The notes under the pieces are model-generated. The model did not search any database. It saw nothing but the letters and a program-made list of their open reading frames with translations, and was not told the DNA's origin. This document shows, piece by piece, positions 1 to 64,000 of a stretch of DNA of 64,000 bases (positions within the stretch are counted from its first letter, which is position 1; every line of letters starts with the position of its first letter). Location of the stretch: the NCBI GenBank assembly GCA_019058445.1, contig JAHPZA010000004.1:128001-192000 (forward strand), read 5' to 3'. This stretch comes from Promethearchaeota archaeon (GTDB taxonomy: Archaea; Asgardarchaeota; Lokiarchaeia; Sigyniarchaeales; SOKP01). The position numbers and the translations under genes were made by a program.

Positions 1-1257
1 AATTTTGTTGTAATCTAAGGAAATATTTTTAAGAAACGGAAGCTGTTCAATACCATTAATTTCAGTTATCTCGTTAGAACTAAGATCAACAGCTTCTATA
101 TTGGTGAAATGAGACAATCCTTTAATCTCTTTAATTTTATTAAAACCAAGATTTAACTTCTTAAGATTCAAAAGATTTTCCAGTCCTTTAATCTCAGTAA
201 TCTCATTAAACATAAGGTTTAATTCTTCTAAATTAACTAAGGAATCCAGCCCCTTAATTTCTGTAATTAACCCCTTATGTTCGTTTTCTCCAATAGGATT
301 AAAATATAACACTTTGAGTTTGACAAGATTCTCAAGATCTTTGATTTCAGTAATGGGATTCCCGCCAAGATATAATTCCTCAAGATTTCGGAGGTTTTCA
401 AGCCCTTTAATCTCAGTTATCTTGTTACATTCAAGGTTTAAAGTTTTTAGCTTTATCAAATCATCCAATCCTTTAATTTCTGTAATGTGAGTGAAGTTGA
501 TTTGTAATTCCTCCAAATTAACCAATTTATCAAGCCCTTGTATTTCCGAAATGTCTGATATAGCCGAATCTTCAATTCTAAGTACTGTTAAACTTGTTAA
601 TTCCCCTATTCCAGTGAATACTCCATCTCCTCCAATTTCCCGCATACTCAAAGCTTCTAAATTTTTAAAGGTGGTTAAATACGGCTGAATACGCTGAAAA
701 TTTTCTATAAAAAGCACAGTAAATGCGATAGCGCTAACGTGCCCATTTTCTGTCGAATATTCGAAATCAATGCTCCCTTTTTCGTTCCCGTACTTACATA
801 TACACTCAATTTTAAGTAATAATACTGCTTCTTCAGGATCTACTCCATATCTCCTCTCAAGTTCATTACTGAGCTGAGTTTTTAAATTTTCATGGTCTTG
901 GTTGTTTGATGCTTCGAGCATACTTAGAATTGTATTTAGAATAAGTGCGGAATCTTCACGCTCTATTACCCATTTCAATGGTTTCACGTATCGATTTGGA
1001 AACCTGGAAATCAATACCTTGACTGCCGCATTTCTCACATGAGCGTTTGTATCAGAAATCATCAAGTTTTCTAGAAAGTCATACATACCACTCTCCCGAA
1101 GATCTAACTGGCTCAACATTTCGACGCTCCTAATTCTATTTACCTTGTTTGGATCGTGTTCTACAATCCATTTTAATGACTGGCATACCGAACTTTTGTC
1201 CATTGTACCGTTAGCTAATTGCCTCTGAATTTCTTCTTCGGTTAAGTTTAATTTCAC
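1..1257 (-). CDS. Leucine-rich repeat protein with N-terminal HEAT-like region (3' end outside window)
   Basis: Absent from the ORF track. Manual translation from GTG at 1257 gives MKLNLTEEEIQRQ...LENLMISDTNAHVRNAAVKVL, and the window edge reads INGIEQLPFLKNISLDYNKI (LRR unit) in the same frame. Confidence 0.85.
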   Translation of the reverse strand, partial: MKLNLTEEEIQRQLANGTMDKSSVCQSLKWIVEHDPNKVNRIRSVEMLSQLDLRESGMYDFLENLMISDTNAHVRNAAVKVLISRFPNRYVKPLKWVIEREDSALILNTILSMLEASNNQDHENLKTQLSNELERRYGVDPEEAVLLLKIECICKYGNEKGSIDFEYSTENGHVSAIAFTVLFIENFQRIQPYLTTFKNLEALSMREIGGDGVFTGIGELTSLTVLRIEDSAISDISEIQGLDKLVNLEELQINFTHITEIKGLDDLIKLKTLNLECNKITEIKGLENLRNLEELYLGGNPITEIKDLENLVKLKVLYFNPIGENEHKGLITEIKGLDSLVNLEELNLMFNEITEIKGLENLLNLKKLNLGFNKIKEIKGLSHFTNIEAVDLSSNEITEINGIEQLPFLKNISLDYNKI

Positions 1258-1499
1258 ATAATATTAATAGAAATTTATCTATTTAAACTTTTATAAAATC
1301 AAATTGGCTAAAATTTCAGGCGTTCAAAGTTGATTTTAGCGAGATTATTTAACCTTTTTGACTCTCTCATGAAACCATTTAAAAACAAAATAAGTTTAGG
1401 TATTTTTTCAAAAAAAATTTTAATTTCTAAAAAAAATGGATCCTTCGCTGTTTTTCCAAAAAAAATATTTGCAAAATGGTTATACCCAATTCTATAAAA

Positions 1500-1970
1500 C
1501 TAGTAACCGGATTTCTTTCCCGTCATTTTTTCAAGCTCAACTCTAATGATCACAATTCTTTTTAGAGAATTATCAGTGTACTCATGTGGAACATCTGGAA
1601 AGTAATGTCCCATTATAATGTTTAATGCTTTGATTTTTTCTTCATAATCATCAATAATATATGCTTTTCCGTAGCCAATTACACTACAATACTTCATAGA
1701 AGTAGTACATGCTGATTTTCCTCGTAAAATTTCATGTTCAATATCCATTTCAAAACATACATTATTGTTTTTTTTGATTATTTCAATTTTATATCCCTCT
1801 GCGGCTGAATGAATATATAAGCAATTATCTTTATACCCGAAATTCACAGGAACGATGTAAGGCATATTATTATTGGATAAAGCAATTCTACATACTTGAG
1901 CTTCGTTTAATATCATTTCAATTTCTTTTTTATCTTTGATTTCTTTATCTTTTCTTCTCATATTTATCAA
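1500..1970 (-). CDS. Pyridoxamine 5'-phosphate oxidase-like / NimA family flavin-binding protein
   Basis: MRRKDKEI start, PYIVPVNFGY, YIHSA-x-EG-x-K, VCFE, SVIGYG, TGK end. Confidence 0.85.
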   Translation of the reverse strand: MINMRRKDKEIKDKKEIEMILNEAQVCRIALSNNNMPYIVPVNFGYKDNCLYIHSAAEGYKIEIIKKNNNVCFEMDIEHEILRGKSACTTSMKYCSVIGYGKAYIIDDYEEKIKALNIIMGHYFPDVPHEYTDNSLKRIVIIRVELEKMTGKKSGY

Positions 1971-2013
1971 AGTTTAATTAAATCTATTTTAATTTAAAAA
2001 ATTCTTGAATATT

Positions 2014-2862
2014 TTAAATTTTATTTTGATTATGAAGATAAAACCATTTATAAAGCAATATTGTAATAACTGCAGCAGCCCCAGTTGAGAATAGCACATC
2101 AGAGGCATAATGAGCACCAATAATGACTCGAGAGATTGCTACAAACAAACCCCATCCTATAACAAGTGCCGTAGTAGTTATTCTTGTTGGATCTTTCCAT
2201 TCTTTATCTTTAACCAAAATTAATAAGGGTAAGAGCATCCATCCCCGTGCTGCATGTCCACTGGGAAAACTATGATTATTTAAATCAGGACCAGGAGGCA
2301 AATACCACGGAGTATAATTCGAGAAATTTGAATTTAAATCCCCGAATCTAACTCTCCCACATAAATATTTTGTAATATCAACAGAAAATATGAGAATTGT
2401 AGCTAATAGGAGAGTAACAATCGATATTATAGTATATTCTCTCCAATCTTTTTTACATGTAAGAATCGAAAATACCAGCAATCCTAAAATAATATAAAGA
2501 TTTAAAATAAGATATAGCTCTTCTCGATAAATATTTTTCTTTATCTCAGTGAACAATTCCATTATAAATAAGCTTATTGAAACACCAACGATTTTCTGAT
2601 ATTTCAATTCTTCAAAATATCCACCAATAAGTATGGCTAATGATATTGATATGAAAGTATATGCTGGTAAATATGCGTAATCTTTTCCTATTTTTCCCCA
2701 TATAGAGTTAGTATTTACAATCGCTTTGGAAATTTCTAAATCTGTAAACCCGAAAATAACTGATAAAATAATCCAAGGAATTATAACAAGGATTAATAAT
2801 TTAATTGTAATGGATTCTTTAATATTATCATATAAATTCATTTTTTTTTTGGTTTTTTTCAT
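2014..2862 (-). CDS. PAP2-family membrane phosphatase
   Basis: KYLCGRVR, SFPSGH and SRVIIGAHYASDV motifs; several TM segments. Confidence 0.9.
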   Translation of the reverse strand: MKKTKKKMNLYDNIKESITIKLLILVIIPWIILSVIFGFTDLEISKAIVNTNSIWGKIGKDYAYLPAYTFISISLAILIGGYFEELKYQKIVGVSISLFIMELFTEIKKNIYREELYLILNLYIILGLLVFSILTCKKDWREYTIISIVTLLLATILIFSVDITKYLCGRVRFGDLNSNFSNYTPWYLPPGPDLNNHSFPSGHAARGWMLLPLLILVKDKEWKDPTRITTTALVIGWGLFVAISRVIIGAHYASDVLFSTGAAAVITILLYKWFYLHNQNKI

Positions 2863-2927
2863 TCGTTACTTAGCTCTTAAAATATGAAAGTAAAATTATT
2901 AACTTTTTCTAATACAAGTAAGATTTT

Positions 2928-3180
2928 TCATACTAATACCAAAGCTATTAATAAGGCACCTTGAATTTCAGTTAATTTACCTACTCTAGAAGTATCTATA
3001 AATTATTGATTGATATTCATAGAGATTACGCCATATGCATTGCCCCCACCCAAATGAACAAAAGTTCTGTGTATTAGATCTCCAGAAATTCAATCAGGAG
3101 CAATAATTAAATTCGATTTATTTTTAATAACTTTTTCTATAAGAATCTCATCATAGTTAATCTTTAAATTCAGATGTCCT
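2928..3180 (-). pseudogene. Decayed copy of the 3' part of an mtxX-like gene
   Basis: Reads GHLNLKINYDEILIEKVIKNKSNLIIAPD*ISGDLIHRTFVHLGGGNAYGVISMNINQ*FIDTSRVGKLTEIQGALLIALVLV*. It is colinear with the C-terminus of 3239..4108 and has two internal stops. Confidence 0.9.
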
Positions 3181-3238
3181 TATCTTTTCGCCTCATATTA
3201 TATCACAATTTATTAAAAGCAAATGAATATATTATAAT

Positions 3239-4108
3239 TTATGAGGATATTAAAGCAAGTGCTAATATTAAAGCACCATAAATTTCGCTTAAATTACCAA
3301 CTCGAGAAGTATCGATAATTACCTTCTGGAGATCCATATAAATTGCGCCATATGCTTTACCACCGCCTAAATGAACGAGAGTACGATAAATTAAGTTTCC
3401 CGAGATACCATCAGGTGCAATAATTAGATTCGATTGATTGGCAATTGCATTTTCTATTAAAATTTCATCATGCCTTATTCTCAAAGTTGGATGTTCTTTT
3501 TGAAGATAGTTAACTACTTCTTCTGCGATATTTATGGTTTTATCAACTATTGCATCTCTTCCAATATCTCCTAATCTGCCGCCGCTAAGAATACTAATTT
3601 GAGGTTCTATTTTCAACGATTTAATTTGTTTAATCGCTTTATTCACAAAATCAATTTTACTCTCGATATCTTTGCATTCGTCAATTCCAACGGGCCCATA
3701 GAAAAATTGGAATCCTTTATATGTTTCCAGTAAAGCTAATCGATTTATTTTAGAGATATTAAACAAATCTTTGATATTCTTTAAAAACTTACTTGAGCTA
3801 AAATTACCCCGCACAATAGCATGAATTATGCTATTTTTTAGAAAATTGAATATTTCTTTTTCTGGGGCATTAGATTTGACTAATTCTATTCTTTTTGAAT
3901 TATTATTATATTCTTTGTTATTTTCGATTGATTCTATTGCTTTTTCATTACCAAATAAAAAGACTGTTGAATTATATGATTTTATAAATTTAATTGAGGC
4001 CTGTAATAATTTAAAGTTATGTTCTTCTGATTCTGCTAACCCTATCCCAATATTTCCACTCTTTAATTGCGATTTTGATTCGAATAAGTTGAGTAAAGAC
4101 ATACGCAA
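3239..4108 (-). CDS. mtxX: MtxX / methanogenesis marker 4 family (phosphotransacetylase-like fold)
   Basis: AIVRG, PVGIDE, LSGGRLGDIGR, ILIE, IIAPDGISGNLIYRTL, DTSR motifs. Confidence 0.85.
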   Translation of the reverse strand: MRMSLLNLFESKSQLKSGNIGIGLAESEEHNFKLLQASIKFIKSYNSTVFLFGNEKAIESIENNKEYNNNSKRIELVKSNAPEKEIFNFLKNSIIHAIVRGNFSSSKFLKNIKDLFNISKINRLALLETYKGFQFFYGPVGIDECKDIESKIDFVNKAIKQIKSLKIEPQISILSGGRLGDIGRDAIVDKTINIAEEVVNYLQKEHPTLRIRHDEILIENAIANQSNLIIAPDGISGNLIYRTLVHLGGGKAYGAIYMDLQKVIIDTSRVGNLSEIYGALILALALISS

Positions 4109-4143
4109 ACCATGTATTTATCAAAAGTGTTTTTTATAAAAAA

Positions 4144-5181
4144 TTAATAAAATACCATAAATAAAAACGCTATTAAGATCGTTAGAGAATTATAAACACC
4201 GTGCGTAACTGTGACAGCAACCAAATTTTCCTCTCTCCATCGATACAACAATCCCAACATAAGACTAATTGCGAAAAATGGGGCTAATAAATAAATAAAT
4301 AGGATTAAGAACACAAGTGGATTCAAAATATATACTAAAAGTCCAACTAAATGAATTATAGCGAATATAAAAGCGGTTAGAATAAGACCCCAAGTGTCTC
4401 CCAAAGTTCTCGTTAAACCTTTCATCATAAAACCTCGAAAAAGGATCTCTTCACAGGGACCCACAATAAAAATCATAACTAAAATCATCAGAATTAATAT
4501 GAGTACATCCATACCTGTAATAATGACCTCAACATTACCACCTGCTCCCTCACGAATTATTCTTACTCCAAAAGCATATCTTAATAGAAGTTCTATGCCA
4601 AGGCTCGCAGCTACAACCACCAATATTCCTACAAAAGCAAATGCTATACCTATTAAAATCTCTTTGAATACTTGGTTCCTATCATAACCTTTTGTAGTAA
4701 AACCCAATAGAGTCAGTCGATTCTCTAAACTAGGATTTTGTAAATATTTTTTTATATACCATATTGGAATTAAAATTAAGATTAGCTCCGCTAAAGTTGA
4801 TAATACCATAAAAAAAGGGTTTGATATTATACTTCGAACAAGTTCAATATTAGGAAGAATAAGAATAATAGCAATGACGATTCCAAGAATTAGTCCATTC
4901 ATAACAATAAATGCTAATAATGGGAAGCCTATAGATGGCAAATTCCCCCATAATTTTCTTCCTTTTATATGGAGAATTTCATCATCCGAAAGTACAGGCC
5001 CGTATTTATTATAATAAGTAGGGCTCACATAAGTAGGGCGTGCTTGTTGGGGAGGAAGCGCTTTATGTTCTTTCACATACTCTAAATTTATCGCACAGTT
5101 AGGACAAAAATTTAATACTTCAATATCTGGTAATTTTATTCCACAATTTGGACAATAGGTCCATTTTCCTTTATCAGTCAT
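4144..5181 (-). CDS. CPBP (Abi/CAAX) intramembrane metalloprotease with N-terminal double zinc ribbon
   Basis: CPNCG...CPNC N-terminus; EEILFRG, FAIIH and HGVYN motifs. Confidence 0.9.
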   Translation of the reverse strand: MTDKGKWTYCPNCGIKLPDIEVLNFCPNCAINLEYVKEHKALPPQQARPTYVSPTYYNKYGPVLSDDEILHIKGRKLWGNLPSIGFPLLAFIVMNGLILGIVIAIILILPNIELVRSIISNPFFMVLSTLAELILILIPIWYIKKYLQNPSLENRLTLLGFTTKGYDRNQVFKEILIGIAFAFVGILVVVAASLGIELLLRYAFGVRIIREGAGGNVEVIITGMDVLILILMILVMIFIVGPCEEILFRGFMMKGLTRTLGDTWGLILTAFIFAIIHLVGLLVYILNPLVFLILFIYLLAPFFAISLMLGLLYRWREENLVAVTVTHGVYNSLTILIAFLFMVFY

Positions 5182-5322
5182 TTCTATAATATTTGAATAA
5201 ATAAAGATTCAAATAATTTTACATTTCAAATTATAAAGTTATTCTAATTATTAGATTGTAAAGGAAAAAAACACCAAGTCCAAATACCATAAACATATTA
5301 GAACTGAATTATTATTTAGAAA

Positions 5323-7083
5323 TTAATGAGTAAAATAGCAAAATAGCTCATTTCTTTCTAATTTAATAGGATTTACAAATCCATATCGTTCAAATTGGAT
5401 TGGTTTATTAAGCGGAATTTTTAATAGGTTAATTTCACCATTCCCTTTAGATATTGCTCCATCAGGTTTTAAGATTGAAACACTTACATTTTCTTCTTCA
5501 GGAACCCAGTGAATTATAGAATAAGCACGGTCCAATTCTAAACTGTGAAATTCGGCTTCAATTTTATCATTTTTTAGATCCAAAGCTACAATCCTAATGT
5601 TAATTAAGTCCTTAAGGCGAAGGATTTGTTCTTTTTTAAACTTTTTAGCATCTGATAGAGCAATATATAGCTTTAATGTTTTGTCTGTTGTTTTGACATA
5701 TATGATTCTTTTTCCTTTCTCGGGATTTGAAGGCAATAACAAGGGTTCTGCTTTGTATTCTTCAAATGGAACATTATTAATCTCGATTTCTACAGAATTT
5801 TCAACATAAAAATATCTATCTGATACTTCATCAATAATATCTTTATTTTTAGAATATAACCAGTTTACAGAAAAAGAAATGCCAGACATCGACATCCCAA
5901 GATCTAATAAAGTTTCTTTTAAGGCTTCAGGTCTAATCCCCCTTTTAGCTAGAGATTGTAAACTCCAGGTTCTGGGATCATCCCAACCATCATAATTACC
6001 ATTTTGGATATTATTTCTTGCTTGAGTCTTACTTAATTTCATATCGGGAAAATTTATTCTTCCATAATGCAAAAATTCCGCTTTTTTCCATTTGAAATGA
6101 TCCCATATGAAATCTTCGATAAAATCTTCCTTAATTAAATCAGAACCTCTAAGAATATGTGTGACGCCAATAAGATAATCATCTATAGCCCATGAAAATT
6201 CGAGCATAGGCCATACAATATATTTTTTGCCTACTCTCGGATGCTCCGCTTCCGAAATCCGCATAATAATTTGATCTCTTAATGCGGGATCTTTTTGATC
6301 CATTCCGGTTTTTAGCCGCACTACAACCTCAGTTTCATGGTATTTCCCATTGAGCATGTTATTCCATTCTTCCATGTTTATTTTAATTGTTTGGTCTCTA
6401 TGCGGACAATTTTTCTTTTTATTTTTATAATTATCCCGAAACTCATCAGCCGAACAAAAACAAACATACGCAATGTTATCCTTGATTAGTTTCTCACAAT
6501 ATTCATAAAAAATTTCTAATCTATCACTCTTATAATAAGTTTTTGATATCTCTATTCCAAACCAATCTAAACCCTCCCTTATTAAATCATAGGCTTCAGG
6601 AAGTACATACTTCGCTTTTGGACTGTCACGTAATGATTTTGGGCTCCCAATCGTATCATCATAAAACAAAATCAGCTCTCCACTGTGTTTTTTTATGTAT
6701 TCATCATTTAATGCAATCATTCTGGCATTCCCAATATGTAATGCCCCACTGGGATAAGGAGCAAGTCTCATTACAATCTTATCATACTTATCCGCGTTAG
6801 GTAACTCCGGAAGTCCTTTCTTTACTTCTTCAGAGTCTTTTTTCTCAAAAGCCATAGGATCTAATTGTAATAATTTCTCTTTTTGTTCCTCGATATTTAA
6901 TTTAGAAATTTCTACAATAACTTGATCTAAAAGGGGTATAATAACTTTGGCTTGAGCCCGTAGCTCCTTTTTCTCAGCCATGAGTTTACCCATAACCGCT
7001 TTTTTATTCGGTTTTCCATTAAATTCTACCGCATTTTTCAATCCATGGATCCATAGAATTTTTTTAATCTCATCATCTTCCAT
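5323..7083 (-). CDS. gltX: Glutamyl-tRNA synthetase, archaeal type
   Basis: RLAPYPSGALHIGN (HIGH), THILRG, KLSK, GWDDPR, QFERYGF; archaeal N-terminal extension. Confidence 0.96.
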   Translation of the reverse strand: MEDDEIKKILWIHGLKNAVEFNGKPNKKAVMGKLMAEKKELRAQAKVIIPLLDQVIVEISKLNIEEQKEKLLQLDPMAFEKKDSEEVKKGLPELPNADKYDKIVMRLAPYPSGALHIGNARMIALNDEYIKKHSGELILFYDDTIGSPKSLRDSPKAKYVLPEAYDLIREGLDWFGIEISKTYYKSDRLEIFYEYCEKLIKDNIAYVCFCSADEFRDNYKNKKKNCPHRDQTIKINMEEWNNMLNGKYHETEVVVRLKTGMDQKDPALRDQIIMRISEAEHPRVGKKYIVWPMLEFSWAIDDYLIGVTHILRGSDLIKEDFIEDFIWDHFKWKKAEFLHYGRINFPDMKLSKTQARNNIQNGNYDGWDDPRTWSLQSLAKRGIRPEALKETLLDLGMSMSGISFSVNWLYSKNKDIIDEVSDRYFYVENSVEIEINNVPFEEYKAEPLLLPSNPEKGKRIIYVKTTDKTLKLYIALSDAKKFKKEQILRLKDLINIRIVALDLKNDKIEAEFHSLELDRAYSIIHWVPEEENVSVSILKPDGAISKGNGEINLLKIPLNKPIQFERYGFVNPIKLERNELFCYFTH

Positions 7084-7238
7084 ATCTTAGACTCAACACA
7101 CTAGATCTTTTTTAGAGATAGTTTTAAACAATATAAATAATAATACTTATCAAAAAAAATAAATCGTTATTAAAAACTCTTAAATATTAGGAAAAAAATC
7201 AAATTATAATATTAAATCTTGATATAGTTTTAGGTGGT

Positions 7239-7529
7239 TTGAAAATGTATTATCGTGGATATATTTTAATGAGGATGCGAATTATTGGGAAAGAATGGGA
7301 CGTTGTTAATAAATTGAAAGGATTAAAGTCTACAGAAGAGGGTGAAGATTGGAAGATTACTTATGGTACTCCTGTTTATGGAGGATGGGATGCAATAGTA
7401 GAGTGTTGTTTTAGTAAGCTTGCAGATCTAGATAAAATAGTAACTTATTGCCGGGTTGATGAAGAACTTTCTTCCTGGATTGAAGAAACAACCACTTTAA
7501 TGGGCGGTAAGGCAGACTTCCCTGGTTAG
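7239..7529 (+). CDS. Small Lrp/AsnC ligand-binding-domain-like protein
   Basis: GKEWDVVNKL...VYGGWDAIVE...IEETTTL resembles a stand-alone RAM domain. Confidence 0.6.
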   Translation: MKMYYRGYILMRMRIIGKEWDVVNKLKGLKSTEEGEDWKITYGTPVYGGWDAIVECCFSKLADLDKIVTYCRVDEELSSWIEETTTLMGGKADFPG

Positions 7530-7610
7530 TTTTAGATAAACATTTCTTAAGGTAATTATATTCTTTATTTTTTTAGTTAAAAAAGAAATTAAAAACTAAA
7601 TGTTTATAAC

Positions 7611-8327
7611 TCATTTAGTTTCCTTTAGAAATATTTTTTTCATCCACTCAGGTAATATAAATGCTCCATATACCAAAAATACGCTTGGTATAAAAAAGAT
7701 TAATGGCAGAAAAGCAATCCCTGTAATAACAAATAAAATTGCTCCAGTTATGAATAATATTAAACCAATTATGAAAAGAGTCCCCTTTAATTTAATTTCT
7801 GGATTATCAGATTTATGTGATTCGCGATAAAATAAGATCCCCGAAAAGAATAAGATAACTAATATTATAAGGGACCGAATTGCTAAGAATGGTCCCAACA
7901 CAGGAGTAAGAGGTCTACTAAATACACCAAGCAGTGAAGTATCAGAAAATAAGAAGATGAAGAATATTATTTCCATAATTACCCAATAAATTGCGTATAT
8001 TGATATAATTACTTTTTGCTTATCTTTATACATAAGTTCAGTGATTAATATGAGCCAAAACACAATGCCTAAAGGAAACCCATATCCTATTAAAAAATAT
8101 ACCATTGGTGTAATAGTATTACCAGTTAAAAGAATAGAAAGATAAGTTATTGAGATCGCTAACCACATATTACCCATAAATGGAATCGCAATACCTAAAT
8201 ACAGGATTTTTTTTTCTTTTAATCGAAAATATTTAGAGATTAAGTTTAATCCTATGAAATAGAATGTGATTACTATAAAAATAGCAAAGATACCGTTTAA
8301 GAATTCGATTTGTGTTAATTCCACCAT
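7611..8327 (-). CDS. Multi-pass membrane protein of unknown function
   Basis: About 7 hydrophobic segments, C-terminal FILPEW. Confidence 0.7.
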   Translation of the reverse strand: MVELTQIEFLNGIFAIFIVITFYFIGLNLISKYFRLKEKKILYLGIAIPFMGNMWLAISITYLSILLTGNTITPMVYFLIGYGFPLGIVFWLILITELMYKDKQKVIISIYAIYWVIMEIIFFIFLFSDTSLLGVFSRPLTPVLGPFLAIRSLIILVILFFSGILFYRESHKSDNPEIKLKGTLFIIGLILFITGAILFVITGIAFLPLIFFIPSVFLVYGAFILPEWMKKIFLKETK

Positions 8328-8400
8328 GTTTTTTCGATCACTTAATTTTGATTGATTTCTTGTATATATATTATGAGTTATAGTCTGGTTTTTTAAATTT

Positions 8401-9261
8401 TTATTTTTTGGTCAATCGTCCCTTTTTGTGCCTTTTATGTTGCCTTTTAAGAAATCTAAAAGCAGGAGGGCCCATCCCATCTGGTAAATCTATGAGCATA
8501 AACTTCGAGGGCATTCCCATATTGAATTTATCAGCACTTTTAAATAAATTTTCCATTATATAAAATAATTTTTTAGAGGGAAATCCAATTGCCATCTCAT
8601 CTTCAGTGGTCATCGATAAGGTTCTATCTCCCGTTCCAGGTAAAACAACGTGAGTTTCATTAGAAATATAAGGAATTAATACTCCTTTGATACACGATTC
8701 TCCATAGCCAAGGAAAAATTGGTCTTTTACAAGATTTCTACCCTCATATTCTAAGGCGTGTATGATATGAGTTATTTGAGCAGGGCTCCCATAGCAGAGG
8801 ATTACATCTGGTTTAATATTGGTTTTGTTCAATGGAGATATAATAAAACCTATATTTCCTTTTATTTTTTCCATGGATTCCTTATTTAAGTATTTTCCAA
8901 ACAGGAGTTGAATGGATAATTCAGCACTAGGTCCGCTATGATATTTTGAAATTATCTGCGATTTCAGAATTTCTTTACCCGGCATGTAATCCCATCCGTG
9001 AACAAAACTACTAGTAATGCAGTGATTGTCTTCAAAGGTCATGACCACTGTGCGACCCCATCTTCGGGCCATGGTAAACGCTTGACATAATGCAAATTTT
9101 TGTTGTATTTTTGAGGGTTGTATGATTCCAGTTTCTTCTGGAATTTCTGACTCATCCTTAAAATATTTGATTGCAAGAGGGAACGTTAATAACCGCAATT
9201 TATCATATAATTTTTGACCCTCTTTCTGATAATCTTCTAATTGGTATTTTGAACTTGACAT
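8401..9261 (-). CDS. DUF169 family protein
   Basis: LxTFPLAIK, CQAFTMARR, GESC, PGTGDR, EDEMAIG; paralog of 9893 and 15540. Confidence 0.85.
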   Translation of the reverse strand: MSSSKYQLEDYQKEGQKLYDKLRLLTFPLAIKYFKDESEIPEETGIIQPSKIQQKFALCQAFTMARRWGRTVVMTFEDNHCITSSFVHGWDYMPGKEILKSQIISKYHSGPSAELSIQLLFGKYLNKESMEKIKGNIGFIISPLNKTNIKPDVILCYGSPAQITHIIHALEYEGRNLVKDQFFLGYGESCIKGVLIPYISNETHVVLPGTGDRTLSMTTEDEMAIGFPSKKLFYIMENLFKSADKFNMGMPSKFMLIDLPDGMGPPAFRFLKRQHKRHKKGRLTKK

Positions 9262-9306
9262 CTTATCTCTCTCAAATTTCTTTAAAAATAAAAAAAAATT
9301 AGTTAA

Positions 9307-9825
9307 TTATTTATTTAATAAGGATTTAGCAAATTCTTTAGCTCTTTCAAGATCTTTATCATCAGGGCGTCCTTTAATTTTTTCCATATGCTCTTCGGCT
9401 TTTTTTTTTTGTTCAGCAGGAAGCTTAGATAACATCTCTATTTGCTTTTCTTGAGGTATTCCAATATTTTCTCCTATACAGTCAAATTCGCCTAAAACTA
9501 CTGAATTGTTTTTTTCAATTTTTTTTCCAATTCTACTAAAAGCCTTTTGATAAGCTGTTGGACTAGCATGAGTATTAAAAAAAGCAAATTTAGGAGCAAA
9601 TTCGGTGACTTTACTCATAAGATCTTTCATAGTTTTCCCAATAGCACCTCCATAGATGCCAGACCCTAAAAAGACAAGATCGTATGATTTTAGGCTTGAA
9701 GGATCAACCTCTTTAGCGGGTAGTATTGAGACATCTTGTCCCTCTTCAACTAATCCCTCTTTCATGCTTTTCGCAACCTTTTCAGTATTTCCGGTACCCG
9801 AATGATACGCAATCAAAATTTTCAT
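9307..9825 (-). CDS. Flavodoxin family protein
   Basis: YHSGTGNTEKVA, LGSGIY, GEFDC. Confidence 0.92.
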   Translation of the reverse strand: MKILIAYHSGTGNTEKVAKSMKEGLVEEGQDVSILPAKEVDPSSLKSYDLVFLGSGIYGGAIGKTMKDLMSKVTEFAPKFAFFNTHASPTAYQKAFSRIGKKIEKNNSVVLGEFDCIGENIGIPQEKQIEMLSKLPAEQKKKAEEHMEKIKGRPDDKDLERAKEFAKSLLNK

Positions 9826-9892
9826 ATTTTACACTTTTTTTTATATTTTTTTTATCTCTAATTAAGGGTATATTTTTTGATAAGATTTTTCT

Positions 9893-10714
9893 TTATTTTT
9901 TTATTCGTTTTCTTAAAAACGGCCAAACCGGCGCTTCTGCAGGTTTTCCAAATATGGAAATCGGACCCAATGAAGCATTTAAATGAGGTATTCCAAATGC
10001 CTGGGTTGGAAGTTTACCTCCAGCTTTAAATAAATTATTTAGAACATGTTCAAATTTGCTTTCCAGAATAGAAAATAACATCTCATCATTTTGAACACCT
10101 CCCATTACTCGATCCCCCATACCTGGGCAGACTACTTGACACTGATTAGTTTTATAAGTTCTAACAATACCTTCTTTGCAAGAAGCTTCCATTCCATTGA
10201 AAGTACTATTAATATATTCCCCATCATATGTGGCAGCTAATATTAAATGTGAGAGTATAAGTGGTGGACAATAAATCATAACCAGATGGGGTTTAACAAT
10301 AGTAAGGTTTAAAGGTGATACAATTATACCTTTAATTTCTCCAAAATTCAAAAGAGTGTCTACTTCACGAGATTGTTTCTCTGCTGATATATCTCTTTTG
10401 TACCCTGCTTTTTTGGCCCATGCTACAAAAACATCATCTGGATTTTTGGTCTCCTCAAGACCAAAATATAATATAGATGCTGGCTTACATGCGATATCAT
10501 TACCCGTTAAAAAAAATGAGAATCCAGAGCGTCTACACCAAGTATAAGTTAAACAGGCAGGAACTTCAGAACCAAAAACCTCGTGAGGTCTGAGAGCGTT
10601 TGAAGTAACCTCCTCATCTGGTGCAACTAACCTTATAGCCACAGGATAAGTGAGGAGTTTTAAATTATCTATGAAATCCTGCCCAATTTTTTTATATCTT
10701 TCAAGATCTTCCAA
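9893..10714 (-). CDS. DUF169 family protein
   Basis: LLTYPVAIR, EASC, CPGMGDR, QNDEM. Confidence 0.85.
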   Translation of the reverse strand: MEDLERYKKIGQDFIDNLKLLTYPVAIRLVAPDEEVTSNALRPHEVFGSEVPACLTYTWCRRSGFSFFLTGNDIACKPASILYFGLEETKNPDDVFVAWAKKAGYKRDISAEKQSREVDTLLNFGEIKGIIVSPLNLTIVKPHLVMIYCPPLILSHLILAATYDGEYINSTFNGMEASCKEGIVRTYKTNQCQVVCPGMGDRVMGGVQNDEMLFSILESKFEHVLNNLFKAGGKLPTQAFGIPHLNASLGPISIFGKPAEAPVWPFLRKRIKK

Positions 10715-10767
10715 TAATTTTCATCTCATTTTTATTAATTTTTAAATAAGATTTAACACAGAGGGAT

Positions 10768-11925
10768 TTATAAATCTCCCTTTTCAATACAGCCACTTTT
10801 TATCAATAGCTTATAACTCTTTTTCTTATCCTCCATTTTAGGTCCACAAATAATCTGACAGTTCGCGCATGTTGGAATATAGTCTTCTTTAGGCTTGTTA
10901 TGTAAACCGTAAAGAATTGTTCTAATCATTTTAAGCACATTTTCAGCTTTTCTTCCCCCCTCTATAATTGCTCTATACATGATATCTTGATAAAAATCAT
11001 CAACAGTATCATCTAAGGGAAGTTGCTCCACATCCTCGATTCCATAGCTTTTCAAACGATAAGGACTCCAGGTACTCCATTCTTTAAATCTATTTTGCCC
11101 AATAAAACCTCCACAAACGGCAGCACAATATGAGTAAGAGCTTCTTTTTCCGATAATTTCTTCAGTACCCCCAACTATTATTTTTTCTGCTTCGTCTTTT
11201 GAGAAGAATCCTCCTTGACAAACTCTTTCACATAATTTACACATTACACAGGGATTATCCTTTAATGGCTCATCAGGTTTTAATTTAGCATCTGTAAGAA
11301 CAGAAGTAAACATGATTCTCGCACCATATTTTTCAGTAATTATATTCCCGCTCCATCCAATTCTCCCTAATCCTGCAGCCTCAGCAGCACACCTATGAGA
11401 AAATTCTGGTACAAAATCGACCCTACCTTTTTTAAATCCGATTTCAAGCATTTTTTTCAAATTATCAAATGTCTTTTGTTCCGCTTTAGACAGAGAAGAA
11501 CTTTCATCTTTTTGTTTATTAATTAAGCTAACAAAAGTTTCTAAAGCTTTATAAGTAGTTTCATTTAGTTTTGCATTTCTGTAATCAAAATTAATTTTAC
11601 AGTTAAAAGCCTTGAATCCTTTCTCCTCTAAATAAGTCTTAATTTTATCCCCTATAGCATATAATTTTTTATTTATCTCATCTGATTTTAAGCAGAAAGA
11701 ATCCCTATCTTTTTTTGCGAGATATCTTTCAATGCTTTTCTCGTCTTGCTTTAACGCTATGCTTACTACAGACTGAGCACCAGGCAATAAATAATTGGGA
11801 TCTGAAAATAGTTTATTTTTTATACTATCAGTAGAGCAAATACCTACTAAAACCACCCCCTCATTAAGAGCAATTTTTTTAACTTGTTGTTCTAATGAAG
11901 AACTTTCTGTTATGGTCATTATCAA
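10768..11925 (-). CDS. QueG/reductive-dehalogenase-like cobalamin-dependent Fe-S protein
   Basis: SHRCAAEAAGLGRIGWSG...YGAR...VLTDA, CxxCxxCxxxC, WSTWSP, CANCQIIC. Confidence 0.8.
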   Translation of the reverse strand: MIMTITESSSLEQQVKKIALNEGVVLVGICSTDSIKNKLFSDPNYLLPGAQSVVSIALKQDEKSIERYLAKKDRDSFCLKSDEINKKLYAIGDKIKTYLEEKGFKAFNCKINFDYRNAKLNETTYKALETFVSLINKQKDESSSLSKAEQKTFDNLKKMLEIGFKKGRVDFVPEFSHRCAAEAAGLGRIGWSGNIITEKYGARIMFTSVLTDAKLKPDEPLKDNPCVMCKLCERVCQGGFFSKDEAEKIIVGGTEEIIGKRSSYSYCAAVCGGFIGQNRFKEWSTWSPYRLKSYGIEDVEQLPLDDTVDDFYQDIMYRAIIEGGRKAENVLKMIRTILYGLHNKPKEDYIPTCANCQIICGPKMEDKKKSYKLLIKSGCIEKGDL

Positions 11926-11975
11926 CTTTCACCATTTTTGCGTTATTTTTTTTGATTATTTTATTATTAAAAACC

Positions 11976-13508
11976 TTATGACATTGACATCCTTTTAGGA
12001 TAACGGCTTTGAGCATTTAAATTTTCCCAAAATAGCTTTTCCAATAATTCATGACGTAAGTCTGGTTGTGAATCCCATAAATTATTCAATTCAAGCGGAT
12101 CATTTTTACGATCAAATAAATCTCCGTACCCTTTTACGCTATTATAAACTGTTAATTTATAATCTTCAGTAATAAAATGTCTCAACCTCGTTTTTACGTT
12201 CAGATTTTCTATTTCTTCATCATGCTCAACTAAACAAAAATCCCTTACTTTCTCCCGAGGATCTTTTAAAACGGGAGTGATATCAACACCCTGCATATCA
12301 CGGGGTTGACGCCGTGGTTTAATACCCACTAAACTCAAGATTGTCTTAGATATATCAATCGAACTTACGAGAGAAACTGATACTCCCGGTTTAGTTACTC
12401 CTGGTATTTTCCAAATTAAAGGAACATTTAAAATGCCATTAAAGGGACATGGCCCCTTTAATATGACTCCGTGATCTCCCATAAGATCTCCGTGATCGCT
12501 GGTGTAAATAACCATTGTATTATCTGCCAAACCTAATTTATCTAAAGCTGCTAAAATTTGACCTACACTGTCATCAATCATTGAAAGTGTACCATATGTA
12601 TAAGCTATAAAGTTTTTTGCTTCTTCCTCAGTCGTGATACGTAAGATCATTCCCCTGAAAAAAGGGTTGTTCAAGAGTTGACCTAAAAACTTATGATTTT
12701 TCAAATTTCCCACATCTTTAAAACTCGCAGGAAGTTCTATATCTTCTGGATCATACATTTTTTTATATTTTCCGGGAGGATTTACGGGATGATGGGGATC
12801 TGGGTATGAACACATTAAAAAGAACGGTTGATCTCCGTACTCCCCTTTAGCATACCCTTCTAAAAATTGTGTAGCTCGTTCTGTAATATACGAGGTTGGA
12901 TAAAGCTCTTCAGGGAGGTTGGTATCGTAATATGGTTTAAATATGTGGGACCAACCTTTTGATTTTATTTCTTCAATGTAATGAGGAGCCCTTTCTTCTA
13001 GCCAATTAAAATAATGCCCAGAACAAATTTCACCGTGGCCTACTATCAAATCTACGTCTTTAAATCCATAATACGGGAGTGGAAAACTTTCAGTCATATG
13101 CTTACGCTCTTTATTGCTAAACCAAACGTTTCCCGATTCTGCAGATTTATACTCTTTCTTAAAGGGAGGGGTTGAGAATTGAAGATGGATTTTTCCTATT
13201 GACTTAGTATAATAACCCTTTTTCAACAAGGTTTCCGTAAAAGTTGGAACAGTTTCCGACAAATTCACTCCAGCAGTTCTGTTTCCATGCATGTTAGGAT
13301 ACATTCCCGTAAATATACTTGCTCTATTGGGCATACATATTGGGTTTGCAACGTACATGTTTGTAAAGCGTACGCCATCTCCCGCTAACCTATCCAAATT
13401 AGGAGTTTTTAGAATAGGATTTCCTGCACAACCAAGATGGTCGGCTCTCTGTTGATCCGTTATAAAAAACAGAATATTCATGTTTTCACTCATAATAATC
13501 AATTTCAC
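11976..13508 (-). CDS. Cys-type (formylglycine-dependent) sulfatase
   Basis: NILFFITDQQR, CMPNRAS (CxPxR), GKIH, DPHHP, SDHG. Confidence 0.93.
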   Translation of the reverse strand: MKLIIMSENMNILFFITDQQRADHLGCAGNPILKTPNLDRLAGDGVRFTNMYVANPICMPNRASIFTGMYPNMHGNRTAGVNLSETVPTFTETLLKKGYYTKSIGKIHLQFSTPPFKKEYKSAESGNVWFSNKERKHMTESFPLPYYGFKDVDLIVGHGEICSGHYFNWLEERAPHYIEEIKSKGWSHIFKPYYDTNLPEELYPTSYITERATQFLEGYAKGEYGDQPFFLMCSYPDPHHPVNPPGKYKKMYDPEDIELPASFKDVGNLKNHKFLGQLLNNPFFRGMILRITTEEEAKNFIAYTYGTLSMIDDSVGQILAALDKLGLADNTMVIYTSDHGDLMGDHGVILKGPCPFNGILNVPLIWKIPGVTKPGVSVSLVSSIDISKTILSLVGIKPRRQPRDMQGVDITPVLKDPREKVRDFCLVEHDEEIENLNVKTRLRHFITEDYKLTVYNSVKGYGDLFDRKNDPLELNNLWDSQPDLRHELLEKLFWENLNAQSRYPKRMSMS

Positions 13509-13571
13509 ATATTAAAGACTTTAGAATATTTAATAACTTACAATGAAAAATAAAAATAGTATTTAAATTTT

Positions 13572-14684
13572 TTAAGGCATCACACCAGGAGTGGTTTTTT
13601 CTTTTTTCCTTATTTTTTTCTTGTAATCCTTGTAATAGAGTCGTTTATGTTTTGCGGGCATCTTCTCAAATTCTTGCTTTGCCTTGTCAGGAGGCAATAC
13701 AACAATCTCTCCATCTTCCTTTTGAATAATACATCCAGAGTTTTTTAATATCTTGTAATTTTTTGCGGTCTCAGCAGGATCTCCCCAGCAAATTAAATTA
13801 CAGTTTCCACAAGTAAGTTGAATTTTTCCTTGATCACCATAAGAGGCAGGATTATATCCTTTGGAATGATCTTTAATAAGTGGTCTTTTTGGTTGAGCAG
13901 TCATACCAAGCGTAATAAGGCGATTGACTTCATAATCGTCTTCTGGATTATCATATCGACCTGGACTCCATGTAGACCATTGTCCACTGTTATGTAATCC
14001 ATTAATTCCTCCACAAACTAATACACATCTCAGCTTGTTAATTCTTTTAGCATATGAAAAAGTATATCCCCCTAGAGTTACTGAAGTTTCTTCTTCATCA
14101 GAGAACATACCATATCCACATACTTTTGTACACAATTTACATTTGTTGCAGAAAGATTCTTCTGGCGGTAAAGGGTCCGTTGGTTCCAGTTTTGCATCTG
14201 TAACTACACCACCTACAATTATTGGTGTACCAAAACCTTTTATTCCGACACTACCATTCCACCCAAAAGAGGCAACGCCAGAACGAGCAGCAAGATACCT
14301 TAATGAAAGCTCGGGAGGTAATGAAGCTTGCCATCCGGGGACATCTTCTCGATATTTATTATTTGGAACAACAGCTTCGGCCTTATACCCTTTTTCCCGC
14401 AAATAGTCTCTTACGACTTTAGCCAATCGCCACGCTTTAATATTAGTCTCAATATTATCTTGTTCATGATCTGCCCGCCCGTTTGGTAATTCCTTTGCTA
14501 AAAATGGACGAATTAAGTCCTTGTTCAAGGGAATAGCAAAACTTACAGCAGATTCGGCTTCTGGTAATAAATATGTTATATCAGCACCTGGCGGACCTCC
14601 AGCCATGGTTTCAAGCGTAGCAAAACCAACTTTCATGGCTCCACGCTCGATTAACATTTTTTCAATCTCTTCATTTAGAGTAAT
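13572..14684 (-). CDS. QueG/reductive-dehalogenase-like protein (start uncertain: ATG 14657 or ATT about 14684)
   Basis: SLRYLAARSGVASFGWNG, CNKCKLCTKVC, WSTWSP, CGNCNLIC. In-frame TLNEEIEK upstream of the ATG matches the first helix of the paralogs. Confidence 0.8.
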   Translation of the reverse strand: MTLNEEIEKMLIERGAMKVGFATLETMAGGPPGADITYLLPEAESAVSFAIPLNKDLIRPFLAKELPNGRADHEQDNIETNIKAWRLAKVVRDYLREKGYKAEAVVPNNKYREDVPGWQASLPPELSLRYLAARSGVASFGWNGSVGIKGFGTPIIVGGVVTDAKLEPTDPLPPEESFCNKCKLCTKVCGYGMFSDEEETSVTLGGYTFSYAKRINKLRCVLVCGGINGLHNSGQWSTWSPGRYDNPEDDYEVNRLITLGMTAQPKRPLIKDHSKGYNPASYGDQGKIQLTCGNCNLICWGDPAETAKNYKILKNSGCIIQKEDGEIVVLPPDKAKQEFEKMPAKHKRLYYKDYKKKIRKKEKTTPGVMP

Positions 14685-14775
14685 AATTAAACCACTATTT
14701 TTTTGGTAATTTTGATAAAATCAAAAAAAATTAAATCATATTATTAATATTATAAATTTAACTTCTATAAAAAAG

Positions 14776-14787
14776 TTTACACTGGCG
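14776..14787. promoter_or_regulatory. Repeated TTTACAYTGGYG motif, copy 1 (putative operator)
   Basis: TTTACACTGGCG in the divergent promoter between the QueG-like gene and the regulator; near-identical copies at 17389 and 24318. Confidence 0.55.
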
Positions 14788-14800
14788 TATACTTACAGAA

Positions 14801-15505
14801 ATGTCAGAAAAGAAATTAAAAAAAACTAGAAAAGGTATAAACTGGGCAGATGAGATTCTCAATTATCTAAAAGAGAATCCATTTGGAGTAACAATTACTG
14901 ATATTGCTGAAGGTATGGATCCTCAAACAACTAGAGTTACAGTTCATAAATATATCAAACTCTTACTTAAACAAGGAAAAGTATTTGCCAGAGAAGTTGG
15001 TGTCTATAACCTTTATTATAGTTCTGAAAGAATGTTCCTACCTCTAAATTTTGTAAGTAAATTTTACAACGGAATTTTGACGGGGCTTAAAGCGAAATTT
15101 TCAAATAAGAAAGAATTTAAAGAACTTGGTTATGTTGTCTCCGATGTGATGATCAGAGAACTAATAGAACAATTTCCTAAATCTTTACGAGACCAAATCA
15201 AATCATTTAAGGATTTTTTACAATATTTTGCGAAGTTATATCCATATTTAGACATTGTTCCCGACAGTAACTTAATTATTGAAGAAGACATTAGTGAAGA
15301 TGGAAATAAGGCAATATTTCATTTTAAAAATACTAAACTTTTTAACCTCTCTAAGGATTTTGAATACCACTTTTACATACTTACGGGAATGATGGAACGC
15401 TCGCTCTCAAGAATATTCCGAATAAAATTAGCTGTCGAAATTGAATCAATTAACATTGACGAAAAAAGCGTTAAAATTTCTGTGGCAAAAATAAAGGACA
15501 ATTAA
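14801..15505 (+). CDS. Winged-HTH transcriptional regulator with C-terminal V4R-like domain
   Basis: ILNYLKENPFGVTITDIA...RVTVHKYIKLL HTH; C-terminal HFYILTGMMERSL...VEIESI. Confidence 0.75.
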   Translation: MSEKKLKKTRKGINWADEILNYLKENPFGVTITDIAEGMDPQTTRVTVHKYIKLLLKQGKVFAREVGVYNLYYSSERMFLPLNFVSKFYNGILTGLKAKFSNKKEFKELGYVVSDVMIRELIEQFPKSLRDQIKSFKDFLQYFAKLYPYLDIVPDSNLIIEEDISEDGNKAIFHFKNTKLFNLSKDFEYHFYILTGMMERSLSRIFRIKLAVEIESINIDEKSVKISVAKIKDN

Positions 15506-15539
15506 ATTCAAAAATAAAATAAAAATACAAGTTTATTTA

Positions 15540-16367
15540 TTATTCTTGTTTTAGCTTCTTATCGATAACTTCGCGCATATATTTAAAACCAGGCGTTAAA
15601 TTTTCGTCTAAGTTGAGGGGAAGAATTTGTCTTAACGGAAGTTTCAACCCTTGACCTCCACCTACTTTAAACATGTTTTCAAGCACATAAAAAACGTATT
15701 TAGCTGGCATTCCAATGGCCAATTCGTGGTCTTGAATCCCGGCAAATGAACGATCACCGGCACCGGGAATGACGATCTGAGGTTTTCGAGTGATAAAGGG
15801 CATGAAACCACCTTTTGCACATGATTCTCCAAAACCTTCGAAGGATGATCGGATTGAATATTTACTCTTATGCTCATAGGTTAAAGCATGTATAAGATAT
15901 GTTAATTGACGGCCATCACCATAGGTTAATACAGTATCGGGAACAATTAGAGTCTCCGGTAAGGGCGAACAGACTACTCCTCGATAACCTAAAGCTATGA
16001 CATTCTTGAAATTTTTTGCATATTGTTCCGAAGCTCTCCTTCTTTCTGCTTGCGGATCTTTCGACCATCCTTGACGAATTTGGCTTTCAATAAATTCTTC
16101 TTCGCTAATATCAACCCATCCGTGCCCTACTGAAGATGGTGTGCAGAAATTGTCTGCCGAAGTTATGGCATAAGTACCACCAAAACGGCGGGCTTGAGTG
16201 AAAGCTTGACATATTGACATTTTATGCCCTTTAAGTATTGGTCTAATTGCTTTATCCGGGATCTCCTTAAGATCTTTAATATACTTTATCGCAACCGGGT
16301 AAGTGGCAAGATGTAGTTTATCATATAATTCCTGGCCAGCTTTTCGGTATTCTTCTATACTTGTCAT
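15540..16367 (-). CDS. DUF169 family protein
   Basis: LATYPVAIK, CQAFTQARR, GESC, PGAGDR, DHELAIG. Confidence 0.85.
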   Translation of the reverse strand: MTSIEEYRKAGQELYDKLHLATYPVAIKYIKDLKEIPDKAIRPILKGHKMSICQAFTQARRFGGTYAITSADNFCTPSSVGHGWVDISEEEFIESQIRQGWSKDPQAERRRASEQYAKNFKNVIALGYRGVVCSPLPETLIVPDTVLTYGDGRQLTYLIHALTYEHKSKYSIRSSFEGFGESCAKGGFMPFITRKPQIVIPGAGDRSFAGIQDHELAIGMPAKYVFYVLENMFKVGGGQGLKLPLRQILPLNLDENLTPGFKYMREVIDKKLKQE

Positions 16368-16457
16368 AATTCTTTTTCACAATTTATTTCGTTTTGATTT
16401 CTTTTTTTTTTTAAATGTAATTCTTATTTTTTACATAAATTTTGAGTTAAAAACAGA

Positions 16458-17324
16458 TTAATTATTTTGTTTTGATTTTTTTGGAATTCCTGGAGGACAT
16501 ACTTTCAAGCACACAGAACAATAACTTCTTTCCGCTAAAGTTTCCATGCACTTTTGCCAGTCTATGTGCGTGAGGACCCCTCCTTTTTTTTCAATAGGCT
16601 TTTTATACACGGCATTTGCTAGACAATCTTCTACACAGATTCCACAGTTTTTACAAAAATTTTCTAATTCGCTAAGATCTCTTTTGTTGGTTTCTGGTAT
16701 CTCAGCATCAGTCGTAATTATCCCCCATCTTTGCCTTGGTCCAAATTCAGGTGTAATAGTAATACCGTTTTGACCTTTTATTCCTAAATGTGCTGCTACA
16801 ACATGTGGCCCAACTAATAGTTTTCCTCCAAATGGAACATGGGACTCGCTTTTATATCCTTGTTCTTGTAGATATGTGGTTAATTCCATTACGGTGTTGC
16901 CTAAAACATATTGTAATCGCATTGATTCCATGGCAGTAAGTAAGCTAGGAGCTTCTTTAATCCTTTCCCATTTCATCTCTTGTCCAAGAATCACTGCATT
17001 TTTACCATATACTTTTAAATTGTAAAAAATATATTTTTCCATAACAGGAATAGAGCCAATTAGATCTACTCCCACAGCTCTTGCTCTCTTTTCAAAATCT
17101 TCCCAAAATTCCGGAGTTGTTTTTATTTTAGTGGTGTTTTTATTATTGTATTTAGTTTGGCGAGATAAGTTCCATGTCTTAAACGTCCCGCTGGTATATT
17201 TACTAAATAATCGAGCATCTTCACGACTTAATTTATCACCGTCTCTTGATTTAAGATTAAAAAATCGAGTGTCAGAGTTGAATTTTAACTCTTCATTTTT
17301 CCCAATATAAGTCGGTTTTAACAA
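16458..17324 (-). CDS. Reductive dehalogenase-domain / QueG-like Fe-S protein
   Basis: ARAVGVDLIG, YLQEQGY, ITITPEFGPRQR...ITTD, FCKNCGICVEDC, IDWQKC, CSVCLKVCP; no TAT signal visible. Confidence 0.8.
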   Translation of the reverse strand: MLKPTYIGKNEELKFNSDTRFFNLKSRDGDKLSREDARLFSKYTSGTFKTWNLSRQTKYNNKNTTKIKTTPEFWEDFEKRARAVGVDLIGSIPVMEKYIFYNLKVYGKNAVILGQEMKWERIKEAPSLLTAMESMRLQYVLGNTVMELTTYLQEQGYKSESHVPFGGKLLVGPHVVAAHLGIKGQNGITITPEFGPRQRWGIITTDAEIPETNKRDLSELENFCKNCGICVEDCLANAVYKKPIEKKGGVLTHIDWQKCMETLAERSYCSVCLKVCPPGIPKKSKQNN

Positions 17325-17388
17325 TATTATTTAGCTCAATTATCATTAATTCCAGCTTGAATAATATAAATTAAATTTGTTTAAAAAC

Positions 17389-17400
17389 TTTACATTGGCG
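17389..17400. promoter_or_regulatory. Repeated TTTACAYTGGYG motif, copy 2
   Basis: TTTACATTGGCG upstream of 16458..17324, with flanks similar to copy 1. Confidence 0.55.
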
Positions 17401-17478
17401 CATAGTTTCACAAAAATGTAAAAAGAATAATTAAAATAAAATGTTGAAACTGATATAAACCAGTATTAACAATATTGT

Positions 17479-18960
17479 TTATTTCTTTTTGTTTAATTTA
17501 TCGTCAATACCAGCTATTTCTTTTACCATTTTTTTTCTGGCTTCAATATCATATTGAGATGTAATTGCAATCTGTTCCATTACGGGTGAGCCTCCTCCAT
17601 GGTACCCACCAACTTGTGCAATTCCGCCAGTTGCAGAGCAGAGCATATCTCCAACAAAGCGCCAGAATTGAGCAGCATTTTCAGGTGCGATCTGAGGATT
17701 TCTAGTAATATATTTATAGAGATGATCCTTCAGTTCTGGATTTAGGAAATCTTTTTCATGAGGGAACGTGGCTGGAATACCCCCTGAGAGGTCACAGATA
17801 ATTTCTGCCTCACGATATACATTTTCTCCAGTTATACATCTTCCGACATTCGCATAAATTGAATTGGGAATATAACTTCCAGGACCATACGGAATGAGTC
17901 CTACACCTGGAACGAATACCTCAGGTTTTCCTAAATCTGAAGCAGTGTATCCTGCGGCATACCCAAGTTCTCCAACCATGATGAGTTCCGCCAATTTAGC
18001 CCTTACATGAGAAGATTTATGAATATTATTATATTCTGCTGCTAAAGCGGCTGTGCCTACAACTATATCTCCTATGGCTGGCTTACATCCCGAGTAACTA
18101 TGACGATGAAAGAGACCAAATAGTAAGGCAAGAGCACCACCATGTTGATATTCGCCACATAAAAAGACTCGTTCCCATGGAACAAAGACATCATCAAAGA
18201 TGATATATGAATCTGTAGCTCCCGGCATAAATCCTCGTTTGAAATGTTCTCTTGGTCGAAGATTATGAATGGTTACTGATTGGATTACCCCATCATAATC
18301 ACCTGGGACTGCGAAAGAAACAGCATAATCTTTATCTTCTTTTCTTAAGGCCCTTGTAGGAACAACTAGAATTTCATCAGAAACAGAAGCTTCAGAAATG
18401 TGAAGCTTGCATCCACGAACTACGATGCCATCATCATTTTTGTCTACTACATGAACATACATATCTGGGTCAGCTTGATCTGCTGGACGTTTTATCCGAT
18501 CACCTTTCACATCAGTTTGAGCAGCAGCTGCTATTAAATCTTCCTTTTGAAAACGTAACAACCATTTTTTAAAGTTCTCGTGATAATTTGTTTTTCCCTT
18601 ATTTACCTTATCTGCTTCAAAGCTCACATTGTAGACCGCATTAGCAGCATCGCAACCCATGCAGCGTTGAATACAACCGCCTACTTTCTGACAGAGTTTT
18701 CGTGTCATGTCTTGCTTTTTATGAAGATCTTCAGTGCTATGATGAATATGTGTAAATCTATTTATTATTTCACCTGTAAGATGAGATTTTACAAGCATTA
18801 AATCCTTAAATTCTGGATTATTAACCACCTCAAATGTAGTTCCAATGGTGTTGATACAATGCATTTGCCGCTCATCCAATCTATCAATTTTCTCGCCATC
18901 ATAGTAGATGTTTTTTTTCATTCTGCCTAAATCTTTCATGTATTCTTCTTTTGTTCTCAA
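17479..18960 (-). CDS. abfD: 4-hydroxybutyryl-CoA dehydratase-like protein (HpaB/AbfD family)
   Basis: CIQRC and HRHSYSGCK carry the 3Cys+His [4Fe-4S] ligand pattern of AbfD; QTDVKGDR, HGGGSP. Confidence 0.8.
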   Translation of the reverse strand: MRTKEEYMKDLGRMKKNIYYDGEKIDRLDERQMHCINTIGTTFEVVNNPEFKDLMLVKSHLTGEIINRFTHIHHSTEDLHKKQDMTRKLCQKVGGCIQRCMGCDAANAVYNVSFEADKVNKGKTNYHENFKKWLLRFQKEDLIAAAAQTDVKGDRIKRPADQADPDMYVHVVDKNDDGIVVRGCKLHISEASVSDEILVVPTRALRKEDKDYAVSFAVPGDYDGVIQSVTIHNLRPREHFKRGFMPGATDSYIIFDDVFVPWERVFLCGEYQHGGALALLFGLFHRHSYSGCKPAIGDIVVGTAALAAEYNNIHKSSHVRAKLAELIMVGELGYAAGYTASDLGKPEVFVPGVGLIPYGPGSYIPNSIYANVGRCITGENVYREAEIICDLSGGIPATFPHEKDFLNPELKDHLYKYITRNPQIAPENAAQFWRFVGDMLCSATGGIAQVGGYHGGGSPVMEQIAITSQYDIEARKKMVKEIAGIDDKLNKKK

Positions 18961-19165
18961 TTTTAATTCTCACTTTTTTTGTTTTTATTAATTATATATT
19001 CTAATTAAAAGAATAAATTGCATAAAAACTTTACATCAATACATCAATGCTTTTTCTGAGGTTTTTCTAGGATTTCAGGTTTTTTATCCGCTTTATTTTA
19101 AAAAAACAAAATATATAATCTTGTATTGAATTTTAACGATTAATAAATCTAAAAAGTGATATAGG

Positions 19166-20089
19166 ATGTCAAAGCTATTTGATGAGATTGAGGATGTATA
19201 TATTGAGATTAATGGAGTTAAACTTCATACTGTCTTAATTGGCTCAGGGAAACCATTACTTTTATTACATGGTTTTCCAGATTTTTGGTATGGTTGGAAA
19301 GATATAATCATGGGACTAAAAGATAAATATAAATTGGTTGTGCCTGATATGAGAGGGTATAATCTTTCTGATAAACCTGAAGGCATTGAGAATTATACTT
19401 TAGACATTCTAATTGACGACATCAAGGGGTTAAGTGAAGCACTAAATTTAGGTAAATTTTGCTTGGCAGGACACGACTGGGGGGGACCAGTAGCATGGGG
19501 TGTTGCTGGAAAATATCCAGAATTACTAGAAAAGCTAATAATAATTAATGGTCCTCATCCTATAATAATGAGGAACCTTATTGCTAAGGATAAGGATCAA
19601 AGAAGAGCGAGTTCATATATATTCGAATTCATAAAGCCTGATAGTGCAAATTTACTTATGGAAAACGATTTTAAAGTTTTAAAAGCCATTATGGATATGA
19701 ATATTGAAACGCTAAAAGATCTTTTTGGAGGATTAAAAACGCTCGAGAATATATTCGAATTGCAGAAAAGAGAGCATGAACTTAGTGAATTTGATATGGA
19801 AAAATATGTGGAAGCATGGTCTCAGCCAGGAGCTATACAAGCAGGGCTGCATTATTATCGTGCATCCGTCAAGGATGCATTTACGACAAGTTGGGATGGA
19901 TCGATAAGTGTTCCAACTTTAGTTATGCATGGAATGAACGATATTGCTTTAACTCCTAAAATCGTTGATGGTTTAGAAGACTATGTAAAGGATTTAAAAA
20001 TCGTGAAAATCGAAAATGTTACTCATTGGGTGATGATAGACGCTCCCGAAAAGGTTAATTCTAGTATAAAAGAATTTATTGGAGATTAA
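19166..20089 (+). CDS. Alpha/beta hydrolase, epoxide hydrolase type
   Basis: LHGFPDFWYGW, PDMRGYN, GHDWGG (Asp nucleophile), HYYR, THWV. Confidence 0.9.
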   Translation: MSKLFDEIEDVYIEINGVKLHTVLIGSGKPLLLLHGFPDFWYGWKDIIMGLKDKYKLVVPDMRGYNLSDKPEGIENYTLDILIDDIKGLSEALNLGKFCLAGHDWGGPVAWGVAGKYPELLEKLIIINGPHPIIMRNLIAKDKDQRRASSYIFEFIKPDSANLLMENDFKVLKAIMDMNIETLKDLFGGLKTLENIFELQKREHELSEFDMEKYVEAWSQPGAIQAGLHYYRASVKDAFTTSWDGSISVPTLVMHGMNDIALTPKIVDGLEDYVKDLKIVKIENVTHWVMIDAPEKVNSSIKEFIGD

Positions 20090-20109
20090 ATTCTATTTTA
20101 AAAATAAAA

Positions 20110-21252
20110 TTATTTTAATTCATTTTCGCTAAAATATTCTTTTTCTGGAATAGGGTAATGAATTACTTCCTTACCATCTACTATTTTTTTTACATATTCT
20201 TTCCCTTTTTTGTCGATATAAACTTTTCCTGAGGTAATGAGCAAGTTATATAACTCTTTCCGTTTCTTTGGGTCTGCGACACAAATAAAATTACAATTTC
20301 CGCATCGGGGATTAGTGTCTATTAACGGTCTCAAACCAACATTCTCGGTGATTCCAACCTTAGCAAAAGAAGCAAGGATTTTTTGATTAAATTTCCGAAT
20401 TTCCCGAGGAGTATTTGGATCTCTAAGAAGTTTTAGTAAAAGGTCTCTCCTTAAACTTCGATTCTTTATCCACTCTTCATGAGTGTGCTTTTTAAGAGAA
20501 GTATGGTCCGGAGTCCATGTACTCCATGTGGCATCCAAAGATAATCCTACCCAACCGGCACAACCAATCCCGCATTTTGAATACGCACCTCTTCGGGCAT
20601 AAACTTCTTTGAACCCTCCAATAATAACTTCTTGTCGTGATTCTTCCTCATCCATAGGAAAATAGCCTGTCGTGCAGGCTTTTACGCAAATTTTGCACCT
20701 ATTACAATGATTCTCTTCAGCCATAGGATCAGGTTCCAATGGAGCTATAGTAAGCACTCCTCCCAGATAAAGTGATCCCCCATATTCCTTAGTAACTAAA
20801 TTTCCCGACCAACCTAAATGTCCTAAACCTGCAGCAACAGCTCCGTATCTAAGAGAAAAATCAGGCCATGCGTAATCATCTTTCCTAAAATCATATCGCT
20901 TTCCATTAACTTCTCTATATTTAGCATTTGGAATTACCGGAAAGGCCTTATAGTCTGTAATTTCTTCAATATACTTTGCTACTTTTTGAGCGGTTTTCCA
21001 AGCACCTACATAAGCAAAATCTTGGGCTTTTTTAATGCTCATTCGTTCTATCTTAGAAAAATAATTTTCAAGAGCTTCAATCGGGTTTGGGTATGCCCAG
21101 ATGATGCAGCTTTGAGCGCCAGGAAGGCAATAATTCATGTCACCGGAGGGGGGTGCTTCTTTTAGCCGGTCTTGACTTCCCACCCCAACTAATTTAGCCC
21201 CATCATCAAGAATCATTTGCTTTATATTTACCTTTAATTCCTTTAGATCCAT
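20110..21252 (-). CDS. QueG/reductive-dehalogenase-like protein
   Basis: SLRYGAVAAGLGHLGWSG, CNRCKICVKAC, WSTWTP, CGNCNFIC. Confidence 0.8.
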   Translation of the reverse strand: MDLKELKVNIKQMILDDGAKLVGVGSQDRLKEAPPSGDMNYCLPGAQSCIIWAYPNPIEALENYFSKIERMSIKKAQDFAYVGAWKTAQKVAKYIEEITDYKAFPVIPNAKYREVNGKRYDFRKDDYAWPDFSLRYGAVAAGLGHLGWSGNLVTKEYGGSLYLGGVLTIAPLEPDPMAEENHCNRCKICVKACTTGYFPMDEEESRQEVIIGGFKEVYARRGAYSKCGIGCAGWVGLSLDATWSTWTPDHTSLKKHTHEEWIKNRSLRRDLLLKLLRDPNTPREIRKFNQKILASFAKVGITENVGLRPLIDTNPRCGNCNFICVADPKKRKELYNLLITSGKVYIDKKGKEYVKKIVDGKEVIHYPIPEKEYFSENELK

Positions 21253-21327
21253 TTTAATAACCTAATTGGGTATTGAATTTAATTTTAAAAAAAAAATACA
21301 TTATAATGTAATGTGATTTCGTTATTT

Positions 21328-22614
21328 TTATTTCCTTTCCAATTCTTTTTTTTTGGCTAGCATTAAAGAAGCCCCATTAAATAGACTGTTTTTAGCAATG
21401 AATGATAGCTCCTGTTTTCCTTTTTGCTTTAAAATCTTGGCCTTCAAATCATAAACTTCTATGAGTACATCTTTATTTACTAATTCACTTGATTTGATTA
21501 TAACATCAAGCATATGCAAAGCTAATTGGAGCTTTCCTTGTTCATAAAGATTTTTTCCGTGTTCAAGATATTTTTCGGGCGAGTTAATCTGTAAAAATTC
21601 CCTGGCTATATCGTCAGATTTTGCGGGGTAAAAATCGGTTGGGTTTCCCGTATTATACCACCCATGATAAAGACGGTAGGTTGCGTGTATTGCAAATTGA
21701 TAACAGCCGTAAGTTCCTCTTAAAAATTTTTGATTTTTAAATTTCTCGGGAAAAATCTCCATCATTTCATGAAAAATTTGTTCAAACCATTTGCCCTCAT
21801 TCATCCTTTTTACCACCTCATCGTGAACAAAATGCATGGCTTCTGCCCTAATTGATAAAGCCTCTTTCACATCCTCTTTACCCTCAATAAGTTTTCCATG
21901 ACCAGGAACAATAAATTCAGCATTTTTTTCCAGCATTTTTTCCATCGCAATAGCCCAATCATGAGGATAGCGTTGTACTTTATTAGGATTTCCAACATTA
22001 GGAAATGAAGGATTCATGACTAAATCTCCGGCAAATAGAACTTTTTTATCAGGAACCCATAACCAGAGTGAATCATCTGTTTCTCCCATATCATGGTAGA
22101 CTTCAAAATTGATATTGCCTAACGTGAAAGAATACGAGGCATCATTCCCAGTAAGGACTATTGTAGGATCAAGCGTCTCGTGTGCGGAAACAGGTTCTCC
22201 TTGTTGTTTTAAACCTATCGACGCAAATTGTTGACTGTTTAACCATATATGATATTTATCTAATCTTCTGTATTTTTCAAACCGTCTCACACAATTTTCA
22301 TGTGCTATTACTTCAGGCATTTTCCACCCTCTTTCTTTAATTTCTTTGATAATTGATGCGTATCCAAAGCAATGATCGAAATGACCATGTGAATAAATAA
22401 TATATTTTACTGGTTTATCTGAAAATTCTCGAAGTGCTTCAAAAATGCGTTTGTGGAATTGTCTTGGTGCCAAATCAAAAACGACTAATCCATCATCGGT
22501 CTCTACAGCACCAACATTGCCAAAAGCCCCGATAATAAGGCATTTTCCATCGGCAAATGTTTTTGATGGGAACATCCCAAAAAAATCATTCATATCTTGT
22601 TTCGTAATATCCAT
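21328..22614 (-). CDS. Alkyl sulfatase-like MBL-fold hydrolase with dimerization domain
   Basis: YSHGHFDH, GETDD, AGDL, PNVGNP, PGHG, YHGWY. Start placed at ATG 22614 after AGGAG; the ORF track extends to 22689. Confidence 0.85.
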   Translation of the reverse strand: MDITKQDMNDFFGMFPSKTFADGKCLIIGAFGNVGAVETDDGLVVFDLAPRQFHKRIFEALREFSDKPVKYIIYSHGHFDHCFGYASIIKEIKERGWKMPEVIAHENCVRRFEKYRRLDKYHIWLNSQQFASIGLKQQGEPVSAHETLDPTIVLTGNDASYSFTLGNINFEVYHDMGETDDSLWLWVPDKKVLFAGDLVMNPSFPNVGNPNKVQRYPHDWAIAMEKMLEKNAEFIVPGHGKLIEGKEDVKEALSIRAEAMHFVHDEVVKRMNEGKWFEQIFHEMMEIFPEKFKNQKFLRGTYGCYQFAIHATYRLYHGWYNTGNPTDFYPAKSDDIAREFLQINSPEKYLEHGKNLYEQGKLQLALHMLDVIIKSSELVNKDVLIEVYDLKAKILKQKGKQELSFIAKNSLFNGASLMLAKKKELERK

Positions 22615-22689
22615 CGTTATTCTCCTTATGACAAATAATTTATTATCTATATCTAATAATTGGGAAAAAATAATACTTCCGAGTTTCAT

Positions 22690-24237
22690 TTAGGTTGGGG
22701 CAATCCTTTTAGGATATCTGCTTTGAGCTTTGAGGTTTTCATGGAATAATTGTTCGACTAAGTCATATCGTAGTTCTTTATGGGTGTGCCATAAATTATT
22801 CGTTTCGTCTGGATCATTTTTACGAGAATATAGGTCGCCATACCCTCTCAAATTCTCATAGAGTGTTAACTTGTACTCCTCGGTGACCAAATGTCTTAAT
22901 CTTATGTTGACTCCTTTGCGTAAGAACGGAAACTCTTCATCTTCCTCAATTAAACAACTGTCCCTTACCTTAGTACTCGGATCTTTTAACACAGGGGTAA
23001 GATCTACACCTTGAATATCTGGAGGTTGATGTCTTTTCCTAATACCAAGTAGACTTAAGATAGTTTTTGGGATATCAATTGAACTTGCGAGAGACTCAGA
23101 AACAACTGGCTTAGTGAGTCCAGGCACTTTCCATAGTAAAGGAACATTTAAAATACCTTTAAACGGGCATGGTCCTTTGAGAATCATTCCGTGATCCCCC
23201 ATTAAGTCCCCATGATCGCTAGTATAGATGACCATAGTATTATCTGCTAAACCTAATTTTTCTAAGGAAGCTAAAATCTGCCCAACTGCATCATCGATCA
23301 TGGCAATTAAACCATATGTTAATGCTATAAAATCTCTAACTTCTTGTTCTGTTGATACTCTTAATAAAGCTCCCCTAAAGGCGGGATTTTTGATAAATTG
23401 TCCTAAGAATTGATGATTTTCTAAATTCTTAGCATCATCGAAGCTCGAAGGGAGTTCAATTTCTTCAGGCTTATACAGATCTTTATATTTTCCAGGAGGA
23501 CAGACAGGATGATGCGGATCGGGAATTGAACAATGCAAAAAGAAGGGTTTATTCCCATATTTCCCTTGAGAATATCTTTCTAAAAATGAAATTGTTTTTT
23601 CCTTCATATAAGTAGTTGGATAAAGCTCCTCTGGTAGAATAGTCTCATAATATGGAAGATTAAAAAAACTTTTGAATTTCTCTTTTATCGGATCAATATA
23701 TTGGGGGCCCCTTTCTTCCAGCCAATCAAAATAATGCCCGGCGCAAAGATCACCATGACCAACCACCATATCCACTTCATCAAATCCATAGTACGGTTTA
23801 GTTAGATTCTCTTTCATCTTTGGACGATATTTATCAATCAACCAAGGACCAATAGCTTCTGCCGATGTAAAAGATTTATCAAATTCTCTGGCCCAGTATT
23901 GAAGATGTATTTTTCCAATGCTAATGGTGTGATATCCCTGTTTTTTTAAAGTATCATTTATAGTTGGCACGTTTAACGGTAAATTTATTCCATTACTTCG
24001 AACACCGTGCATATTTGGATATAATCCTGTAAGAATTGTGGATCGATTAGGCATACACATTGGATTCGTGCAAAAAGCACTCGTAAAACGCACACTTTCG
24101 CTTGCGAGCCTGTCTAAATTAGGAGTTTTTAAGACAGAATTTCCAGAACAGCCTAAATGATCAGCGCGCTGTTGATCAGTTATGATAAATAACACGTTCA
24201 TTTTTTCACTCATAATAATGAATTTGTTAGAGAACAT
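22690..24237 (-). CDS. Cys-type sulfatase
   Basis: TDQQRADH, CMPNRST, DPHHP, SDHG; close paralog of 11976..13508. Confidence 0.93.
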   Translation of the reverse strand: MFSNKFIIMSEKMNVLFIITDQQRADHLGCSGNSVLKTPNLDRLASESVRFTSAFCTNPMCMPNRSTILTGLYPNMHGVRSNGINLPLNVPTINDTLKKQGYHTISIGKIHLQYWAREFDKSFTSAEAIGPWLIDKYRPKMKENLTKPYYGFDEVDMVVGHGDLCAGHYFDWLEERGPQYIDPIKEKFKSFFNLPYYETILPEELYPTTYMKEKTISFLERYSQGKYGNKPFFLHCSIPDPHHPVCPPGKYKDLYKPEEIELPSSFDDAKNLENHQFLGQFIKNPAFRGALLRVSTEQEVRDFIALTYGLIAMIDDAVGQILASLEKLGLADNTMVIYTSDHGDLMGDHGMILKGPCPFKGILNVPLLWKVPGLTKPVVSESLASSIDIPKTILSLLGIRKRHQPPDIQGVDLTPVLKDPSTKVRDSCLIEEDEEFPFLRKGVNIRLRHLVTEEYKLTLYENLRGYGDLYSRKNDPDETNNLWHTHKELRYDLVEQLFHENLKAQSRYPKRIAPT

Positions 24238-24317
24238 TAAAAAGATTTTGAGTACTAATTTGTAATATTACATTTTTTGATATTTAAAAGCCCTCTTCTC
24301 TTTTTTTAGAAAAAATC

Positions 24318-24329
24318 TTTACATTGGTG
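24318..24329. promoter_or_regulatory. Repeated TTTACAYTGGYG motif, copy 3
   Basis: TTTACATTGGTG in the divergent promoter between the sulfatase operon and the Fe-S genes. Confidence 0.5.
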
Positions 24330-24400
24330 AAAAGCTTAAAAAATTAGTTAAGATTTATCTATAATTAAGTTAAAAATACTATAAAAATAGAGGATATTAA

Positions 24401-25465
24401 ATGATTGTAAATGAAGAACATAAGGCAGATCTGATTCGATTAGCAAAAGAGTATACATATTCTGCGCAATCTTATCCCGGGGTTCAAGAAGAAGAACCAA
24501 AAGAAAAATATCTTGAATATTTAAGTCTGATGTATGATCCGGAGATTGTTAAAATCATGCTGGAGCTTCCTGTAATGCCGAAAACTATGTCAATAAAGAA
24601 AGTAGCGAAAAAATTAGGCATTGATAAAGACGAATTAATTGCTAAATTAGAGGAGCATGCAAAAAGGGGATTTGTAACACGGATTGGGAATAGCTATGCT
24701 CGCCCTTCTCCTTTGCAGATTCATGATTCGCCATTCATTCTTCAAGAGAATTTAGATAGAGACGATATTGTGGAATTTGCACGATTAAGTAGAGAATATT
24801 TTGAGGAGGGATATTATAAAACCTGGGAAACAAACCGTAGAGGGATTCCAAGGACAAGAGTATTGACAGTCTCAGAAAAAATAGAACCTTCACATCAAAT
24901 CATGCCCATGGAAGAAGTGTATACCATAATCGACAAGCAAACGGATTTTGCTATATTTCCTTGTCCTTGCCGTCAGAGGAAAGAAGTTGAGGGAATTCGG
25001 AAATGTAAAGATAAGTATCCAATTCATAATTGCATAACATTTGGAATTTTTGCTAAACAAATGATTGAAATGGGGGATCCTGCTGTAAGAGCCATTTCAA
25101 AAGAAGAAGTAAAAGAAGAAGCTAGAAAAGCTGCCGAACTTGGTTTAGTTCACATGACGGATAATAATGAAAATAATGTCCACATTCTTTGTGCATGCTG
25201 CGAATGTTGTTGTGGTAATTTAGCGGGATTAACAAGGTTGGATAATCCTAGAGCTATAGCTAGAGCTAATTATATTTCGAGTATTGATGAAGGATTGTGC
25301 GTTGCATGTGGGACATGTATAGAGAGATGTAAGTTTGATGCAATTACTTTGAATGAGATTGCTCATGTTAACGTTGATAAATGTGTAGGGTGTGGATTGT
25401 GTGCTGTAACTTGTCCTGAAGATGCAATTACCATGAAACGACTTGAAAGAGAGGTCCTCCCTTAA
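24401..25465 (+). CDS. Cys-rich Fe-S protein with C-terminal 2x[4Fe-4S] ferredoxin domain
   Basis: CPCR, CACCECCC, CVACGTCIERC, CVGCGLCAVTCP; N-terminal HTH-like part. Confidence 0.85.
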   Translation: MIVNEEHKADLIRLAKEYTYSAQSYPGVQEEEPKEKYLEYLSLMYDPEIVKIMLELPVMPKTMSIKKVAKKLGIDKDELIAKLEEHAKRGFVTRIGNSYARPSPLQIHDSPFILQENLDRDDIVEFARLSREYFEEGYYKTWETNRRGIPRTRVLTVSEKIEPSHQIMPMEEVYTIIDKQTDFAIFPCPCRQRKEVEGIRKCKDKYPIHNCITFGIFAKQMIEMGDPAVRAISKEEVKEEARKAAELGLVHMTDNNENNVHILCACCECCCGNLAGLTRLDNPRAIARANYISSIDEGLCVACGTCIERCKFDAITLNEIAHVNVDKCVGCGLCAVTCPEDAITMKRLEREVLP

Positions 25466-25519
25466 TGAACGATAATTAATTTTTTTACAAAATCATTTTA
25501 AAGATAGAAAATAAAAGGA

Positions 25520-26647
25520 GTGAATAAAATTACATCAGCAGAATCCCAAGATCCATATGAGATAATATTACAAAAAATGAGAAGATATCCTAGTGATATT
25601 CCCATGACCGACGGGCAGATTTCAGATGCGTTTCGAGAGTATATCAAGTTACTTTTCACTCCCGAGGAAGCTGAGATTGCTCAACATCTTGAAACTCGTC
25701 CTTTATCTGCGGGAAATATTGCCAAAAGGATTGGAAAAAGTTTGAAAGAAACCAGAGAAATCTTAAATGATATGGCAGATAAAGGGATTATCCAAGATAT
25801 TGGGGGGTACTCATATTTTATTGCCATGGCTCATCTTTTAAATATGGGTTTTAAATATTCAAAATCATTTAAGAGGCTAGGTAAAAAAGGAGCCGAACTA
25901 TACCAACAATTCTTCATTGAGGAACAATTTTACAAACGTTATGAGTCATCAGATGGGGGTACTTCAATGACAAGAGTGGTACCTATAAATTCCGCCATTG
26001 ATCATAAATCTGAAATTTTAAATGCGGAGGAAATACATCAAATTTTTGATGAATGCAAGGGTCCAATAGTCATTACTGATTGTCCATGTCGAAATAGGAC
26101 AGATATTTTAGGCATTCGAGAATGCAAAGATAAATACCCTATAGAAGAATCTTGCTTTCAGTTAGGATTATTCGGAAAATATTTCATCAGAAGGGGAGAA
26201 GGAAGGGAATTATCACGCGAAGAAGCACATCAATTAATAGACAAATACGCCAAAATGGGATTAATTTTCACAACTGAGAATGTTAAAGATCCAAATCATT
26301 TCGTAATCTGCTGTTGTTGCGCATGTTGTTGTGCCCTTTTAAGGGGTATGACACGTTTTGAGGATAAAAACGAACATTGTGTTGCTAAATCCAATTATGT
26401 ATCTAAAGTAGATCAGGATGCTTGTAAAGGATGTGGAATGTGCATACAGAGATGTCCATTTAATGCGATTACAATTGAGAATGAGAAAGCATCTGTTGAT
26501 GCAAATAGATGTTATGGATGTGGTGCTTGTGCAGTAACATGCCCTACGGGAGCGATAAAGCTACATCGAGAGGAACGCTCATATATTTATGAAAATGCTT
26601 TAAAGCTTTCAAGTAAGATTTATCAGGAAAATAGATTTGATCTATAA
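25520..26647 (+). CDS. Cys-rich Fe-S protein, tandem paralog of 24401..25465
   Basis: CPCR, CCCCACCC, CKGCGMCIQRCP, CYGCGACAVTCP. Confidence 0.85.
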   Translation: MNKITSAESQDPYEIILQKMRRYPSDIPMTDGQISDAFREYIKLLFTPEEAEIAQHLETRPLSAGNIAKRIGKSLKETREILNDMADKGIIQDIGGYSYFIAMAHLLNMGFKYSKSFKRLGKKGAELYQQFFIEEQFYKRYESSDGGTSMTRVVPINSAIDHKSEILNAEEIHQIFDECKGPIVITDCPCRNRTDILGIRECKDKYPIEESCFQLGLFGKYFIRRGEGRELSREEAHQLIDKYAKMGLIFTTENVKDPNHFVICCCCACCCALLRGMTRFEDKNEHCVAKSNYVSKVDQDACKGCGMCIQRCPFNAITIENEKASVDANRCYGCGACAVTCPTGAIKLHREERSYIYENALKLSSKIYQENRFDL

Positions 26648-26694
26648 TTTAATAAATAAATTTCAAACTCTTATAATGGTTAAGCTGGTAAATT

Positions 26695-28197
26695 ATGAGT
26701 GAAAAAATGAACGTGTTATTTATGATAACGGATCAACAGCGAGCCGATCATCTCAGCTGTGCGGGAAATCCGATCTTAAAAACTCCACATATTGACAGCA
26801 TTGGCAATGGTGGGATACGATTTACGAAATATTTTTGTGCTACGCCTATTTGTATGCCCAATCGAGGGAGTTTTTTTACTGGTGCATATCCAAGTGTTCA
26901 CGGAACCCGATCAAATGGGATTAATTTAAATCCTGAAATTCCAACGATTTCTGAAGTACTAAAAAATCAAGGGTATCATACCGTCTCGGTAGGAAAAACG
27001 CATTTCAACTTCTACGCATTTCCTTATAAGAAGAAAAAAGTCCAATCCTTAGAGGTTATTCCTTATTGGATGTCGGGGAAGTTGAAATCACCATTTCCCA
27101 CACCATATTATGGTTTCGACGAGGTAAAGCTAACCGTGGGTCATGGTGATATAGTAGGTGGTCATTATTTAGAATGGTTAGAAGAAAAAGGTTATGATAA
27201 ACTGGATTTTTTGAAGAATCGGTTGATAGAAATCTATAAGAACTATTACGAGACTGAAGTCCCGGAGGAATTCTATCCATCTACATATATTACAGACCAA
27301 ACAGTTGAATTCTTAGAACGTTGTTCAGAAGGACAATATGGAGATAAACCATTTTTTATGCATTGTTCTTATAATGATCCCCATCATCCAGTATGCCCCC
27401 CTGGGAGATATATGGATATGTACGGTCCCAATGATATTACCCTTCCAGAAAATTTCGAAGATGGGGAAAATCTACTTAATCACGAATTTTTAGGAGAGAT
27501 ATTAAAAGACTCTCGCTTTCCGCATCTACTTCCTCAGAAAGTAGATGAGGAAGTGGCTAAGACTTTCACGGCACTTACGTATGGGTCTATAGCCATGATT
27601 GATGATGGAGTTGGGAAAATTCTTCAGAAATTAGAAAAAACCGGAATGGCAGAAAATACAATGGTCATTTTTACTAGTGACCATGGAGATTACTGCGGAG
27701 ATCATGGACTCATTTTGAAAGGGCCTGCCCATTACCGTAGCGTTATAAATATGCCCTTACTATGGAAGGTGCCGGGAGTAACAAAATCAGGAGTGTCTGA
27801 TTCACTTATTGATACTGTTGACCTCCCTAAGACAATTTTAAATATACTCGGTATTAGTGAAAAATTACATCCTGAAGCATTTCAAGGTTATGATGTAACC
27901 TCTATATTGAGTGATCCAAATAAAAAAGTGAGAGAGAGAATTCTCATTGAACATGATGAAGAAATAGCCTCTGACAGAATTTTCAGAGTGAGAACTCTGG
28001 TTACTGAAAGATATCGATTATCGCTTTACGATGGTCATGAGAATTTTGGTGATATCTTTGATTATGAAAACGATCCTTCTGAAGTTGAGAATTTATGGTC
28101 AAAAAATCGGGATCTAAAAAATGAACTCGTCGAGGAACAGCTGAGAGAAATCATACGACTACATCCCCGTTTACCAAAGAGGGATGCGTATAATTAA
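26695..28197 (+). CDS. Cys-type sulfatase
   Basis: TDQQRADH, CMPNRGS, DPHHP, SDHG. Confidence 0.93.
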   Translation: MSEKMNVLFMITDQQRADHLSCAGNPILKTPHIDSIGNGGIRFTKYFCATPICMPNRGSFFTGAYPSVHGTRSNGINLNPEIPTISEVLKNQGYHTVSVGKTHFNFYAFPYKKKKVQSLEVIPYWMSGKLKSPFPTPYYGFDEVKLTVGHGDIVGGHYLEWLEEKGYDKLDFLKNRLIEIYKNYYETEVPEEFYPSTYITDQTVEFLERCSEGQYGDKPFFMHCSYNDPHHPVCPPGRYMDMYGPNDITLPENFEDGENLLNHEFLGEILKDSRFPHLLPQKVDEEVAKTFTALTYGSIAMIDDGVGKILQKLEKTGMAENTMVIFTSDHGDYCGDHGLILKGPAHYRSVINMPLLWKVPGVTKSGVSDSLIDTVDLPKTILNILGISEKLHPEAFQGYDVTSILSDPNKKVRERILIEHDEEIASDRIFRVRTLVTERYRLSLYDGHENFGDIFDYENDPSEVENLWSKNRDLKNELVEEQLREIIRLHPRLPKRDAYN

Positions 28198-28288
28198 AAT
28201 TGAAATTAAAATTAATCATTTTTTATAAGATTTATATAGTACTTAAACAAATAGTAAAAAAGAATGAAAAAATTAAGTTGAATTTGCT

Positions 28289-29683
28289 ATGAAAGATGAA
28301 AATGGAACAGAAACGAGTGAATGGGAAATAGCATCTACAAGTAAAATGATATCATATGGTTTTGGTTATCTTATTATCAATTTTCTCTTAACTACTTATT
28401 CACGTATTGTTTTTTATTTTTACGAAGTCGAAATAGGTTTACCTGTTATCTATGTTGGGCTTGCATTTGTTATTTTTGCTATATGGAATATGGTTAATGA
28501 CCCACTTTTAGGATATCTAACCGATAAACCCTTGAAATGGACAAAACGATGGGGAATGCGTGCTCCTTGGATCGTTATTTCAAGCTTTCCAATATTAATA
28601 TTTTATTTGCTAATTTTTATGCCTCCCAATGAGAATATTTTGATTATCTTTCTATTTATGGTAATAATTACATGTCTTTTTGACACTTTCTTTTCTATTT
28701 ATAACGATCATGTTTATGGTGGGTTCACAAACCAATTCAGAACAGAATATGAGCGCAGAAAAGGATTTGGCATAATTTTAATCGTAGCTGGGTTTGGTTC
28801 TATGTTTTTGGGCTTAATCCCACCTCTTATTATTAGGTATGGAGACAGAAATTCGTTCATTTTAGCTGCTTTAATAATGGTAATAATACTAATGCTATGC
28901 AATATTTTTCTTTTTTTTGGAATTAAAGAGTCAGAGGAATTAAAAGAGATGTTCATTCGTGGTTATGAGACATCTGAAGAAAAGTCCTTCCTTAAAACAA
29001 TGAAGATTGCTCTCAAACGCAAAAATTATGTAGTAATTCTCATTGCTTATACAACAATCATAACCACACAAACTCTCGCTCAAGCATCTCAAATCTACTT
29101 TATTAAGGATGTATTAAAGGTTCCATATACATATGCGGTGTTTATTAATCTGGCGGGTGTTATAGGTTTTTTAATTTCACTTCCTTTTTGGGTCAATTTT
29201 GCTAAAAATCATGGTTTTAAGAAAACATTAATATTATGTACATTCTTGGCAGCTATTTCTTATATTCCTACCTTATGGATTACAACCATCGAAGAAAGGG
29301 TTATTTTTACTTTTTTAGGTGGTATTCCTTACGCGGGTTATACAGTAGTGATTATGCCGATGGCAGCGGACACTATGGATGATGTCGCTGTAGAGTTGGG
29401 GAGACGTGCAGAAAGTACATTAGCGGGAATTCGGATGTTTTTCTTCCGTGTAGCTTTTCTCGTCCAAGGAGTCGTAATAATGGTTATCCACATTGCCACT
29501 GCATATAATCCCGATCCTAACGCTGTACAAACATCCTTAGCTATATGGGGAATTCGGGTGCATACGGGGTTAATTCCCGCCATTTTGATGTTTGCGATAT
29601 CCCTTATAGTGTATAAGTGGTATGATCTCACGGGAGAAAGAAAAGAAAGCATGCTTAAAGAGTTGAAAGCAAAAGGTCTCTGA
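28289..29683 (+). CDS. MFS transporter, glycoside-pentoside-hexuronide (MelB-like) family
   Basis: WNMVNDPLLGYLTD, WGMRAPW, ERR, MAADTMD; about 12 TM segments. Confidence 0.9.
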   Translation: MKDENGTETSEWEIASTSKMISYGFGYLIINFLLTTYSRIVFYFYEVEIGLPVIYVGLAFVIFAIWNMVNDPLLGYLTDKPLKWTKRWGMRAPWIVISSFPILIFYLLIFMPPNENILIIFLFMVIITCLFDTFFSIYNDHVYGGFTNQFRTEYERRKGFGIILIVAGFGSMFLGLIPPLIIRYGDRNSFILAALIMVIILMLCNIFLFFGIKESEELKEMFIRGYETSEEKSFLKTMKIALKRKNYVVILIAYTTIITTQTLAQASQIYFIKDVLKVPYTYAVFINLAGVIGFLISLPFWVNFAKNHGFKKTLILCTFLAAISYIPTLWITTIEERVIFTFLGGIPYAGYTVVIMPMAADTMDDVAVELGRRAESTLAGIRMFFFRVAFLVQGVVIMVIHIATAYNPDPNAVQTSLAIWGIRVHTGLIPAILMFAISLIVYKWYDLTGERKESMLKELKAKGL

Positions 29684-29722
29684 ATCTTAATTTTTGAAAT
29701 TAATAAAAGAATAATGTTTTTT

Positions 29723-29900
29723 GATATTAAATTGAATCTAAAGTGAACTACTACTACCTAAAGGTAGTAGCTTCCTACGAGTCCGCACCTACTTTTGCAG
29801 TTGGCTTGACTGTATGTCGTAGAAAACCATTCCACTTTTGAAGGAATAGTTCCTCGTCCACAGAGGATTCATGTGATAGGAAATCATATTCGCCTAATTC
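29723..29900 (-). ncRNA. Predicted omegaRNA/reRNA overlapping the tnpB 3' end, with guide from flanking DNA
   Basis: Expected from TnpB biology. Hairpins are visible in the tnpB tail and right end; the guide would be TTTAGATTCAATTTAATATC (29742-29723). The 5' boundary is a guess. Confidence 0.6.
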
Positions 29901-31186
29901 TTTTGCTTTCAAGAATTTGACCATGATATTGACCGCTGAATTCAAGTCTCGGTCAATCTGATTCCCACAATCGCACCTAATAAATCTTTCGTAGATAGCT
30001 CTCTTTGAGAGCTTTCCACACTTACAACAGGCTTTCGTCGTCTTATCCTCACCAATTCTTATTACTCTTTTACCTAACTTTTCAGCTTTATAGGTCAAGA
30101 ATTCGGCAAATCGCGACATGAAACCCGCATTATAAACAGAGTGATTAAGTGTCTTTTTTGCTTTGGTCTTCTTAGCGTTTCCCGTTCCCTTCTTTTTCTT
30201 AGCCATTTATTTTACGGATAATTTTCCGATGATAATGGTATTTGCTTTGGTGTTCTCAACAACCTGCTTGGATAACCAATGTTGGTAATCTTTTAGCTGG
30301 GTTGTTTGTTTTCGCTTCATTTTTATTAGTTTGCTATTGTACCAATGCCATTTCTTACTCTTTTTCTTGCAGTGATCTCGTTTGGATTGCACTTGTTCAA
30401 GCTTTTTTTTCCAATAGAGATCTGCTCTTCTATGTCTGAATGAAATAAATTTACCATGAAGGTTTACTCCTGCTGTTTGAGAAATGCCTAAATCTAAAGC
30501 TTGATAAAGACCGTTATCTTTATATTTTGGCGGAAAAATTTCGTAGGTAATGGAAATGAACCAGCGCTTAAGTGAATCTAAAAATATTTCCACTTGCTTT
30601 ATAGTTTCTTTTGGAATAAGCTCTTTCGGTAATCCAAACGATAATACTTCTTTAGAGGGATGCTTATGAGAAAAATTGATAGTAGAATTTTCTATTATGA
30701 ATCCTGATTGATTGTAACTTAATGTTGTGAAGTATTTTTTGCTTTTGAAACGTGGCGATCTTGCTTTTTTATCTCCATTTTTCCAAAGAGCTGTAAATGA
30801 TTTATAGTTTGCATCAAGCTTCTTTAAGATCATTTGGAGTACTTTTGAATATACCCATTTATATTCCGGATATTTTTCTTTGATAACCGGTAATTGGTTT
30901 TGCTGATGGGTATAATTAATGAATTTTCGTTCTATCTTGGGTTTTTTCTTATTCTTTTTCCAATTTTCAATCCGTTCTGCTAACGCAAAATTATAAATAA
31001 GGCGACATTTTTCTGACAAATCCCACAATACTTTAACTTGTGAATCTGTTGGAAAAATTGGTAATTTTTGCGTTAGGTTCATAGTATGTTAGAATAATCT
31101 AATCGAAATCTATAAAAACGAGAGTTCGATGGTTTAATGAATTTTTAATTGACCACCCCCTAAAGAGGAGTGGCCTTCTTTTCTAT
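29743..31186 (-). mobile_element. Non-autonomous IS200/IS605-family (IS1341-like, tnpB-only) element
   Basis: Related subterminal hairpins at 29751-29770 (ctactacctaaaggtagtag) and about 31153-31173 (ccaccccctaaagaggagtgg). The minus-strand right end finishes ...GTTCAC at 29743. The left boundary is approximate (after TTAAC). No tnpA. Confidence 0.85.
29775..31082 (-). pseudogene. tnpB: RNA-guided endonuclease TnpB with one in-frame nonsense codon (30207-30209)
   Basis: Two abutting same-frame ORFs join to about 435 codons: CRLIYNFAL, PRFKSK, ALDLG (RuvC-I), CCKCG...CDCG zinc finger, DRDLNSAVNI (RuvC-III). Confidence 0.92.
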
Positions 31187-31279
31187 GTTAAAAAACTAAT
31201 TTTATAATCTTAAATAAAACAGACTATTATAATTTGTATAAAATTTAAATTAAATATCAAAAAATTGGAGTAAATTAAA

Positions 31280-32397
31280 ATGAAGAAACCTATTGCTATT
31301 CTTGGTGGTGGAAATTCAATTTAACTATAAATTGAACCACATACGGCGGTCACCAAATGGCTTTAGATTTAACTTTAAGGGGATTTGACGTAAACTTTTG
31401 TGAGCATCCTGATTTTAAAGAGTCATTTAGAAACACACTTGAAACAAAAGTAATTGAAAATACAGGAATGATTGAAGATAAGGCTAAGATTCATAAGTTG
31501 ACATTAGACTTTAAAGAGGCATTGGAAGATGTTGATATTATTTACCTTGTTATTCCTGCTATTGCCCATGAAACGTTTTTTGATAATATTATCCCGCATC
31601 TTAGAGATGGGCAATTAGTCGTTATTTGGGCGGGTGATGCGGGAGCGCTCCGACTTGCCAAAAGATTAAGAGAAGAGGCACCGAATAAGAAGATAAGTAT
31701 CGCAGAAACTAATACTTTACCTTATGGAACTAGGCTTATTGGTCCTTCTAAAGTTGATCTGTTTGTTACAGCAAAAAAGATGTTATTTTCCACTTTTCCT
31801 GCGAATGAGACGGAAGAGAAACTAGAACTTGTTAAAGATACTTTTCCTGTTTTAGAACCTATTGATAATATTTTATCAGTATCATTTAGTAATCCTAATC
31901 CTACTGTCCATCCTCCCGGTACTCTATTAAACATCGGACGGATTCAGTGGTCGAAAGGTGATTTCTATCTATATCGGGAAGGAATAACAGAGGCTCCATC
32001 GCGAATTATCCGAAAAGTTTATGATGAAACTTTAGCGGTGGCTAAAGCACTTGGGTTCAGAATGCGAGAATTTGAAGATGAGCAGTTTAGAAATCCCTGT
32101 AGTGTTATGTGCGTAGATTTTTGGGCTCCATTTGATAAAGGAGGGATTGTGGCTAATATGAGAGGGCCCTCAAGTATATATAATAGGTATATTACCGAAG
32201 ATCTACCTTATGGGTTGGTACATAGATCCCAATTAGGAGATTTAGTAAACGTCCCTACACCTATTATTGATTCTATAATCAATTTAGGATCAGGTATCTG
32301 TGAAAGTAATTTCTGGGAAGGCCGAACTTTAGTAGACCTGGGTTTAGATGGGATGACTAAAGAGCGAATTATGGAATATCTCCAAAAAGGATCTTAA
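31280..32397 (+). CDS. NAD/NADP octopine/nopaline (opine) dehydrogenase family protein, spliced: join(31280..31313,31343..32397), 362 aa
   Basis: Spliced N-terminus MKKPIAILGGGNGGHQMALDL supplies the Rossmann motif missing from the 31357 ORF; ETNTLPY, NPNPTVHP, FYLYREG, RYITEDLPYGL. Confidence 0.88.
31314..31342 (+). other. 29-nt bulge-helix-bulge intron in a protein-coding gene
   Basis: GUGG(31308-11) AAA [UUCAAUUUA-ACUA-UAAAUUGAA] CCAC(31337-40) AUA C: 4-bp helix, two 3-nt bulges, perfect 9-bp intron stem. Cutting after nt 2 of each bulge restores the frame. Confidence 0.87.
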
Positions 32398-32412
32398 ATT
32401 ATAATTTGTGAG

Positions 32413-34044
32413 TTGATATATATGAGTTATGATATTATTATCAAGAATGGGAAAATCATCGATGGCGCGGGAAATCCATGTTATTCTGCAGATATTGGAA
32501 TTAAGGACGGAATTATTGAAAAAATTCGTCCGAAGTTAAAAGACGATGCAGATAAAGAAATTGATGCAAATGGCTTAATCGTATGTCCTGGTTTTATTGA
32601 TATGCATACGCATACAGACTTTTTGTTAGCAATTTATACCAAGATGGATTCTGCTATACGCCAAGGAATAACAACAAGCGTAGTTGGGATGTGTGGGGAA
32701 AGTATGGCTCCTATCCCTCAAGAAAAATTAGATGAATTTAAAAAACTTTTTAGTAGTCTTACTCCCATGGGAGGAGATTTAAAGATTACATGGAATACTT
32801 ATAGAGAATATCTTGAAGAACTGGATAAGCTCCGGATCCCGGGTAATATAGTTCCTGTCGTTGGTTTTGCTCCTATTCGAATAGCAGGAGGACCGGGGTA
32901 CGAAAATCGTCCTCCAATCCCTCAAGAGATTAAGAAAATGAGATCTTACGTTAAAGAAGCAATGGAAGCAGGGGCATTTGGATTAAGTACGGGTTTAATT
33001 TATGCTCCACAGGTCTTCGCAAAAACAGAAGAAATAATTGAACTCGCGAAGGTCGTTGGTGAATATAATGGTCTATACTTTTCACATATACGTGGTGAGG
33101 GTAAGAATTTAATCAGTTCAGTTAAAGAGGTTATTAAGATAGTTGAAAAATCTAGTTGTGCAGGAGGGCAAATTGCTCATCATAAGGTCGCGGGTAAAAA
33201 ATATTGGGGGGCGAGTAAAGAGACTATTCGGTTGATGGAAGAAGCAAATGCTCGAGGGATAAGTATCACATGTGATCAATATCCTTATAATCGGGGCCAA
33301 TCTGGTCTTATGACAAGTTTACCTCCATGGGCTCGTGAGGGAGGCAAGGAAAAAATACTTGAACGCTTAAATAATCCTGAAGATAGAGAACGTATCAAGA
33401 AAGATATACTTACACCTTCAGATGAATGGGAAAATTGGATTGAAACTAGCGGATTTGATCATATTTATATCACTTTTTTTAAAAATAAGGAATGGAAGGA
33501 GCTTGAGGGAAGGAGTATTTCAGAAATTACTAAAGTTAAGGGAAAGACTAACGATTTTGAAACTTATTTCGAGATTCTGATAAATGAAAATGCAGATGTA
33601 AATATTACTATAGAATCTATGGATGAAGAGGATATTCGTCGAATCATGACGAGCCGTTATCAGATGATTGGAACTGATGCAACTGCCAGTCCGCATCTAC
33701 CTGATTTTAAGATTTTCCACCCCCGTACGTTCGGTACTTATCCGAGGTTGTTAGGGAAGTATGTTCGAGAAGAAAAACTGTTAACCATGGAAGATGCAAT
33801 TCGGAAAATGACCTCTTTTCCAGCTCAAAAACTCGGTCTGAGGGATAGGGGATTAGTAAGAGAAGATAATTGGGCTGATATTGTAATATTCAATCCAGAT
33901 ACAATAAAAGATATAGCAACATTTGAAAACCCTCATCAATTCCCAGAAGGAATACTTCATGTTATAATCAATGGAGTTATCGTTGTAGAAAACGAAAAAC
34001 AACGGAAAAAATATCCAGGAAAAGTAATACGAAGGCCAAATTAA
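32413..34044 (+). CDS. N-acyl-D-amino-acid deacylase (D-aminoacylase) family amidohydrolase
   Basis: PGFIDMHTHTD, QGITT, GLSTGLIYAP, SHIRGE, HPRTFGTYPR. Confidence 0.92.
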   Translation: MIYMSYDIIIKNGKIIDGAGNPCYSADIGIKDGIIEKIRPKLKDDADKEIDANGLIVCPGFIDMHTHTDFLLAIYTKMDSAIRQGITTSVVGMCGESMAPIPQEKLDEFKKLFSSLTPMGGDLKITWNTYREYLEELDKLRIPGNIVPVVGFAPIRIAGGPGYENRPPIPQEIKKMRSYVKEAMEAGAFGLSTGLIYAPQVFAKTEEIIELAKVVGEYNGLYFSHIRGEGKNLISSVKEVIKIVEKSSCAGGQIAHHKVAGKKYWGASKETIRLMEEANARGISITCDQYPYNRGQSGLMTSLPPWAREGGKEKILERLNNPEDRERIKKDILTPSDEWENWIETSGFDHIYITFFKNKEWKELEGRSISEITKVKGKTNDFETYFEILINENADVNITIESMDEEDIRRIMTSRYQMIGTDATASPHLPDFKIFHPRTFGTYPRLLGKYVREEKLLTMEDAIRKMTSFPAQKLGLRDRGLVREDNWADIVIFNPDTIKDIATFENPHQFPEGILHVIINGVIVVENEKQRKKYPGKVIRRPN

Positions 34045-34085
34045 CATTAGTTTTGATAAAATAGTGAAATGAAATATATTTTTTT

Positions 34086-34526
34086 TCATTTCAATTCTAT
34101 TAATTCTTTTATTTGAAACTTCAATAATTTCTTGAGTTTAGGCCAATGCTTAATCACCTTCCCCGAAATAATAATATCACCACTTTCTATGTACCCCCAT
34201 GGGTGCGTTGGATAAATTATTCCAAATAGTATCTTCATACTTAGTTCCGATGTACAATAAAAGGTAAATGTAGGATCTTCAATGACTCCCTCTCCATATT
34301 CAAACAATTCATCTTCAACACTAAACCAAAATTCTTTATCCCAATCTGAAACAATATGTTGGACTTTCAACCTCATTTTCTTTAATTTTTTTGATAAATC
34401 TTTATGTTTTTCATAGACTTCTTTAAGCATCTCATAAGCATTTAGTAAATCCTCAGAATTAATGATTTCTATATTGTTTTGGACCTTTTCTTTAAGTTTT
34501 CTTAATAATTCTTTATTTAACATCAA
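34086..34526 (-). CDS. SCP2 sterol/lipid-binding-domain-like protein
   Basis: FEYGEGVIEDPTFTF...GDIIISG pattern. Confidence 0.65.
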   Translation of the reverse strand: MMLNKELLRKLKEKVQNNIEIINSEDLLNAYEMLKEVYEKHKDLSKKLKKMRLKVQHIVSDWDKEFWFSVEDELFEYGEGVIEDPTFTFYCTSELSMKILFGIIYPTHPWGYIESGDIIISGKVIKHWPKLKKLLKFQIKELIELK

Positions 34527-34632
34527 GCTTATCCTAGTTTTGATTTTTTTTTACGATACTAAGAGTAATTAAACCAATAGTGTTAATTGCATTCCACTTA
34601 AAAACATTTCATCTAAAAATTAAATCTTAAAA

Positions 34633-35598
34633 TTAAGAGGGATTTAATTTTCGCATTATCTCTTCAGCTTGTTTCACTACACGCTCAATAAGTTCTTTTA
34701 CTGTGGGAATATCTTCACATAGTCCAAGTCCTTGTCCAATGGTCATCATACCTGCATCTACATCTCCTTCTTCATACATCTTTCTGGTAAACATTCCCGA
34801 TGCTGCCTTAAAAAGTTCCGTATCAGGAGCACCTGACTCTTCTAATTCGAGGATATTTTGAGCAGCTGGATTGTGCCATACTCGAAGTGCATTATTAACA
34901 GATCTCAGAACGATTGTAGTATCATACGGGGTACAATTAAGAAGCGCTTTTTTTAAATTATCATGGATGGGACATTCTTTAGTGATAAGTAATCGAGATC
35001 CTATTAAAACTCCTTCTGCTCCTAATGCTAAAGCAGCAGCTAATCCTCTCCCATCAACAACACCACCTCCCGCAATAACGGGTATATCTATAGCATCTAC
35101 AGTTGCAGGTGTTAGTACAAAAGTGCCAATATCAAATTTTCCCACATGGCCACCATTCTCCCAGCCAACCACCTCCACAATATCAGCTCCAAGTGAAGCT
35201 GCTTTCTTTGCATAACGTACACCAGCACATTTGTGCATCCAGGTAATGTTGTGTTCTTTGAAAAGATGAAGGAATTTTTCGGGTGCTTCATGACCAGATG
35301 TTTCGATTATTTTTACCCCTTCATCAATCATTACTTTCAAATGTTTCATTTGGTTTGGAGGTTTCAGCATAGGAAATAAATTCATATTCACCGCAAATGG
35401 CTCTTTAACCAGGCTCTTAAGTTTTTGCAATGCTTCTCGCAATAGTTCAGCTTTCCTATATATAGCTGAAGCTAAAATACCAAGCCCGCCTGCGTTTGAG
35501 CATACAGCAGTGAATTCGGGACCTGTTAAAGCCATCATTGTGCCACATATGACAGGATTTTTAATTCCCAAAATTTCTGTGACTTTTGTTTTTATCAT
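34633..35598 (-). CDS. Nitronate monooxygenase / FabK-like flavoenzyme
   Basis: SNAGGLGIL, PFAVN, ENGGHVG, IPVIAGGG, LGAEGVLIGSR. Confidence 0.9.
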   Translation of the reverse strand: MIKTKVTEILGIKNPVICGTMMALTGPEFTAVCSNAGGLGILASAIYRKAELLREALQKLKSLVKEPFAVNMNLFPMLKPPNQMKHLKVMIDEGVKIIETSGHEAPEKFLHLFKEHNITWMHKCAGVRYAKKAASLGADIVEVVGWENGGHVGKFDIGTFVLTPATVDAIDIPVIAGGGVVDGRGLAAALALGAEGVLIGSRLLITKECPIHDNLKKALLNCTPYDTTIVLRSVNNALRVWHNPAAQNILELEESGAPDTELFKAASGMFTRKMYEEGDVDAGMMTIGQGLGLCEDIPTVKELIERVVKQAEEIMRKLNPS

Positions 35599-35821
35599 TT
35601 TTTTTATTCTCCAAAATATTGAATACGTATTGAGCTTAGTTTATTCATTATCTTTTTTTAAATTAATCTTTTCACAGAATCCTAATCTTTTTTGAAAGTG
35701 AAAATCTTGATATTAAAATAAATATTTGAAATACTTAGGTTAAAAATCAGTGTTTTGATGATTAGAAAATAAATAAAGGCTAATTTATGATTTTTTATTA
35801 GCTTTAAGGTGAACTAACTTA

Positions 35822-37252
35822 ATGATGAAAAAAGTATTAATCATTGGTTCTGGTATTGGTGGCTCCGGCTTCGGCGCTCTTTTGATCAATACAAGAAATT
35901 ACGAAATTGAATTATTCGAAAAAAATTCCTTAATTGGCGGGAGATTTTCAACATATGAAAAAGAGGGGTGGAAGTTAGATGTGGGTTGTCATCTAATTGC
36001 TAATTGCGAGAATGGGCCAATTGGATGGATCTTAAATGAGATTGGGAGAGCTAACGATGTAAAATGGTCTTATGCGCGGAACCCCACGCCTAAGTTTTTT
36101 TATATTGACAAATTTCTATTATTCCCTCGGGAATTGATTAGGTTAAATATTTCAAGTAAGGATTTAAAGAATTTACTGAGCTTAATGAAAGATTTAAATT
36201 CATTTTCAGAAACCGAGTTACAAAAATTAGAGGAGGAACAAGTTGATATGCGCACATTTCTCTCTAATTATACTAAAAATATGAAAGTTCTTTCTTTGTT
36301 TTCATTTTTTGCCGGATTATATTTTGTAATTCCTGATTTCTTGACTCCTGCGAGCGAATGGATTCGATGCCAACGTGACATTTTAAATTTTAAAACTTCG
36401 GGATATCCAATCGGAGGAACCATCAGTATTCCAAAAGCATTTTGTAAGTTTATAGAAGATAATGGAGGTAAAGTCCACACGAATACAGAAGTAAAGGAAA
36501 TTGTAATTGAGAATGGTAAAGCAATTGGAATTCGGACGGATCAAGGTATAATTAAAGGAGATTTAATAATATCCAATGTTGGAGTAAAAACTACAGTTCA
36601 AACTTTAATTGCAAAGGAATTAGTAGACACAGAATATTTCAAAAAAATTAATTCATATGAATACTCTCTCGCAACCATTCAAACGAAAATTGCGTTGGAT
36701 AGAAAAATAACTGATGAAAAAATGATAATGTTTGTAGGACAAGAAATTTCGCAGGATAATTGGGATAAAAAAGCATTTGAAGAAAAAAATTTTATGAAAC
36801 TTCTTCAGGATGTCGATTTCCATCCCATATTGTTTATTCCTATTGTTTCTAATTTAGATCCTTCTCTTGTTCCAGAAGGGAAACAATTAATTATTGCGGG
36901 TGGTGGATGCCCGACTCCAAGTCAAGGATTTAACAATGAGGATCATAAAAAAATGTGGGAAGGTGCTATTATTAGAAGCTTAGAAAAAATTTTTCCTAGT
37001 ATTCGCAATCATATTTTATGGACCGAAACAACAAGTCCAGAAGATATTAATAATTTCGTGAACAAGGATGGAACTGTTATTGGAATTGGGCAAACTACTG
37101 AACAAGTTGGCATCAATAGACCTTCTCATGAAATCCCAGGAATAAAAAACGCTTTTTGCTGTGGGGCAGATACAGGAAGGACGGGAATAGGAGGAGAATT
37201 AGCAGCTAATTCTGCTATAGAATTATATAAGAAAATTTTGAAAAATAATTAA
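35822..37252 (+). CDS. FAD-dependent oxidoreductase, phytoene desaturase-like
   Basis: IIGSGIGG, EKNSLIGGR, LDVGCH, YPIGG, C-terminal GADTG...AANSA. Confidence 0.85.
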   Translation: MMKKVLIIGSGIGGSGFGALLINTRNYEIELFEKNSLIGGRFSTYEKEGWKLDVGCHLIANCENGPIGWILNEIGRANDVKWSYARNPTPKFFYIDKFLLFPRELIRLNISSKDLKNLLSLMKDLNSFSETELQKLEEEQVDMRTFLSNYTKNMKVLSLFSFFAGLYFVIPDFLTPASEWIRCQRDILNFKTSGYPIGGTISIPKAFCKFIEDNGGKVHTNTEVKEIVIENGKAIGIRTDQGIIKGDLIISNVGVKTTVQTLIAKELVDTEYFKKINSYEYSLATIQTKIALDRKITDEKMIMFVGQEISQDNWDKKAFEEKNFMKLLQDVDFHPILFIPIVSNLDPSLVPEGKQLIIAGGGCPTPSQGFNNEDHKKMWEGAIIRSLEKIFPSIRNHILWTETTSPEDINNFVNKDGTVIGIGQTTEQVGINRPSHEIPGIKNAFCCGADTGRTGIGGELAANSAIELYKKILKNN

Positions 37253-37303
37253 GTATTCTTCAGAACTTGAATTTTGATATAAAATGAAATATTTCTAATT
37301 ACC

Positions 37304-38434
37304 ATGAATATATTAACTTCCAAAGAATACTATGATAAAGTTTTAGGTTCTTGGTTAGGAAGAGTTGCCGGAGATTTCGTAGGAGCTCCCGTGGAATTTC
37401 AACCGTATTCCCTTATAAAAGAGAAGTATGGAGATATAACATATTATCCAGAGCCAATTGACTTAAATCAAGTGAATGATGATGAAATGTATGAAATTTG
37501 TGCTCTAGTAGCACTAGAAAAACACGGAATTAACCTTACTGCAAATGAAATTGCCCTAGAATGGATTAATCTCCTTTATAAGCTTAATTTCACTGCAGAA
37601 GAAGTAGCCTTAAAAAACCTTCGAAATGGAATATGGCCGCCTGAGTCAGGAACACATAATAATTTTTATTTTGATGCGATTGGAGCACAAATGAGAGCTG
37701 ATATTTGGGGGCAAATCGCCCCGGGATGTCCAGAAATAACTAAATATTTTGCTGAAATGGATGGTTGTATCTCACATGCGGGAATTGGAGTGGAGGGAGA
37801 AGTATTTGTAGCTATTTTGCTCTCCCAAGCTTTTTTTGAAAACGATATCATAACTAACATACAAAACGCTCTTAATTTTGTTCCGCCTGCTGAACAAAGT
37901 CTATATACCCAAATGGTAAACACTTCACTTGAGATATTTGAAAAATATCCAGATGATTTTAGAAAAGCTCGAGATGCGCTTATAGAATATTGGAATGATG
38001 TTCGAAAAAATAAATTACCTCAATCTGGAATTAAAGGTTCTCTCTCTGAATCAATTCTCAATAGAAAAAGAAAGATGTTTTTAAAAGGTCGTCATTCAGG
38101 AGTGCATGTGTTACCTAATATTGGTATAATAGTTCTTTCGCTCATATATGGAGTACAGGATAAGGAAGACCCATTGGGAAGATCTATTTGTATAGCTGCG
38201 ATGATGGGTCTTGATACAGATTGCAATTGTGGAAACATTGGAGCTATCCTTGGAGCGCAGTTAGGTGCTGAAAAAATACCCTCAAAATGGAAGGAACCTT
38301 TAGAAGATACTTTCTCAACTTATGTAAAAGGGTACGAAAAATGGAAAATTAGTGAACTGGCTCGAAGGATTTGCGATATTGGAAAGAAAATTGTAAACGA
38401 AAAATGTCAAGATATAATTGAAATTTTAGAATAA
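37304..38434 (+). CDS. ADP-ribosylglycohydrolase family protein
   Basis: GSWLGRVAGDFVGAPVE, NDD, IGAQMRAD, GLDTDCN. Confidence 0.9.
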   Translation: MNILTSKEYYDKVLGSWLGRVAGDFVGAPVEFQPYSLIKEKYGDITYYPEPIDLNQVNDDEMYEICALVALEKHGINLTANEIALEWINLLYKLNFTAEEVALKNLRNGIWPPESGTHNNFYFDAIGAQMRADIWGQIAPGCPEITKYFAEMDGCISHAGIGVEGEVFVAILLSQAFFENDIITNIQNALNFVPPAEQSLYTQMVNTSLEIFEKYPDDFRKARDALIEYWNDVRKNKLPQSGIKGSLSESILNRKRKMFLKGRHSGVHVLPNIGIIVLSLIYGVQDKEDPLGRSICIAAMMGLDTDCNCGNIGAILGAQLGAEKIPSKWKEPLEDTFSTYVKGYEKWKISELARRICDIGKKIVNEKCQDIIEILE

Positions 38435-38454
38435 AATCAAGGAGTCTTTAATTT

Positions 38455-39933
38455 ATGACAATTTTAGCTATTGATGTTGGAACTCAAAGTATTCGAGCAG
38501 CAATAGTTAGTAAAGACGGAAAAATTTTAGAAATTTCACAGAAACAACAAGAAGTAGATAGTCCATGTCCGGGGTGGGTCCAACAACGGCCACAGCTTTG
38601 GTGGGATCTAATTAAACAGGCGATTAGTGAACTTGTAAAAAAAACTAAAATTGATATTAATTCGATTCAAGGTATTAGCACGTGTGGCCAAATGCATGGA
38701 CCTGTAGGCATTGATGATCATGGCGAAATAACAACAGAATGGACTCAGATATGGATGGATAAGCGCTGTGAAAATATTTGTGATAAGATAAAAAAAGAAC
38801 ATGATGAGTCTGATCTTGCCAATATTACCGGAAATCCTATTACTACAGGATGGCCAGGAGTCAAAGTTCGATGGATAAAAGATAATCAACCAGAAGTTTA
38901 CGAAAAAACCAAGGTATTTTTGGTTCCTAAGGATTTTATTAATTTTAAACTAACAGGTGTGGAGGCTACTGATCCAAGCGAAGCATCAGGGACATACATT
39001 TATGATTTTAAATCCGATAGTTATAATAACCAAATGGCTAAAATTCTTGACATTGATCTCAGTAAATTCGCACCTATATCTGAATCTTATGAAACTATTG
39101 GATATATTAAGGAGGAGGTTTCTAATGAACTTAGAATACCTGCCAATATCCCTGTAGTGGCTGGAGGTGGAGATTTTATTGTTTCATTATTAGGATTAGG
39201 TTTAGTAGGGGAAGGAACAGCAGTTGATATGACAGGAACAAGTACGCTTTTTGTAGTTCATAAAGATGAACCTATAATTCACCCCTCAGTCCAAAATTTA
39301 CGACATGTGATAAAAGGTTGGTTATCCTTTACAATGTTAGATACTGGTGGATTGAGTATGAAATGGTGTAAAGATTTTCTCAGTTCTATTGGTAAGGAAG
39401 AGATAACCTATGAACAAATGATTAATATGGCAAATAAGATACCCATAGGAAGTGAAGGACTGATATTTTACCCTTATATGCTTGGTGAACGCCGGCAAGA
39501 AAATACTATGGCGAGAGGGTGTTTTTATGGTCTAACTTTAAATCATAATGCGGCGCATTTAGCTCGATCAGTAATGGAGGGAGTTGCCTTGGCAATTGGT
39601 AAGGATGTTCAGAATTTTAGAGATTTGGGAGTAAACCTTAAACAAGTATTCTGCATAGGTGGTGCTACGCGCAATAAATTATTATATCAAATTAAAGCGG
39701 ATGTAATGCAACTGCCGCAGATTTTAACTGAAGAGCCAGAAGCAAGTTTAAGAGGTTGCGGTCTATTAGCAGCTTTCGGATTAGGACTAATTAAAAATTT
39801 AGAAGAAACTGCTAAGCTTAAAGATTCAAATAATATTGTCATTAATCCCAATAAATCCTCATCAGAAAAATATAAAAAACTTCTAGAGGAGTTTAAGCGG
39901 ATGTATGAACATCTAATTGGGTATTGGAGTTAA
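38455..39933 (+). CDS. FGGY carbohydrate kinase (xylulokinase-like)
   Basis: IDVGTQS, GQMHG, PKDFI, DPSEASGT, GGGD, PYMLGER, VMEGVA. Confidence 0.9.
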   Translation: MTILAIDVGTQSIRAAIVSKDGKILEISQKQQEVDSPCPGWVQQRPQLWWDLIKQAISELVKKTKIDINSIQGISTCGQMHGPVGIDDHGEITTEWTQIWMDKRCENICDKIKKEHDESDLANITGNPITTGWPGVKVRWIKDNQPEVYEKTKVFLVPKDFINFKLTGVEATDPSEASGTYIYDFKSDSYNNQMAKILDIDLSKFAPISESYETIGYIKEEVSNELRIPANIPVVAGGGDFIVSLLGLGLVGEGTAVDMTGTSTLFVVHKDEPIIHPSVQNLRHVIKGWLSFTMLDTGGLSMKWCKDFLSSIGKEEITYEQMINMANKIPIGSEGLIFYPYMLGERRQENTMARGCFYGLTLNHNAAHLARSVMEGVALAIGKDVQNFRDLGVNLKQVFCIGGATRNKLLYQIKADVMQLPQILTEEPEASLRGCGLLAAFGLGLIKNLEETAKLKDSNNIVINPNKSSSEKYKKLLEEFKRMYEHLIGYWS

Positions 39934-40634
39934 GTGATAATATACGATTTTTCAAGTTTCCATGCACCATAGCAGATAATTGATCCGTAGACTATACCTG
40001 AATATGAGAACACCTTTTGCATAGTTACAATCAATTTCAGTTCATTTTTTGTATTGATAGGACCAACCATTATCATTAGACCTATAAAAATAATTGCAAC
40101 AAGCATATAGCACATTAAAACATAAGCATAATGGTTAGGGTACTCTTCATTATGAGTCACTGCTAATATGTAGAAGAAAATAGTGATGACTGTTGTTACA
40201 AAGGATGTCTCAGCAAATCTATCATGAGCTTCCGGATATATATTCCATGGAGTTAGCCCTGCACCAATAATGGAAATTCCAATAATAACTCCGAATAAAG
40301 AAGTCAAGGTGATTAATCTTTTCTGATTTTTGGTTTTAAAAAAATGTATTATTGTGATGTAAAATAAAATTGAAGAGATTCCTGATATGATCATAGAAAT
40401 TGTAAATAATATATATGAAACGGGATTAGGGTAGCCAGAGTAGGATCTTGTTAATCCTAAATCACTAATAAAATTAGAAAAGAAAGAATATCCTTGGACG
40501 TTTGGATCGAGACGCGTTCCCCCAGGATAAAAAAACATAGCAATATGTATAAGGATAAAATATTGAATGATACTTGCAATGTTAAAGATGAAAATCCGTT
40601 CCCGCCATTTTTCGAGATCCATATAACTCATCAC
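39930..40634 (-). CDS. DUF998-like membrane protein
   Basis: FYPGG...GYSFFSNFISDLG, TPWN...AH; paralog of the next gene. Confidence 0.7.
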   Translation of the reverse strand: MMSYMDLEKWRERIFIFNIASIIQYFILIHIAMFFYPGGTRLDPNVQGYSFFSNFISDLGLTRSYSGYPNPVSYILFTISMIISGISSILFYITIIHFFKTKNQKRLITLTSLFGVIIGISIIGAGLTPWNIYPEAHDRFAETSFVTTVITIFFYILAVTHNEEYPNHYAYVLMCYMLVAIIFIGLMIMVGPINTKNELKLIVTMQKVFSYSGIVYGSIICYGAWKLEKSYIIT

Positions 40635-40668
40635 CTAGAGTTTGAGATCTTTAAAGCATTAGTTTATT

Positions 40669-41358
40669 TTAGGTTTCGGATTTCTCCAACATCCATGCAC
40701 CATATCCTTGAATAAAAAGACATATAAGAGAACTAAAAGTTGTAATTTTTTGAAGGGTAACTATAATTACTAAATCTCCTAGTGCAGTATCATACGTTGC
40801 TAATAGAGAAATAATAATACTTATCATCCAAATTCCAGTAAGAACTAAAAAGGTGAAAGCATATCGATTTGGATATTTCTTATTATGCAACATAGCAATC
40901 GAATAAAAAACTAAGCTTAAAACTACAACTATTGGTTGAATGCCGGCGAAGATACCATGAGCAACAGTATAGATATCCCATGGAGTAAATGCAATCCCAA
41001 TCAAGGTAATAGCGGAAAAAATTCCAAAAACAGTTCCCAATTTGCTTAATCGCTTTTCATCCTGATTTTCTTCAAAAAAATGAGTAACTGCTATCAAAAA
41101 AGGAATTAGTAAAATGCCAAACAAGGAATATACTATTGTAAAAAATATACTCGATATAGTATTTGGTTTTCCCGAATACCCTCTAGTTCTGCCTAAATCA
41201 CTCAGAAAATTTGTCCAAAAAGAATAACCTTGAGCATCAGGATTATTTAATGATCCTCCAGCATAAAAAAACATTGAAACACTGATAAAAATAGTATATT
41301 GGATTGGAATTATCATTACAAAAATGTAGCTCCAGTTTCTCCAATCTTTAGGTTTCGT
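40669..41358 (-). CDS. DUF998-like membrane protein (homologous start falls on ACG 41358; first ATG 41316)
   Basis: GYSFWTNFLSDLG; the in-frame extension KPKDWRNWSYIFV aligns with paralog MDLEKWRERIFIF. Confidence 0.7.
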   Translation of the reverse strand, partial: TKPKDWRNWSYIFVMIIPIQYTIFISVSMFFYAGGSLNNPDAQGYSFWTNFLSDLGRTRGYSGKPNTISSIFFTIVYSLFGILLIPFLIAVTHFFEENQDEKRLSKLGTVFGIFSAITLIGIAFTPWDIYTVAHGIFAGIQPIVVVLSLVFYSIAMLHNKKYPNRYAFTFLVLTGIWMISIIISLLATYDTALGDLVIIVTLQKITTFSSLICLFIQGYGAWMLEKSET

Positions 41359-41437
41359 TTTTGTTTTTTAGATAAAAAATGTTGCATGATATTATATTTA
41401 AAGTTATTATTAAATAATCAAATAGAAATGGTTAGGA

Positions 41438-42589
41438 TTAATAGTTCCCAAATTCTTGAATTGCTTTATAGCAAGCAACTATATTCTCTGCGGGTTGATC
41501 TAATAGGAAATTAGTAGGGCCTGGAATAAATCCTCCTTTTTTACCTAAAGTTTGTATACTTTTTTTAATTGAATTTCTCACAAATTCAGGAGATTCATAT
41601 TTTAACATTTCGGAATCGTCAATAGTTCCAACCAGAGTGATTTCTGGATATTTTTCTCGGTACATCTTCAAATCGTTATTTTTCGGTTTTAAAGATTCCA
41701 CACCATCTATTCCAATTTCTACAAAATCAGGGAAAACTTCTCCAATTGCCCCACAACTATGTATTAAAAATTTTGCTCCTTCATCATGGGCCATTTTTAC
41801 ATACCTCGCGAGAATAGGCTTGATAAACCTTCGCCATAATTTAGGGGGAAGTTGTAATCCATCATTATATCCATAGTCATCGCCGCACATTACTACCTCC
41901 GGCTTAGTCTTCAATATCATTTTCATCATTGGCTCTTCAATTGTTTCCCATTGAAATTCTATATGTTGTTCAAGAAAGCTGGGCTCTTTTCTTGCGAATC
42001 TCGCAAAATTAGCATGGCCTATACCAAATACGCAATTCTCGAATGGACCAGGCTGGCCTTGAGACACCACTATATCGTATTTTTTTAACATATTTTTTCG
42101 AATTTTCGCGAAATTTCGAATACTCTCCTTTGTTGGTCTTAAATCATTCGCTCTACTCCAATAATCCTCAATATTTTCCTTTTTTAGAAGAGCAGGACCC
42201 GCATACCACCAATGTGGAATTCCCTCATCACGAACCACAATTTTAAAATATCCCCCACTATGAATTATATAATCATTAATACTTTCAAGTTTAATGGGTA
42301 ATCCCATATTTGGATTTTGCCAACATAAGTCAATTTTAGCATCAAGGCCACCAGATAATATCTCGGGAGGGCAAAATTTTGCTATTATAGCGTGCATGTA
42401 TGGTATTCCATATGATACGTTATCCTTATCTAAATGTTGAATATCCTCGTCTGTTAATGCATATGGAGAATTCATAAATTTTTCTACAAAATCAAAATCT
42501 CCACCTAAACAAAAGCTTGGAACCCTGTCAGGAATTTTTCCTTCCAAAACGGTTAAAATTCTTTCTAAAGCGGTCATTTTTTCAACCAT
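41438..42589 (-). CDS. Uroporphyrinogen decarboxylase / MtaA-CmuA family protein
   Basis: MTALER...PDRVP, GDDYG, HSCG, GTID, GGFI. Confidence 0.85.
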   Translation of the reverse strand: MVEKMTALERILTVLEGKIPDRVPSFCLGGDFDFVEKFMNSPYALTDEDIQHLDKDNVSYGIPYMHAIIAKFCPPEILSGGLDAKIDLCWQNPNMGLPIKLESINDYIIHSGGYFKIVVRDEGIPHWWYAGPALLKKENIEDYWSRANDLRPTKESIRNFAKIRKNMLKKYDIVVSQGQPGPFENCVFGIGHANFARFARKEPSFLEQHIEFQWETIEEPMMKMILKTKPEVVMCGDDYGYNDGLQLPPKLWRRFIKPILARYVKMAHDEGAKFLIHSCGAIGEVFPDFVEIGIDGVESLKPKNNDLKMYREKYPEITLVGTIDDSEMLKYESPEFVRNSIKKSIQTLGKKGGFIPGPTNFLLDQPAENIVACYKAIQEFGNY

Positions 42590-42591
42590 TC

Positions 42592-42951
42592 TTAACCAAC
42601 ACCTGTAAGTTTCGATAAAATTGTTATTGCATCAAGATTTTTAACATGAACTTTTTTACTGGCAATTCCATCCCTTATTCCAGCTGCTCCTTTATACAAT
42701 ATTTCAGTTGGGAGAGCTAAATACGTATCACAGTCAATAGTATCTAAATCTTTTAAATCTTTTATATTTTCTAGTATTTCAATATCAAATTCTCCATTTT
42801 CAATCTTTATTAAGAACGCTGGAGGTGAATCTGTTAAAAGTATTGCCATTTTAATTGAATCTGGAAATTTTTTCTCGAGTTTTCTAAAAATCTTAAGGAC
42901 CCATAATCCGGAATAAATTACAGCCGGAAGCCCCTCATATAATGGACTCAT
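42592..42951 (-). CDS. Small hypothetical protein, possibly SCP2-like
   Basis: 2 bp upstream of the UroD-like gene; AFLIKIENGEFDI...CDTYL...KVHVKN. Confidence 0.5.
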   Translation of the reverse strand: MSPLYEGLPAVIYSGLWVLKIFRKLEKKFPDSIKMAILLTDSPPAFLIKIENGEFDIEILENIKDLKDLDTIDCDTYLALPTEILYKGAAGIRDGIASKKVHVKNLDAITILSKLTGVG

Positions 42952-43010
42952 TTAAATATCCTACTTATTTTCTAATCTTATCCTTTAAAATAGGAAAAAA
43001 ATTGATCGAA

Positions 43011-43679
43011 TTAAAAATATTTCTTTTCAATAATTGCCTTTACAGCGTCTTTAAAAATTAATTTCCCCATTTTTCTGTAGCCTTCAACGGAAAAATGAAG
43101 TCCATCGACATATGCACATTCCTTTAATAAATTTCCCTTATCGTCCATCATTCCGTTATATAAATCTGCGAAGGGTATATCATTTTCTTCAAAAAAGGAC
43201 TTTAGTAATTTATTAAGCTCAATTTTTTTTTTATTATACGTCCCATATGATTGCTCTGCTCTTATAGGTGGGACTGTTCCACCTATAGTCAATATGCCAA
43301 AATCCCGGGAAATTGTATGAAGCTCTTTAATATTTCCAAATATTTTCTCGTTCGAGATGCCCCAACCTAAATCATTTGTCCCTCCAATTATAATTGAATA
43401 AGTGGGCTTTGGTTTAATTTTTAACAGATCGAAGTCAATCCTTCTCAGAAAATTGCTCGTAAGCTCTCCAGGAACACCCTTATTGATAAATAATAGATCA
43501 TTTATAATCTCATCACTTAAAGTTCCTAGATTTTTTTCTAAATGCTCCATACTTATATTTTTAAGCCAATATTCATACTGGGATTTTGAATTACCATAAC
43601 CTTTAGATATCCCATCTGGAGCGGGATCATATCCTGGATATCCCGCCGTTAAAGAGTTACCTAAACACAAAAATATCAT
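43011..43679 (-). CDS. SGNH/GDSL hydrolase
   Basis: LGNSLTAG, NKGVPG, GGTND, DGLH. Confidence 0.9.
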   Translation of the reverse strand: MIFLCLGNSLTAGYPGYDPAPDGISKGYGNSKSQYEYWLKNISMEHLEKNLGTLSDEIINDLLFINKGVPGELTSNFLRRIDFDLLKIKPKPTYSIIIGGTNDLGWGISNEKIFGNIKELHTISRDFGILTIGGTVPPIRAEQSYGTYNKKKIELNKLLKSFFEENDIPFADLYNGMMDDKGNLLKECAYVDGLHFSVEGYRKMGKLIFKDAVKAIIEKKYF

Positions 43680-44356
43680 ATAATTTCACTTGAGTTTAAC
43701 TTTAACAATTTCATTATATCATTGACACCAATATGAGATAAATCCCTTGCTATCAAATTAGCATTTTGTAATTCCCCTTTAGGGTGGGTCGTTGTGAGGG
43801 CAATTGAACTCATATTGGCTCTTATTGCTGCCTCAATACCAACAGGAGCATCTTCAATAACTACACAGTTTTCGGGTTTAATCCTTAAGCGGGTAGCAGC
43901 GATTAAAAAAACATCTGGTGCAGGCTTTCCATTTTTTACATCTTCAGCAGTAATAACTATATCAAAAAATTGCTTAATATTCAAACTAGTTAATAATAGC
44001 TCCACATTTTCAAAAGGTCCACTAGAACCGACTGCTAATTTAAAACCATGATTTTTTAGTGATCTAATAAGTTGTATAGCACCCGGTAAAGGTTCTAATT
44101 TATCTTTGACCATCTCTCTATAATAATGCTCCTTAAGATCTGCCCATTTTTTAACAAGTGCTTGATCAACTTCAGGACCGACTAACTTCCTTGTGATCGG
44201 AATCGATTGTTGTCCAAATGTCTCTTCGAAGAAATCTCTCGTAAACTTGACTTTCGCATCGTATCTTGCCATCTTAGCCCAGCTTTGAAAATGAATTGGA
44301 CCTGTCGCACTTAGCACTCCATCCACGTCGAAGATTACCAAATAGTTCTTAAACAT
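43676..44356 (-). CDS. HAD-family phosphatase (beta-PGM-like)
   Basis: FDVDGVL, GKPAPD, IEDAPVG. Confidence 0.9.
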   Translation of the reverse strand: MFKNYLVIFDVDGVLSATGPIHFQSWAKMARYDAKVKFTRDFFEETFGQQSIPITRKLVGPEVDQALVKKWADLKEHYYREMVKDKLEPLPGAIQLIRSLKNHGFKLAVGSSGPFENVELLLTSLNIKQFFDIVITAEDVKNGKPAPDVFLIAATRLRIKPENCVVIEDAPVGIEAAIRANMSSIALTTTHPKGELQNANLIARDLSHIGVNDIMKLLKLNSSEII

Positions 44357-44444
44357 AAGTTTAACAATTAGAAGATATTACGTAATTATAATAGAGAAAT
44401 AAAATATTTTAAGTATTATTCATAACCATTATAAAGATCATTAC

Positions 44445-44581
44445 AGCCCAGTGGTCTAGTTTGGATATCATTATATTACGAAATATATATAACCATAAAG
44501 GGCGCTGGCTTGCGGAGCCAGTTATCGGGGGTTCAAGCCACTAAAATTCTCTTTTAGCGGGAACATATCCCCCCTGGGCTA
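44445..44581 (+). tRNA. tRNA-Arg(GCG) with two introns (44467-44498 in the D-loop; 44537-44566 in the T-loop)
   Basis: Acceptor AGCCCAG/CTGGGCT; anticodon arm CTGGC-TTGCGGA-GCCAG (GCG 44512-44514); T-stem GGGGG/CCCCC. Removing both introns gives a 75-nt cloverleaf with T-loop TTCAAAT. Confidence 0.93.
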
Positions 44582-44583
44582 TA

Positions 44584-45105
44584 TTATGGTTTTTCTTTTT
44601 GATCTTTCATGGCAAGCCCCATTTTCTGCCAAGATTGGCGACCGAGTTCCCATAATTTCCCTTGGGTATTTTCTCCCTTTAATTCTCGACCAATCCATTT
44701 TTGACCCACTGGAATCTTCGCCCTCATTGGGACGAATGATGTCGCTCCCACCATAGCATCATTTTGGACAGTGGACATAATCATTAAGACGGATTGAATT
44801 CCAACCACAGTATTATTTTTCAGCGTGGCTCCATGAACAATTGCACTAAATCCGATTAAGTTATTATCTCCAATACGGGTACTACACCCTTCAGCAGTAT
44901 TGATAATACATGCATCTTGAAAAACATTTTTCGCACCAATTTTAACCCTGGCGAAATCACCACGTATAATCACTCCTTGGTATACGACATTTTCAGGACC
45001 CATCGTAACATCTCCAATTATCCAAGCTGAATCAGAAATCCAACAAGAGGGGTCGATTTCCGGAGTCTTGAGTTTACCATTAACTTCTATTGATATTATT
45101 GGCAT
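44584..45105 (-). CDS. Gamma-class carbonic anhydrase-like / hexapeptide-repeat protein
   Basis: IIGDV, IIRGD, NVFQD, IVHGA. Only one of the three usual Zn-binding His is obvious. Confidence 0.8.
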   Translation of the reverse strand: MPIISIEVNGKLKTPEIDPSCWISDSAWIIGDVTMGPENVVYQGVIIRGDFARVKIGAKNVFQDACIINTAEGCSTRIGDNNLIGFSAIVHGATLKNNTVVGIQSVLMIMSTVQNDAMVGATSFVPMRAKIPVGQKWIGRELKGENTQGKLWELGRQSWQKMGLAMKDQKEKP

Positions 45106-45272
45106 TTTTTTAACCTCTTACTTAATTTATTTACAATTTATTTTTGAAATATAAAAAACTATTCATTGATTTTATCAATGATATTTAATGATTTCTTAGA
45201 ATTGTTCAATAAAAAGAATAAAATGAGAAAATTTCAAATAGTCAAAAATCACGAGACTTTGCTAAAAAAAAT

Positions 45273-45959
45273 TTAGAATTGAAAACCACACTTTTTACAA
45301 ACACGGATTTTAGCATACATAGGCATATTTCCCACATAACTTAATACTTTTGTTTTATCCTCGACAAGTTTTATATCTTTTCCAGTAGCACCACACTTAA
45401 TACATTTTACACGTTCACCACCAGAAGTATCTTCTGCTAAAATCTCATGACTTTTGAATGTTTTTAATTCCAATTCAATTGCTTCGATTCGAGATAATTG
45501 TCTTGCTAAAATTTCATCTTTTTTTTGTAGAGCGTCATTCATTTCTTGAATTTTAGCTTCTTGCCTTGAAATAAAATTATGGAGATCTGAAACGTCACTG
45601 TGAGTACTTTCAATTTTGCTTTTAAGGTCTCCGGTATTATCATGTTTTGAGCTAAAAGCTATTTGGAGATCATTTATTTTTGAGGTAATTTCGGAGATCT
45701 CGTCATCTTTTACATTCAATTTACTCGCAACTTCACTCATTTGTTCTCCTAATTTTTTTGCTGTTTTCTTTTCTTCCTCTAATTCGTTAGTTAATGATGA
45801 GATCTTTTCATCGTATAATTTAACCAGATATTGCAATTCAGCTTCTTTGACCGATAAATTTTTTTCTATCTCTGCAAACTTGGAATCAGAATTTTTAACT
45901 TGCTTCATAAGAGCTCTTAATATCCTCTCATTAAATTCTTCATCTTTATCCTTATCCAT
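45273..45959 (-). CDS. Coiled-coil protein with C-terminal zinc ribbon
   Basis: Long heptad region, then CIKCG...LSYVGNMPMYAK...CKKCG. Confidence 0.8.
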   Translation of the reverse strand: MDKDKDEEFNERILRALMKQVKNSDSKFAEIEKNLSVKEAELQYLVKLYDEKISSLTNELEEEKKTAKKLGEQMSEVASKLNVKDDEISEITSKINDLQIAFSSKHDNTGDLKSKIESTHSDVSDLHNFISRQEAKIQEMNDALQKKDEILARQLSRIEAIELELKTFKSHEILAEDTSGGERVKCIKCGATGKDIKLVEDKTKVLSYVGNMPMYAKIRVCKKCGFQF

Positions 45960-46181
45960 TACCTAAACCGTCCATTCATTATTCTTCTTTATAGTATCAG
46001 AAAAAAATCTTTATAATGTGAGAGTTTCAATATGAGATTGCAGATGTCCTTTATAATTTCATCAATTTTTTACAATACAATATGATAATTTACATATTTG
46101 AAAAAAAATAACTTCTATTTAAAATTATTTTAATAGAAAAGCTATATTTTCTATAAAAAAAGATATTATCCCCTGTGGGAA

Positions 46182-46889
46182 TTAAAATTGATTGCCGCAC
46201 TTTTTACACATGTGATGTTTAGCGTACATGGGCATATTTCCTACATAACTTAATGGTTTTGATTTATCTTCGACAACCTTTATATCTTTTCCCACTGAAC
46301 CACATTTAACACATTTCAATCGATCGCCAGCAGATAAATCATCAGCATTAGACTCGGGACCTTTATATTCCTTTAATTCCATTTCAAGTGCCTCATACAA
46401 AGATCTCTGTTCCTCAATAATCGTTTCTTTATTTTTTATTAGTGTATCTTTATTTTTTATTTCTTCACTTAGTTCCTGTACTTGGCCCTCAAGATGCTTA
46501 ATGTCTGTTTGCTGTTCGTTGATTTTGTGATTAGCACATTGAAGCTCTTCTTTGAGTTTCTCTATTTCCTTTTCCAGTGAGGGTATTTTAGAATATAGGT
46601 TATCTCTTTCCGATGTAATATTTGTGAGTTCCTTATTAACTTCTGTATATCTATCAATTATTTCTTTTAATTGCCCTTCTAATTCTATAGCTTTCTCTTT
46701 TTTATGCTCTAAGTCTTGGGTTAATGATGAAGTCTCATCATCATATAATTTTGCGAGATATTGTAATTCTGCTTCTTTAACTCCTAAGTCTTTTTCTAAG
46801 ACATCACATCGGGTAGTAGAATCCTGAACTTTTTTCATTAATGCTTTCATAATTTTATCATTAAATTCATACTCCATTTCCTCGTCCAT
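46182..46889 (-). CDS. Coiled-coil protein with C-terminal zinc ribbon (tandem paralog)
   Basis: Shares VKEAELQYLxKLYD and CVKCG...LSYVGNMPMYAK...CKKCG with 45273..45959. Confidence 0.8.
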   Translation of the reverse strand: MDEEMEYEFNDKIMKALMKKVQDSTTRCDVLEKDLGVKEAELQYLAKLYDDETSSLTQDLEHKKEKAIELEGQLKEIIDRYTEVNKELTNITSERDNLYSKIPSLEKEIEKLKEELQCANHKINEQQTDIKHLEGQVQELSEEIKNKDTLIKNKETIIEEQRSLYEALEMELKEYKGPESNADDLSAGDRLKCVKCGSVGKDIKVVEDKSKPLSYVGNMPMYAKHHMCKKCGNQF

Positions 46890-47099
46890 AGGAACACCAT
46901 TTTCGATTAATTCTTTAAAGATCTCAATTAAATATTAATAATATTTGATAAAAAATCCCCAAATTTCTTTTTTAATTTATGAAAAATTTAAGGAAATTAC
47001 TTAAACAGTTAAAAAAACTTGATTTATTTAAAGTTATTATATTAAGGCTTTTGAGAGTGAAGGTGTAACAATCAATTTTTGCTAATTGAAAAATTGTGC

Positions 47100-47873
47100 T
47101 TAACTGATATGTTTAAAGATTTCTGAGATGTTCTTTATTTCTATCACATCAGGGACATTGATTGCTCTTTCAATTGGGAATTTATAGACCCGTTCACATA
47201 AAACTGTCTGCACTCCGGCCCTATGACCTCCCACAATATCTGCAGGTTCATCACCACACATAAAACATGAAGCTCCACTATGTTCTAATCCCATTTTCTT
47301 TAATGTATAATGAAATATTCCCGGGTCAGGTTTTCTTTTTCCATATAAAGCAGATGTAACAACTGCATCGAAATAATGATCCATATCATATTTTTTAAGG
47401 AGATTTTCGACTAATGAATGATGAGGGTGATTAGATAGAACACCAAGCTTAATCTCTCCTAAATTATATAATTTTTCCAAGGTTTCTTTAGTAAAATCGA
47501 AAGGAACCCATTCTGTTGCTTCTCCCGAATGATATAAATCAGCAAGTTCAGAGTAAAAATCCGCATTTTTTTCCTCCAGATCGTCAATTAATTCTTTCTT
47601 TACCATTAAATCCAATACCTGTTCAAAAAGAAATGTTGTGGGAAATTCTTCTTTTGTTTTCATACTTTTTTGAAAAAATGAGGCTCTTTTACGCTTAATA
47701 AGTTTTTTAAATTTTTCAATTACAGTTTGATCCTTAAAAATTTGCTGTTCTTTTAATAAAGCAATGGATTTCTGTAATCCACGCCTATAAGCATCCATAT
47801 AGCTATCCATACTCACGTTTCGGAAATTAAATAAGGTGAAGCCAAAATCAAAAATGATTCCTTTTACATTCAT
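47100..47873 (-). CDS. HAD-family hydrolase
   Basis: IFDFGFTL, LSN, RKPDPGIF, CGD...DIVGG. Confidence 0.88.
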   Translation of the reverse strand: MNVKGIIFDFGFTLFNFRNVSMDSYMDAYRRGLQKSIALLKEQQIFKDQTVIEKFKKLIKRKRASFFQKSMKTKEEFPTTFLFEQVLDLMVKKELIDDLEEKNADFYSELADLYHSGEATEWVPFDFTKETLEKLYNLGEIKLGVLSNHPHHSLVENLLKKYDMDHYFDAVVTSALYGKRKPDPGIFHYTLKKMGLEHSGASCFMCGDEPADIVGGHRAGVQTVLCERVYKFPIERAINVPDVIEIKNISEIFKHIS

Positions 47874-47917
47874 ACCTTAGATCATAAAAGTAATTTCAAA
47901 ATATTAACTTAACTCTG

Positions 47918-48132
47918 AGGGACTTATAATGCTATGTTAGATAAGAGAAGTGACTCCTGCCAACACCTCTGTATTGTCTTTTGGTTAGTGCTAAGATTCG
48001 AATTCTTATTACACCTTGTAAGAAAATCTTCAGCTTACCGTCGACAGGAATCTTTGTTTGAAAAGATTTCCTACTGAAAAGATATTCTAAGTAGTTTTCT
48101 CAAAAAGTATAATTTTATTTCCCTGTGCTACC
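47918..48132 (-). ncRNA. Candidate structured RNA of unknown class
   Basis: 13-bp stem (48052-48040 with 47964-47952) containing three G-U pairs that work only on the minus strand; nested stems; TTTATAAA at 48151-48158. Confidence 0.5.
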
Positions 48133-48364
48133 TAATTAAAAAATTAGAACTTTATAAAGAGTTCAGAATTATTCTTTTTTCGTACTTTATAACCGAACAA
48201 GAATATTTTTCAATATATCTTTATTTGAAAAATTGATAAATTGAAAAAGTGGGATTCTTAATTAAGATTAAGATTTTAAATTCTTCATTTAGGATATGCA
48301 TTTGTTAATAATTTAATAATCAAATAATTTTTAGCAATGATATTTATTTTTAATAGGGAAAAAT

Positions 48365-48889
48365 ATGTCAATCGATAAATGGATTTCTGAGACTAAGGAA
48401 GAAAGAGAAAAAAGAGAGAAAATTGATAAGCTATTTAAATCTCTTCCAGAAGAAAAAGTTCTGGATTTAAAGAAAAGAAAGATCAAAGACTTAAAAAAAA
48501 AGAGAAGAGAGGAGAGCGTCGATGAAATTGAGCCTAATAGTTTTTTAAATGAACTTATTGAATTTAAAGAGTGGTTAAATCAAAGAACTTATCTAAAAGG
48601 AGATCTCGATAAAATTGAAATTTGGATTCATAATTTAAATAAAAAATTGACTTTAGAAACTAAGGATCAAGAATTAAAAACTTCGAAAGCACATTTGATT
48701 GAGCAGTTTAGAAAAATACCTCCTAAATTTTTAGATGAAAAAACAAGAGTAGCAATTAATAAAAAATTGTATGGGACTAAAAGAACGAGTTCTGATAACT
48801 ATTATTTAAGAAAATTAAAAAAATTTATCCAAGATAAATTAATAGAAGCTAGTTATTATGAGCTTTTGAAAACCATTTTAGATTCATAA
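48365..48889 (+). CDS. Hypothetical charged helical protein
   Basis: 174-aa ORF with no recognised motif. Confidence 0.7.
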   Translation: MSIDKWISETKEEREKREKIDKLFKSLPEEKVLDLKKRKIKDLKKKRREESVDEIEPNSFLNELIEFKEWLNQRTYLKGDLDKIEIWIHNLNKKLTLETKDQELKTSKAHLIEQFRKIPPKFLDEKTRVAINKKLYGTKRTSSDNYYLRKLKKFIQDKLIEASYYELLKTILDS

Positions 48890-48896
48890 CCAAAAA

Positions 48897-49907
48897 TTAG
48901 AAATCTAAAATCTCCAAACCTTTTTCCACGAAACTGAACTCAAGTAATTTTCCATGTTGCTTTTTTAATAATGTTTTAATCTTTTCTTTAAATCTTGGAT
49001 TTATTAACCATATCATACATCCTCCTCCCCCTGCGCCACACACCCTCCCTCCTATACTGCCATTTCTTAGTATTAAACTGTTCAATTGTTTCATATAATC
49101 TGTAGTGAGCAGGGGATTGAATTTAGTCTTAATTTCTAAATCTTCAGTTAAGAGTTCCCCGAATTTCTCAAAATCTTCCGACACCAACGTATCTTTCATG
49201 TGGTATGCAATTTCTTTTAATTTATCTAAGAATTTTTTTGATTGTTCTTTATTTTCTGCATATGACTTGACTTGTTCTTTTACTATATTCCCACTTACAC
49301 GAGGCAATCCAGAATAAAACAATATAAGATTTTCTTCGATTTCTTTTTTAAATGAATGAGAAATTTTTATCTTTTGAACACGCACATTAGAATCTCCTAA
49401 GAATTTTAATCCATTGAATCCACCATAGACTGCAGCATATTGATCTTGACGACCTCCTAAATTCTTTAAAATATCTTGCTCAACAGAATAAGCTTTTTCC
49501 GCGATTGCATCTAATTCTATTTTTCTTTCTTCTAATTTTAATATACCTGAAATTAGACAGGTACACAAGCTTGCTGAAGCCCCCAATCCTGCTTTTTTTG
49601 GAGGTTCTCCATGAATATATACATCCATTCCTAGCTTAGGTTTTGTTAAATAAAAAACGGAATCAAACAAATTAGATGGCTGATACTCAGTATCAAAAAT
49701 CTTAATCGAATTAAATTTAAAAGGTGAAAAGGTGTCATTAGAATAAATATTAATCTCAGTATCTTCTCGTTTAGTAAAAATACATCGAAAATACCAGTTT
49801 ATAGTACTATTAATGACATAACCTCCGTAATCTGAGGGATAAGGTTCAACATCAGTGCCACCTCCTCCAAATGCTATCCTTACTGGTGTTTTCGATATTA
49901 TTGCCAT
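48897..49907 (-). CDS. GHMP sugar kinase (HddA-like)
   Basis: PVRIAFGGGGTD, AGLGAS, GGRQDQY, CGAGGGG. Confidence 0.9.
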   Translation of the reverse strand: MAIISKTPVRIAFGGGGTDVEPYPSDYGGYVINSTINWYFRCIFTKREDTEINIYSNDTFSPFKFNSIKIFDTEYQPSNLFDSVFYLTKPKLGMDVYIHGEPPKKAGLGASASLCTCLISGILKLEERKIELDAIAEKAYSVEQDILKNLGGRQDQYAAVYGGFNGLKFLGDSNVRVQKIKISHSFKKEIEENLILFYSGLPRVSGNIVKEQVKSYAENKEQSKKFLDKLKEIAYHMKDTLVSEDFEKFGELLTEDLEIKTKFNPLLTTDYMKQLNSLILRNGSIGGRVCGAGGGGCMIWLINPRFKEKIKTLLKKQHGKLLEFSFVEKGLEILDF

Positions 49908-50013
49908 TTTCTTTCGTAATTTGGTTAATTAAATGAGGGCAGATTAGTAATTATGTATACTTTGTTTAATTCAAGATATACTTTTTATTTTATCTTATTT
50001 TATTATATTTAAT

Positions 50014-51105
50014 ATGTGGTTAATTTGCCCAATAGCGGGCATAGGAAAACGTTTACAACCTTTTACTTATTCTAAACCGAAAGCATTTTTAAAAATTGCT
50101 GGAAAACGATTAATTGATCATATTCTCTTAAAATTAAAAAAGACCTTTCCACAGGGAACTAATATTTGCTTTATAGTCGGATATAAAAAACGACAAATTT
50201 CTGAATATCTCACTCAGAATTACTCAGACTATTTTAATATCCATTTTATTGAACAAAAACCTTTAGGTTATAGCGCTGACGCGCCTTATTTTTCGGGACT
50301 AGGCGATGCGATTTTATTAGCAAGAAATTTTGCTGAAAATGATGATTGTTTTATTTTCTTCAGTGATAGGCTCCCAATGGAAGATTATACCTCAATTGCC
50401 TTGACTTTTCACCAACAAGAGTGCGATGGAATTTTTAATGTAAAAAGAGTTGAGCATCCAGAATTTTATGGTGTTATAGTTTTAGATAGTGAAGGAAAAT
50501 ATTTAACTCGAATTGTAGAAAAACCTAAAGAATTTGTTTCAGATTATGCTGTGTCTGGTGCTTATTTATTCGGGAAGGAACTCATGCCACGATTATTCGA
50601 ACTTTTAGAAGAACAAAGCAAAAGTCCTCTCAAAAACGGACAAGAACACCAAATAACTCCTGTCTTAGAACAACTGATTGAAGAGGGTGTGAAATTTACG
50701 ATTAATGAAATGCAAGGTGAAATTCTCGATTTTGGCAGACCTGAAAGCTTGTTAGAAGGAAACAGGCATATATTATCTGAAATAAAATTAAAAGATCCTT
50801 CACATGAGAATTTATTCAAGTCAGGTAATATAGTAGACTCTAAAATTGTACCACCCGTGTTTATTGGTAAGAATGTAAGAGTTTATGATTCCGTTTTAGG
50901 ACCAAACGTTTCTCTTGGGGATGATGTTATTATTGATAAATGTATTTTGTCGGAGTGTGTTATAGGCGATGGAGCACACCTGAAAAAAATAATTTCATCA
51001 GAGAGCATTATAGGGGATTACTCAATTCTGGAAGATTTGATTAAAAAAAACATCACTATTGGAGATTCTTCCTATATTACAACCTCTAACATGAAATCTT
51101 TCTAA
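50014..51105 (+). CDS. Sugar-1-phosphate nucleotidyltransferase with C-terminal beta-helix
   Basis: AGIGKRLQPFTYSKPK, GLGDA, VEKP, DFGRPE. Confidence 0.9.
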   Translation: MWLICPIAGIGKRLQPFTYSKPKAFLKIAGKRLIDHILLKLKKTFPQGTNICFIVGYKKRQISEYLTQNYSDYFNIHFIEQKPLGYSADAPYFSGLGDAILLARNFAENDDCFIFFSDRLPMEDYTSIALTFHQQECDGIFNVKRVEHPEFYGVIVLDSEGKYLTRIVEKPKEFVSDYAVSGAYLFGKELMPRLFELLEEQSKSPLKNGQEHQITPVLEQLIEEGVKFTINEMQGEILDFGRPESLLEGNRHILSEIKLKDPSHENLFKSGNIVDSKIVPPVFIGKNVRVYDSVLGPNVSLGDDVIIDKCILSECVIGDGAHLKKIISSESIIGDYSILEDLIKKNITIGDSSYITTSNMKSF

Positions 51106-51126
51106 GAAAAAATTAAAAAAAAAAGA

Positions 51127-52542
51127 TTAACCAATATTTGGTCTTTTATCTTGCCAAGGAGCTACTTCTTCGAAAGCTTTTGAAACTTGAAGAACAGTTT
51201 TTTCATCATATCTCTTTCCAATAATCTGCATTCCAATTGGTAACCCGTTTATCCAACCACAAGGAATTGACGCGGCGGGAAGTCCGGTCATGTTAAATGG
51301 ATATGTATAATTCATCCAACCCACAAATGATACACCTTTTCCAGCGATCATTGGAACAGTTGTGGCACCCAACTCAAATGCAGGTACAGGCGTTGTAGGA
51401 GTAAGTAAAATATCATAGTCTTCAAATAATTTGTGAAATACATCATAGACTGTCTGTCTTACTGCCCAAGCTTTACCTATGTCCATCGCATTATATGAAA
51501 TCCCAGCCTCAATTAAGCGCTTTAAATCAGGGCTTAAATCGTCAGGTCTTTTGCTCAGATCTTTTTTTAAATCAAACGCATAACCCATGGTGACTAGTAC
51601 ATTGAATCCAAATTCAGGCTTTCTTAATTTAATTTTTGCTTCTTCTACGTTCCAACTAAAATTTTCAAATTTTGGAACACTTTCAAGGAACTTTTTTTCA
51701 ACCTCGGGTTCAATTGCTTTAGAAAATCCTAAATCAATGGAATAACCAATTTTCAGGTTTTTAGGGATCTCTTTAAGGCTTTTTACGTAATCCGTACCCT
51801 CATCTGGAAATGTGTTTTTATCAAAAGGATGAAATCCTTTCATAACGTCCAACATTAACGCAGCATCCTTCACATATCGGACAATTGGTCCATAATGATC
51901 CATTGACCAAAATGCGATTCCAATAGGAGGATACCGTGGAATTCGCCCAAATGTTGGCTTTAAACCATAAACACCACATAAACAACTTGGAAGTCGAATT
52001 GAGCCTCCACCATCAGATCCTAAAGCTAATGGTCCTAAACCACTAGCGACTGATGCTGCTGCTCCACCACTTGAACCCCCGGAGGTTTTTTCTAAATTCC
52101 AAGGATTTTTAGTCTGACCAAAGATGTAATTTTGAGTAACTGGAATATGTCCGAATTCAGGTGTATTTGTTTTTCCCATTAATACGCAATTTGCATTTAA
52201 TAACCTTTGAACAGCTAGATCGTTTTGTTTGGGGATAAAGTCTTTATATAATTTAGAACCATAAGTTGTTCTAACACCTTTAGTTTGCATTAAATCTTTT
52301 ATACTTGTGGGAATACCATGCAAAAGTCCTAATTTTTCACCTTTTTTAACCGCCTCATCGGCCTTTTTAGCCATTTCCCTTGCTAAATCTAAAGTGGGTG
52401 TGCAATAAGCATTAATTATCGGATTTATTTTTTCAATTCTTTCAATTATAGCTTCGGTAATTTCTACAGAGGTTATGTCTTGAGTTTTTATTTTTTCGGC
52501 CATATCACAAGCAGACATATAACAAATATCTTCCTTATTCAT
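51127..52542 (-). CDS. Amidase signature family protein
   Basis: HGIPTSIKD, GKTNTPEFG, GGSSGG, GSDGGGSIRLP. Start placed at MNKED (52542); the ORF track starts at 52632. Confidence 0.92.
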   Translation of the reverse strand: MNKEDICYMSACDMAEKIKTQDITSVEITEAIIERIEKINPIINAYCTPTLDLAREMAKKADEAVKKGEKLGLLHGIPTSIKDLMQTKGVRTTYGSKLYKDFIPKQNDLAVQRLLNANCVLMGKTNTPEFGHIPVTQNYIFGQTKNPWNLEKTSGGSSGGAAASVASGLGPLALGSDGGGSIRLPSCLCGVYGLKPTFGRIPRYPPIGIAFWSMDHYGPIVRYVKDAALMLDVMKGFHPFDKNTFPDEGTDYVKSLKEIPKNLKIGYSIDLGFSKAIEPEVEKKFLESVPKFENFSWNVEEAKIKLRKPEFGFNVLVTMGYAFDLKKDLSKRPDDLSPDLKRLIEAGISYNAMDIGKAWAVRQTVYDVFHKLFEDYDILLTPTTPVPAFELGATTVPMIAGKGVSFVGWMNYTYPFNMTGLPAASIPCGWINGLPIGMQIIGKRYDEKTVLQVSKAFEEVAPWQDKRPNIG

Positions 52543-52669
52543 TTTCGCTCCACTTAAAGAATAGTTAATTGAAATATAATTAGTTAATTTAAAATTTAAA
52601 TTTTGATTATTTAAAATAATAATTCTGAACAAAAATTGAAAAACACTAGACTATTAATTAGAAAGAAGA

Positions 52670-53332
52670 TTGAAATATAAGAAATTATTTTTTTACAGTT
52701 TTCTCTTAGTAACTATTTTTTCATTGTTTTTGAGTGTAAATGTGTATGCTCAAGACTATAAATTTGATCACGAGGAGGATGATTCATTCGTGTGGGAATG
52801 TACAGAGCTAAACAAATATGAGTTTGAACGAGTCTTTGGATTTGAACCCTCCTTCGAAAAAGGGGATAAAACCAGGAGAACTATTCAGGATGTTGATGAA
52901 AATGCCGATGGATGGTTTGTAACTGTAGAATTTTGGGATTTTCAAAAGGATTGGGATGAGGATGGTGCGATTATATATGAACAAGTATATGACAGCCCAA
53001 GTGACTATGAGGACAACATTTTTTTACCCACCCCCGTAAATGAATATCTGGCTGATGCAAGTGACGATTTACCCTCAAATTATATAGTAGAAGGGCAAAG
53101 AGTCACTATTAGAGAAACAGAATATGATCGGATTCTTGAGTATGATGCTAACGGAGTTTTATTTTCAGAATCATATGAAAATAAAGACGGAATTGTTTTA
53201 GTAAAGGTAGAAAGTACTTTACGAATTATCCCTATGGGAAATTTCTTTATTGGATTTATTATTTTAGCTGTTCTATCTATCATTGTTGTAATGATAAAGA
53301 AGAAAAAGTATTTGATAGTCGAATATATTTAG
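52670..53332 (+). CDS. Secreted/surface protein with C-terminal membrane anchor
   Basis: N-terminal signal-like segment, acidic body, IPMG followed by a TM segment and KKKK. Confidence 0.75.
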   Translation: MKYKKLFFYSFLLVTIFSLFLSVNVYAQDYKFDHEEDDSFVWECTELNKYEFERVFGFEPSFEKGDKTRRTIQDVDENADGWFVTVEFWDFQKDWDEDGAIIYEQVYDSPSDYEDNIFLPTPVNEYLADASDDLPSNYIVEGQRVTIRETEYDRILEYDANGVLFSESYENKDGIVLVKVESTLRIIPMGNFFIGFIILAVLSIIVVMIKKKKYLIVEYI

Positions 53333-53461
53333 ATGTAATGAATCTTTTCCCAGTTTCTTAGCTAAATCAATATTTAGTCATTATGTTTTCAAATCAAAAG
53401 TATTATATTAGCCATTATTATATAATGCTTAGATATAAGAATAGTTAAAAGTGAATTTTAA

Positions 53462-55126
53462 ATGTCAAGTTTAAGTCTTAAAAAATTAGCAAATTTTTCC
53501 GGACGCGATGGTCCTCTCGTTTTAATCATTATGGATGGAATAGGGATTGGAAAGGAAGAGAACAATAATGCCTTCTATTTAGCGAAAACATCGTTTTTGG
53601 ATAAATTAAAGCAAGATTGTATTAAGATGAAATTATACACAGAACTTAAGGCACATGGAACTGCTGTAGGACTCCCTTCAGATGAAGAGATGGGAAACAG
53701 CGAAGTAGGTCATAATGCATTTGGAGCAGGAAATATTGTTAAGCAAAGAGCACGTTTAGCCAAGGAAGCTATTGAGAGTAAAAAACTATTTAATAGCCAT
53801 AAATGGTTAAAACTTATGGAATACATACATACAACTAGTAGTACATTACATTTCATAGGATTATTATCTGATGGATATGTTCATAGCCACATCTCCCATT
53901 TATTAGGATTATTATATGGATCATTTAATTCTAACATTAAGAAAGTAAGAATCCATACGCTTTTTGATGGGAGAGATGTTCCCCCTCAATCAGCTCCGTT
54001 ATATATTGAGGAATTAGAAAAGGTACTTAATAACATCATGGAAACAAAGGATCTTGACTATAAAATCGCTTCTGGAGGGGGAAGGATGAGAGTTACGATG
54101 GATAGGTATAATTCAGATTGGGAAGTAGTCAGAAGAGGGTGGGAGGCTCATGTATGTGGAATCCCTGAGAGATTTCCAGGGTATAAAGGGTATTTTTTTA
54201 CTGCAAGAGAAGCGGTAAATCAAGCTAGAATTATAGATCCTAATATTCTTGATCAATATTTACCCTCTTTTGTAATTGTAAACGAATCGCAATTTCCGAT
54301 TGGAAAAATGGAGGAAGGGGATGCTGTAATTTATTTCAATTTTCGAGGAGATAGAGCCATCCAAATTTCAAGAGCATTTGATGAGGACAAGTTCTCTGAG
54401 TTTGAAAAAAAATGTAACCCTAAAGTGCATTATTATGGCTTATTGCAGTATGACGATAAACTTATGATTCCAAAAAATTATTTCATCGATCCACCTAAAA
54501 TATACAATACTCTATCGGATTATTTATCATCAGAGGGAGTGAGGGAATTCGCGATCGCAGAGACTCATAAGTATGGACACATTACATATTTTTGGAGAGG
54601 AAATCGGGATATAAAAATCAAAGGTGAAGATTGTATGGAAATTAAATCGGATCCTTCCGAAACTATCAAAGATCAACCAGAAATGAAAGCATTTGAAGTA
54701 AAGAGGGAGTTGGAAAGTGCAATTTTATCAGGAAATTATAAATTTTTGAGAGTTAATTTTGCAAATGGGGATATGGTTGGTCATACAGGAGATATCGATG
54801 CTGCTATCATCGCAGCCGAGACCGTTGATAAATGTGTTATGGAGATAGTGGACATAGTAAATGAATTGGGCGGGCTCACAATAATTACTGCAGATCATGG
54901 AAATATCGACGAAATGGAAAAATATAAAACAGCTCATACTTTAAATCCTGTAATGTTTGCAATTGTGGACTCTGGATATTATGATATGTACCATGTAACC
55001 AACAAATATGTAATAAATGAAAATCTCCAAGAACCAGCATTGGGGAATGTCGCCGCTACAATACTTAACTTACTCGGTTATGAAAAACCCGAAGATTATT
55101 TGGATTCCTTAATAACTTTCATTTAG
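53462..55126 (+). CDS. gpmI: 2,3-bisphosphoglycerate-independent phosphoglycerate mutase
   Basis: IMDGIG, MGNSEVGH, LSDGYVHSH, DGRD, MDRY, NFRGDR, NGDMVGH, TADHGN. Confidence 0.95.
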   Translation: MSSLSLKKLANFSGRDGPLVLIIMDGIGIGKEENNNAFYLAKTSFLDKLKQDCIKMKLYTELKAHGTAVGLPSDEEMGNSEVGHNAFGAGNIVKQRARLAKEAIESKKLFNSHKWLKLMEYIHTTSSTLHFIGLLSDGYVHSHISHLLGLLYGSFNSNIKKVRIHTLFDGRDVPPQSAPLYIEELEKVLNNIMETKDLDYKIASGGGRMRVTMDRYNSDWEVVRRGWEAHVCGIPERFPGYKGYFFTAREAVNQARIIDPNILDQYLPSFVIVNESQFPIGKMEEGDAVIYFNFRGDRAIQISRAFDEDKFSEFEKKCNPKVHYYGLLQYDDKLMIPKNYFIDPPKIYNTLSDYLSSEGVREFAIAETHKYGHITYFWRGNRDIKIKGEDCMEIKSDPSETIKDQPEMKAFEVKRELESAILSGNYKFLRVNFANGDMVGHTGDIDAAIIAAETVDKCVMEIVDIVNELGGLTIITADHGNIDEMEKYKTAHTLNPVMFAIVDSGYYDMYHVTNKYVINENLQEPALGNVAATILNLLGYEKPEDYLDSLITFI

Positions 55127-55168
55127 TTGAACAATTCTTTTATTATTATAAGAAATATATAGATTAAC

Positions 55169-56272
55169 ATGATTGAAGATTTACTTATCATTAATGATTC
55201 GGGTCTTCTCTTATTCGGCTGGCATCCTGAAGAAGCAACCGGAGAGGACCAAGATAATCTAATTAGTGGTTTCTTTACTGCACTTAATTCTTTTGCCACC
55301 TTTGAAAAAGGAGAGGATTTAAAATCTATAAAACTAAGAGAATCCACTATTATTTTCGAGAAATATGAAAAATTATTTCAAAAGCTAGTTTTCATAATAA
55401 CTACTAAAAATGAACAAATGATTACTTTACTTCATTCTATTGTTCATGTTATAATGGATTCCTTTATTGATAACTACACTGAAGAATTAGATAAAGAATT
55501 CGATGGATCTGTCAGTACTTTTCGTGATTTCACAGAAATAATAAGTCAAATCTTAAGTGATTTTGGAATGGATTTGATTTTGCATGATATTGCTCGAATA
55601 GATGATAAAGATATCTTAAAAGCATTTATTTTACTCAACCCTCTTGATGGGAATATACTGTTTATTCATGCAAAACAATATATTAATAAAGAAGATATTA
55701 GCTTTCTAGTACCTCTTATGAAAAATACCGGACAAATGGTGGCCCATATTTCTAATGAAAATTTGAATATAATCACTCTTACAACTATCAAAAACGAACA
55801 CTTAGAATTGATATTTCGAGAAAGAGTTGTGGTAGTGAGATTCTACGTAATTGATAAGAAATCTGATGATCATTTATTAGTATTAGACTTCATAAAAAAT
55901 AAAGAAAAATTACTAAAGAAATCAAAAAAAGTAGAAAAAATGCTTGGTAATATTCATTGGGGTTCAAATATTAGATCTGTTATTTTTATCGATTTATTAG
56001 GTAATATATTATTCTCAAAAGTAATGGAAAACGCAAGTTATTTTTTGAAAAATACTACAGAAATTATTAGTTTTATAAGTTCTTGTAAAAAAGCGAGTGA
56101 AACAATTTTTAACAAAGACATGTTTTCCTCGTCTATTGTAAGTCAACAAAACTCAGCAATTTGTATAAATTTAAATACAAGCATTTTATTCGCAGTAATG
56201 GATAATATGGAATCTTCCTATAATTTTCAAGAATTAAGAGATACCGGTCGAGAATTACTCAAAAAAATTTGA
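55169..56272 (+). CDS. Longin/roadblock-like repeat protein (candidate eukaryotic signature protein)
   Basis: N-terminal LLIINDSGLLLF...LISGFFTALNSFA; two further related units start FILLNPLDGNILF and VIFIDLLGNILF. Confidence 0.65.
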   Translation: MIEDLLIINDSGLLLFGWHPEEATGEDQDNLISGFFTALNSFATFEKGEDLKSIKLRESTIIFEKYEKLFQKLVFIITTKNEQMITLLHSIVHVIMDSFIDNYTEELDKEFDGSVSTFRDFTEIISQILSDFGMDLILHDIARIDDKDILKAFILLNPLDGNILFIHAKQYINKEDISFLVPLMKNTGQMVAHISNENLNIITLTTIKNEHLELIFRERVVVVRFYVIDKKSDDHLLVLDFIKNKEKLLKKSKKVEKMLGNIHWGSNIRSVIFIDLLGNILFSKVMENASYFLKNTTEIISFISSCKKASETIFNKDMFSSSIVSQQNSAICINLNTSILFAVMDNMESSYNFQELRDTGRELLKKI

Positions 56273-56352
56273 ATTTATATTTATAAGTTATAAAATTTAT
56301 AAACTAAACATATAATCATATTAATTAAAGAAAACAAATTAAAGATGTTATT

Positions 56353-57411
56353 ATGGTTGATCTTTGGGTTGAACTTCTCATTATCCAAACTATATTTGGA
56401 TACTGCTTTGTAATTGCAAATGATCTTATTGGTTTATACAACGCTAAAGATCTCAACGTAATGAAAAGTGATTTGACTTTTGTAAAATACCACAAACTAT
56501 TCGGACGAATAGAAGTTTCAGTATTTTATATTGTAGCCGCCCAATGTCTATATATGCTCTATGTTCATATGACAGTCGGGGACCCTAACTTGTACAGACC
56601 TACAGGTCTTGCGGCTCACACATGGATTGGCGGATTTTTAGCCGTTGTGCTCGTTACGATAAAATTCATTATAGCTCGATTTAAAAAAGATGAAATTTAC
56701 AAGTATGGTATTATAATCGGACCAATTGGATTTATCGGATGGAGTTTATCTCATTGGACAAGCTTGTATAATTTTTATTTTGTGGTATTACCTAGTTCAG
56801 GAGATACCACTACAATTGCTCCAAATAATTTCATTTGGGCTGCAATTTTTCCGTTTTTTGTGGGAATTGCATTATTCATGTTTGTTTTGATTAAGAGAGG
56901 GCATCAGAGAAAAGAAAGAGGACGTTTCGCATTCGATCAAATCGCATTTTTATTACATGGCATAACTTTTGGCTATGAAAAATCTGCTAAAGAATTATTA
57001 GGTACCCCCGCTCTTTTCAAATACGTAGTACCTCAAACATATGAATTTATTGAAAAGATGATGACGATGTCCGGATTTGATATGAAGAAGCTTGAAAGCA
57101 TGAGCATTTCTGATGCGATGAAAGAATTTATGAAAATGGCAGCAAAATTAGGTATGGCAGAAAAAGTTAAAATAAGATGGGAATCCGAAAATGTGTTTAC
57201 TATTGAATCTATAAATTGTTCTACTGCCGCGGTTCGCAGTGTCATGACTCCTGAAGAGCTGACCAATGCCGTATGTCCTTGGGCCCTTATTACAGCAGCA
57301 ATTATGAATAAAATCACCGGAAAAGAACTGAAATTTGAGCCTTCAGAATTTAATCAAATCGGAGCAAGCACAAGGCTCACTATTGTAGATAAACCCTCAT
57401 CATCCCAATAA
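56353..57411 (+). CDS. Membrane protein with His-containing TM domain and C-terminal V4R-like domain
   Basis: About 5 TM segments with YHKLFGR and AAHTWIG; soluble tail with SINCS...VCPW. Confidence 0.6.
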   Translation: MVDLWVELLIIQTIFGYCFVIANDLIGLYNAKDLNVMKSDLTFVKYHKLFGRIEVSVFYIVAAQCLYMLYVHMTVGDPNLYRPTGLAAHTWIGGFLAVVLVTIKFIIARFKKDEIYKYGIIIGPIGFIGWSLSHWTSLYNFYFVVLPSSGDTTTIAPNNFIWAAIFPFFVGIALFMFVLIKRGHQRKERGRFAFDQIAFLLHGITFGYEKSAKELLGTPALFKYVVPQTYEFIEKMMTMSGFDMKKLESMSISDAMKEFMKMAAKLGMAEKVKIRWESENVFTIESINCSTAAVRSVMTPEELTNAVCPWALITAAIMNKITGKELKFEPSEFNQIGASTRLTIVDKPSSSQ

Positions 57412-57414
57412 TCT

Positions 57415-57963
57415 ATGAAACTTGGAAAAAATTATACGATTCATTCTGAGTTAGCTTTACCATATTTGGAAACTCCAGAAGACCACATAAGAGCAATTTT
57501 TAAAACTCTGGAGATAAAGTTTGGATTGAAAAGAGATTCGAAGCAAAAATTAATTGACTTAGGGTGTGGTGATGGACGAGTTGTGTTATATGCAGCATTA
57601 AATTATGGCGTCTTATCAATAGGCTACGAAATTAATCCAGATTTAGTGAAAGAGGCTTTAGAGCAAAAAGACCTCTTGAAAAAAGAGAAAAAGTATAAAA
57701 GTAAATATTTTCGGAAAATAAAAATCAAAATGGGAGATTTATTTAACCTCAATTTAAAAAAATATGATTTTATTTACATATTTTCTCTTCCTACTATGCA
57801 AAAATTTTTACATCACGTATTTCAAACAGCTAAACCAAAAGCAACCTTCATCTCATACAAATATCCCCTTGATCAATTTAAAACTTATTTAAAACTACAT
57901 TACAAAATGACTATTCAGAGTGAAAGCCGGGAAACTTATATATATTTCTATAGGATGATGTGA
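57415..57963 (+). CDS. Class I SAM-dependent methyltransferase
   Basis: PYLET, IDLGCGDGR, GYEIN, GDLF. Confidence 0.88.
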   Translation: MKLGKNYTIHSELALPYLETPEDHIRAIFKTLEIKFGLKRDSKQKLIDLGCGDGRVVLYAALNYGVLSIGYEINPDLVKEALEQKDLLKKEKKYKSKYFRKIKIKMGDLFNLNLKKYDFIYIFSLPTMQKFLHHVFQTAKPKATFISYKYPLDQFKTYLKLHYKMTIQSESRETYIYFYRMM

Positions 57964-58086
57964 ATAAGCACAAAAAATTTCAATTATAGGGCTTATTCTC
58001 AATACTAACTTTAGATTAGTAAGGTAAGTTTAAATTAGTTATTTATGATATCTTTTATAAATCTAACAAAAAATAGTTGATAGAAA

Positions 58087-58614
58087 ATGAGTTTGGCAGA
58101 TACTTTAGCAAAGGCTAAATTTAAAGAAGAATCCAAGGGCTTCCGACATAAATTGTCCGTATTTATTCTAATCATAATTGTGCTGGGATATATCTTTTTA
58201 TTTGGATATTTAGCCTATGTTTCAGCCTCGGCATATGGGATAAGATTTGAAGTAAAGGATTTTGAAGACTCCCAACCAACCAATACCTCAATAGGTATTG
58301 ATGGAAGTGTGATTATAAAGAATACGCACTGGTATTCAGCGGATATAACTAATATTAAGATAAAAATGAGTATATACACTGATGATGATGTGAAGATTAA
58401 ATCGAAAACAGTTGAAAAAAAGATTATTCCGAGACTAAAAAAATCCGAGATTGATTTAGATTTTACCTTTGAACCAGAAGATTTTGATAACTTTGCGGAT
58501 TTTGAGAGTTTAAACCACACAGACGAGCTCGAGATTAAATTCGACGTTGTATTTACATATGCTTATGTTTATACTATAGATTTTGAAATTACCATGGACA
58601 CGGAGTTGGAATAG
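58087..58614 (+). CDS. Single-TM protein with LEA_2/Ig-like beta domain
   Basis: One TM segment, then a beta-rich region with IKN...ITNIKI. Confidence 0.55.
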   Translation: MSLADTLAKAKFKEESKGFRHKLSVFILIIIVLGYIFLFGYLAYVSASAYGIRFEVKDFEDSQPTNTSIGIDGSVIIKNTHWYSADITNIKIKMSIYTDDDVKIKSKTVEKKIIPRLKKSEIDLDFTFEPEDFDNFADFESLNHTDELEIKFDVVFTYAYVYTIDFEITMDTELE

Positions 58615-58628
58615 AGGTGATCAAATAA

Positions 58629-59102
58629 ATGGGCTATTGGATAAATTGGGTTACACTCTTTAGAAATTTAATAACATCCGTGCTTTTTGGATTGGTTATA
58701 CCGTATTATCTAATAAATTATATTGATCCTCAGGGTAACCTTTTTGATTTAGGAGCGGTTCTCTTTAACGGGATTATTTTTGTTGTGGTATATACCATCT
58801 ACGGAATCTTTAAAAAAGATTTGGTTATTCGATTTCTTATAGGTATTGGTTGGATAGCTACATTAGTTTACTTCTATACTGTAGGAAATAATTTCTTTAC
58901 TTTCTATTTACCGGGCTGTGGTTTTGGGTATTCTTGTCTTGATGGAAGCTATAGGGGAATAGATTTTAAATTCGGATATAATTACGCTTGGGTAATTTAT
59001 GCTATGCTTGGCTTAAAAGGCTTAAATCTTCTCAGGCATCTAGTTAAACCTCCAGAGCAAAAATATAAATATTTAACAATTAGCGACAGATTTAGCAAAT
59101 AA
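58629..59102 (+). CDS. Membrane protein of unknown function
   Basis: 4 hydrophobic segments; GAGGTGA RBS upstream. Confidence 0.7.
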   Translation: MGYWINWVTLFRNLITSVLFGLVIPYYLINYIDPQGNLFDLGAVLFNGIIFVVVYTIYGIFKKDLVIRFLIGIGWIATLVYFYTVGNNFFTFYLPGCGFGYSCLDGSYRGIDFKFGYNYAWVIYAMLGLKGLNLLRHLVKPPEQKYKYLTISDRFSK

Positions 59103-59205
59103 GCTAATTTTTTTTTTTATTATATTTCAGTTTATTAAACTTCTATATTATACATAAAAATAAAGAATTTAATTAGAATAATTGAAAGAAACTTATAAAA
59201 GTGCT

Positions 59206-60474
59206 TTAGAGATAAGTCAATTTATATCCTTTGAGACGTTTTCGAACCTCTTTAAAAATTTGGCTTTCAAGTTCTTTTTGTATTTCTAGGTTGTTTGCTG
59301 CTACGTATTCTCTTAGTTGAGTCTTGTTTAAAGTAGTCTGACCACTTATTTTTAGCCAAGTTAACATCTCTGAAACAATTTTCCCTCCATTTCCCCTCAT
59401 AAACTCGGGTAGATAACAATCTGCTTGCGCCCTCGACATATAAACTGTATACACAAATAATCCTTTAGCATCTAATTTTTTATACACATGAGGAATAACA
59501 GGGTGGTCAAAGATCATCATATGAATATTTTTACCTGCTTTTTGAATTTTTTTATAGAGTGGCATCCATTCATCTTCTCCATCTTGGGGTACTCCCGGTT
59601 TGAAACCTGGAACCCACTGAATACCATCCGTGATTTTTAAAATATCATCGAGATATTTTATTTCTTCTGGACCATCTAAATGATATATCGAATAATCCAT
59701 ATGTTCTGCTTGTTCCTTTAAGTCGGGGAGCACAAATCTTTCGAAAAACTTCGGATTAAGCATTACACTAAAGTCACACTGCATTGTATAATACCTTTTA
59801 GGACACCATACATTTAACCAACTATTACATCCATCTACGTATTTGTTTATAATGTCCTGTAACTCATCATAAACTTTTAAATATTTTTCCATGATTATGG
59901 CCCGGCATGTATCTATTAACTCGGGATTGCGTTTCATTTGAATTATGATCTTTTGCGAACCAAGAAATGATACTAATATATCTAATATCCCTCCTAAATC
60001 AGTCATCGAAACACAATAATTATGTTTCGCACCTCGCTTTGCAGCAATTTCCGTTGTTCGTTTTAATCTTACATACCACTCGTTATTGTTATTTAATTTC
60101 GCACTTTCAAGAACGGAAATAATATCCTTGACTTCAGTAGGTTGATCAAACCACATAGTTCCTGATTTGTATTCTGGAGTAACTCCCAGAACCGATGCCA
60201 TGATGCCAGGTCCATAATTTGGAAAATAAGAGGGAATACATTCACCACCATACACTAATCCATCACTATATTTTTCGAAGGTGTCAAGAATTGGTTCAAT
60301 ACCATCCCATTTCTTACATAGCTCAAAATTTAAGGCACTTGCGGCGATTGCTGCCTTTTCTGAACCTGGACCTTCCAGGATATTATATGAAATTACCGGT
60401 CTATCCATACTTTCATGATCCCACCATGCAGCCATTCGTTCTTTTGCTTCTTGTAAATCTTCTTTAAGAATCAT
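59206..60474 (-). CDS. UroD/MtaA-superfamily protein (corrinoid methyltransferase-associated type)
   Basis: ERMAAWW...DRP, NYGPG, TDLGG, QCDFSVM, YHLDGP, IQWVPG. Confidence 0.75.
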   Translation of the reverse strand: MILKEDLQEAKERMAAWWDHESMDRPVISYNILEGPGSEKAAIAASALNFELCKKWDGIEPILDTFEKYSDGLVYGGECIPSYFPNYGPGIMASVLGVTPEYKSGTMWFDQPTEVKDIISVLESAKLNNNNEWYVRLKRTTEIAAKRGAKHNYCVSMTDLGGILDILVSFLGSQKIIIQMKRNPELIDTCRAIIMEKYLKVYDELQDIINKYVDGCNSWLNVWCPKRYYTMQCDFSVMLNPKFFERFVLPDLKEQAEHMDYSIYHLDGPEEIKYLDDILKITDGIQWVPGFKPGVPQDGEDEWMPLYKKIQKAGKNIHMMIFDHPVIPHVYKKLDAKGLFVYTVYMSRAQADCYLPEFMRGNGGKIVSEMLTWLKISGQTTLNKTQLREYVAANNLEIQKELESQIFKEVRKRLKGYKLTYL

Positions 60475-60604
60475 AATAAAACCTAATTTCCTGTGATTAA
60501 TATTTATTAAAAATGTTTAAAGAATTAAAAGGCTACTTTTAATAATGATATAGCTATTTGACTTAAGCTTTAAGAATCATAAAAAAAAGAGAATTAAGTG
60601 ATAA

Positions 60605-61174
60605 CTATGAGAGCTTCGACCCACAACTTGGACAAAATTTTGCATCTCGTTCAAGTTGATGACCACAATATATGCAAAAATTCTTGTTTGTTGATGGTAA
60701 GGGTGCCTCGATTTTTTTCGCTGGAGGTACGTATTCGGTCGAAGGTACATACTCAACCTTTTGACCTAATTCAATCTCTCCCGTATCAGCTTTAAAACGA
60801 TACACTATTTTCCCGCTATCTCGCAAGTCTGCTAGTACACGAAGCAAGTCTTTAGGTTTAATTCCAACTTCGAGTGCTATATTCTCGAGCTTATAGGTAC
60901 CTTGATGACCGCGATCCATCAGTGATCTTAAAACTGCTTTCTTGTATTTGTTATTCGTATACAGTTGCTGAAAAGCTCCAAGAAGAATAAAAAATGCAGG
61001 AATAAATAACCAAAAACCCCAATTTCTAAGTCCTAAGAAAGGAATTCCAACTCGTAAGAAATGTAATGATAAAATAGCGACAAAGAGAAAAATTAATCCT
61101 ATTATAAAGGAACCTTTGGCAGCCTTATACTTTTCTTTGGAATAATATCGATCTTTATATTTTTCGTTCGTCAT
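60605..61174 (-). CDS. Two-TM protein with winged-helix-like region and C-terminal zinc ribbon
   Basis: 2 TM segments, LENIALEVGIKP...LADL, CIYCG...FCPSCG. Confidence 0.75.
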   Translation of the reverse strand: MTNEKYKDRYYSKEKYKAAKGSFIIGLIFLFVAILSLHFLRVGIPFLGLRNWGFWLFIPAFFILLGAFQQLYTNNKYKKAVLRSLMDRGHQGTYKLENIALEVGIKPKDLLRVLADLRDSGKIVYRFKADTGEIELGQKVEYVPSTEYVPPAKKIEAPLPSTNKNFCIYCGHQLERDAKFCPSCGSKLS

Positions 61175-61292
61175 TTATAATTCACCTACTTTAATTACAA
61201 AGTATGTTTATTTGATATAAAAATTATGGAGTCCGATCTTTAACGAATAAATTCGAATAAAGTTTTAAACCATTAAACAGTTCAAATAAAAG

Positions 61293-62246
61293 TTATACAA
61301 TAAATATCAAGTTATTATCCCGTTCAACCTTATTTTCTTTCTCTAATTTAATTATATGACCCTCAGCTATAGCTACACCAGGAAATGCTTGGGCTCTGGT
61401 TGTTTTATAAAGCAATTTTGCTAAGTCTAGAATTGTATGCGGTCCTTTCTTTAAGTTCTCAAGAATAATCTGGTCTTTAATAAGGATCTTATTGCGGATT
61501 TGATTAATTCGTTCCTTTACATTACTAAATTTATTTCCATGAGAAGGGTAGATATAATCAATTGGGAAATTTTCCACTTTTTCCAAACTTGATAAATATC
61601 CTATTGCTCCACCAGAGCTGGGGGAATACCATGCAGTTCCGATTTCACCTATAAGGTCTCCTGAAAGCAAAAATCTATGATTCATCTCATAAAATGAGGT
61701 ATGCCCAGGAGCATGACCGGGTGTTGTTAATACTTTAAATTGATAATTACCTAATTGTAAAACATCGTTATCTTTAATTGTCTGAATATAGGCGTTATCT
61801 GGAAGTTGTGACATTGAACAAAACATCCCTAAACTCTGGTTGATATCAAACGTATCACCGAAGAATTCCTTAACTCCTGATTCAAAATTTTGCTGCTTTA
61901 TCAAATTTATATCAAAAGACTCATTTAATAGGTCAATATTTTGTGCGCTCTCTTTTTCAATCTCGTTAATAATGATTTTTACATCAGCAGGATTAATTCT
62001 CTTATAAAAAGCGCTCATAGCTCCCATATGGTCTGGATGAGCATGAGAGATAACAATTGTATGAAGATCATCTAATTTAAAATCTAATCCCTCTAATCGC
62101 TTGAACAGCACCCTTGTAAATTTTCTTAATCCGCAGCCAACTTCTATTAGAATTATTCCCTCATCATCTTTAATAGCAAAAATATTTGCCGATGCGGGCC
62201 ACATCGATTTTTCGGCTTTTATAAAAAGAAAATCTGTATTCATCAA
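61293..62246 (-). CDS. MBL-fold metallo-hydrolase
   Basis: SHAHPDHMG, TPGHAPGH, SGD, PSHG. Confidence 0.9.
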   Translation of the reverse strand: MMNTDFLFIKAEKSMWPASANIFAIKDDEGIILIEVGCGLRKFTRVLFKRLEGLDFKLDDLHTIVISHAHPDHMGAMSAFYKRINPADVKIIINEIEKESAQNIDLLNESFDINLIKQQNFESGVKEFFGDTFDINQSLGMFCSMSQLPDNAYIQTIKDNDVLQLGNYQFKVLTTPGHAPGHTSFYEMNHRFLLSGDLIGEIGTAWYSPSSGGAIGYLSSLEKVENFPIDYIYPSHGNKFSNVKERINQIRNKILIKDQIILENLKKGPHTILDLAKLLYKTTRAQAFPGVAIAEGHIIKLEKENKVERDNNLIFIV

Positions 62247-62311
62247 GGTATTAAATAAAATTTAAAATAAAACTTAAACTCCGTGACTTTAAGGTTTCAT
62301 GATTCTGAGAT

Positions 62312-63244
62312 ATGCTAAAATTAATAAGAACTCTGGGATTAGATTTCTATATTATGCTAAAGGGAATCCATTTTTTATTGACTTATTTGTGCAATTATGA
62401 ATGTGACCATTGCTTTCTATATTGTAGTCCCAATTCAGCAGGAACCTTTACCTTGAAACAAATAACAACTGTCTTAAATGAAGCAGAAAAAATTAATACA
62501 GTAGAGTCGATTTATTTTGAAGGGGGTGAACCATTTCTTTTCTACCCTTTAATGCTAGAAGGTCTTAAAATTGCTGCAGAAAAAGGTTTTAAAACAGGAA
62601 TAGTCACTAATTCTTATTGGGCGACTAATGTAGAAGATGCTGAATTATGGCTTAAACCCATTGCCGATTTAGATATTTCAGACTTAAGCATTAGCGATGA
62701 TTTTTATCACTTTGGAGACGAGGTTGATAATTTAGCTAAAAATGCAAAAATCGCCGCTACAAACCTTAATATGCCCTTAAAATCAATAAAAATCGAAGAA
62801 CCTCACATTAAGCAGCAAAAAGATAAAGGAGCGGCAGTTATAGGAGGTGGTGCAATGTTTAGAGGAAGAGCTGTCGAAAAACTAATTGAAGGGCTACCCT
62901 GTAGAACTTGGGAAAATATGAAAGAATGCCCTTATGAGGAGTTAAAACACCCACATAGGGTCCATATAGATTCATTTGGAAATGTTCATCTGTGTCAGGG
63001 ATTGACGTTAGGAAATATGTGGAAAACGCCTTTATCAGAATTAATTGAAAATTATGATTATAAATTACACCCTATTTGTCAACCATTAATTAAGGGGGGT
63101 CCAGCTGAATTGGTTAGGAATTACGATCTAGCTCTAAAAGCAGAATATGTTGATGAATGTCATTTATGTTATCTCTGTCGCTTGGCTTTAATAGAAAGGC
63201 TTCCCCAATTTCTTGCTCCAAAACAGGTTTATGGATTGCTATAA
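62312..63244 (+). CDS. Radical SAM protein with C-terminal Cys-rich extension (true start may be about 62354)
   Basis: CNYECDHC, GGEP, TN; later ECP...GNVHLC...CHLCYLC. Confidence 0.9.
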   Translation: MLKLIRTLGLDFYIMLKGIHFLLTYLCNYECDHCFLYCSPNSAGTFTLKQITTVLNEAEKINTVESIYFEGGEPFLFYPLMLEGLKIAAEKGFKTGIVTNSYWATNVEDAELWLKPIADLDISDLSISDDFYHFGDEVDNLAKNAKIAATNLNMPLKSIKIEEPHIKQQKDKGAAVIGGGAMFRGRAVEKLIEGLPCRTWENMKECPYEELKHPHRVHIDSFGNVHLCQGLTLGNMWKTPLSELIENYDYKLHPICQPLIKGGPAELVRNYDLALKAEYVDECHLCYLCRLALIERLPQFLAPKQVYGLL

Positions 63245-63297
63245 TTACATATAATCGTTTTATCTAAAAATTCCTTTTCATTGAAAACTTTCTATAT

Positions 63298-63999
63298 TTA
63301 TTTTCTTTTGTTTATTCTTCTTTTGATTGAAATGAAAATCAAAATGCTAATGGCACTAAAAATTATAAAACCGAGAATAGAAACTACCAAAAGCAAGAAA
63401 AACAAAAAAACTAGTGCCCCTATAATAAGGCCTAAGAGATTTTCCTCATTTAGCGCATACCCATTTCCGGATGCAGTAGCAATTCGCCATAATATAAATA
63501 AAGTCCATATGGGCATCAAAAGGATAGGAATGATGGGAGGAACATTTAATGCCGGAAGAATCCAAGCAATCATAAAAAAGCATACCCCCCAAACCGCACC
63601 AAGGAAAAAGAAATGTTTAAAGCTGGGAGATTCCACTTCTTTCTTTTCAAATAAGGTCGCTGGGGCCCTCTTTGCAATTATAATTAATATCACCGTCAGT
63701 ATGAGAAATCCAAAATATTCTACGAATCCGGGGATATAGTTGTATGTGTCTATAACGAACAGCATCCAGATAGGACCACATAAAATAAAAATAATGATAA
63801 CTAGTATGAATCCTTTATTACCTAACCAGGATTCTTCTTTGACCTCTGGAAATGCAATATGAGTTAACACTATAGGGATTGTAATGCTATAAATCATATG
63901 AAATATGATTAGCTCGACTGTCCATACCCAATTAACTCCTAAATATCTGCCATACGCTCCTAAGATTCCTACATCAGCCCAGTTAGGATTAAAAAAACT
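63298..63999 (-). CDS. Multi-pass membrane protein (5' end outside window)
   Basis: The frame stays open from 63897 to the window edge (SFFNPNWADVGILGAYGRYLGVNWVW...FHM). Confidence 0.75.
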   Translation of the reverse strand, partial: SFFNPNWADVGILGAYGRYLGVNWVWTVELIIFHMIYSITIPIVLTHIAFPEVKEESWLGNKGFILVIIIFILCGPIWMLFVIDTYNYIPGFVEYFGFLILTVILIIIAKRAPATLFEKKEVESPSFKHFFFLGAVWGVCFFMIAWILPALNVPPIIPILLMPIWTLFILWRIATASGNGYALNEENLLGLIIGALVFLFFLLLVVSILGFIIFSAISILIFISIKRRINKRK

Positions 64000-64000
64000 C

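What the first reader, a model, noticed from the sequence alone, without database searches (positions are those of the whole stretch)
31280..31359. tRNA-type bulge-helix-bulge intron interrupting a metabolic protein-coding gene (opine dehydrogenase)
Seen: the called ORF (31357) lacks its NAD-binding N-terminus. Upstream, ATG 31280 reads MKKPIAILGGGNSI* (TAA 31322-24). The RNA folds as GUGG-AAA-[UUCAAUUUA ACUA UAAAUUGAA]-CCAC-AUA-C: a 4-bp helix, two 3-nt bulges and a perfect 9-bp intron hairpin. It is closed outside by G-C/U-G, or alternatively by UUGGUG/CACCAA. Established: the archaeal splicing endonuclease EndA cuts BHB bulges after their 2nd nt and RtcB ligates. Applying that rule without adjustment removes 31314-31342 and gives GGA AAC GGC GGT CAC CAA ATG, i.e. 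ILGGGNGGHQMA, an intact Rossmann motif in frame with the ORF. Archaeal mRNA BHB introns are best known from crenarchaeal cbf5; I know of none in an Asgard catabolic gene but cannot check the literature. Inference: this lineage splices mRNAs with the tRNA machinery, so expression depends on splicing, and similar genes would be misannotated as truncated or pseudogenes.
Basis: partly seen in the sequence, partly recalled or inferred. Interest (0 to 1): 0.95.

Follow-up and report, generated by a model that had tools for sequence, protein, structure and literature searches.

The report
tRNA-type mini-intron splitting an Asgard enzyme gene
A 29-base insert that breaks an opine-dehydrogenase-family gene of an Asgard archaeon has the shape that the archaeal tRNA-splicing enzyme cuts. 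Several other genes of the same genome carry look-alike inserts, so this lineage very probably splices ordinary messenger RNAs, which in print is shown for a coding sequence only in the cbf5 gene.

Summary
ATG 31280 opens an 11-codon mini-exon. A 29-nt insert (31314-31342) stops the frame. Removing it gives MKKPIAILGGGNGGHQMALDL..., which matches the 362-aa intron-less orthologs residue for residue.

- **Structure:** the RNA can form a 4-bp helix (GUGG/CCAC), an AAA bulge, a perfect 9-bp hairpin and an AUA bulge. Cuts after the second bulge base give exactly that junction. The 3' side is relaxed: 2 outer pairs, or a 10-nt loop.
- **Second copy:** an 83%-identical ortholog from other metagenomes has the same 29-nt insert at the same site. 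Its changes fall in unpaired bases or keep pairing.
- **Gene is alive:** it is single-copy and under purifying selection (dN/dS about 0.05).
- **Real DNA:** the insert is present in contigs from four sequencing runs.
- **Same genome:** a CO-dehydrogenase gene, an EF-2 paralog, a GH38 gene, a chelatase gene and an Fe-S enzyme gene carry 30-32 nt inserts of the same design.
- **Limits:** no RNA data were available. RtcB is present, but only a non-catalytic EndA paralog is in this assembly.

Earlier notes of this scan reported similar introns on other DNA, including other parts of this genome. Verdict: very probably a real spliced mRNA intron, and a new member of the cbf5-type class.

The parts
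31267..31270 (+). GGAG, a Shine-Dalgarno-like site 9 nt before ATG 31280
   Evidence: Read from the sequence. The second intron-bearing allele has GGAGG before its TTG start. No such site precedes ATG 31357.
31280..31313 (+). 5' mini-exon, 34 nt (MKKPIAILGGG plus the first base of the Asn codon)
   Evidence: It matches the N-termini of the 362-aa orthologs P0001-P0008.
31308..31311 (+). 5' strand (GUGG, exon) of the central 4-bp helix H, paired with 31337-31340
31312..31314 (+). 5' bulge AAA; predicted cut between 31313 and 31314
   Evidence: One search leaves these three bases unpaired. The cut rule (between the 2nd and 3rd bulge residue) is stated in PMC2738675.
31314..31342 (+). 29-nt intron, holding the in-frame TAA at 31322-31324 and shifting the frame by 2
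   Evidence: The boundary can slide by +1 with the same product, or by +2 with AAT in place of AAC.
31315..31336 (+). Intron hairpin h': 9 perfect pairs (31315-31323 with 31328-31336), loop ACUA
   Evidence: Unique in the genome at up to 3 mismatches.
31337..31340 (+). 3' strand (CCAC, intron) of helix H
   Evidence: It reads CCAU in the second allele, so G-C becomes G-U.
31341..31343 (+). 3' bulge AUA; predicted cut between 31342 and 31343
   Evidence: The minimum-energy fold places it in a 10-nt internal loop.
31343..32397 (+). 3' exon including the stop codon (opine-dehydrogenase-family body)
31296..31307 (+). 5'-exon bases that pair with 3'-exon bases 31351-31360 (CUAUU/AAUGG and UGGUG/CACCA), a distal closing helix
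   Evidence: The same pairing is possible in the second allele.

Best explanation
Window 31314-31342 is a 29-nt archaeal bulge-helix-bulge (BHB) intron inside the coding sequence of a single-copy opine-dehydrogenase-family gene of an Asgard archaeon (NCBI label of congeners: Promethearchaeota).

Proposed steps:
1. The gene is transcribed with the insert.
2. The pre-mRNA pairs exon GUGG with intron CCAC next to a 9-bp intron hairpin.
3. The tRNA-splicing endonuclease (EndA; in Asgard archaea the broad-specificity two-subunit type) cuts after the second base of each bulge.
4. RtcB joins the exons.
5. The ribosome then reads a 362-aa enzyme with an intact GxGxxG NAD-binding loop.

Unspliced RNA can give only a 14-residue peptide, or a 346-aa protein without that loop.

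Shown: the anatomy, the exact repair, conservation, selection, and recurrence in other genes. Inferred: that cutting and joining happen, and by which enzymes.
For: 1. **Exact repair.** Removal gives MKKPIAILGGGNGGHQMALDL, matching P0001-P0008 with no residue gained or lost. Congeners G003, G002, G008 and G027 and seven metagenome loci have the uninterrupted GGN GGN GGN AAY GGN GGN.

2. **Geometry.** A 4-bp helix, 3-nt bulges and a 9-bp inner helix are present. The published cut rule (PMC2738675) lands on the boundary that the orthologs define.

3. **A second allele.** P0009, on contigs from two JGI metagenomes, is 83% identical in protein and 76% in DNA. It has a 29-nt insert at the same site. 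Of 5 differences, 4 lie in the 7 unpaired bases and 1 in the 22 paired bases. That one turns G-C into G-U (Fisher p 0.007).

4. **The gene is alive.**
- dN/dS against intron-less orthologs is 0.044-0.057, the same as among intron-less pairs (0.058-0.060).
- There is one copy in the genome.
- A Shine-Dalgarno-like site is kept before the mini-exon in both alleles.

5. **Real DNA.** Contigs from four runs span the insert without a gap.

6. **The same design elsewhere in this genome.**
- CO dehydrogenase: 32 nt, 8-bp outer and 8-bp inner helices. The Pfam Prismane profile runs 3-457 in one piece and 458-512 in the other.
- EF-2 paralog: 30 nt, 9-bp hairpin. GTP_EFTU runs 2-33 and 48-187.
- A GH38 gene, a chelatase gene and an Fe-S enzyme gene are repaired by the same rule.
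- The EF-2 paralog insert recurs in G006 and G021, with an A-U to U-A swap in G006.

7. **Machinery.** RtcB is present. Same-genus genomes carry a catalytic EndA with Tyr, His and Lys. Asgard EndA is reported as the (alpha-beta)2 type with the L1 insert that goes with broad substrate range (PMC5829648).
Against: - No RNA evidence of any kind could be obtained.
- In this assembly the only EndA homolog has Phe and Ser where the M. jannaschii enzyme has the catalytic Tyr and His. The catalytic paralog of the congeners was not found (genome 92.6% complete).
- The 3' half of the motif is weak. It has 2 outer pairs, one of them G-U. In the second allele the fold that contains helix H is 2.9 kcal/mol above the minimum.
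- Only two copies of this intron are known, and no double compensatory change has been seen in it.
- Genome-wide, BHB-like motifs that fuse open frames are no more frequent than in controls with shifted cut sites. The case therefore rests on individually validated genes.
Confidence: 0.82

Rival explanations
1. The insert is a dead scar. A small hairpin-forming insertion inactivated the gene, the RNA is never spliced, and the locus is a young pseudogene.
For: The frame is broken and automatic gene calls are truncated. A decayed TnpB (IS605 OrfB) gene lies 200 nt upstream. No RNA data are available.
Against: - The hairpin occurs once in the genome at up to 3 mismatches.
- The same insert persists in an allele whose synonymous sites are saturated relative to this one, and both keep 346-codon frames, start sites and ribosome-binding sites.
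- dN/dS equals that of intact orthologs.
- A random insertion would not bring a CCAC that pairs with the upstream exon at exactly BHB spacing.
- Five other genes, among them an EF-2 paralog present in all 41 genomes searched, carry the same design.
Confidence: 0.1
2. The insert is removed from the RNA, but by other enzymes than EndA and RtcB (for example another endonuclease that recognises the hairpin, or another ligase).
For: The catalytic EndA subunit was not found in this assembly. The 3' site is not a clean 3-nt bulge in the minimum-energy fold.
Against: The spacing (4-bp helix, 3-nt bulge, cuts after the 2nd bulge base) is the EndA signature and predicts the junction without adjustment. 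All nine same-genus genomes searched have EndA homologs, and eight of them have two. The missing gene is most simply an assembly gap.
Confidence: 0.04
3. The ribosome skips the insert (programmed translational bypassing, as in phage T4 gene 60). The hairpin and the nearby stop codon would act as the hop signal.
For: A stable hairpin and a stop codon lie just after a run of Gly codons.
Against: No matching take-off and landing codons give the conserved GGGNGG. A hop from GGU to the downstream GGU would delete four conserved residues. The CCAC pairing and the bulge spacing would have no role. Bypassing is not known in archaea (own knowledge).
Confidence: 0.02
4. The 29 nt are an assembly or sequencing artefact.
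For: The window comes from a metagenome-assembled genome.
Against: Contigs from four runs (one study) cover the site with 0-1 differences and no gap. Two JGI metagenomes hold a diverged allele with the same insert.
Confidence: 0.01

Closest known systems
BHB intron of the cbf5 (pseudouridine synthase) pre-mRNA in Crenarchaeota (Watanabe 2002; Yoshinari 2006; Yokobori 2009, PMC2738675)
   Same: A short intron inside a coding sequence. It is often a relaxed BHB, with predicted cuts between the 2nd and 3rd bulge residues. The hosts have a hetero-oligomeric EndA. Its distribution is patchy, with gain and loss, and the genes are miscalled as frameshifted.
   Different: A different gene (a metabolic dehydrogenase, not an RNA-modification enzyme) and a different phylum (Asgard). 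The intron lies 11 codons into the gene. Here it is one of several such introns in one genome. cbf5 splicing is shown by cDNA; this one is not.
Non-canonical BHB introns of archaeal tRNA genes, very abundant in Asgard archaea (Marck and Grosjean 2003; bioRxiv 10.64898/2026.10.13.758758)
   Same: The same motif grammar (h-B-H-B-h') with half of the motif built from exon sequence, the same presumed enzymes, and repeated gains.
   Different: The host RNA is an mRNA, so the junction must also keep the reading frame. No tRNA fold helps the enzyme to dock. No sequence similarity to any other place in the genome.
BHB intron in the 5' UTR of Haloferax volcanii HVO_1309 (PMC7714728)
   Same: An mRNA cut by the tRNA-splicing endonuclease, shown there by circRNA-seq and in vitro.
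   Different: That intron lies in the untranslated leader (46 nt), so the protein does not depend on it. Here the coding sequence is unreadable without removal.
Unconventional HAC1/XBP1 mRNA splicing in eukaryotes (Ire1 cut; RtcB ligation in animals; own knowledge, RtcB role noted in PMC8718801)
   Same: A very short intron (26 nt in XBP1) is removed from an mRNA by a protein endonuclease, the exons are joined by RtcB, and the reading frame changes.
   Different: A different endonuclease and a different recognition motif (paired stem-loops, not a BHB). It is a regulated stress switch. No regulation is shown here.

Membership tests
Archaeal BHB (EndA/RtcB-spliced) intron | [quoted passage not shown] | tested here: met
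   GUGG/CCAC with AAA and AUA at the right spacing. The 5' bulge and the helix are in the minimum-energy fold. The 3' bulge needs two weak outer pairs and is otherwise part of a 10-nt loop, so the form is relaxed (HBh'-like).
Archaeal BHB (EndA/RtcB-spliced) intron | Flanking helices: inner h' (intron) and outer h (exon) | tested here: inconclusive
   h' is 9 perfect pairs. h is only G-C plus U-G, or a distal 5+5-bp exon-exon helix beyond a loop.
Archaeal BHB (EndA/RtcB-spliced) intron | Cuts between the 2nd and 3rd bulge bases give a junction that restores the gene | tested here: met
   Removing 31314-31342 gives GGGNGGHQ in frame, identical to the orthologs.
Archaeal BHB (EndA/RtcB-spliced) intron | Structure kept in homologous copies | tested here: met
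   The second allele keeps the stem. 4 of its 5 changes are in unpaired bases and 1 is G-C to G-U. Only two copies exist, and no double compensatory change has been seen in this intron.
Archaeal BHB (EndA/RtcB-spliced) intron | The host encodes the splicing endonuclease and RtcB ligase | tested here: inconclusive
   RtcB was found (574 bits). The only EndA homolog in the assembly lacks the catalytic Tyr and His. The catalytic paralog is present in congeners but not found here. The genome is 92.6% complete.
Archaeal BHB (EndA/RtcB-spliced) intron | Spliced RNA, or the excised (circular) intron, is observed | not testable with these tools
   No RNA run was listed for this DNA.
cbf5 intron family of Crenarchaeota | The intron sits in cbf5, at the codon of the catalytic Asp | tested here: not met
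   The host gene belongs to the Octopine_DH family. This intron works like the cbf5 intron but is not a member of that family.
Transposon end, MITE or other repeated insertion | Further copies in the genome | tested here: not met
   One match in 4.6 Mb at up to 3 mismatches. The second allele has no TnpB gene beside it.
Programmed translational bypass (T4 gene 60 type) | Matching take-off and landing codons that give the conserved protein | tested here: not met
   By reading the sequence, no codon pair yields GGGNGGHQ.
NAD/NADP octopine/nopaline dehydrogenase family (host gene) | C-terminal Octopine_DH domain, plus an N-terminal GxGxxG Rossmann loop | tested here: met
   PF02317 at E 7.7e-37. 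GGGNGG is present only after removal of the insert.

The most novel reading that the evidence does not exclude
These 29-32 nt inserts are a population of mobile mini-introns. They spread among protein-coding genes, and between diverged alleles, in this Asgard family.

Supporting observations:
- The two carriers of the opine-dehydrogenase intron are not sisters. The window's gene sits in a supported clade of intron-less genes, and no bootstrap tree unites the two carriers.
- They nevertheless share a 39-nt identical run across the 5' exon and the start of the intron, in genes only 76% identical.
- The EF-2 paralog carries such inserts at four different sites in different genera.

If true, the closest prokaryotic relatives of eukaryotes have routine, enzyme-based mRNA splicing with ongoing intron gain.
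Probability: 0.3. Interest if true: 0.9.

Novelty: new member of a known kind. Interest (0 to 1): 0.72.

Why it matters
In the papers I could search, splicing of an archaeal coding sequence by the tRNA machinery is documented only for cbf5 in Crenarchaeota. A 2020 paper states this outright (PMC7714728).

Here the same mechanism appears in ordinary metabolic and translation genes of an Asgard archaeon, the group closest to eukaryotes. That has three consequences:
- Gene calls in these genomes are systematically truncated or marked as broken.
- Expression of such genes would depend on EndA and RtcB, which opens a possible layer of control.
- Whether mRNA splicing by protein enzymes predates the spliceosome in the eukaryotic stem lineage becomes directly testable.

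Tried and rejected
- **RNA evidence.** No RNA holder was listed in two run searches, so expression and splicing could not be examined.
- **Genome-wide statistic.** 28,518 strict BHB-like motifs were found. The number that fuse two open frames (455) equals the number in controls with shifted cut sites (438-484). Subsets behave the same way. The motif alone therefore does not find introns, and each case needs homology support.
- **Paralog check of junction peptides.** This was noisy. For example, a sulfatase hit at window about 13493 is an intact gene.
- **Other short homologs.** P0045, P0106 and P0091 (345-347 aa) are miscalled starts with a continuous N-terminus, not further intron carriers.
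- **Acetyl-CoA synthetase lead.** I left it unresolved.
- **Other RNA classes.** No Rfam family and no tRNA overlaps the site.
- **Transposon-end idea.** Rejected, because the hairpin occurs only once in the genome.

Full report
**Observation.** ATG 31280 opens MKKPIAILGGGNSI and stops at TAA 31322-31324. The long ORF starts at ATG 31357 (346 aa) and matches only the C-terminal Octopine_DH domain (PF02317, E 7.7e-37). Between them lie these elements:
- GUGG, 31308-31311
- AAA, 31312-31314
- a perfect 9-bp hairpin (31315-31323 with 31328-31336, loop ACUA)
- CCAC, 31337-31340
- AUA, 31341-31343

GGAG at 31267-31270 precedes ATG 31280. Nothing similar precedes ATG 31357.

**What the insert interrupts.** A protein search gave 242 relatives. 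The closest (75-92% identical) are almost all 361-365 aa and begin M-x-KPIAILGGGNGGHQMALDLTLRGF. Removing 31314-31342 (29 nt) from the window gives MKKPIAILGGGNGGHQMALDL..., 362 aa, with no residue gained or lost. Orthologous DNA has the uninterrupted Gly-Gly-Gly-Asn-Gly-Gly codons in four related genomes, three of them from the same genus (L003-L006), and in seven metagenome loci. The insert boundary can slide by +1 with the same product, or by +2 with a synonymous Asn codon. The boundary predicted by the BHB rule is one of these.

**Organism.** Two same-genus records are titled Promethearchaeota archaeon and Candidatus Hermodarchaeota archaeon. The organism is therefore an Asgard archaeon.

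**Structure.** The order of elements is: exon outer strand, helix H 5' strand (exon), 3-nt bulge, intron hairpin, helix H 3' strand (intron), 3-nt bulge, exon. This is the order found in a tRNA intron at position 37/38 (established knowledge). The cut rule, between the 2nd and 3rd bulge residue, is stated in PMC2738675. It gives exactly 31314-31342.
- The minimum-energy fold of 31296-31362 contains H, the AAA bulge and the hairpin (-15.8 kcal/mol, z -2.3).
- The 3' side is relaxed. Either there are two outer pairs (G-C and U-G), or there is a 10-nt internal loop closed by an exon-exon helix (UGGUG/CACCA and CUAUU/AAUGG). The strict drawing alone scores -7.6 kcal/mol.
- Relaxed forms are what the two-subunit EndA with the L1 insert is reported to accept, and Asgard archaea are reported to have that type (PMC5829648).
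- Motifs this strict are rare: 64 in 9.2 million strand positions for an inner stem of at least 9 bp and a length of at most 35.

**A second carrier.** P0009 is 346 aa and 83% identical. It lies on contigs from two JGI metagenomes and has a 29-nt insert at the same site.
- The stem is unchanged.
- The loop reads AUAC instead of ACUA.
- CCAC becomes CCAU, so G-C becomes G-U.
- The 3' bulge reads AAA.
- The first outer pair becomes G-U.

Within the intron, 4 of 5 differences fall in the 7 unpaired bases and 1 in the 22 paired bases (Fisher p 0.007). The same cut rule gives GNGG in frame. In this allele the fold containing H lies 2.9 kcal/mol above the minimum.

**The gene is alive.**
- Pairwise dN/dS between the window gene and intron-less orthologs is 0.044-0.057, the same as among intron-less genes (0.058-0.060).
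- Between the two carriers, synonymous sites are saturated (pS 0.75) while pN is 0.10.
- The genome has a single copy.
- Both carriers keep a start codon and a ribosome-binding site before the mini-exon.

**Real DNA.** Contigs from four sediment-metagenome runs of one study cover the insert with 0-1 differences and no gap. One of these runs may be the source of the assembly. The hairpin occurs only once in the 4.6-Mb genome at up to 3 mismatches, so it is not a repeat or a transposon end.

**History.** In a maximum-likelihood tree, the window gene sits in a supported clade (95/85) with intron-less P0001-P0003. P0009 lies outside that clade, and no bootstrap tree unites the two carriers. Yet the carriers share a 39-nt identical run (31286-31324) across the 5' exon and the start of the intron. 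The longest identical run in the 1038-nt body is 23 nt. All 9 third-codon positions of the mini-exon agree, against 50% gene-wide (p about 0.002). Closer intron-less relatives agree at only 1-4 of those 9 positions. Two readings fit:
- Lateral spread of the intron together with flanking exon sequence.
- Selection on the mini-exon because it forms half of the motif and the distal closing helix.

I cannot decide between them.

**The same design elsewhere in this genome.** A scan for strict BHB geometry whose removal fuses two open frames ranked two cases at the top, and both were validated with Pfam.
- CO dehydrogenase gene (contig C6, minus strand, intron 396833-396802, 32 nt, 8-bp outer and 8-bp inner helices). 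The Prismane profile runs 3-457 in the 5' piece and 458-512 in the 3' piece.
- EF-2 paralog (C10, minus strand, intron 684145-684116, 30 nt, 9-bp hairpin, in-frame stop). The GTP_EFTU profile runs 2-33 and 48-187.

The same rule also restores three further motifs:
- HWDRE|WYLTFNEF in a GH38 gene.
- MNPEE|GELRPQ in a chelatase gene.
- RCSI|CKWIPQ in an Fe-S enzyme gene, where a paralog aligns across the junction at 78% identity.

The EF-2 paralog insert recurs in G006, shifted by 6 nt, with one A-U to U-A swap in the stem. It also recurs in G021, a different genus. Other 30-nt inserts sit in the P-loop of the same gene in G012 and G013. As a statistic the scan shows no excess over controls with shifted cut sites. 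The evidence is therefore the validated cases, not the count.

**Machinery.** RtcB is present. The one EndA homolog in the assembly (202 aa) aligns with M. jannaschii EndA. It has Phe and Ser at the positions of the catalytic Tyr and His, and it keeps the Lys, so it looks like the structural subunit. Eight of the nine same-genus genomes searched have two paralogs, one of them with Tyr, His and Lys. That catalytic paralog was not found in this assembly (completeness 92.6%). ARAGORN finds only 23 tRNA genes, most of them with introns. This fits the heavily interrupted tRNA genes reported for Asgard archaea.

**Rivals.**
- A dead insertion scar is unlikely, given the conservation, the selection, the uniqueness of the hairpin, the built-in pairing with the exon, and the recurrence in other genes.
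- Translational bypassing has no codon pair that yields the conserved sequence.
- An artefact is excluded by independent contigs.
- Removal by other enzymes cannot be excluded, but the spacing is the EndA signature.

**Known and new.** PMC7714728 (2020) says that, apart from its own 5'-UTR case, the only mRNA BHB intron reported is in cbf5. PMC2738675 says introns in other protein genes were predicted but not confirmed. Five searches of the paper library found no report for Asgard mRNAs. Earlier notes of this scan describe similar introns in other genomes and in other parts of this genome. I re-derived the EF-2, GH38, chelatase and Fe-S cases myself. I did not check the gyrB case, or the RNA evidence claimed for another Asgard genome.

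**Limits.** There is no RNA or protein evidence. Only two copies of this intron are known. The catalytic EndA is missing from the assembly. The 3' splice site is non-canonical.

Noticed in passing
window 29775-31082 (minus strand): A TnpB (IS605 OrfB) gene is split by one in-frame TAA (...GKLSVK*MAKKKK...). It also has Gly-Lys where I recalled Glu-Asp of the RuvC-II motif in typical TnpB proteins. It is probably a decayed copy, and it is not linked to the intron.
   Followed up: partly
G000:C6:396802-396833 (minus strand; locus L035): A 32-nt fully canonical BHB insert (8-bp outer helix, 4-bp H, 8-bp inner helix) splits a CO-dehydrogenase (Prismane family) gene between ...AAAPEY and MEQKA.... 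The two pieces match Pfam profile positions 3-457 and 458-512.
   Followed up: yes
G000:C10:684116-684145 (minus strand; L036); relatives L045, L051, L061, L063: A 30-nt BHB insert with an in-frame stop splits an EF-2 paralog between QMTD and SDDEEQERGITI. Relatives carry 30-nt inserts at this site, 6 nt downstream, or at two P-loop sites. That makes at least four intron positions in one gene across genera.
   Followed up: partly
G000:C9 near 6955 (plus strand); G000:C9 minus strand (GELRPQ site); G000:C6:752439 (plus strand): Inserts of 30, 30 and 31 nt in a GH38 gene, a chelatase gene and an Fe-S enzyme gene. Removal by the BHB rule restores the conserved motifs.
   Followed up: partly
L065, L066, L073, L077, L078 (CO-dehydrogenase orthologs in G003, G007, G018, G017, G013): Each match contains one in-frame TAG or TAA within the part aligned to the 5' exon. 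These may be further in-frame mini-introns at other positions.
   Followed up: no
G000:C9:770313-770921 (L033:1219-1827): The only EndA homolog in the assembly lacks the catalytic Tyr and His. The catalytic paralog seen in same-genus genomes is missing from this MAG.
   Followed up: partly
window 31286-31324 compared with L023: A 39-nt identical run spans the mini-exon and the start of the intron, between alleles that are only 76% identical overall. It means either lateral spread or a structural constraint on the exon.
   Followed up: partly
whole genome G000: ARAGORN in intron mode finds only 23 tRNA genes in 4.6 Mb, 19 of them with introns. This suggests that many tRNA genes are too interrupted to be detected.
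   Followed up: no

What the first reader, a model, noticed from the sequence alone, without database searches (positions are those of the whole stretch)
31314..44566. The mRNA intron and the two tRNA introns look like one family of micro-introns
Seen: lengths are 29, 30 and 32 nt. Each is a short AU-rich hairpin followed by the 4-nt complement of the upstream exon. The mRNA and T-loop introns both end ...ACAU|A. The mRNA insertion site (UGGAA|A) resembles the D-loop site (UGGAU|A). Inference: introns may be spreading from tRNAs into tRNA-like hairpin sites in mRNAs. The spliced exon junction itself sits in a UUGGUG/CACCAA hairpin. This would bear on intron gain in the archaeal relatives of eukaryotes.
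Basis: inference. Interest (0 to 1): 0.7.

Follow-up and report, generated by a model that had tools for sequence, protein, structure and literature searches.

The report
Mini-introns in tRNA and mRNA
In this Asgard archaeon a dehydrogenase gene and a nearby arginine tRNA gene are interrupted by roughly 30-base hairpin introns of the type removed by the tRNA-splicing enzyme; they share a size and shape common to dozens of introns in the genome but no common sequence, and the one in the protein gene was not found in any sampled relative.

Summary
A 29-nt insert (31314-31342) splits the GxGxxG motif of an octopine-dehydrogenase-like gene. Inserts of 32 nt (44467-44498) and 30 nt (44537-44566) split a tRNA-Arg(GCG) gene. 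Removing them restores an N-terminus identical to intron-less orthologues and a 75-nt tRNA. The mRNA and T-loop inserts fold as canonical bulge-helix-bulge (BHB) motifs. The D-loop insert is a relaxed form.

"One family" is true only as a class. I collected 31 BHB introns in this genome, 22 in tRNAs and 9 in mRNAs. Their modal length is 30 nt and their bulges are A-rich.

The three focal introns are no more alike than architecture-preserving shuffles. None has a second copy in this genome. The mRNA intron has no copy in 60 relatives.

Their ages differ. The T-loop intron is shared across genera. The mRNA intron occurs only in this genome and is missing precisely from all four orthologues among 135 family genomes, so a lineage-specific gain is most parsimonious.

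Spread from tRNAs into mRNAs is not supported, because no donor was found.

No RNA data exist for this organism, so splicing is inferred. The scan has noted BHB introns in mRNAs before, in this genome and in at least 28 genomes overall.

The parts
31280..31313 (+). Exon 1 of the octopine/nopaline-dehydrogenase-like gene: ATG plus 11 codons, MKKPIAILGGG, and the first base of Asn. A GGAG lies about 10 nt upstream.
   Evidence: Unspliced, this frame stops at TAA 31322-31324. Orthologues start the same way.
31314..31342 (+). 29-nt BHB intron in the mRNA: 1 nt + 9-bp stem + ACUA loop + CCAC + AU.
   Evidence: fold; exact 29-nt gap in 5 orthologous loci; no other copy.
31308..31311 (+). Exon half (GUGG) of the 4-bp central BHB helix. 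Its partner is CCAC at 31337-31340.
   Evidence: present in the MFE fold.
31343..32397 (+). Exon 2. It completes GxGxxG (..NGGHQMALDL..) and carries the Octopine_DH helical domain. The frame is intact to the stop codon.
   Evidence: (PF02317, E 7.7e-37), (91% identity to the G003 orthologue).
31302..31356 (+). Exon-exon outer pairing UUGGUG / CACCAA around the BHB. It is encoded by the conserved Gly and His-Gln codons and is also possible in intron-less orthologues.
44445..44581 (+). Pre-tRNA-Arg(GCG) gene, 137 nt. It is 75 nt after removal of two introns.
   Evidence: ARAGORN 121.8 on the spliced form; undetected unspliced; orthologues.
44467..44498 (+). 32-nt D-loop intron (after 20a). It is a relaxed BHB: UUGG/CCAU with a U.U mismatch, and the bulges are AU|A and AA|A.
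   Evidence: patchy in relatives; intron-less D-loops in G002, G034 and G055 fix the mature sequence.
44537..44566 (+). 30-nt T-loop intron between positions 58 and 59. It is a canonical BHB: GUUC/GAAC, with bulges AA|G and AU|A.
   Evidence: the same position is occupied in 10 relatives from at least 5 genera.

Best explanation
All three inserts are archaeal bulge-helix-bulge introns.

Proposed mechanism (inferred, not shown): the transcript folds so that 4 exon bases pair with 4 bases near the intron's 3' end, leaving a 3-nt bulge on each strand. The splicing endonuclease EndA cuts after the second base of each bulge. RtcB joins the exons and probably circularises the intron.

For the tRNA, this yields a normal tRNA-Arg(GCG). 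For the mRNA, it joins an 11-codon first exon to the rest of an octopine-dehydrogenase-like reading frame and rebuilds its NAD(P)-binding GxGxxG motif. Without splicing, only a 14-residue peptide or an N-terminally truncated protein could be made.

The three belong to one architectural class that dominates this genome: a minimal hairpin of about 30 nt, with A-rich bulges, found in both tRNA and protein genes. They are not copies of one another.

The T-loop intron is ancient in the family. The D-loop intron is patchy. The mRNA intron is most parsimoniously a gain on this genome's own branch. Its source is unknown.
For: Structure: BHB geometry at the exact register for the mRNA and T-loop introns.

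Product:
- The spliced ORF N-terminus is identical to those of uninterrupted orthologues in G003, G002, G008, G027 and the two MAG loci L001 and L002. Each lacks exactly these 29 nt.
- The orthologues have open frames of 364-366 aa, against 353 here.
- The spliced tRNA scores 121.8.

Machinery: an EndA alpha subunit with N-terminal and catalytic domains, and RtcB, are encoded.

Class:
- Only 4-5 tRNA genes are detectable without in-silico splicing.
- 22 tRNA introns were recovered by BHB removal, with a modal length of 30 nt.
- Eight further mRNA introns lie in EF-2, gyrB, chlD, acs, Sir2, GH38, a CODH-like gene and a flavin-reductase-like gene, 7 of them 30 nt.
- The EF-2 and gyrB inserts interrupt genes presumed essential, so they must be removed. 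The gyrB intron keeps its hairpin through compensatory changes in 4 congeners.

Not copies.

Ages:
- The T-loop intron is found in 10 relatives from at least 5 genera.
- The G000 and G003 copies are 27/30 identical.
- The mRNA intron is absent from all 4 orthologue-bearing genomes of 135.

Not an assembly artefact: an independent contig from another sample carries the intron identically.
Against: - There is no transcript evidence, so excision is inferred.
- For the mRNA intron the canonical outer helix is only 2 bp (G-C, U.G). The better exon pairing leaves a 10-nt loop at the 3' site, so it is an HBh'-like substrate that needs a broad-specificity EndA.
- The D-loop intron fits BHB geometry poorly.
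- A beta subunit of EndA was not looked for.
- Gain versus loss rests on parsimony over five genomes without a species tree. Precise intron loss seems frequent in this clade: the EF-2 intron is shared by G000 and a different genus but missing from 7 congeners.
- My intron catalogue is incomplete and biased to well-paired BHBs. The compact-hairpin filter used to find the mRNA introns limits them to short lengths, so only the tRNA scan (22-60 nt allowed) is unbiased in length.
Confidence: 0.8

Rival explanations
1. One reading: the three introns are one sequence family by descent, with tRNA introns transposing into tRNA-like hairpin sites of mRNAs. This would resemble the intron transposition proposed for Thermoproteales.
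For: - Shared length class and architecture.
- Shared ...AU|A ends.
- UGG at the mRNA site, the D-loop site and the Sir2 mRNA site.
- The Sir2 and D-loop introns both end CCAUAA|A.
- A slight excess of intron pairs at or above 70% identity in the catalogue: 9 against 3.3 expected, p about 0.01.
- The length of 30 nt is strikingly uniform, which a single generating process could explain.
Against: - Focal pairwise identities equal architecture-preserving shuffles.
- The catalogue-wide mean is 0.525 against a null of 0.523, and the maximum of 0.767 is reached by 16% of null sets.
- None of the pairs at or above 70% involves the mRNA intron.
- No second copy exists in the genome or in 60 relatives. 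Orthologous introns separated by the G000/G003 split are still 90% identical, so a recent donor should be visible.
- Most mRNA sites have almost no outer exon helix (0-2 bp in 5 of 6), so they are not tRNA-like hairpins.
- A published census found almost no shared intron families in Asgard tRNAs (bioRxiv 10.64898/2026.10.13.758758).
Confidence: 0.06
2. The 29-nt insert is a recent disabling insertion: the dehydrogenase gene is a fresh pseudogene, and the BHB-like fold is fortuitous or irrelevant.
For: It occurs only in this genome. No RNA data exist. The outer helix is weak. The gene is sporadic, with orthologues in 4 of 135 family genomes, so it is dispensable.
Against: - A random 29-mer giving a perfect 4-bp helix with the exon, two 3-nt bulges and a perfect 9-bp stem in the right register has odds of the order of 1e-5 (my estimate from the base-pairing probability of 0.39 in this genome).
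- The rest of the 346-codon frame is intact.
- Inserts of identical build sit in EF-2 and gyrB (presumed essential genes) and in tRNAs, where they must be removed.
Confidence: 0.08
3. The mRNA intron is real but old. It was present in the ancestor of the genus and lost precisely, several times, in G003, G002, G008 and G027.
For: Precise loss appears common. The EF-2 intron of G000 is 70% identical to that of G021, a different genus, yet it is absent from 7 congeners.
Against: It needs at least 2-4 independent exact losses against one gain. No relative of 135 has any insert at this site.
Confidence: 0.12

Closest known systems
cbf5 pre-mRNA intron of Crenarchaeota (Watanabe 2002; Yoshinari 2006; Yokobori 2009, as cited in PMC5829648 and PMC7714728)
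   Same: A BHB intron inside a protein-coding sequence, removed by the tRNA splicing endonuclease. It is associated with hetero-oligomeric, broad-specificity EndA. It has been gained and lost among relatives.
   Different: Different phylum (Asgard) and a different gene (octopine-DH-like). Here it is one of at least nine mRNA introns in a single genome, all about 30 nt, against a single gene in Crenarchaeota. In 2020 cbf5 was still described as the only coding-region case (PMC7714728).
Intron-rich tRNA genes of Asgard archaea (Valentin-Alvarado 2024, PMC11291895; Goswami 2026 preprint 10.64898/2026.10.13.758758)
   Same: Most tRNA genes are interrupted, often several times and at non-canonical positions such as the D-arm. 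Gains are repeated and sit at BHB-competent sites. No evidence was found of copying between genes.
   Different: Those studies cover tRNA genes of Atabeyarchaeia and Freyarchaeia only (median insert 22-23 nt) and do not mention mRNA. Here the mode is 30 nt and the same class occupies protein genes.
Transposed tRNA intron families of Thermoproteales (Fujishima 2010, as summarised in the 2026 preprint)
   Same: Many non-canonical BHB introns at varied tRNA positions.
   Different: In Thermoproteales related intron sequences recur in different tRNAs. Here sequence families were tested and not found for the focal introns.
BHB intron in the 5' UTR of Haloferax volcanii HVO_1309 (PMC7714728)
   Same: EndA substrate in an mRNA, confirmed there by circRNA-seq and in vitro cleavage.
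   Different: It is 46 nt and lies in the untranslated leader, so it does not interrupt the reading frame.
HAC1/XBP1 unconventional mRNA splicing in eukaryotes (IRE1 cut, RtcB or Trl1 ligation; from my own knowledge)
   Same: Protein-only endonuclease cuts at paired stem-loop sites in an mRNA. tRNA-ligase-type joining changes the reading frame.
   Different: A different, unrelated nuclease and a regulated stress response. This is an analogy, not membership.

Membership tests
Archaeal BHB (EndA-spliced) intron | A 4-bp central helix flanked by two 3-nt bulges on opposite strands, with cuts after the second bulge base. | tested here: met
   mRNA intron: GUGG/CCAC, bulges AA|A and AU|A. T-loop intron: GUUC/GAAC, bulges AA|G and AU|A.
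Archaeal BHB (EndA-spliced) intron | The same geometry for the D-loop insert. | tested here: inconclusive
   UUGG/CCAU has a U.U mismatch, the inner stem is out of register, and the fold is no better than shuffles. G003 has AUGG/CCAU, a perfect helix. Relaxed forms are known substrates of broad-specificity EndA (PMC5829648).
Archaeal BHB (EndA-spliced) intron | Flanking helices h and h' (the hBHBh' form). | tested here: met
   The inner helix is 9 bp in the mRNA and T-loop introns. The outer helix of the mRNA intron is only 2 bp contiguous, or 5 bp with a 10-nt loop, so it is an HBh'-type rather than a strict hBHBh'.
Archaeal BHB (EndA-spliced) intron | Removal at the predicted sites yields a functional product. 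| tested here: met
   The ORF N-terminus equals those of intron-less orthologues. tRNA-Arg(GCG) is 75 nt with a score of 121.8.
Archaeal BHB (EndA-spliced) intron | The host encodes the splicing endonuclease and the RtcB ligase. | tested here: met
   EndA alpha (PF02778 + PF01974) at C9:770595-770843. RtcB (574 bits) at C1:114713-116020. The beta subunit was not searched for.
Archaeal BHB (EndA-spliced) intron | Excision observed in RNA. | not testable with these tools
   No run listed as RNA holds this DNA.
Transposed intron sequence family (Thermoproteales type) | Members share recognisable sequence, about 70-80% identity or more, across different host genes. | tested here: not met
   Identities of 0.47-0.63 equal the shuffled null. 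No other copy exists in the genome or in 60 relatives.
tRNA-Arg(GCG) | Cloverleaf with a 7-bp acceptor stem, GCG anticodon, UUCAAAU T-loop and discriminator A. | tested here: met
   ARAGORN on the doubly spliced sequence. An intron-less orthologue exists in G055.
NAD/NADP octopine/nopaline dehydrogenase family | N-terminal GxGxxG Rossmann motif plus the Octopine_DH helical domain. | tested here: met
   PF02317, E 7.7e-37, on exon 2. GGGNGG is rebuilt only after splicing.

The most novel reading that the evidence does not exclude
The uniform 30-nt BHB micro-introns are one still-active invasive class that colonises tRNA genes and protein-coding genes alike in this Asgard family. New copies would arrive by an RNA-level route, such as reverse splicing followed by reverse transcription and recombination, or de novo hairpin insertion tailored to 4 exon bases. 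On this reading the dehydrogenase intron is a fresh insertion caught before it spread, and EndA plus RtcB act as a general mRNA-splicing system in close archaeal relatives of eukaryotes.
Probability: 0.2. Interest if true: 0.9.

Novelty: new variant of a known kind. Interest (0 to 1): 0.68.

Why it matters
In the papers I could search, endonuclease-spliced introns inside archaeal coding sequences are documented only for cbf5.

Here the same genome carries at least nine such introns, beside tRNA genes that are almost all interrupted. One of the nine is present in a single genome, while its closest orthologues are precisely intron-less. That gives a dated, site-resolved example of intron turnover in a protein gene of an archaeal relative of eukaryotes.

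It also yields a testable regularity: a sharply fixed length of about 30 nt, shared by tRNA and mRNA introns.

It removes one attractive explanation, copy-and-paste from tRNA introns, for how such introns arrive.

Tried and rejected
- ARAGORN and Rfam on the raw window found no tRNA, even at E up to 10. The tRNA appears only after in-silico splicing.
- A purely structural genome-wide BHB scan showed no excess over a mirror-image control: 59,001 against 58,905 hits. In a 31% GC genome, fold alone is not evidence.
- Requiring that removal joins two open frames still gave 13,195 against 13,166.
  - Compact-hairpin filters gave a modest excess: 322 against 259; 46 against 27 with both flanks at least 40 codons; 10 against 2 with an outer helix added.
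  - A hexamer coding-potential filter did not help.
  - mRNA introns were therefore accepted only when the joined protein showed a recognisable conserved motif.
  - The true number of mRNA introns therefore remains unknown.
- A strict two-intron search missed the focal tRNA. One relaxed run overflowed the disk. The relaxed search near GC-rich islands worked but still misses relaxed D-arm introns, so the tRNA catalogue is partial.
- No RNA holder was listed for this DNA.
- Laying DNA contigs of four runs showed no intron-less allele of the dehydrogenase gene. Contigs cannot show absence.
- The search for related loci found only two related loci.
- Site preference for UGG-A: 3 of 31 introns share NUGG+A in register. 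After allowing for the choice among 256 tetramers I judge this not significant (reasoned, not simulated).
- I considered translational bypass and assembly error. I dismissed them because the same inserts occur in tRNAs and because an independent contig carries the intron.


Full report
**What is in the sequence**

The window is 30-36% GC. It lies on contig C4 (128001-192000) of a 4.6-Mb, 10-contig genome. Close relatives carry the record titles "Promethearchaeota archaeon" and "Candidatus Hermodarchaeota archaeon". I therefore take it to be an Asgard metagenome-assembled genome from sediment.

An ORF at 31357-32397 carries the Octopine_DH domain (PF02317, E 7.7e-37) but lacks the N-terminal Rossmann motif. 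Upstream, an ATG at 31280 follows a GGAG and opens a frame that reads MKKPIAILGGGNSI and then stops. Deleting 31314-31342 (29 nt) joins the two frames. The product is MKKPIAILGGGNGGHQMALDLTLRGFDV....

Between 44357 and 44583 lies a tRNA-like sequence that ARAGORN and Rfam do not detect. Deleting 44467-44498 (32 nt) and 44537-44566 (30 nt) gives a 75-nt tRNA-Arg(GCG) with a normal cloverleaf and an ARAGORN score of 121.8.

**Structure**

- The mRNA insert is a textbook BHB core.
  - Exon GUGG pairs with intron CCAC.
  - The bulges are AA|A and AU|A.
  - The inner helix is a perfect 9 bp, with the loop ACUA.
  - This core is part of the minimum-energy fold of 31296-31362 (-15.8 kcal/mol, z -2.3).
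  - The contiguous outer helix is only G-C and U.G.
  - The alternative UGGUG/CACCA pairing leaves a 10-nt loop at the 3' site.
  - The intron is therefore best called an HBh'-type substrate.
- The T-loop insert lies between positions 58 and 59. It uses the conserved GUUC of the T arm against GAAC, and its inner helix is 9 bp with one A.C mismatch.
- The D-loop insert is relaxed. UUGG/CCAU has a U.U mismatch and the inner stem is out of register. The G003 orthologue has AUGG/CCAU.

**Comparative evidence for the mRNA intron**

Six loci from five sources (G003, G002 and G008 in the same genus, G027 in another genus, and the MAG loci L001 and L002) align across the site with one gap of exactly 29 nt. 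All encode M(E/K/N)KPI(A/S)ILG(G/A)GNGGHQMA... uninterrupted.

A protein search of 135 genomes of the family found true orthologues (75-91% identity) only in G003, G002, G008 and G027. Their open frames are 364-366 aa, against 353 aa here.

A contig from a second sample of the same study carries the intron identically, so it is not an assembly artefact.

One gain on this genome's branch is the most parsimonious history. However, I have no species tree, and precise loss seems common in the clade (see the EF-2 result below).

**Comparative evidence for the tRNA introns**

The T-loop position of tRNA-Arg is occupied in 10 of 14 related loci from at least five genera. The inserts are almost always 29-31 nt. 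Their interiors have turned over, but the ...GAA(C) tail that pairs with GUUC is retained.

The G000 and G003 copies are 27/30 identical. D-arm inserts are patchy: G003, G008, G015, G020, G014, G035 and G031 have one. Some relatives have anticodon-loop or variable-region introns instead. The G055 copy has none.

The tRNA introns are therefore much older than the mRNA intron.

**Is the mRNA intron a singleton?**

No. Earlier notes of this scan pointed to other cases in this genome. I checked independently.

I joined open frames across BHB candidates and kept only junctions that rebuild recognisable conserved motifs. This gave introns in:
- EF-2 (switch I)
- a CODH/hybrid-cluster-like gene
- a Sir2 gene (QNVDGLH...ELHG|N)
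- GH38 (HWDRE|W)
- a flavin-reductase-like gene

Motif searches then found:
- chlD (MNPE|E|GELRPQ)
- gyrB (GLEGV|RKRPAMYIG)
- acs (GEPI|NPEAW)

Their lengths are 30, 32, 30, 30, 30, 30, 30 and 30 nt.

On the tRNA side, ARAGORN finds only 4-5 intron-less tRNA genes in the whole genome. Removing BHB candidates in silico recovered about 18 more genes, with 20 introns at many positions. One of these genes is a tRNA-Phe with three introns.

Across the first 28 introns, the intron's penultimate base is A in 25. The last two bases are AA or AU in 21. The first exon-side bulge base is A in 21.

EndA alpha and RtcB are encoded.

**Are the three one family by descent?**

- Global pairwise identities are 0.53 (mRNA vs T-loop), 0.63 (mRNA vs D-loop) and 0.47 (T-loop vs D-loop).
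- These sit at the 55th, 90th and 28th percentiles of the 378 pairs in the catalogue.
- They equal shuffles that keep the stem pairing, the loop composition, the 4-nt tail and the ends. The shuffle means are 0.53, 0.64 and 0.46.
- With 31 introns, the observed mean is 0.525 against a null of 0.523. The maximum of 0.767 is reached by 16% of null sets.
- Pairs at or above 0.70 are somewhat more frequent than expected (9 against 3.3, p about 0.01). None involves the mRNA intron.
- blastn-short of each intron against the genome gives best non-self hits of 30-32 bits. That is the level of shuffled queries.
- The 29-mer with up to 3 mismatches occurs nowhere in 60 relatives.
- Orthologous introns separated by the G000/G003 split are still about 90% identical. 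A donor used after that split should therefore be recognisable, and none is.

The shared ...ACAU|A end decomposes into two parts: the genome-wide AU/AA bulge, and an AC forced by exon bases GU. The site resemblance reduces to UGG. Most mRNA sites have 0-2 bp of outer exon helix, so "tRNA-like hairpin sites" is not a general property.

**Dynamics seen in passing**

The EF-2 intron is present here, in G021 (another genus, 21/30 identical) and in G006 (a different sequence). It is absent from 26 other relatives, including 7 congeners.

The gyrB intron is present in five congeners, is always exactly 30 nt, and has compensatory stem changes. It is absent from 14 other genomes.

mRNA introns of this class are therefore gained and/or lost often, and they evolve under structural and length constraint. 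This is what one expects of spliced introns and not of dead insertions.

**Literature**

- BHB introns in coding sequence are reported for cbf5 of Crenarchaeota. A 2020 paper still calls this the only example besides its own 5'-UTR case (PMC7714728; PMC5829648).
- Asgard archaea are reported to have (alpha-beta)2 EndA with the broad-specificity L1 loop (PMC5829648).
- Intron-rich Asgard tRNA genes are published (PMC11291895).
- An October 2026 preprint finds repeated gains at BHB-competent sites and no copying between tRNA genes. It does not mention mRNA.
- I found no paper describing BHB introns in Asgard protein genes.
- Unchecked notes of this scan report the same phenomenon across at least 28 genomes. 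In some of them, environmental RNA lacks exactly the insert. I did not test those claims.

**Verdict**

The inserts are BHB introns with high probability, though splicing is inferred and not shown. "One family" holds as a size-and-shape class shared by tRNA and mRNA introns of this genome, not as a family of related sequences. The proposed tRNA-to-mRNA spread has no support, because no donor exists. The recent, lineage-specific presence of the mRNA intron is the most useful result.

Noticed in passing
window 29775-31082 (- strand): A TnpB / IS605 OrfB-like gene lies directly upstream of the intron-bearing gene. It is split by an in-frame TAA followed by ATG at about 30204-30209. The 291-aa part has HTH_OrfB_IS605 and OrfB_IS605, and the 143-aa part has the Cas12f1-like TNB domain. 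It is a pseudogene or a two-ORF form. No BHB is evident at the break.
   Followed up: partly
whole genome G000 (e.g. C6:515918-516100 +, tRNA-Phe(GAA) with introns of 29, 28 and 30 nt): Only 4-5 tRNA genes are detectable without removing introns. About 18 more appear after in-silico BHB removal. Many expected tRNAs are still unfound, probably because of relaxed D-arm introns.
   Followed up: partly
G000 C10:684116-684145 (EF-2), loci L042-L071: A 30-nt intron lies in EF-2 switch I. It is present in G000, G021 (another genus, 21/30 identical) and G006 (a different sequence, offset site). It is absent from 26 other relatives, including 7 congeners. This implies frequent precise loss or repeated gain at one site.
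   Followed up: partly
G000 C9:608302-608331 (gyrB), loci L072-L094: A 30-nt intron follows codon 22 of gyrB in five congeners (G000, G003, G007, G002, G006). It is always exactly 30 nt, with compensatory changes in the hairpin. It is absent from 14 other genomes.
   Followed up: partly
intron catalogue, G000: Intron length is sharply peaked at 30 nt in both tRNA and mRNA introns, and it stays at 30 nt in diverged orthologues. No explanation was tested. It might reflect a ruler in the splicing or ligation enzymes, or the process that creates the introns.
   Followed up: no
intron catalogue, G000: There is a slight excess of intron pairs at or above 70% identity (9 against 3.3 expected). Examples are tPhe-GAA third intron with tSer-GCT, tThr-CGT with tAsn-GTT, and the tArg D-loop intron with the Sir2 mRNA intron (both end CCAUAA|A). 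This is a weak hint of some relatedness among other introns.
   Followed up: no
window 44536 (loose ends in runs X2 and X3): Contigs from other samples match the tRNA-Arg up to GGTTCAA. They then continue either straight into ATCCCCC... (no T-loop intron, different acceptor stem) or into a different intron sequence. Co-occurring relatives therefore differ at this intron position.
   Followed up: no
These are unverified and may be artefacts of mis-placed introns.
   Followed up: no
several mRNA introns of G000: Several mRNA introns sit very near the 5' end of the coding sequence: the dehydrogenase after codon 11, GH38 within about the first 20 codons, and gyrB after codon 22. This could be a real 5' bias or a sampling effect.
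   Followed up: no
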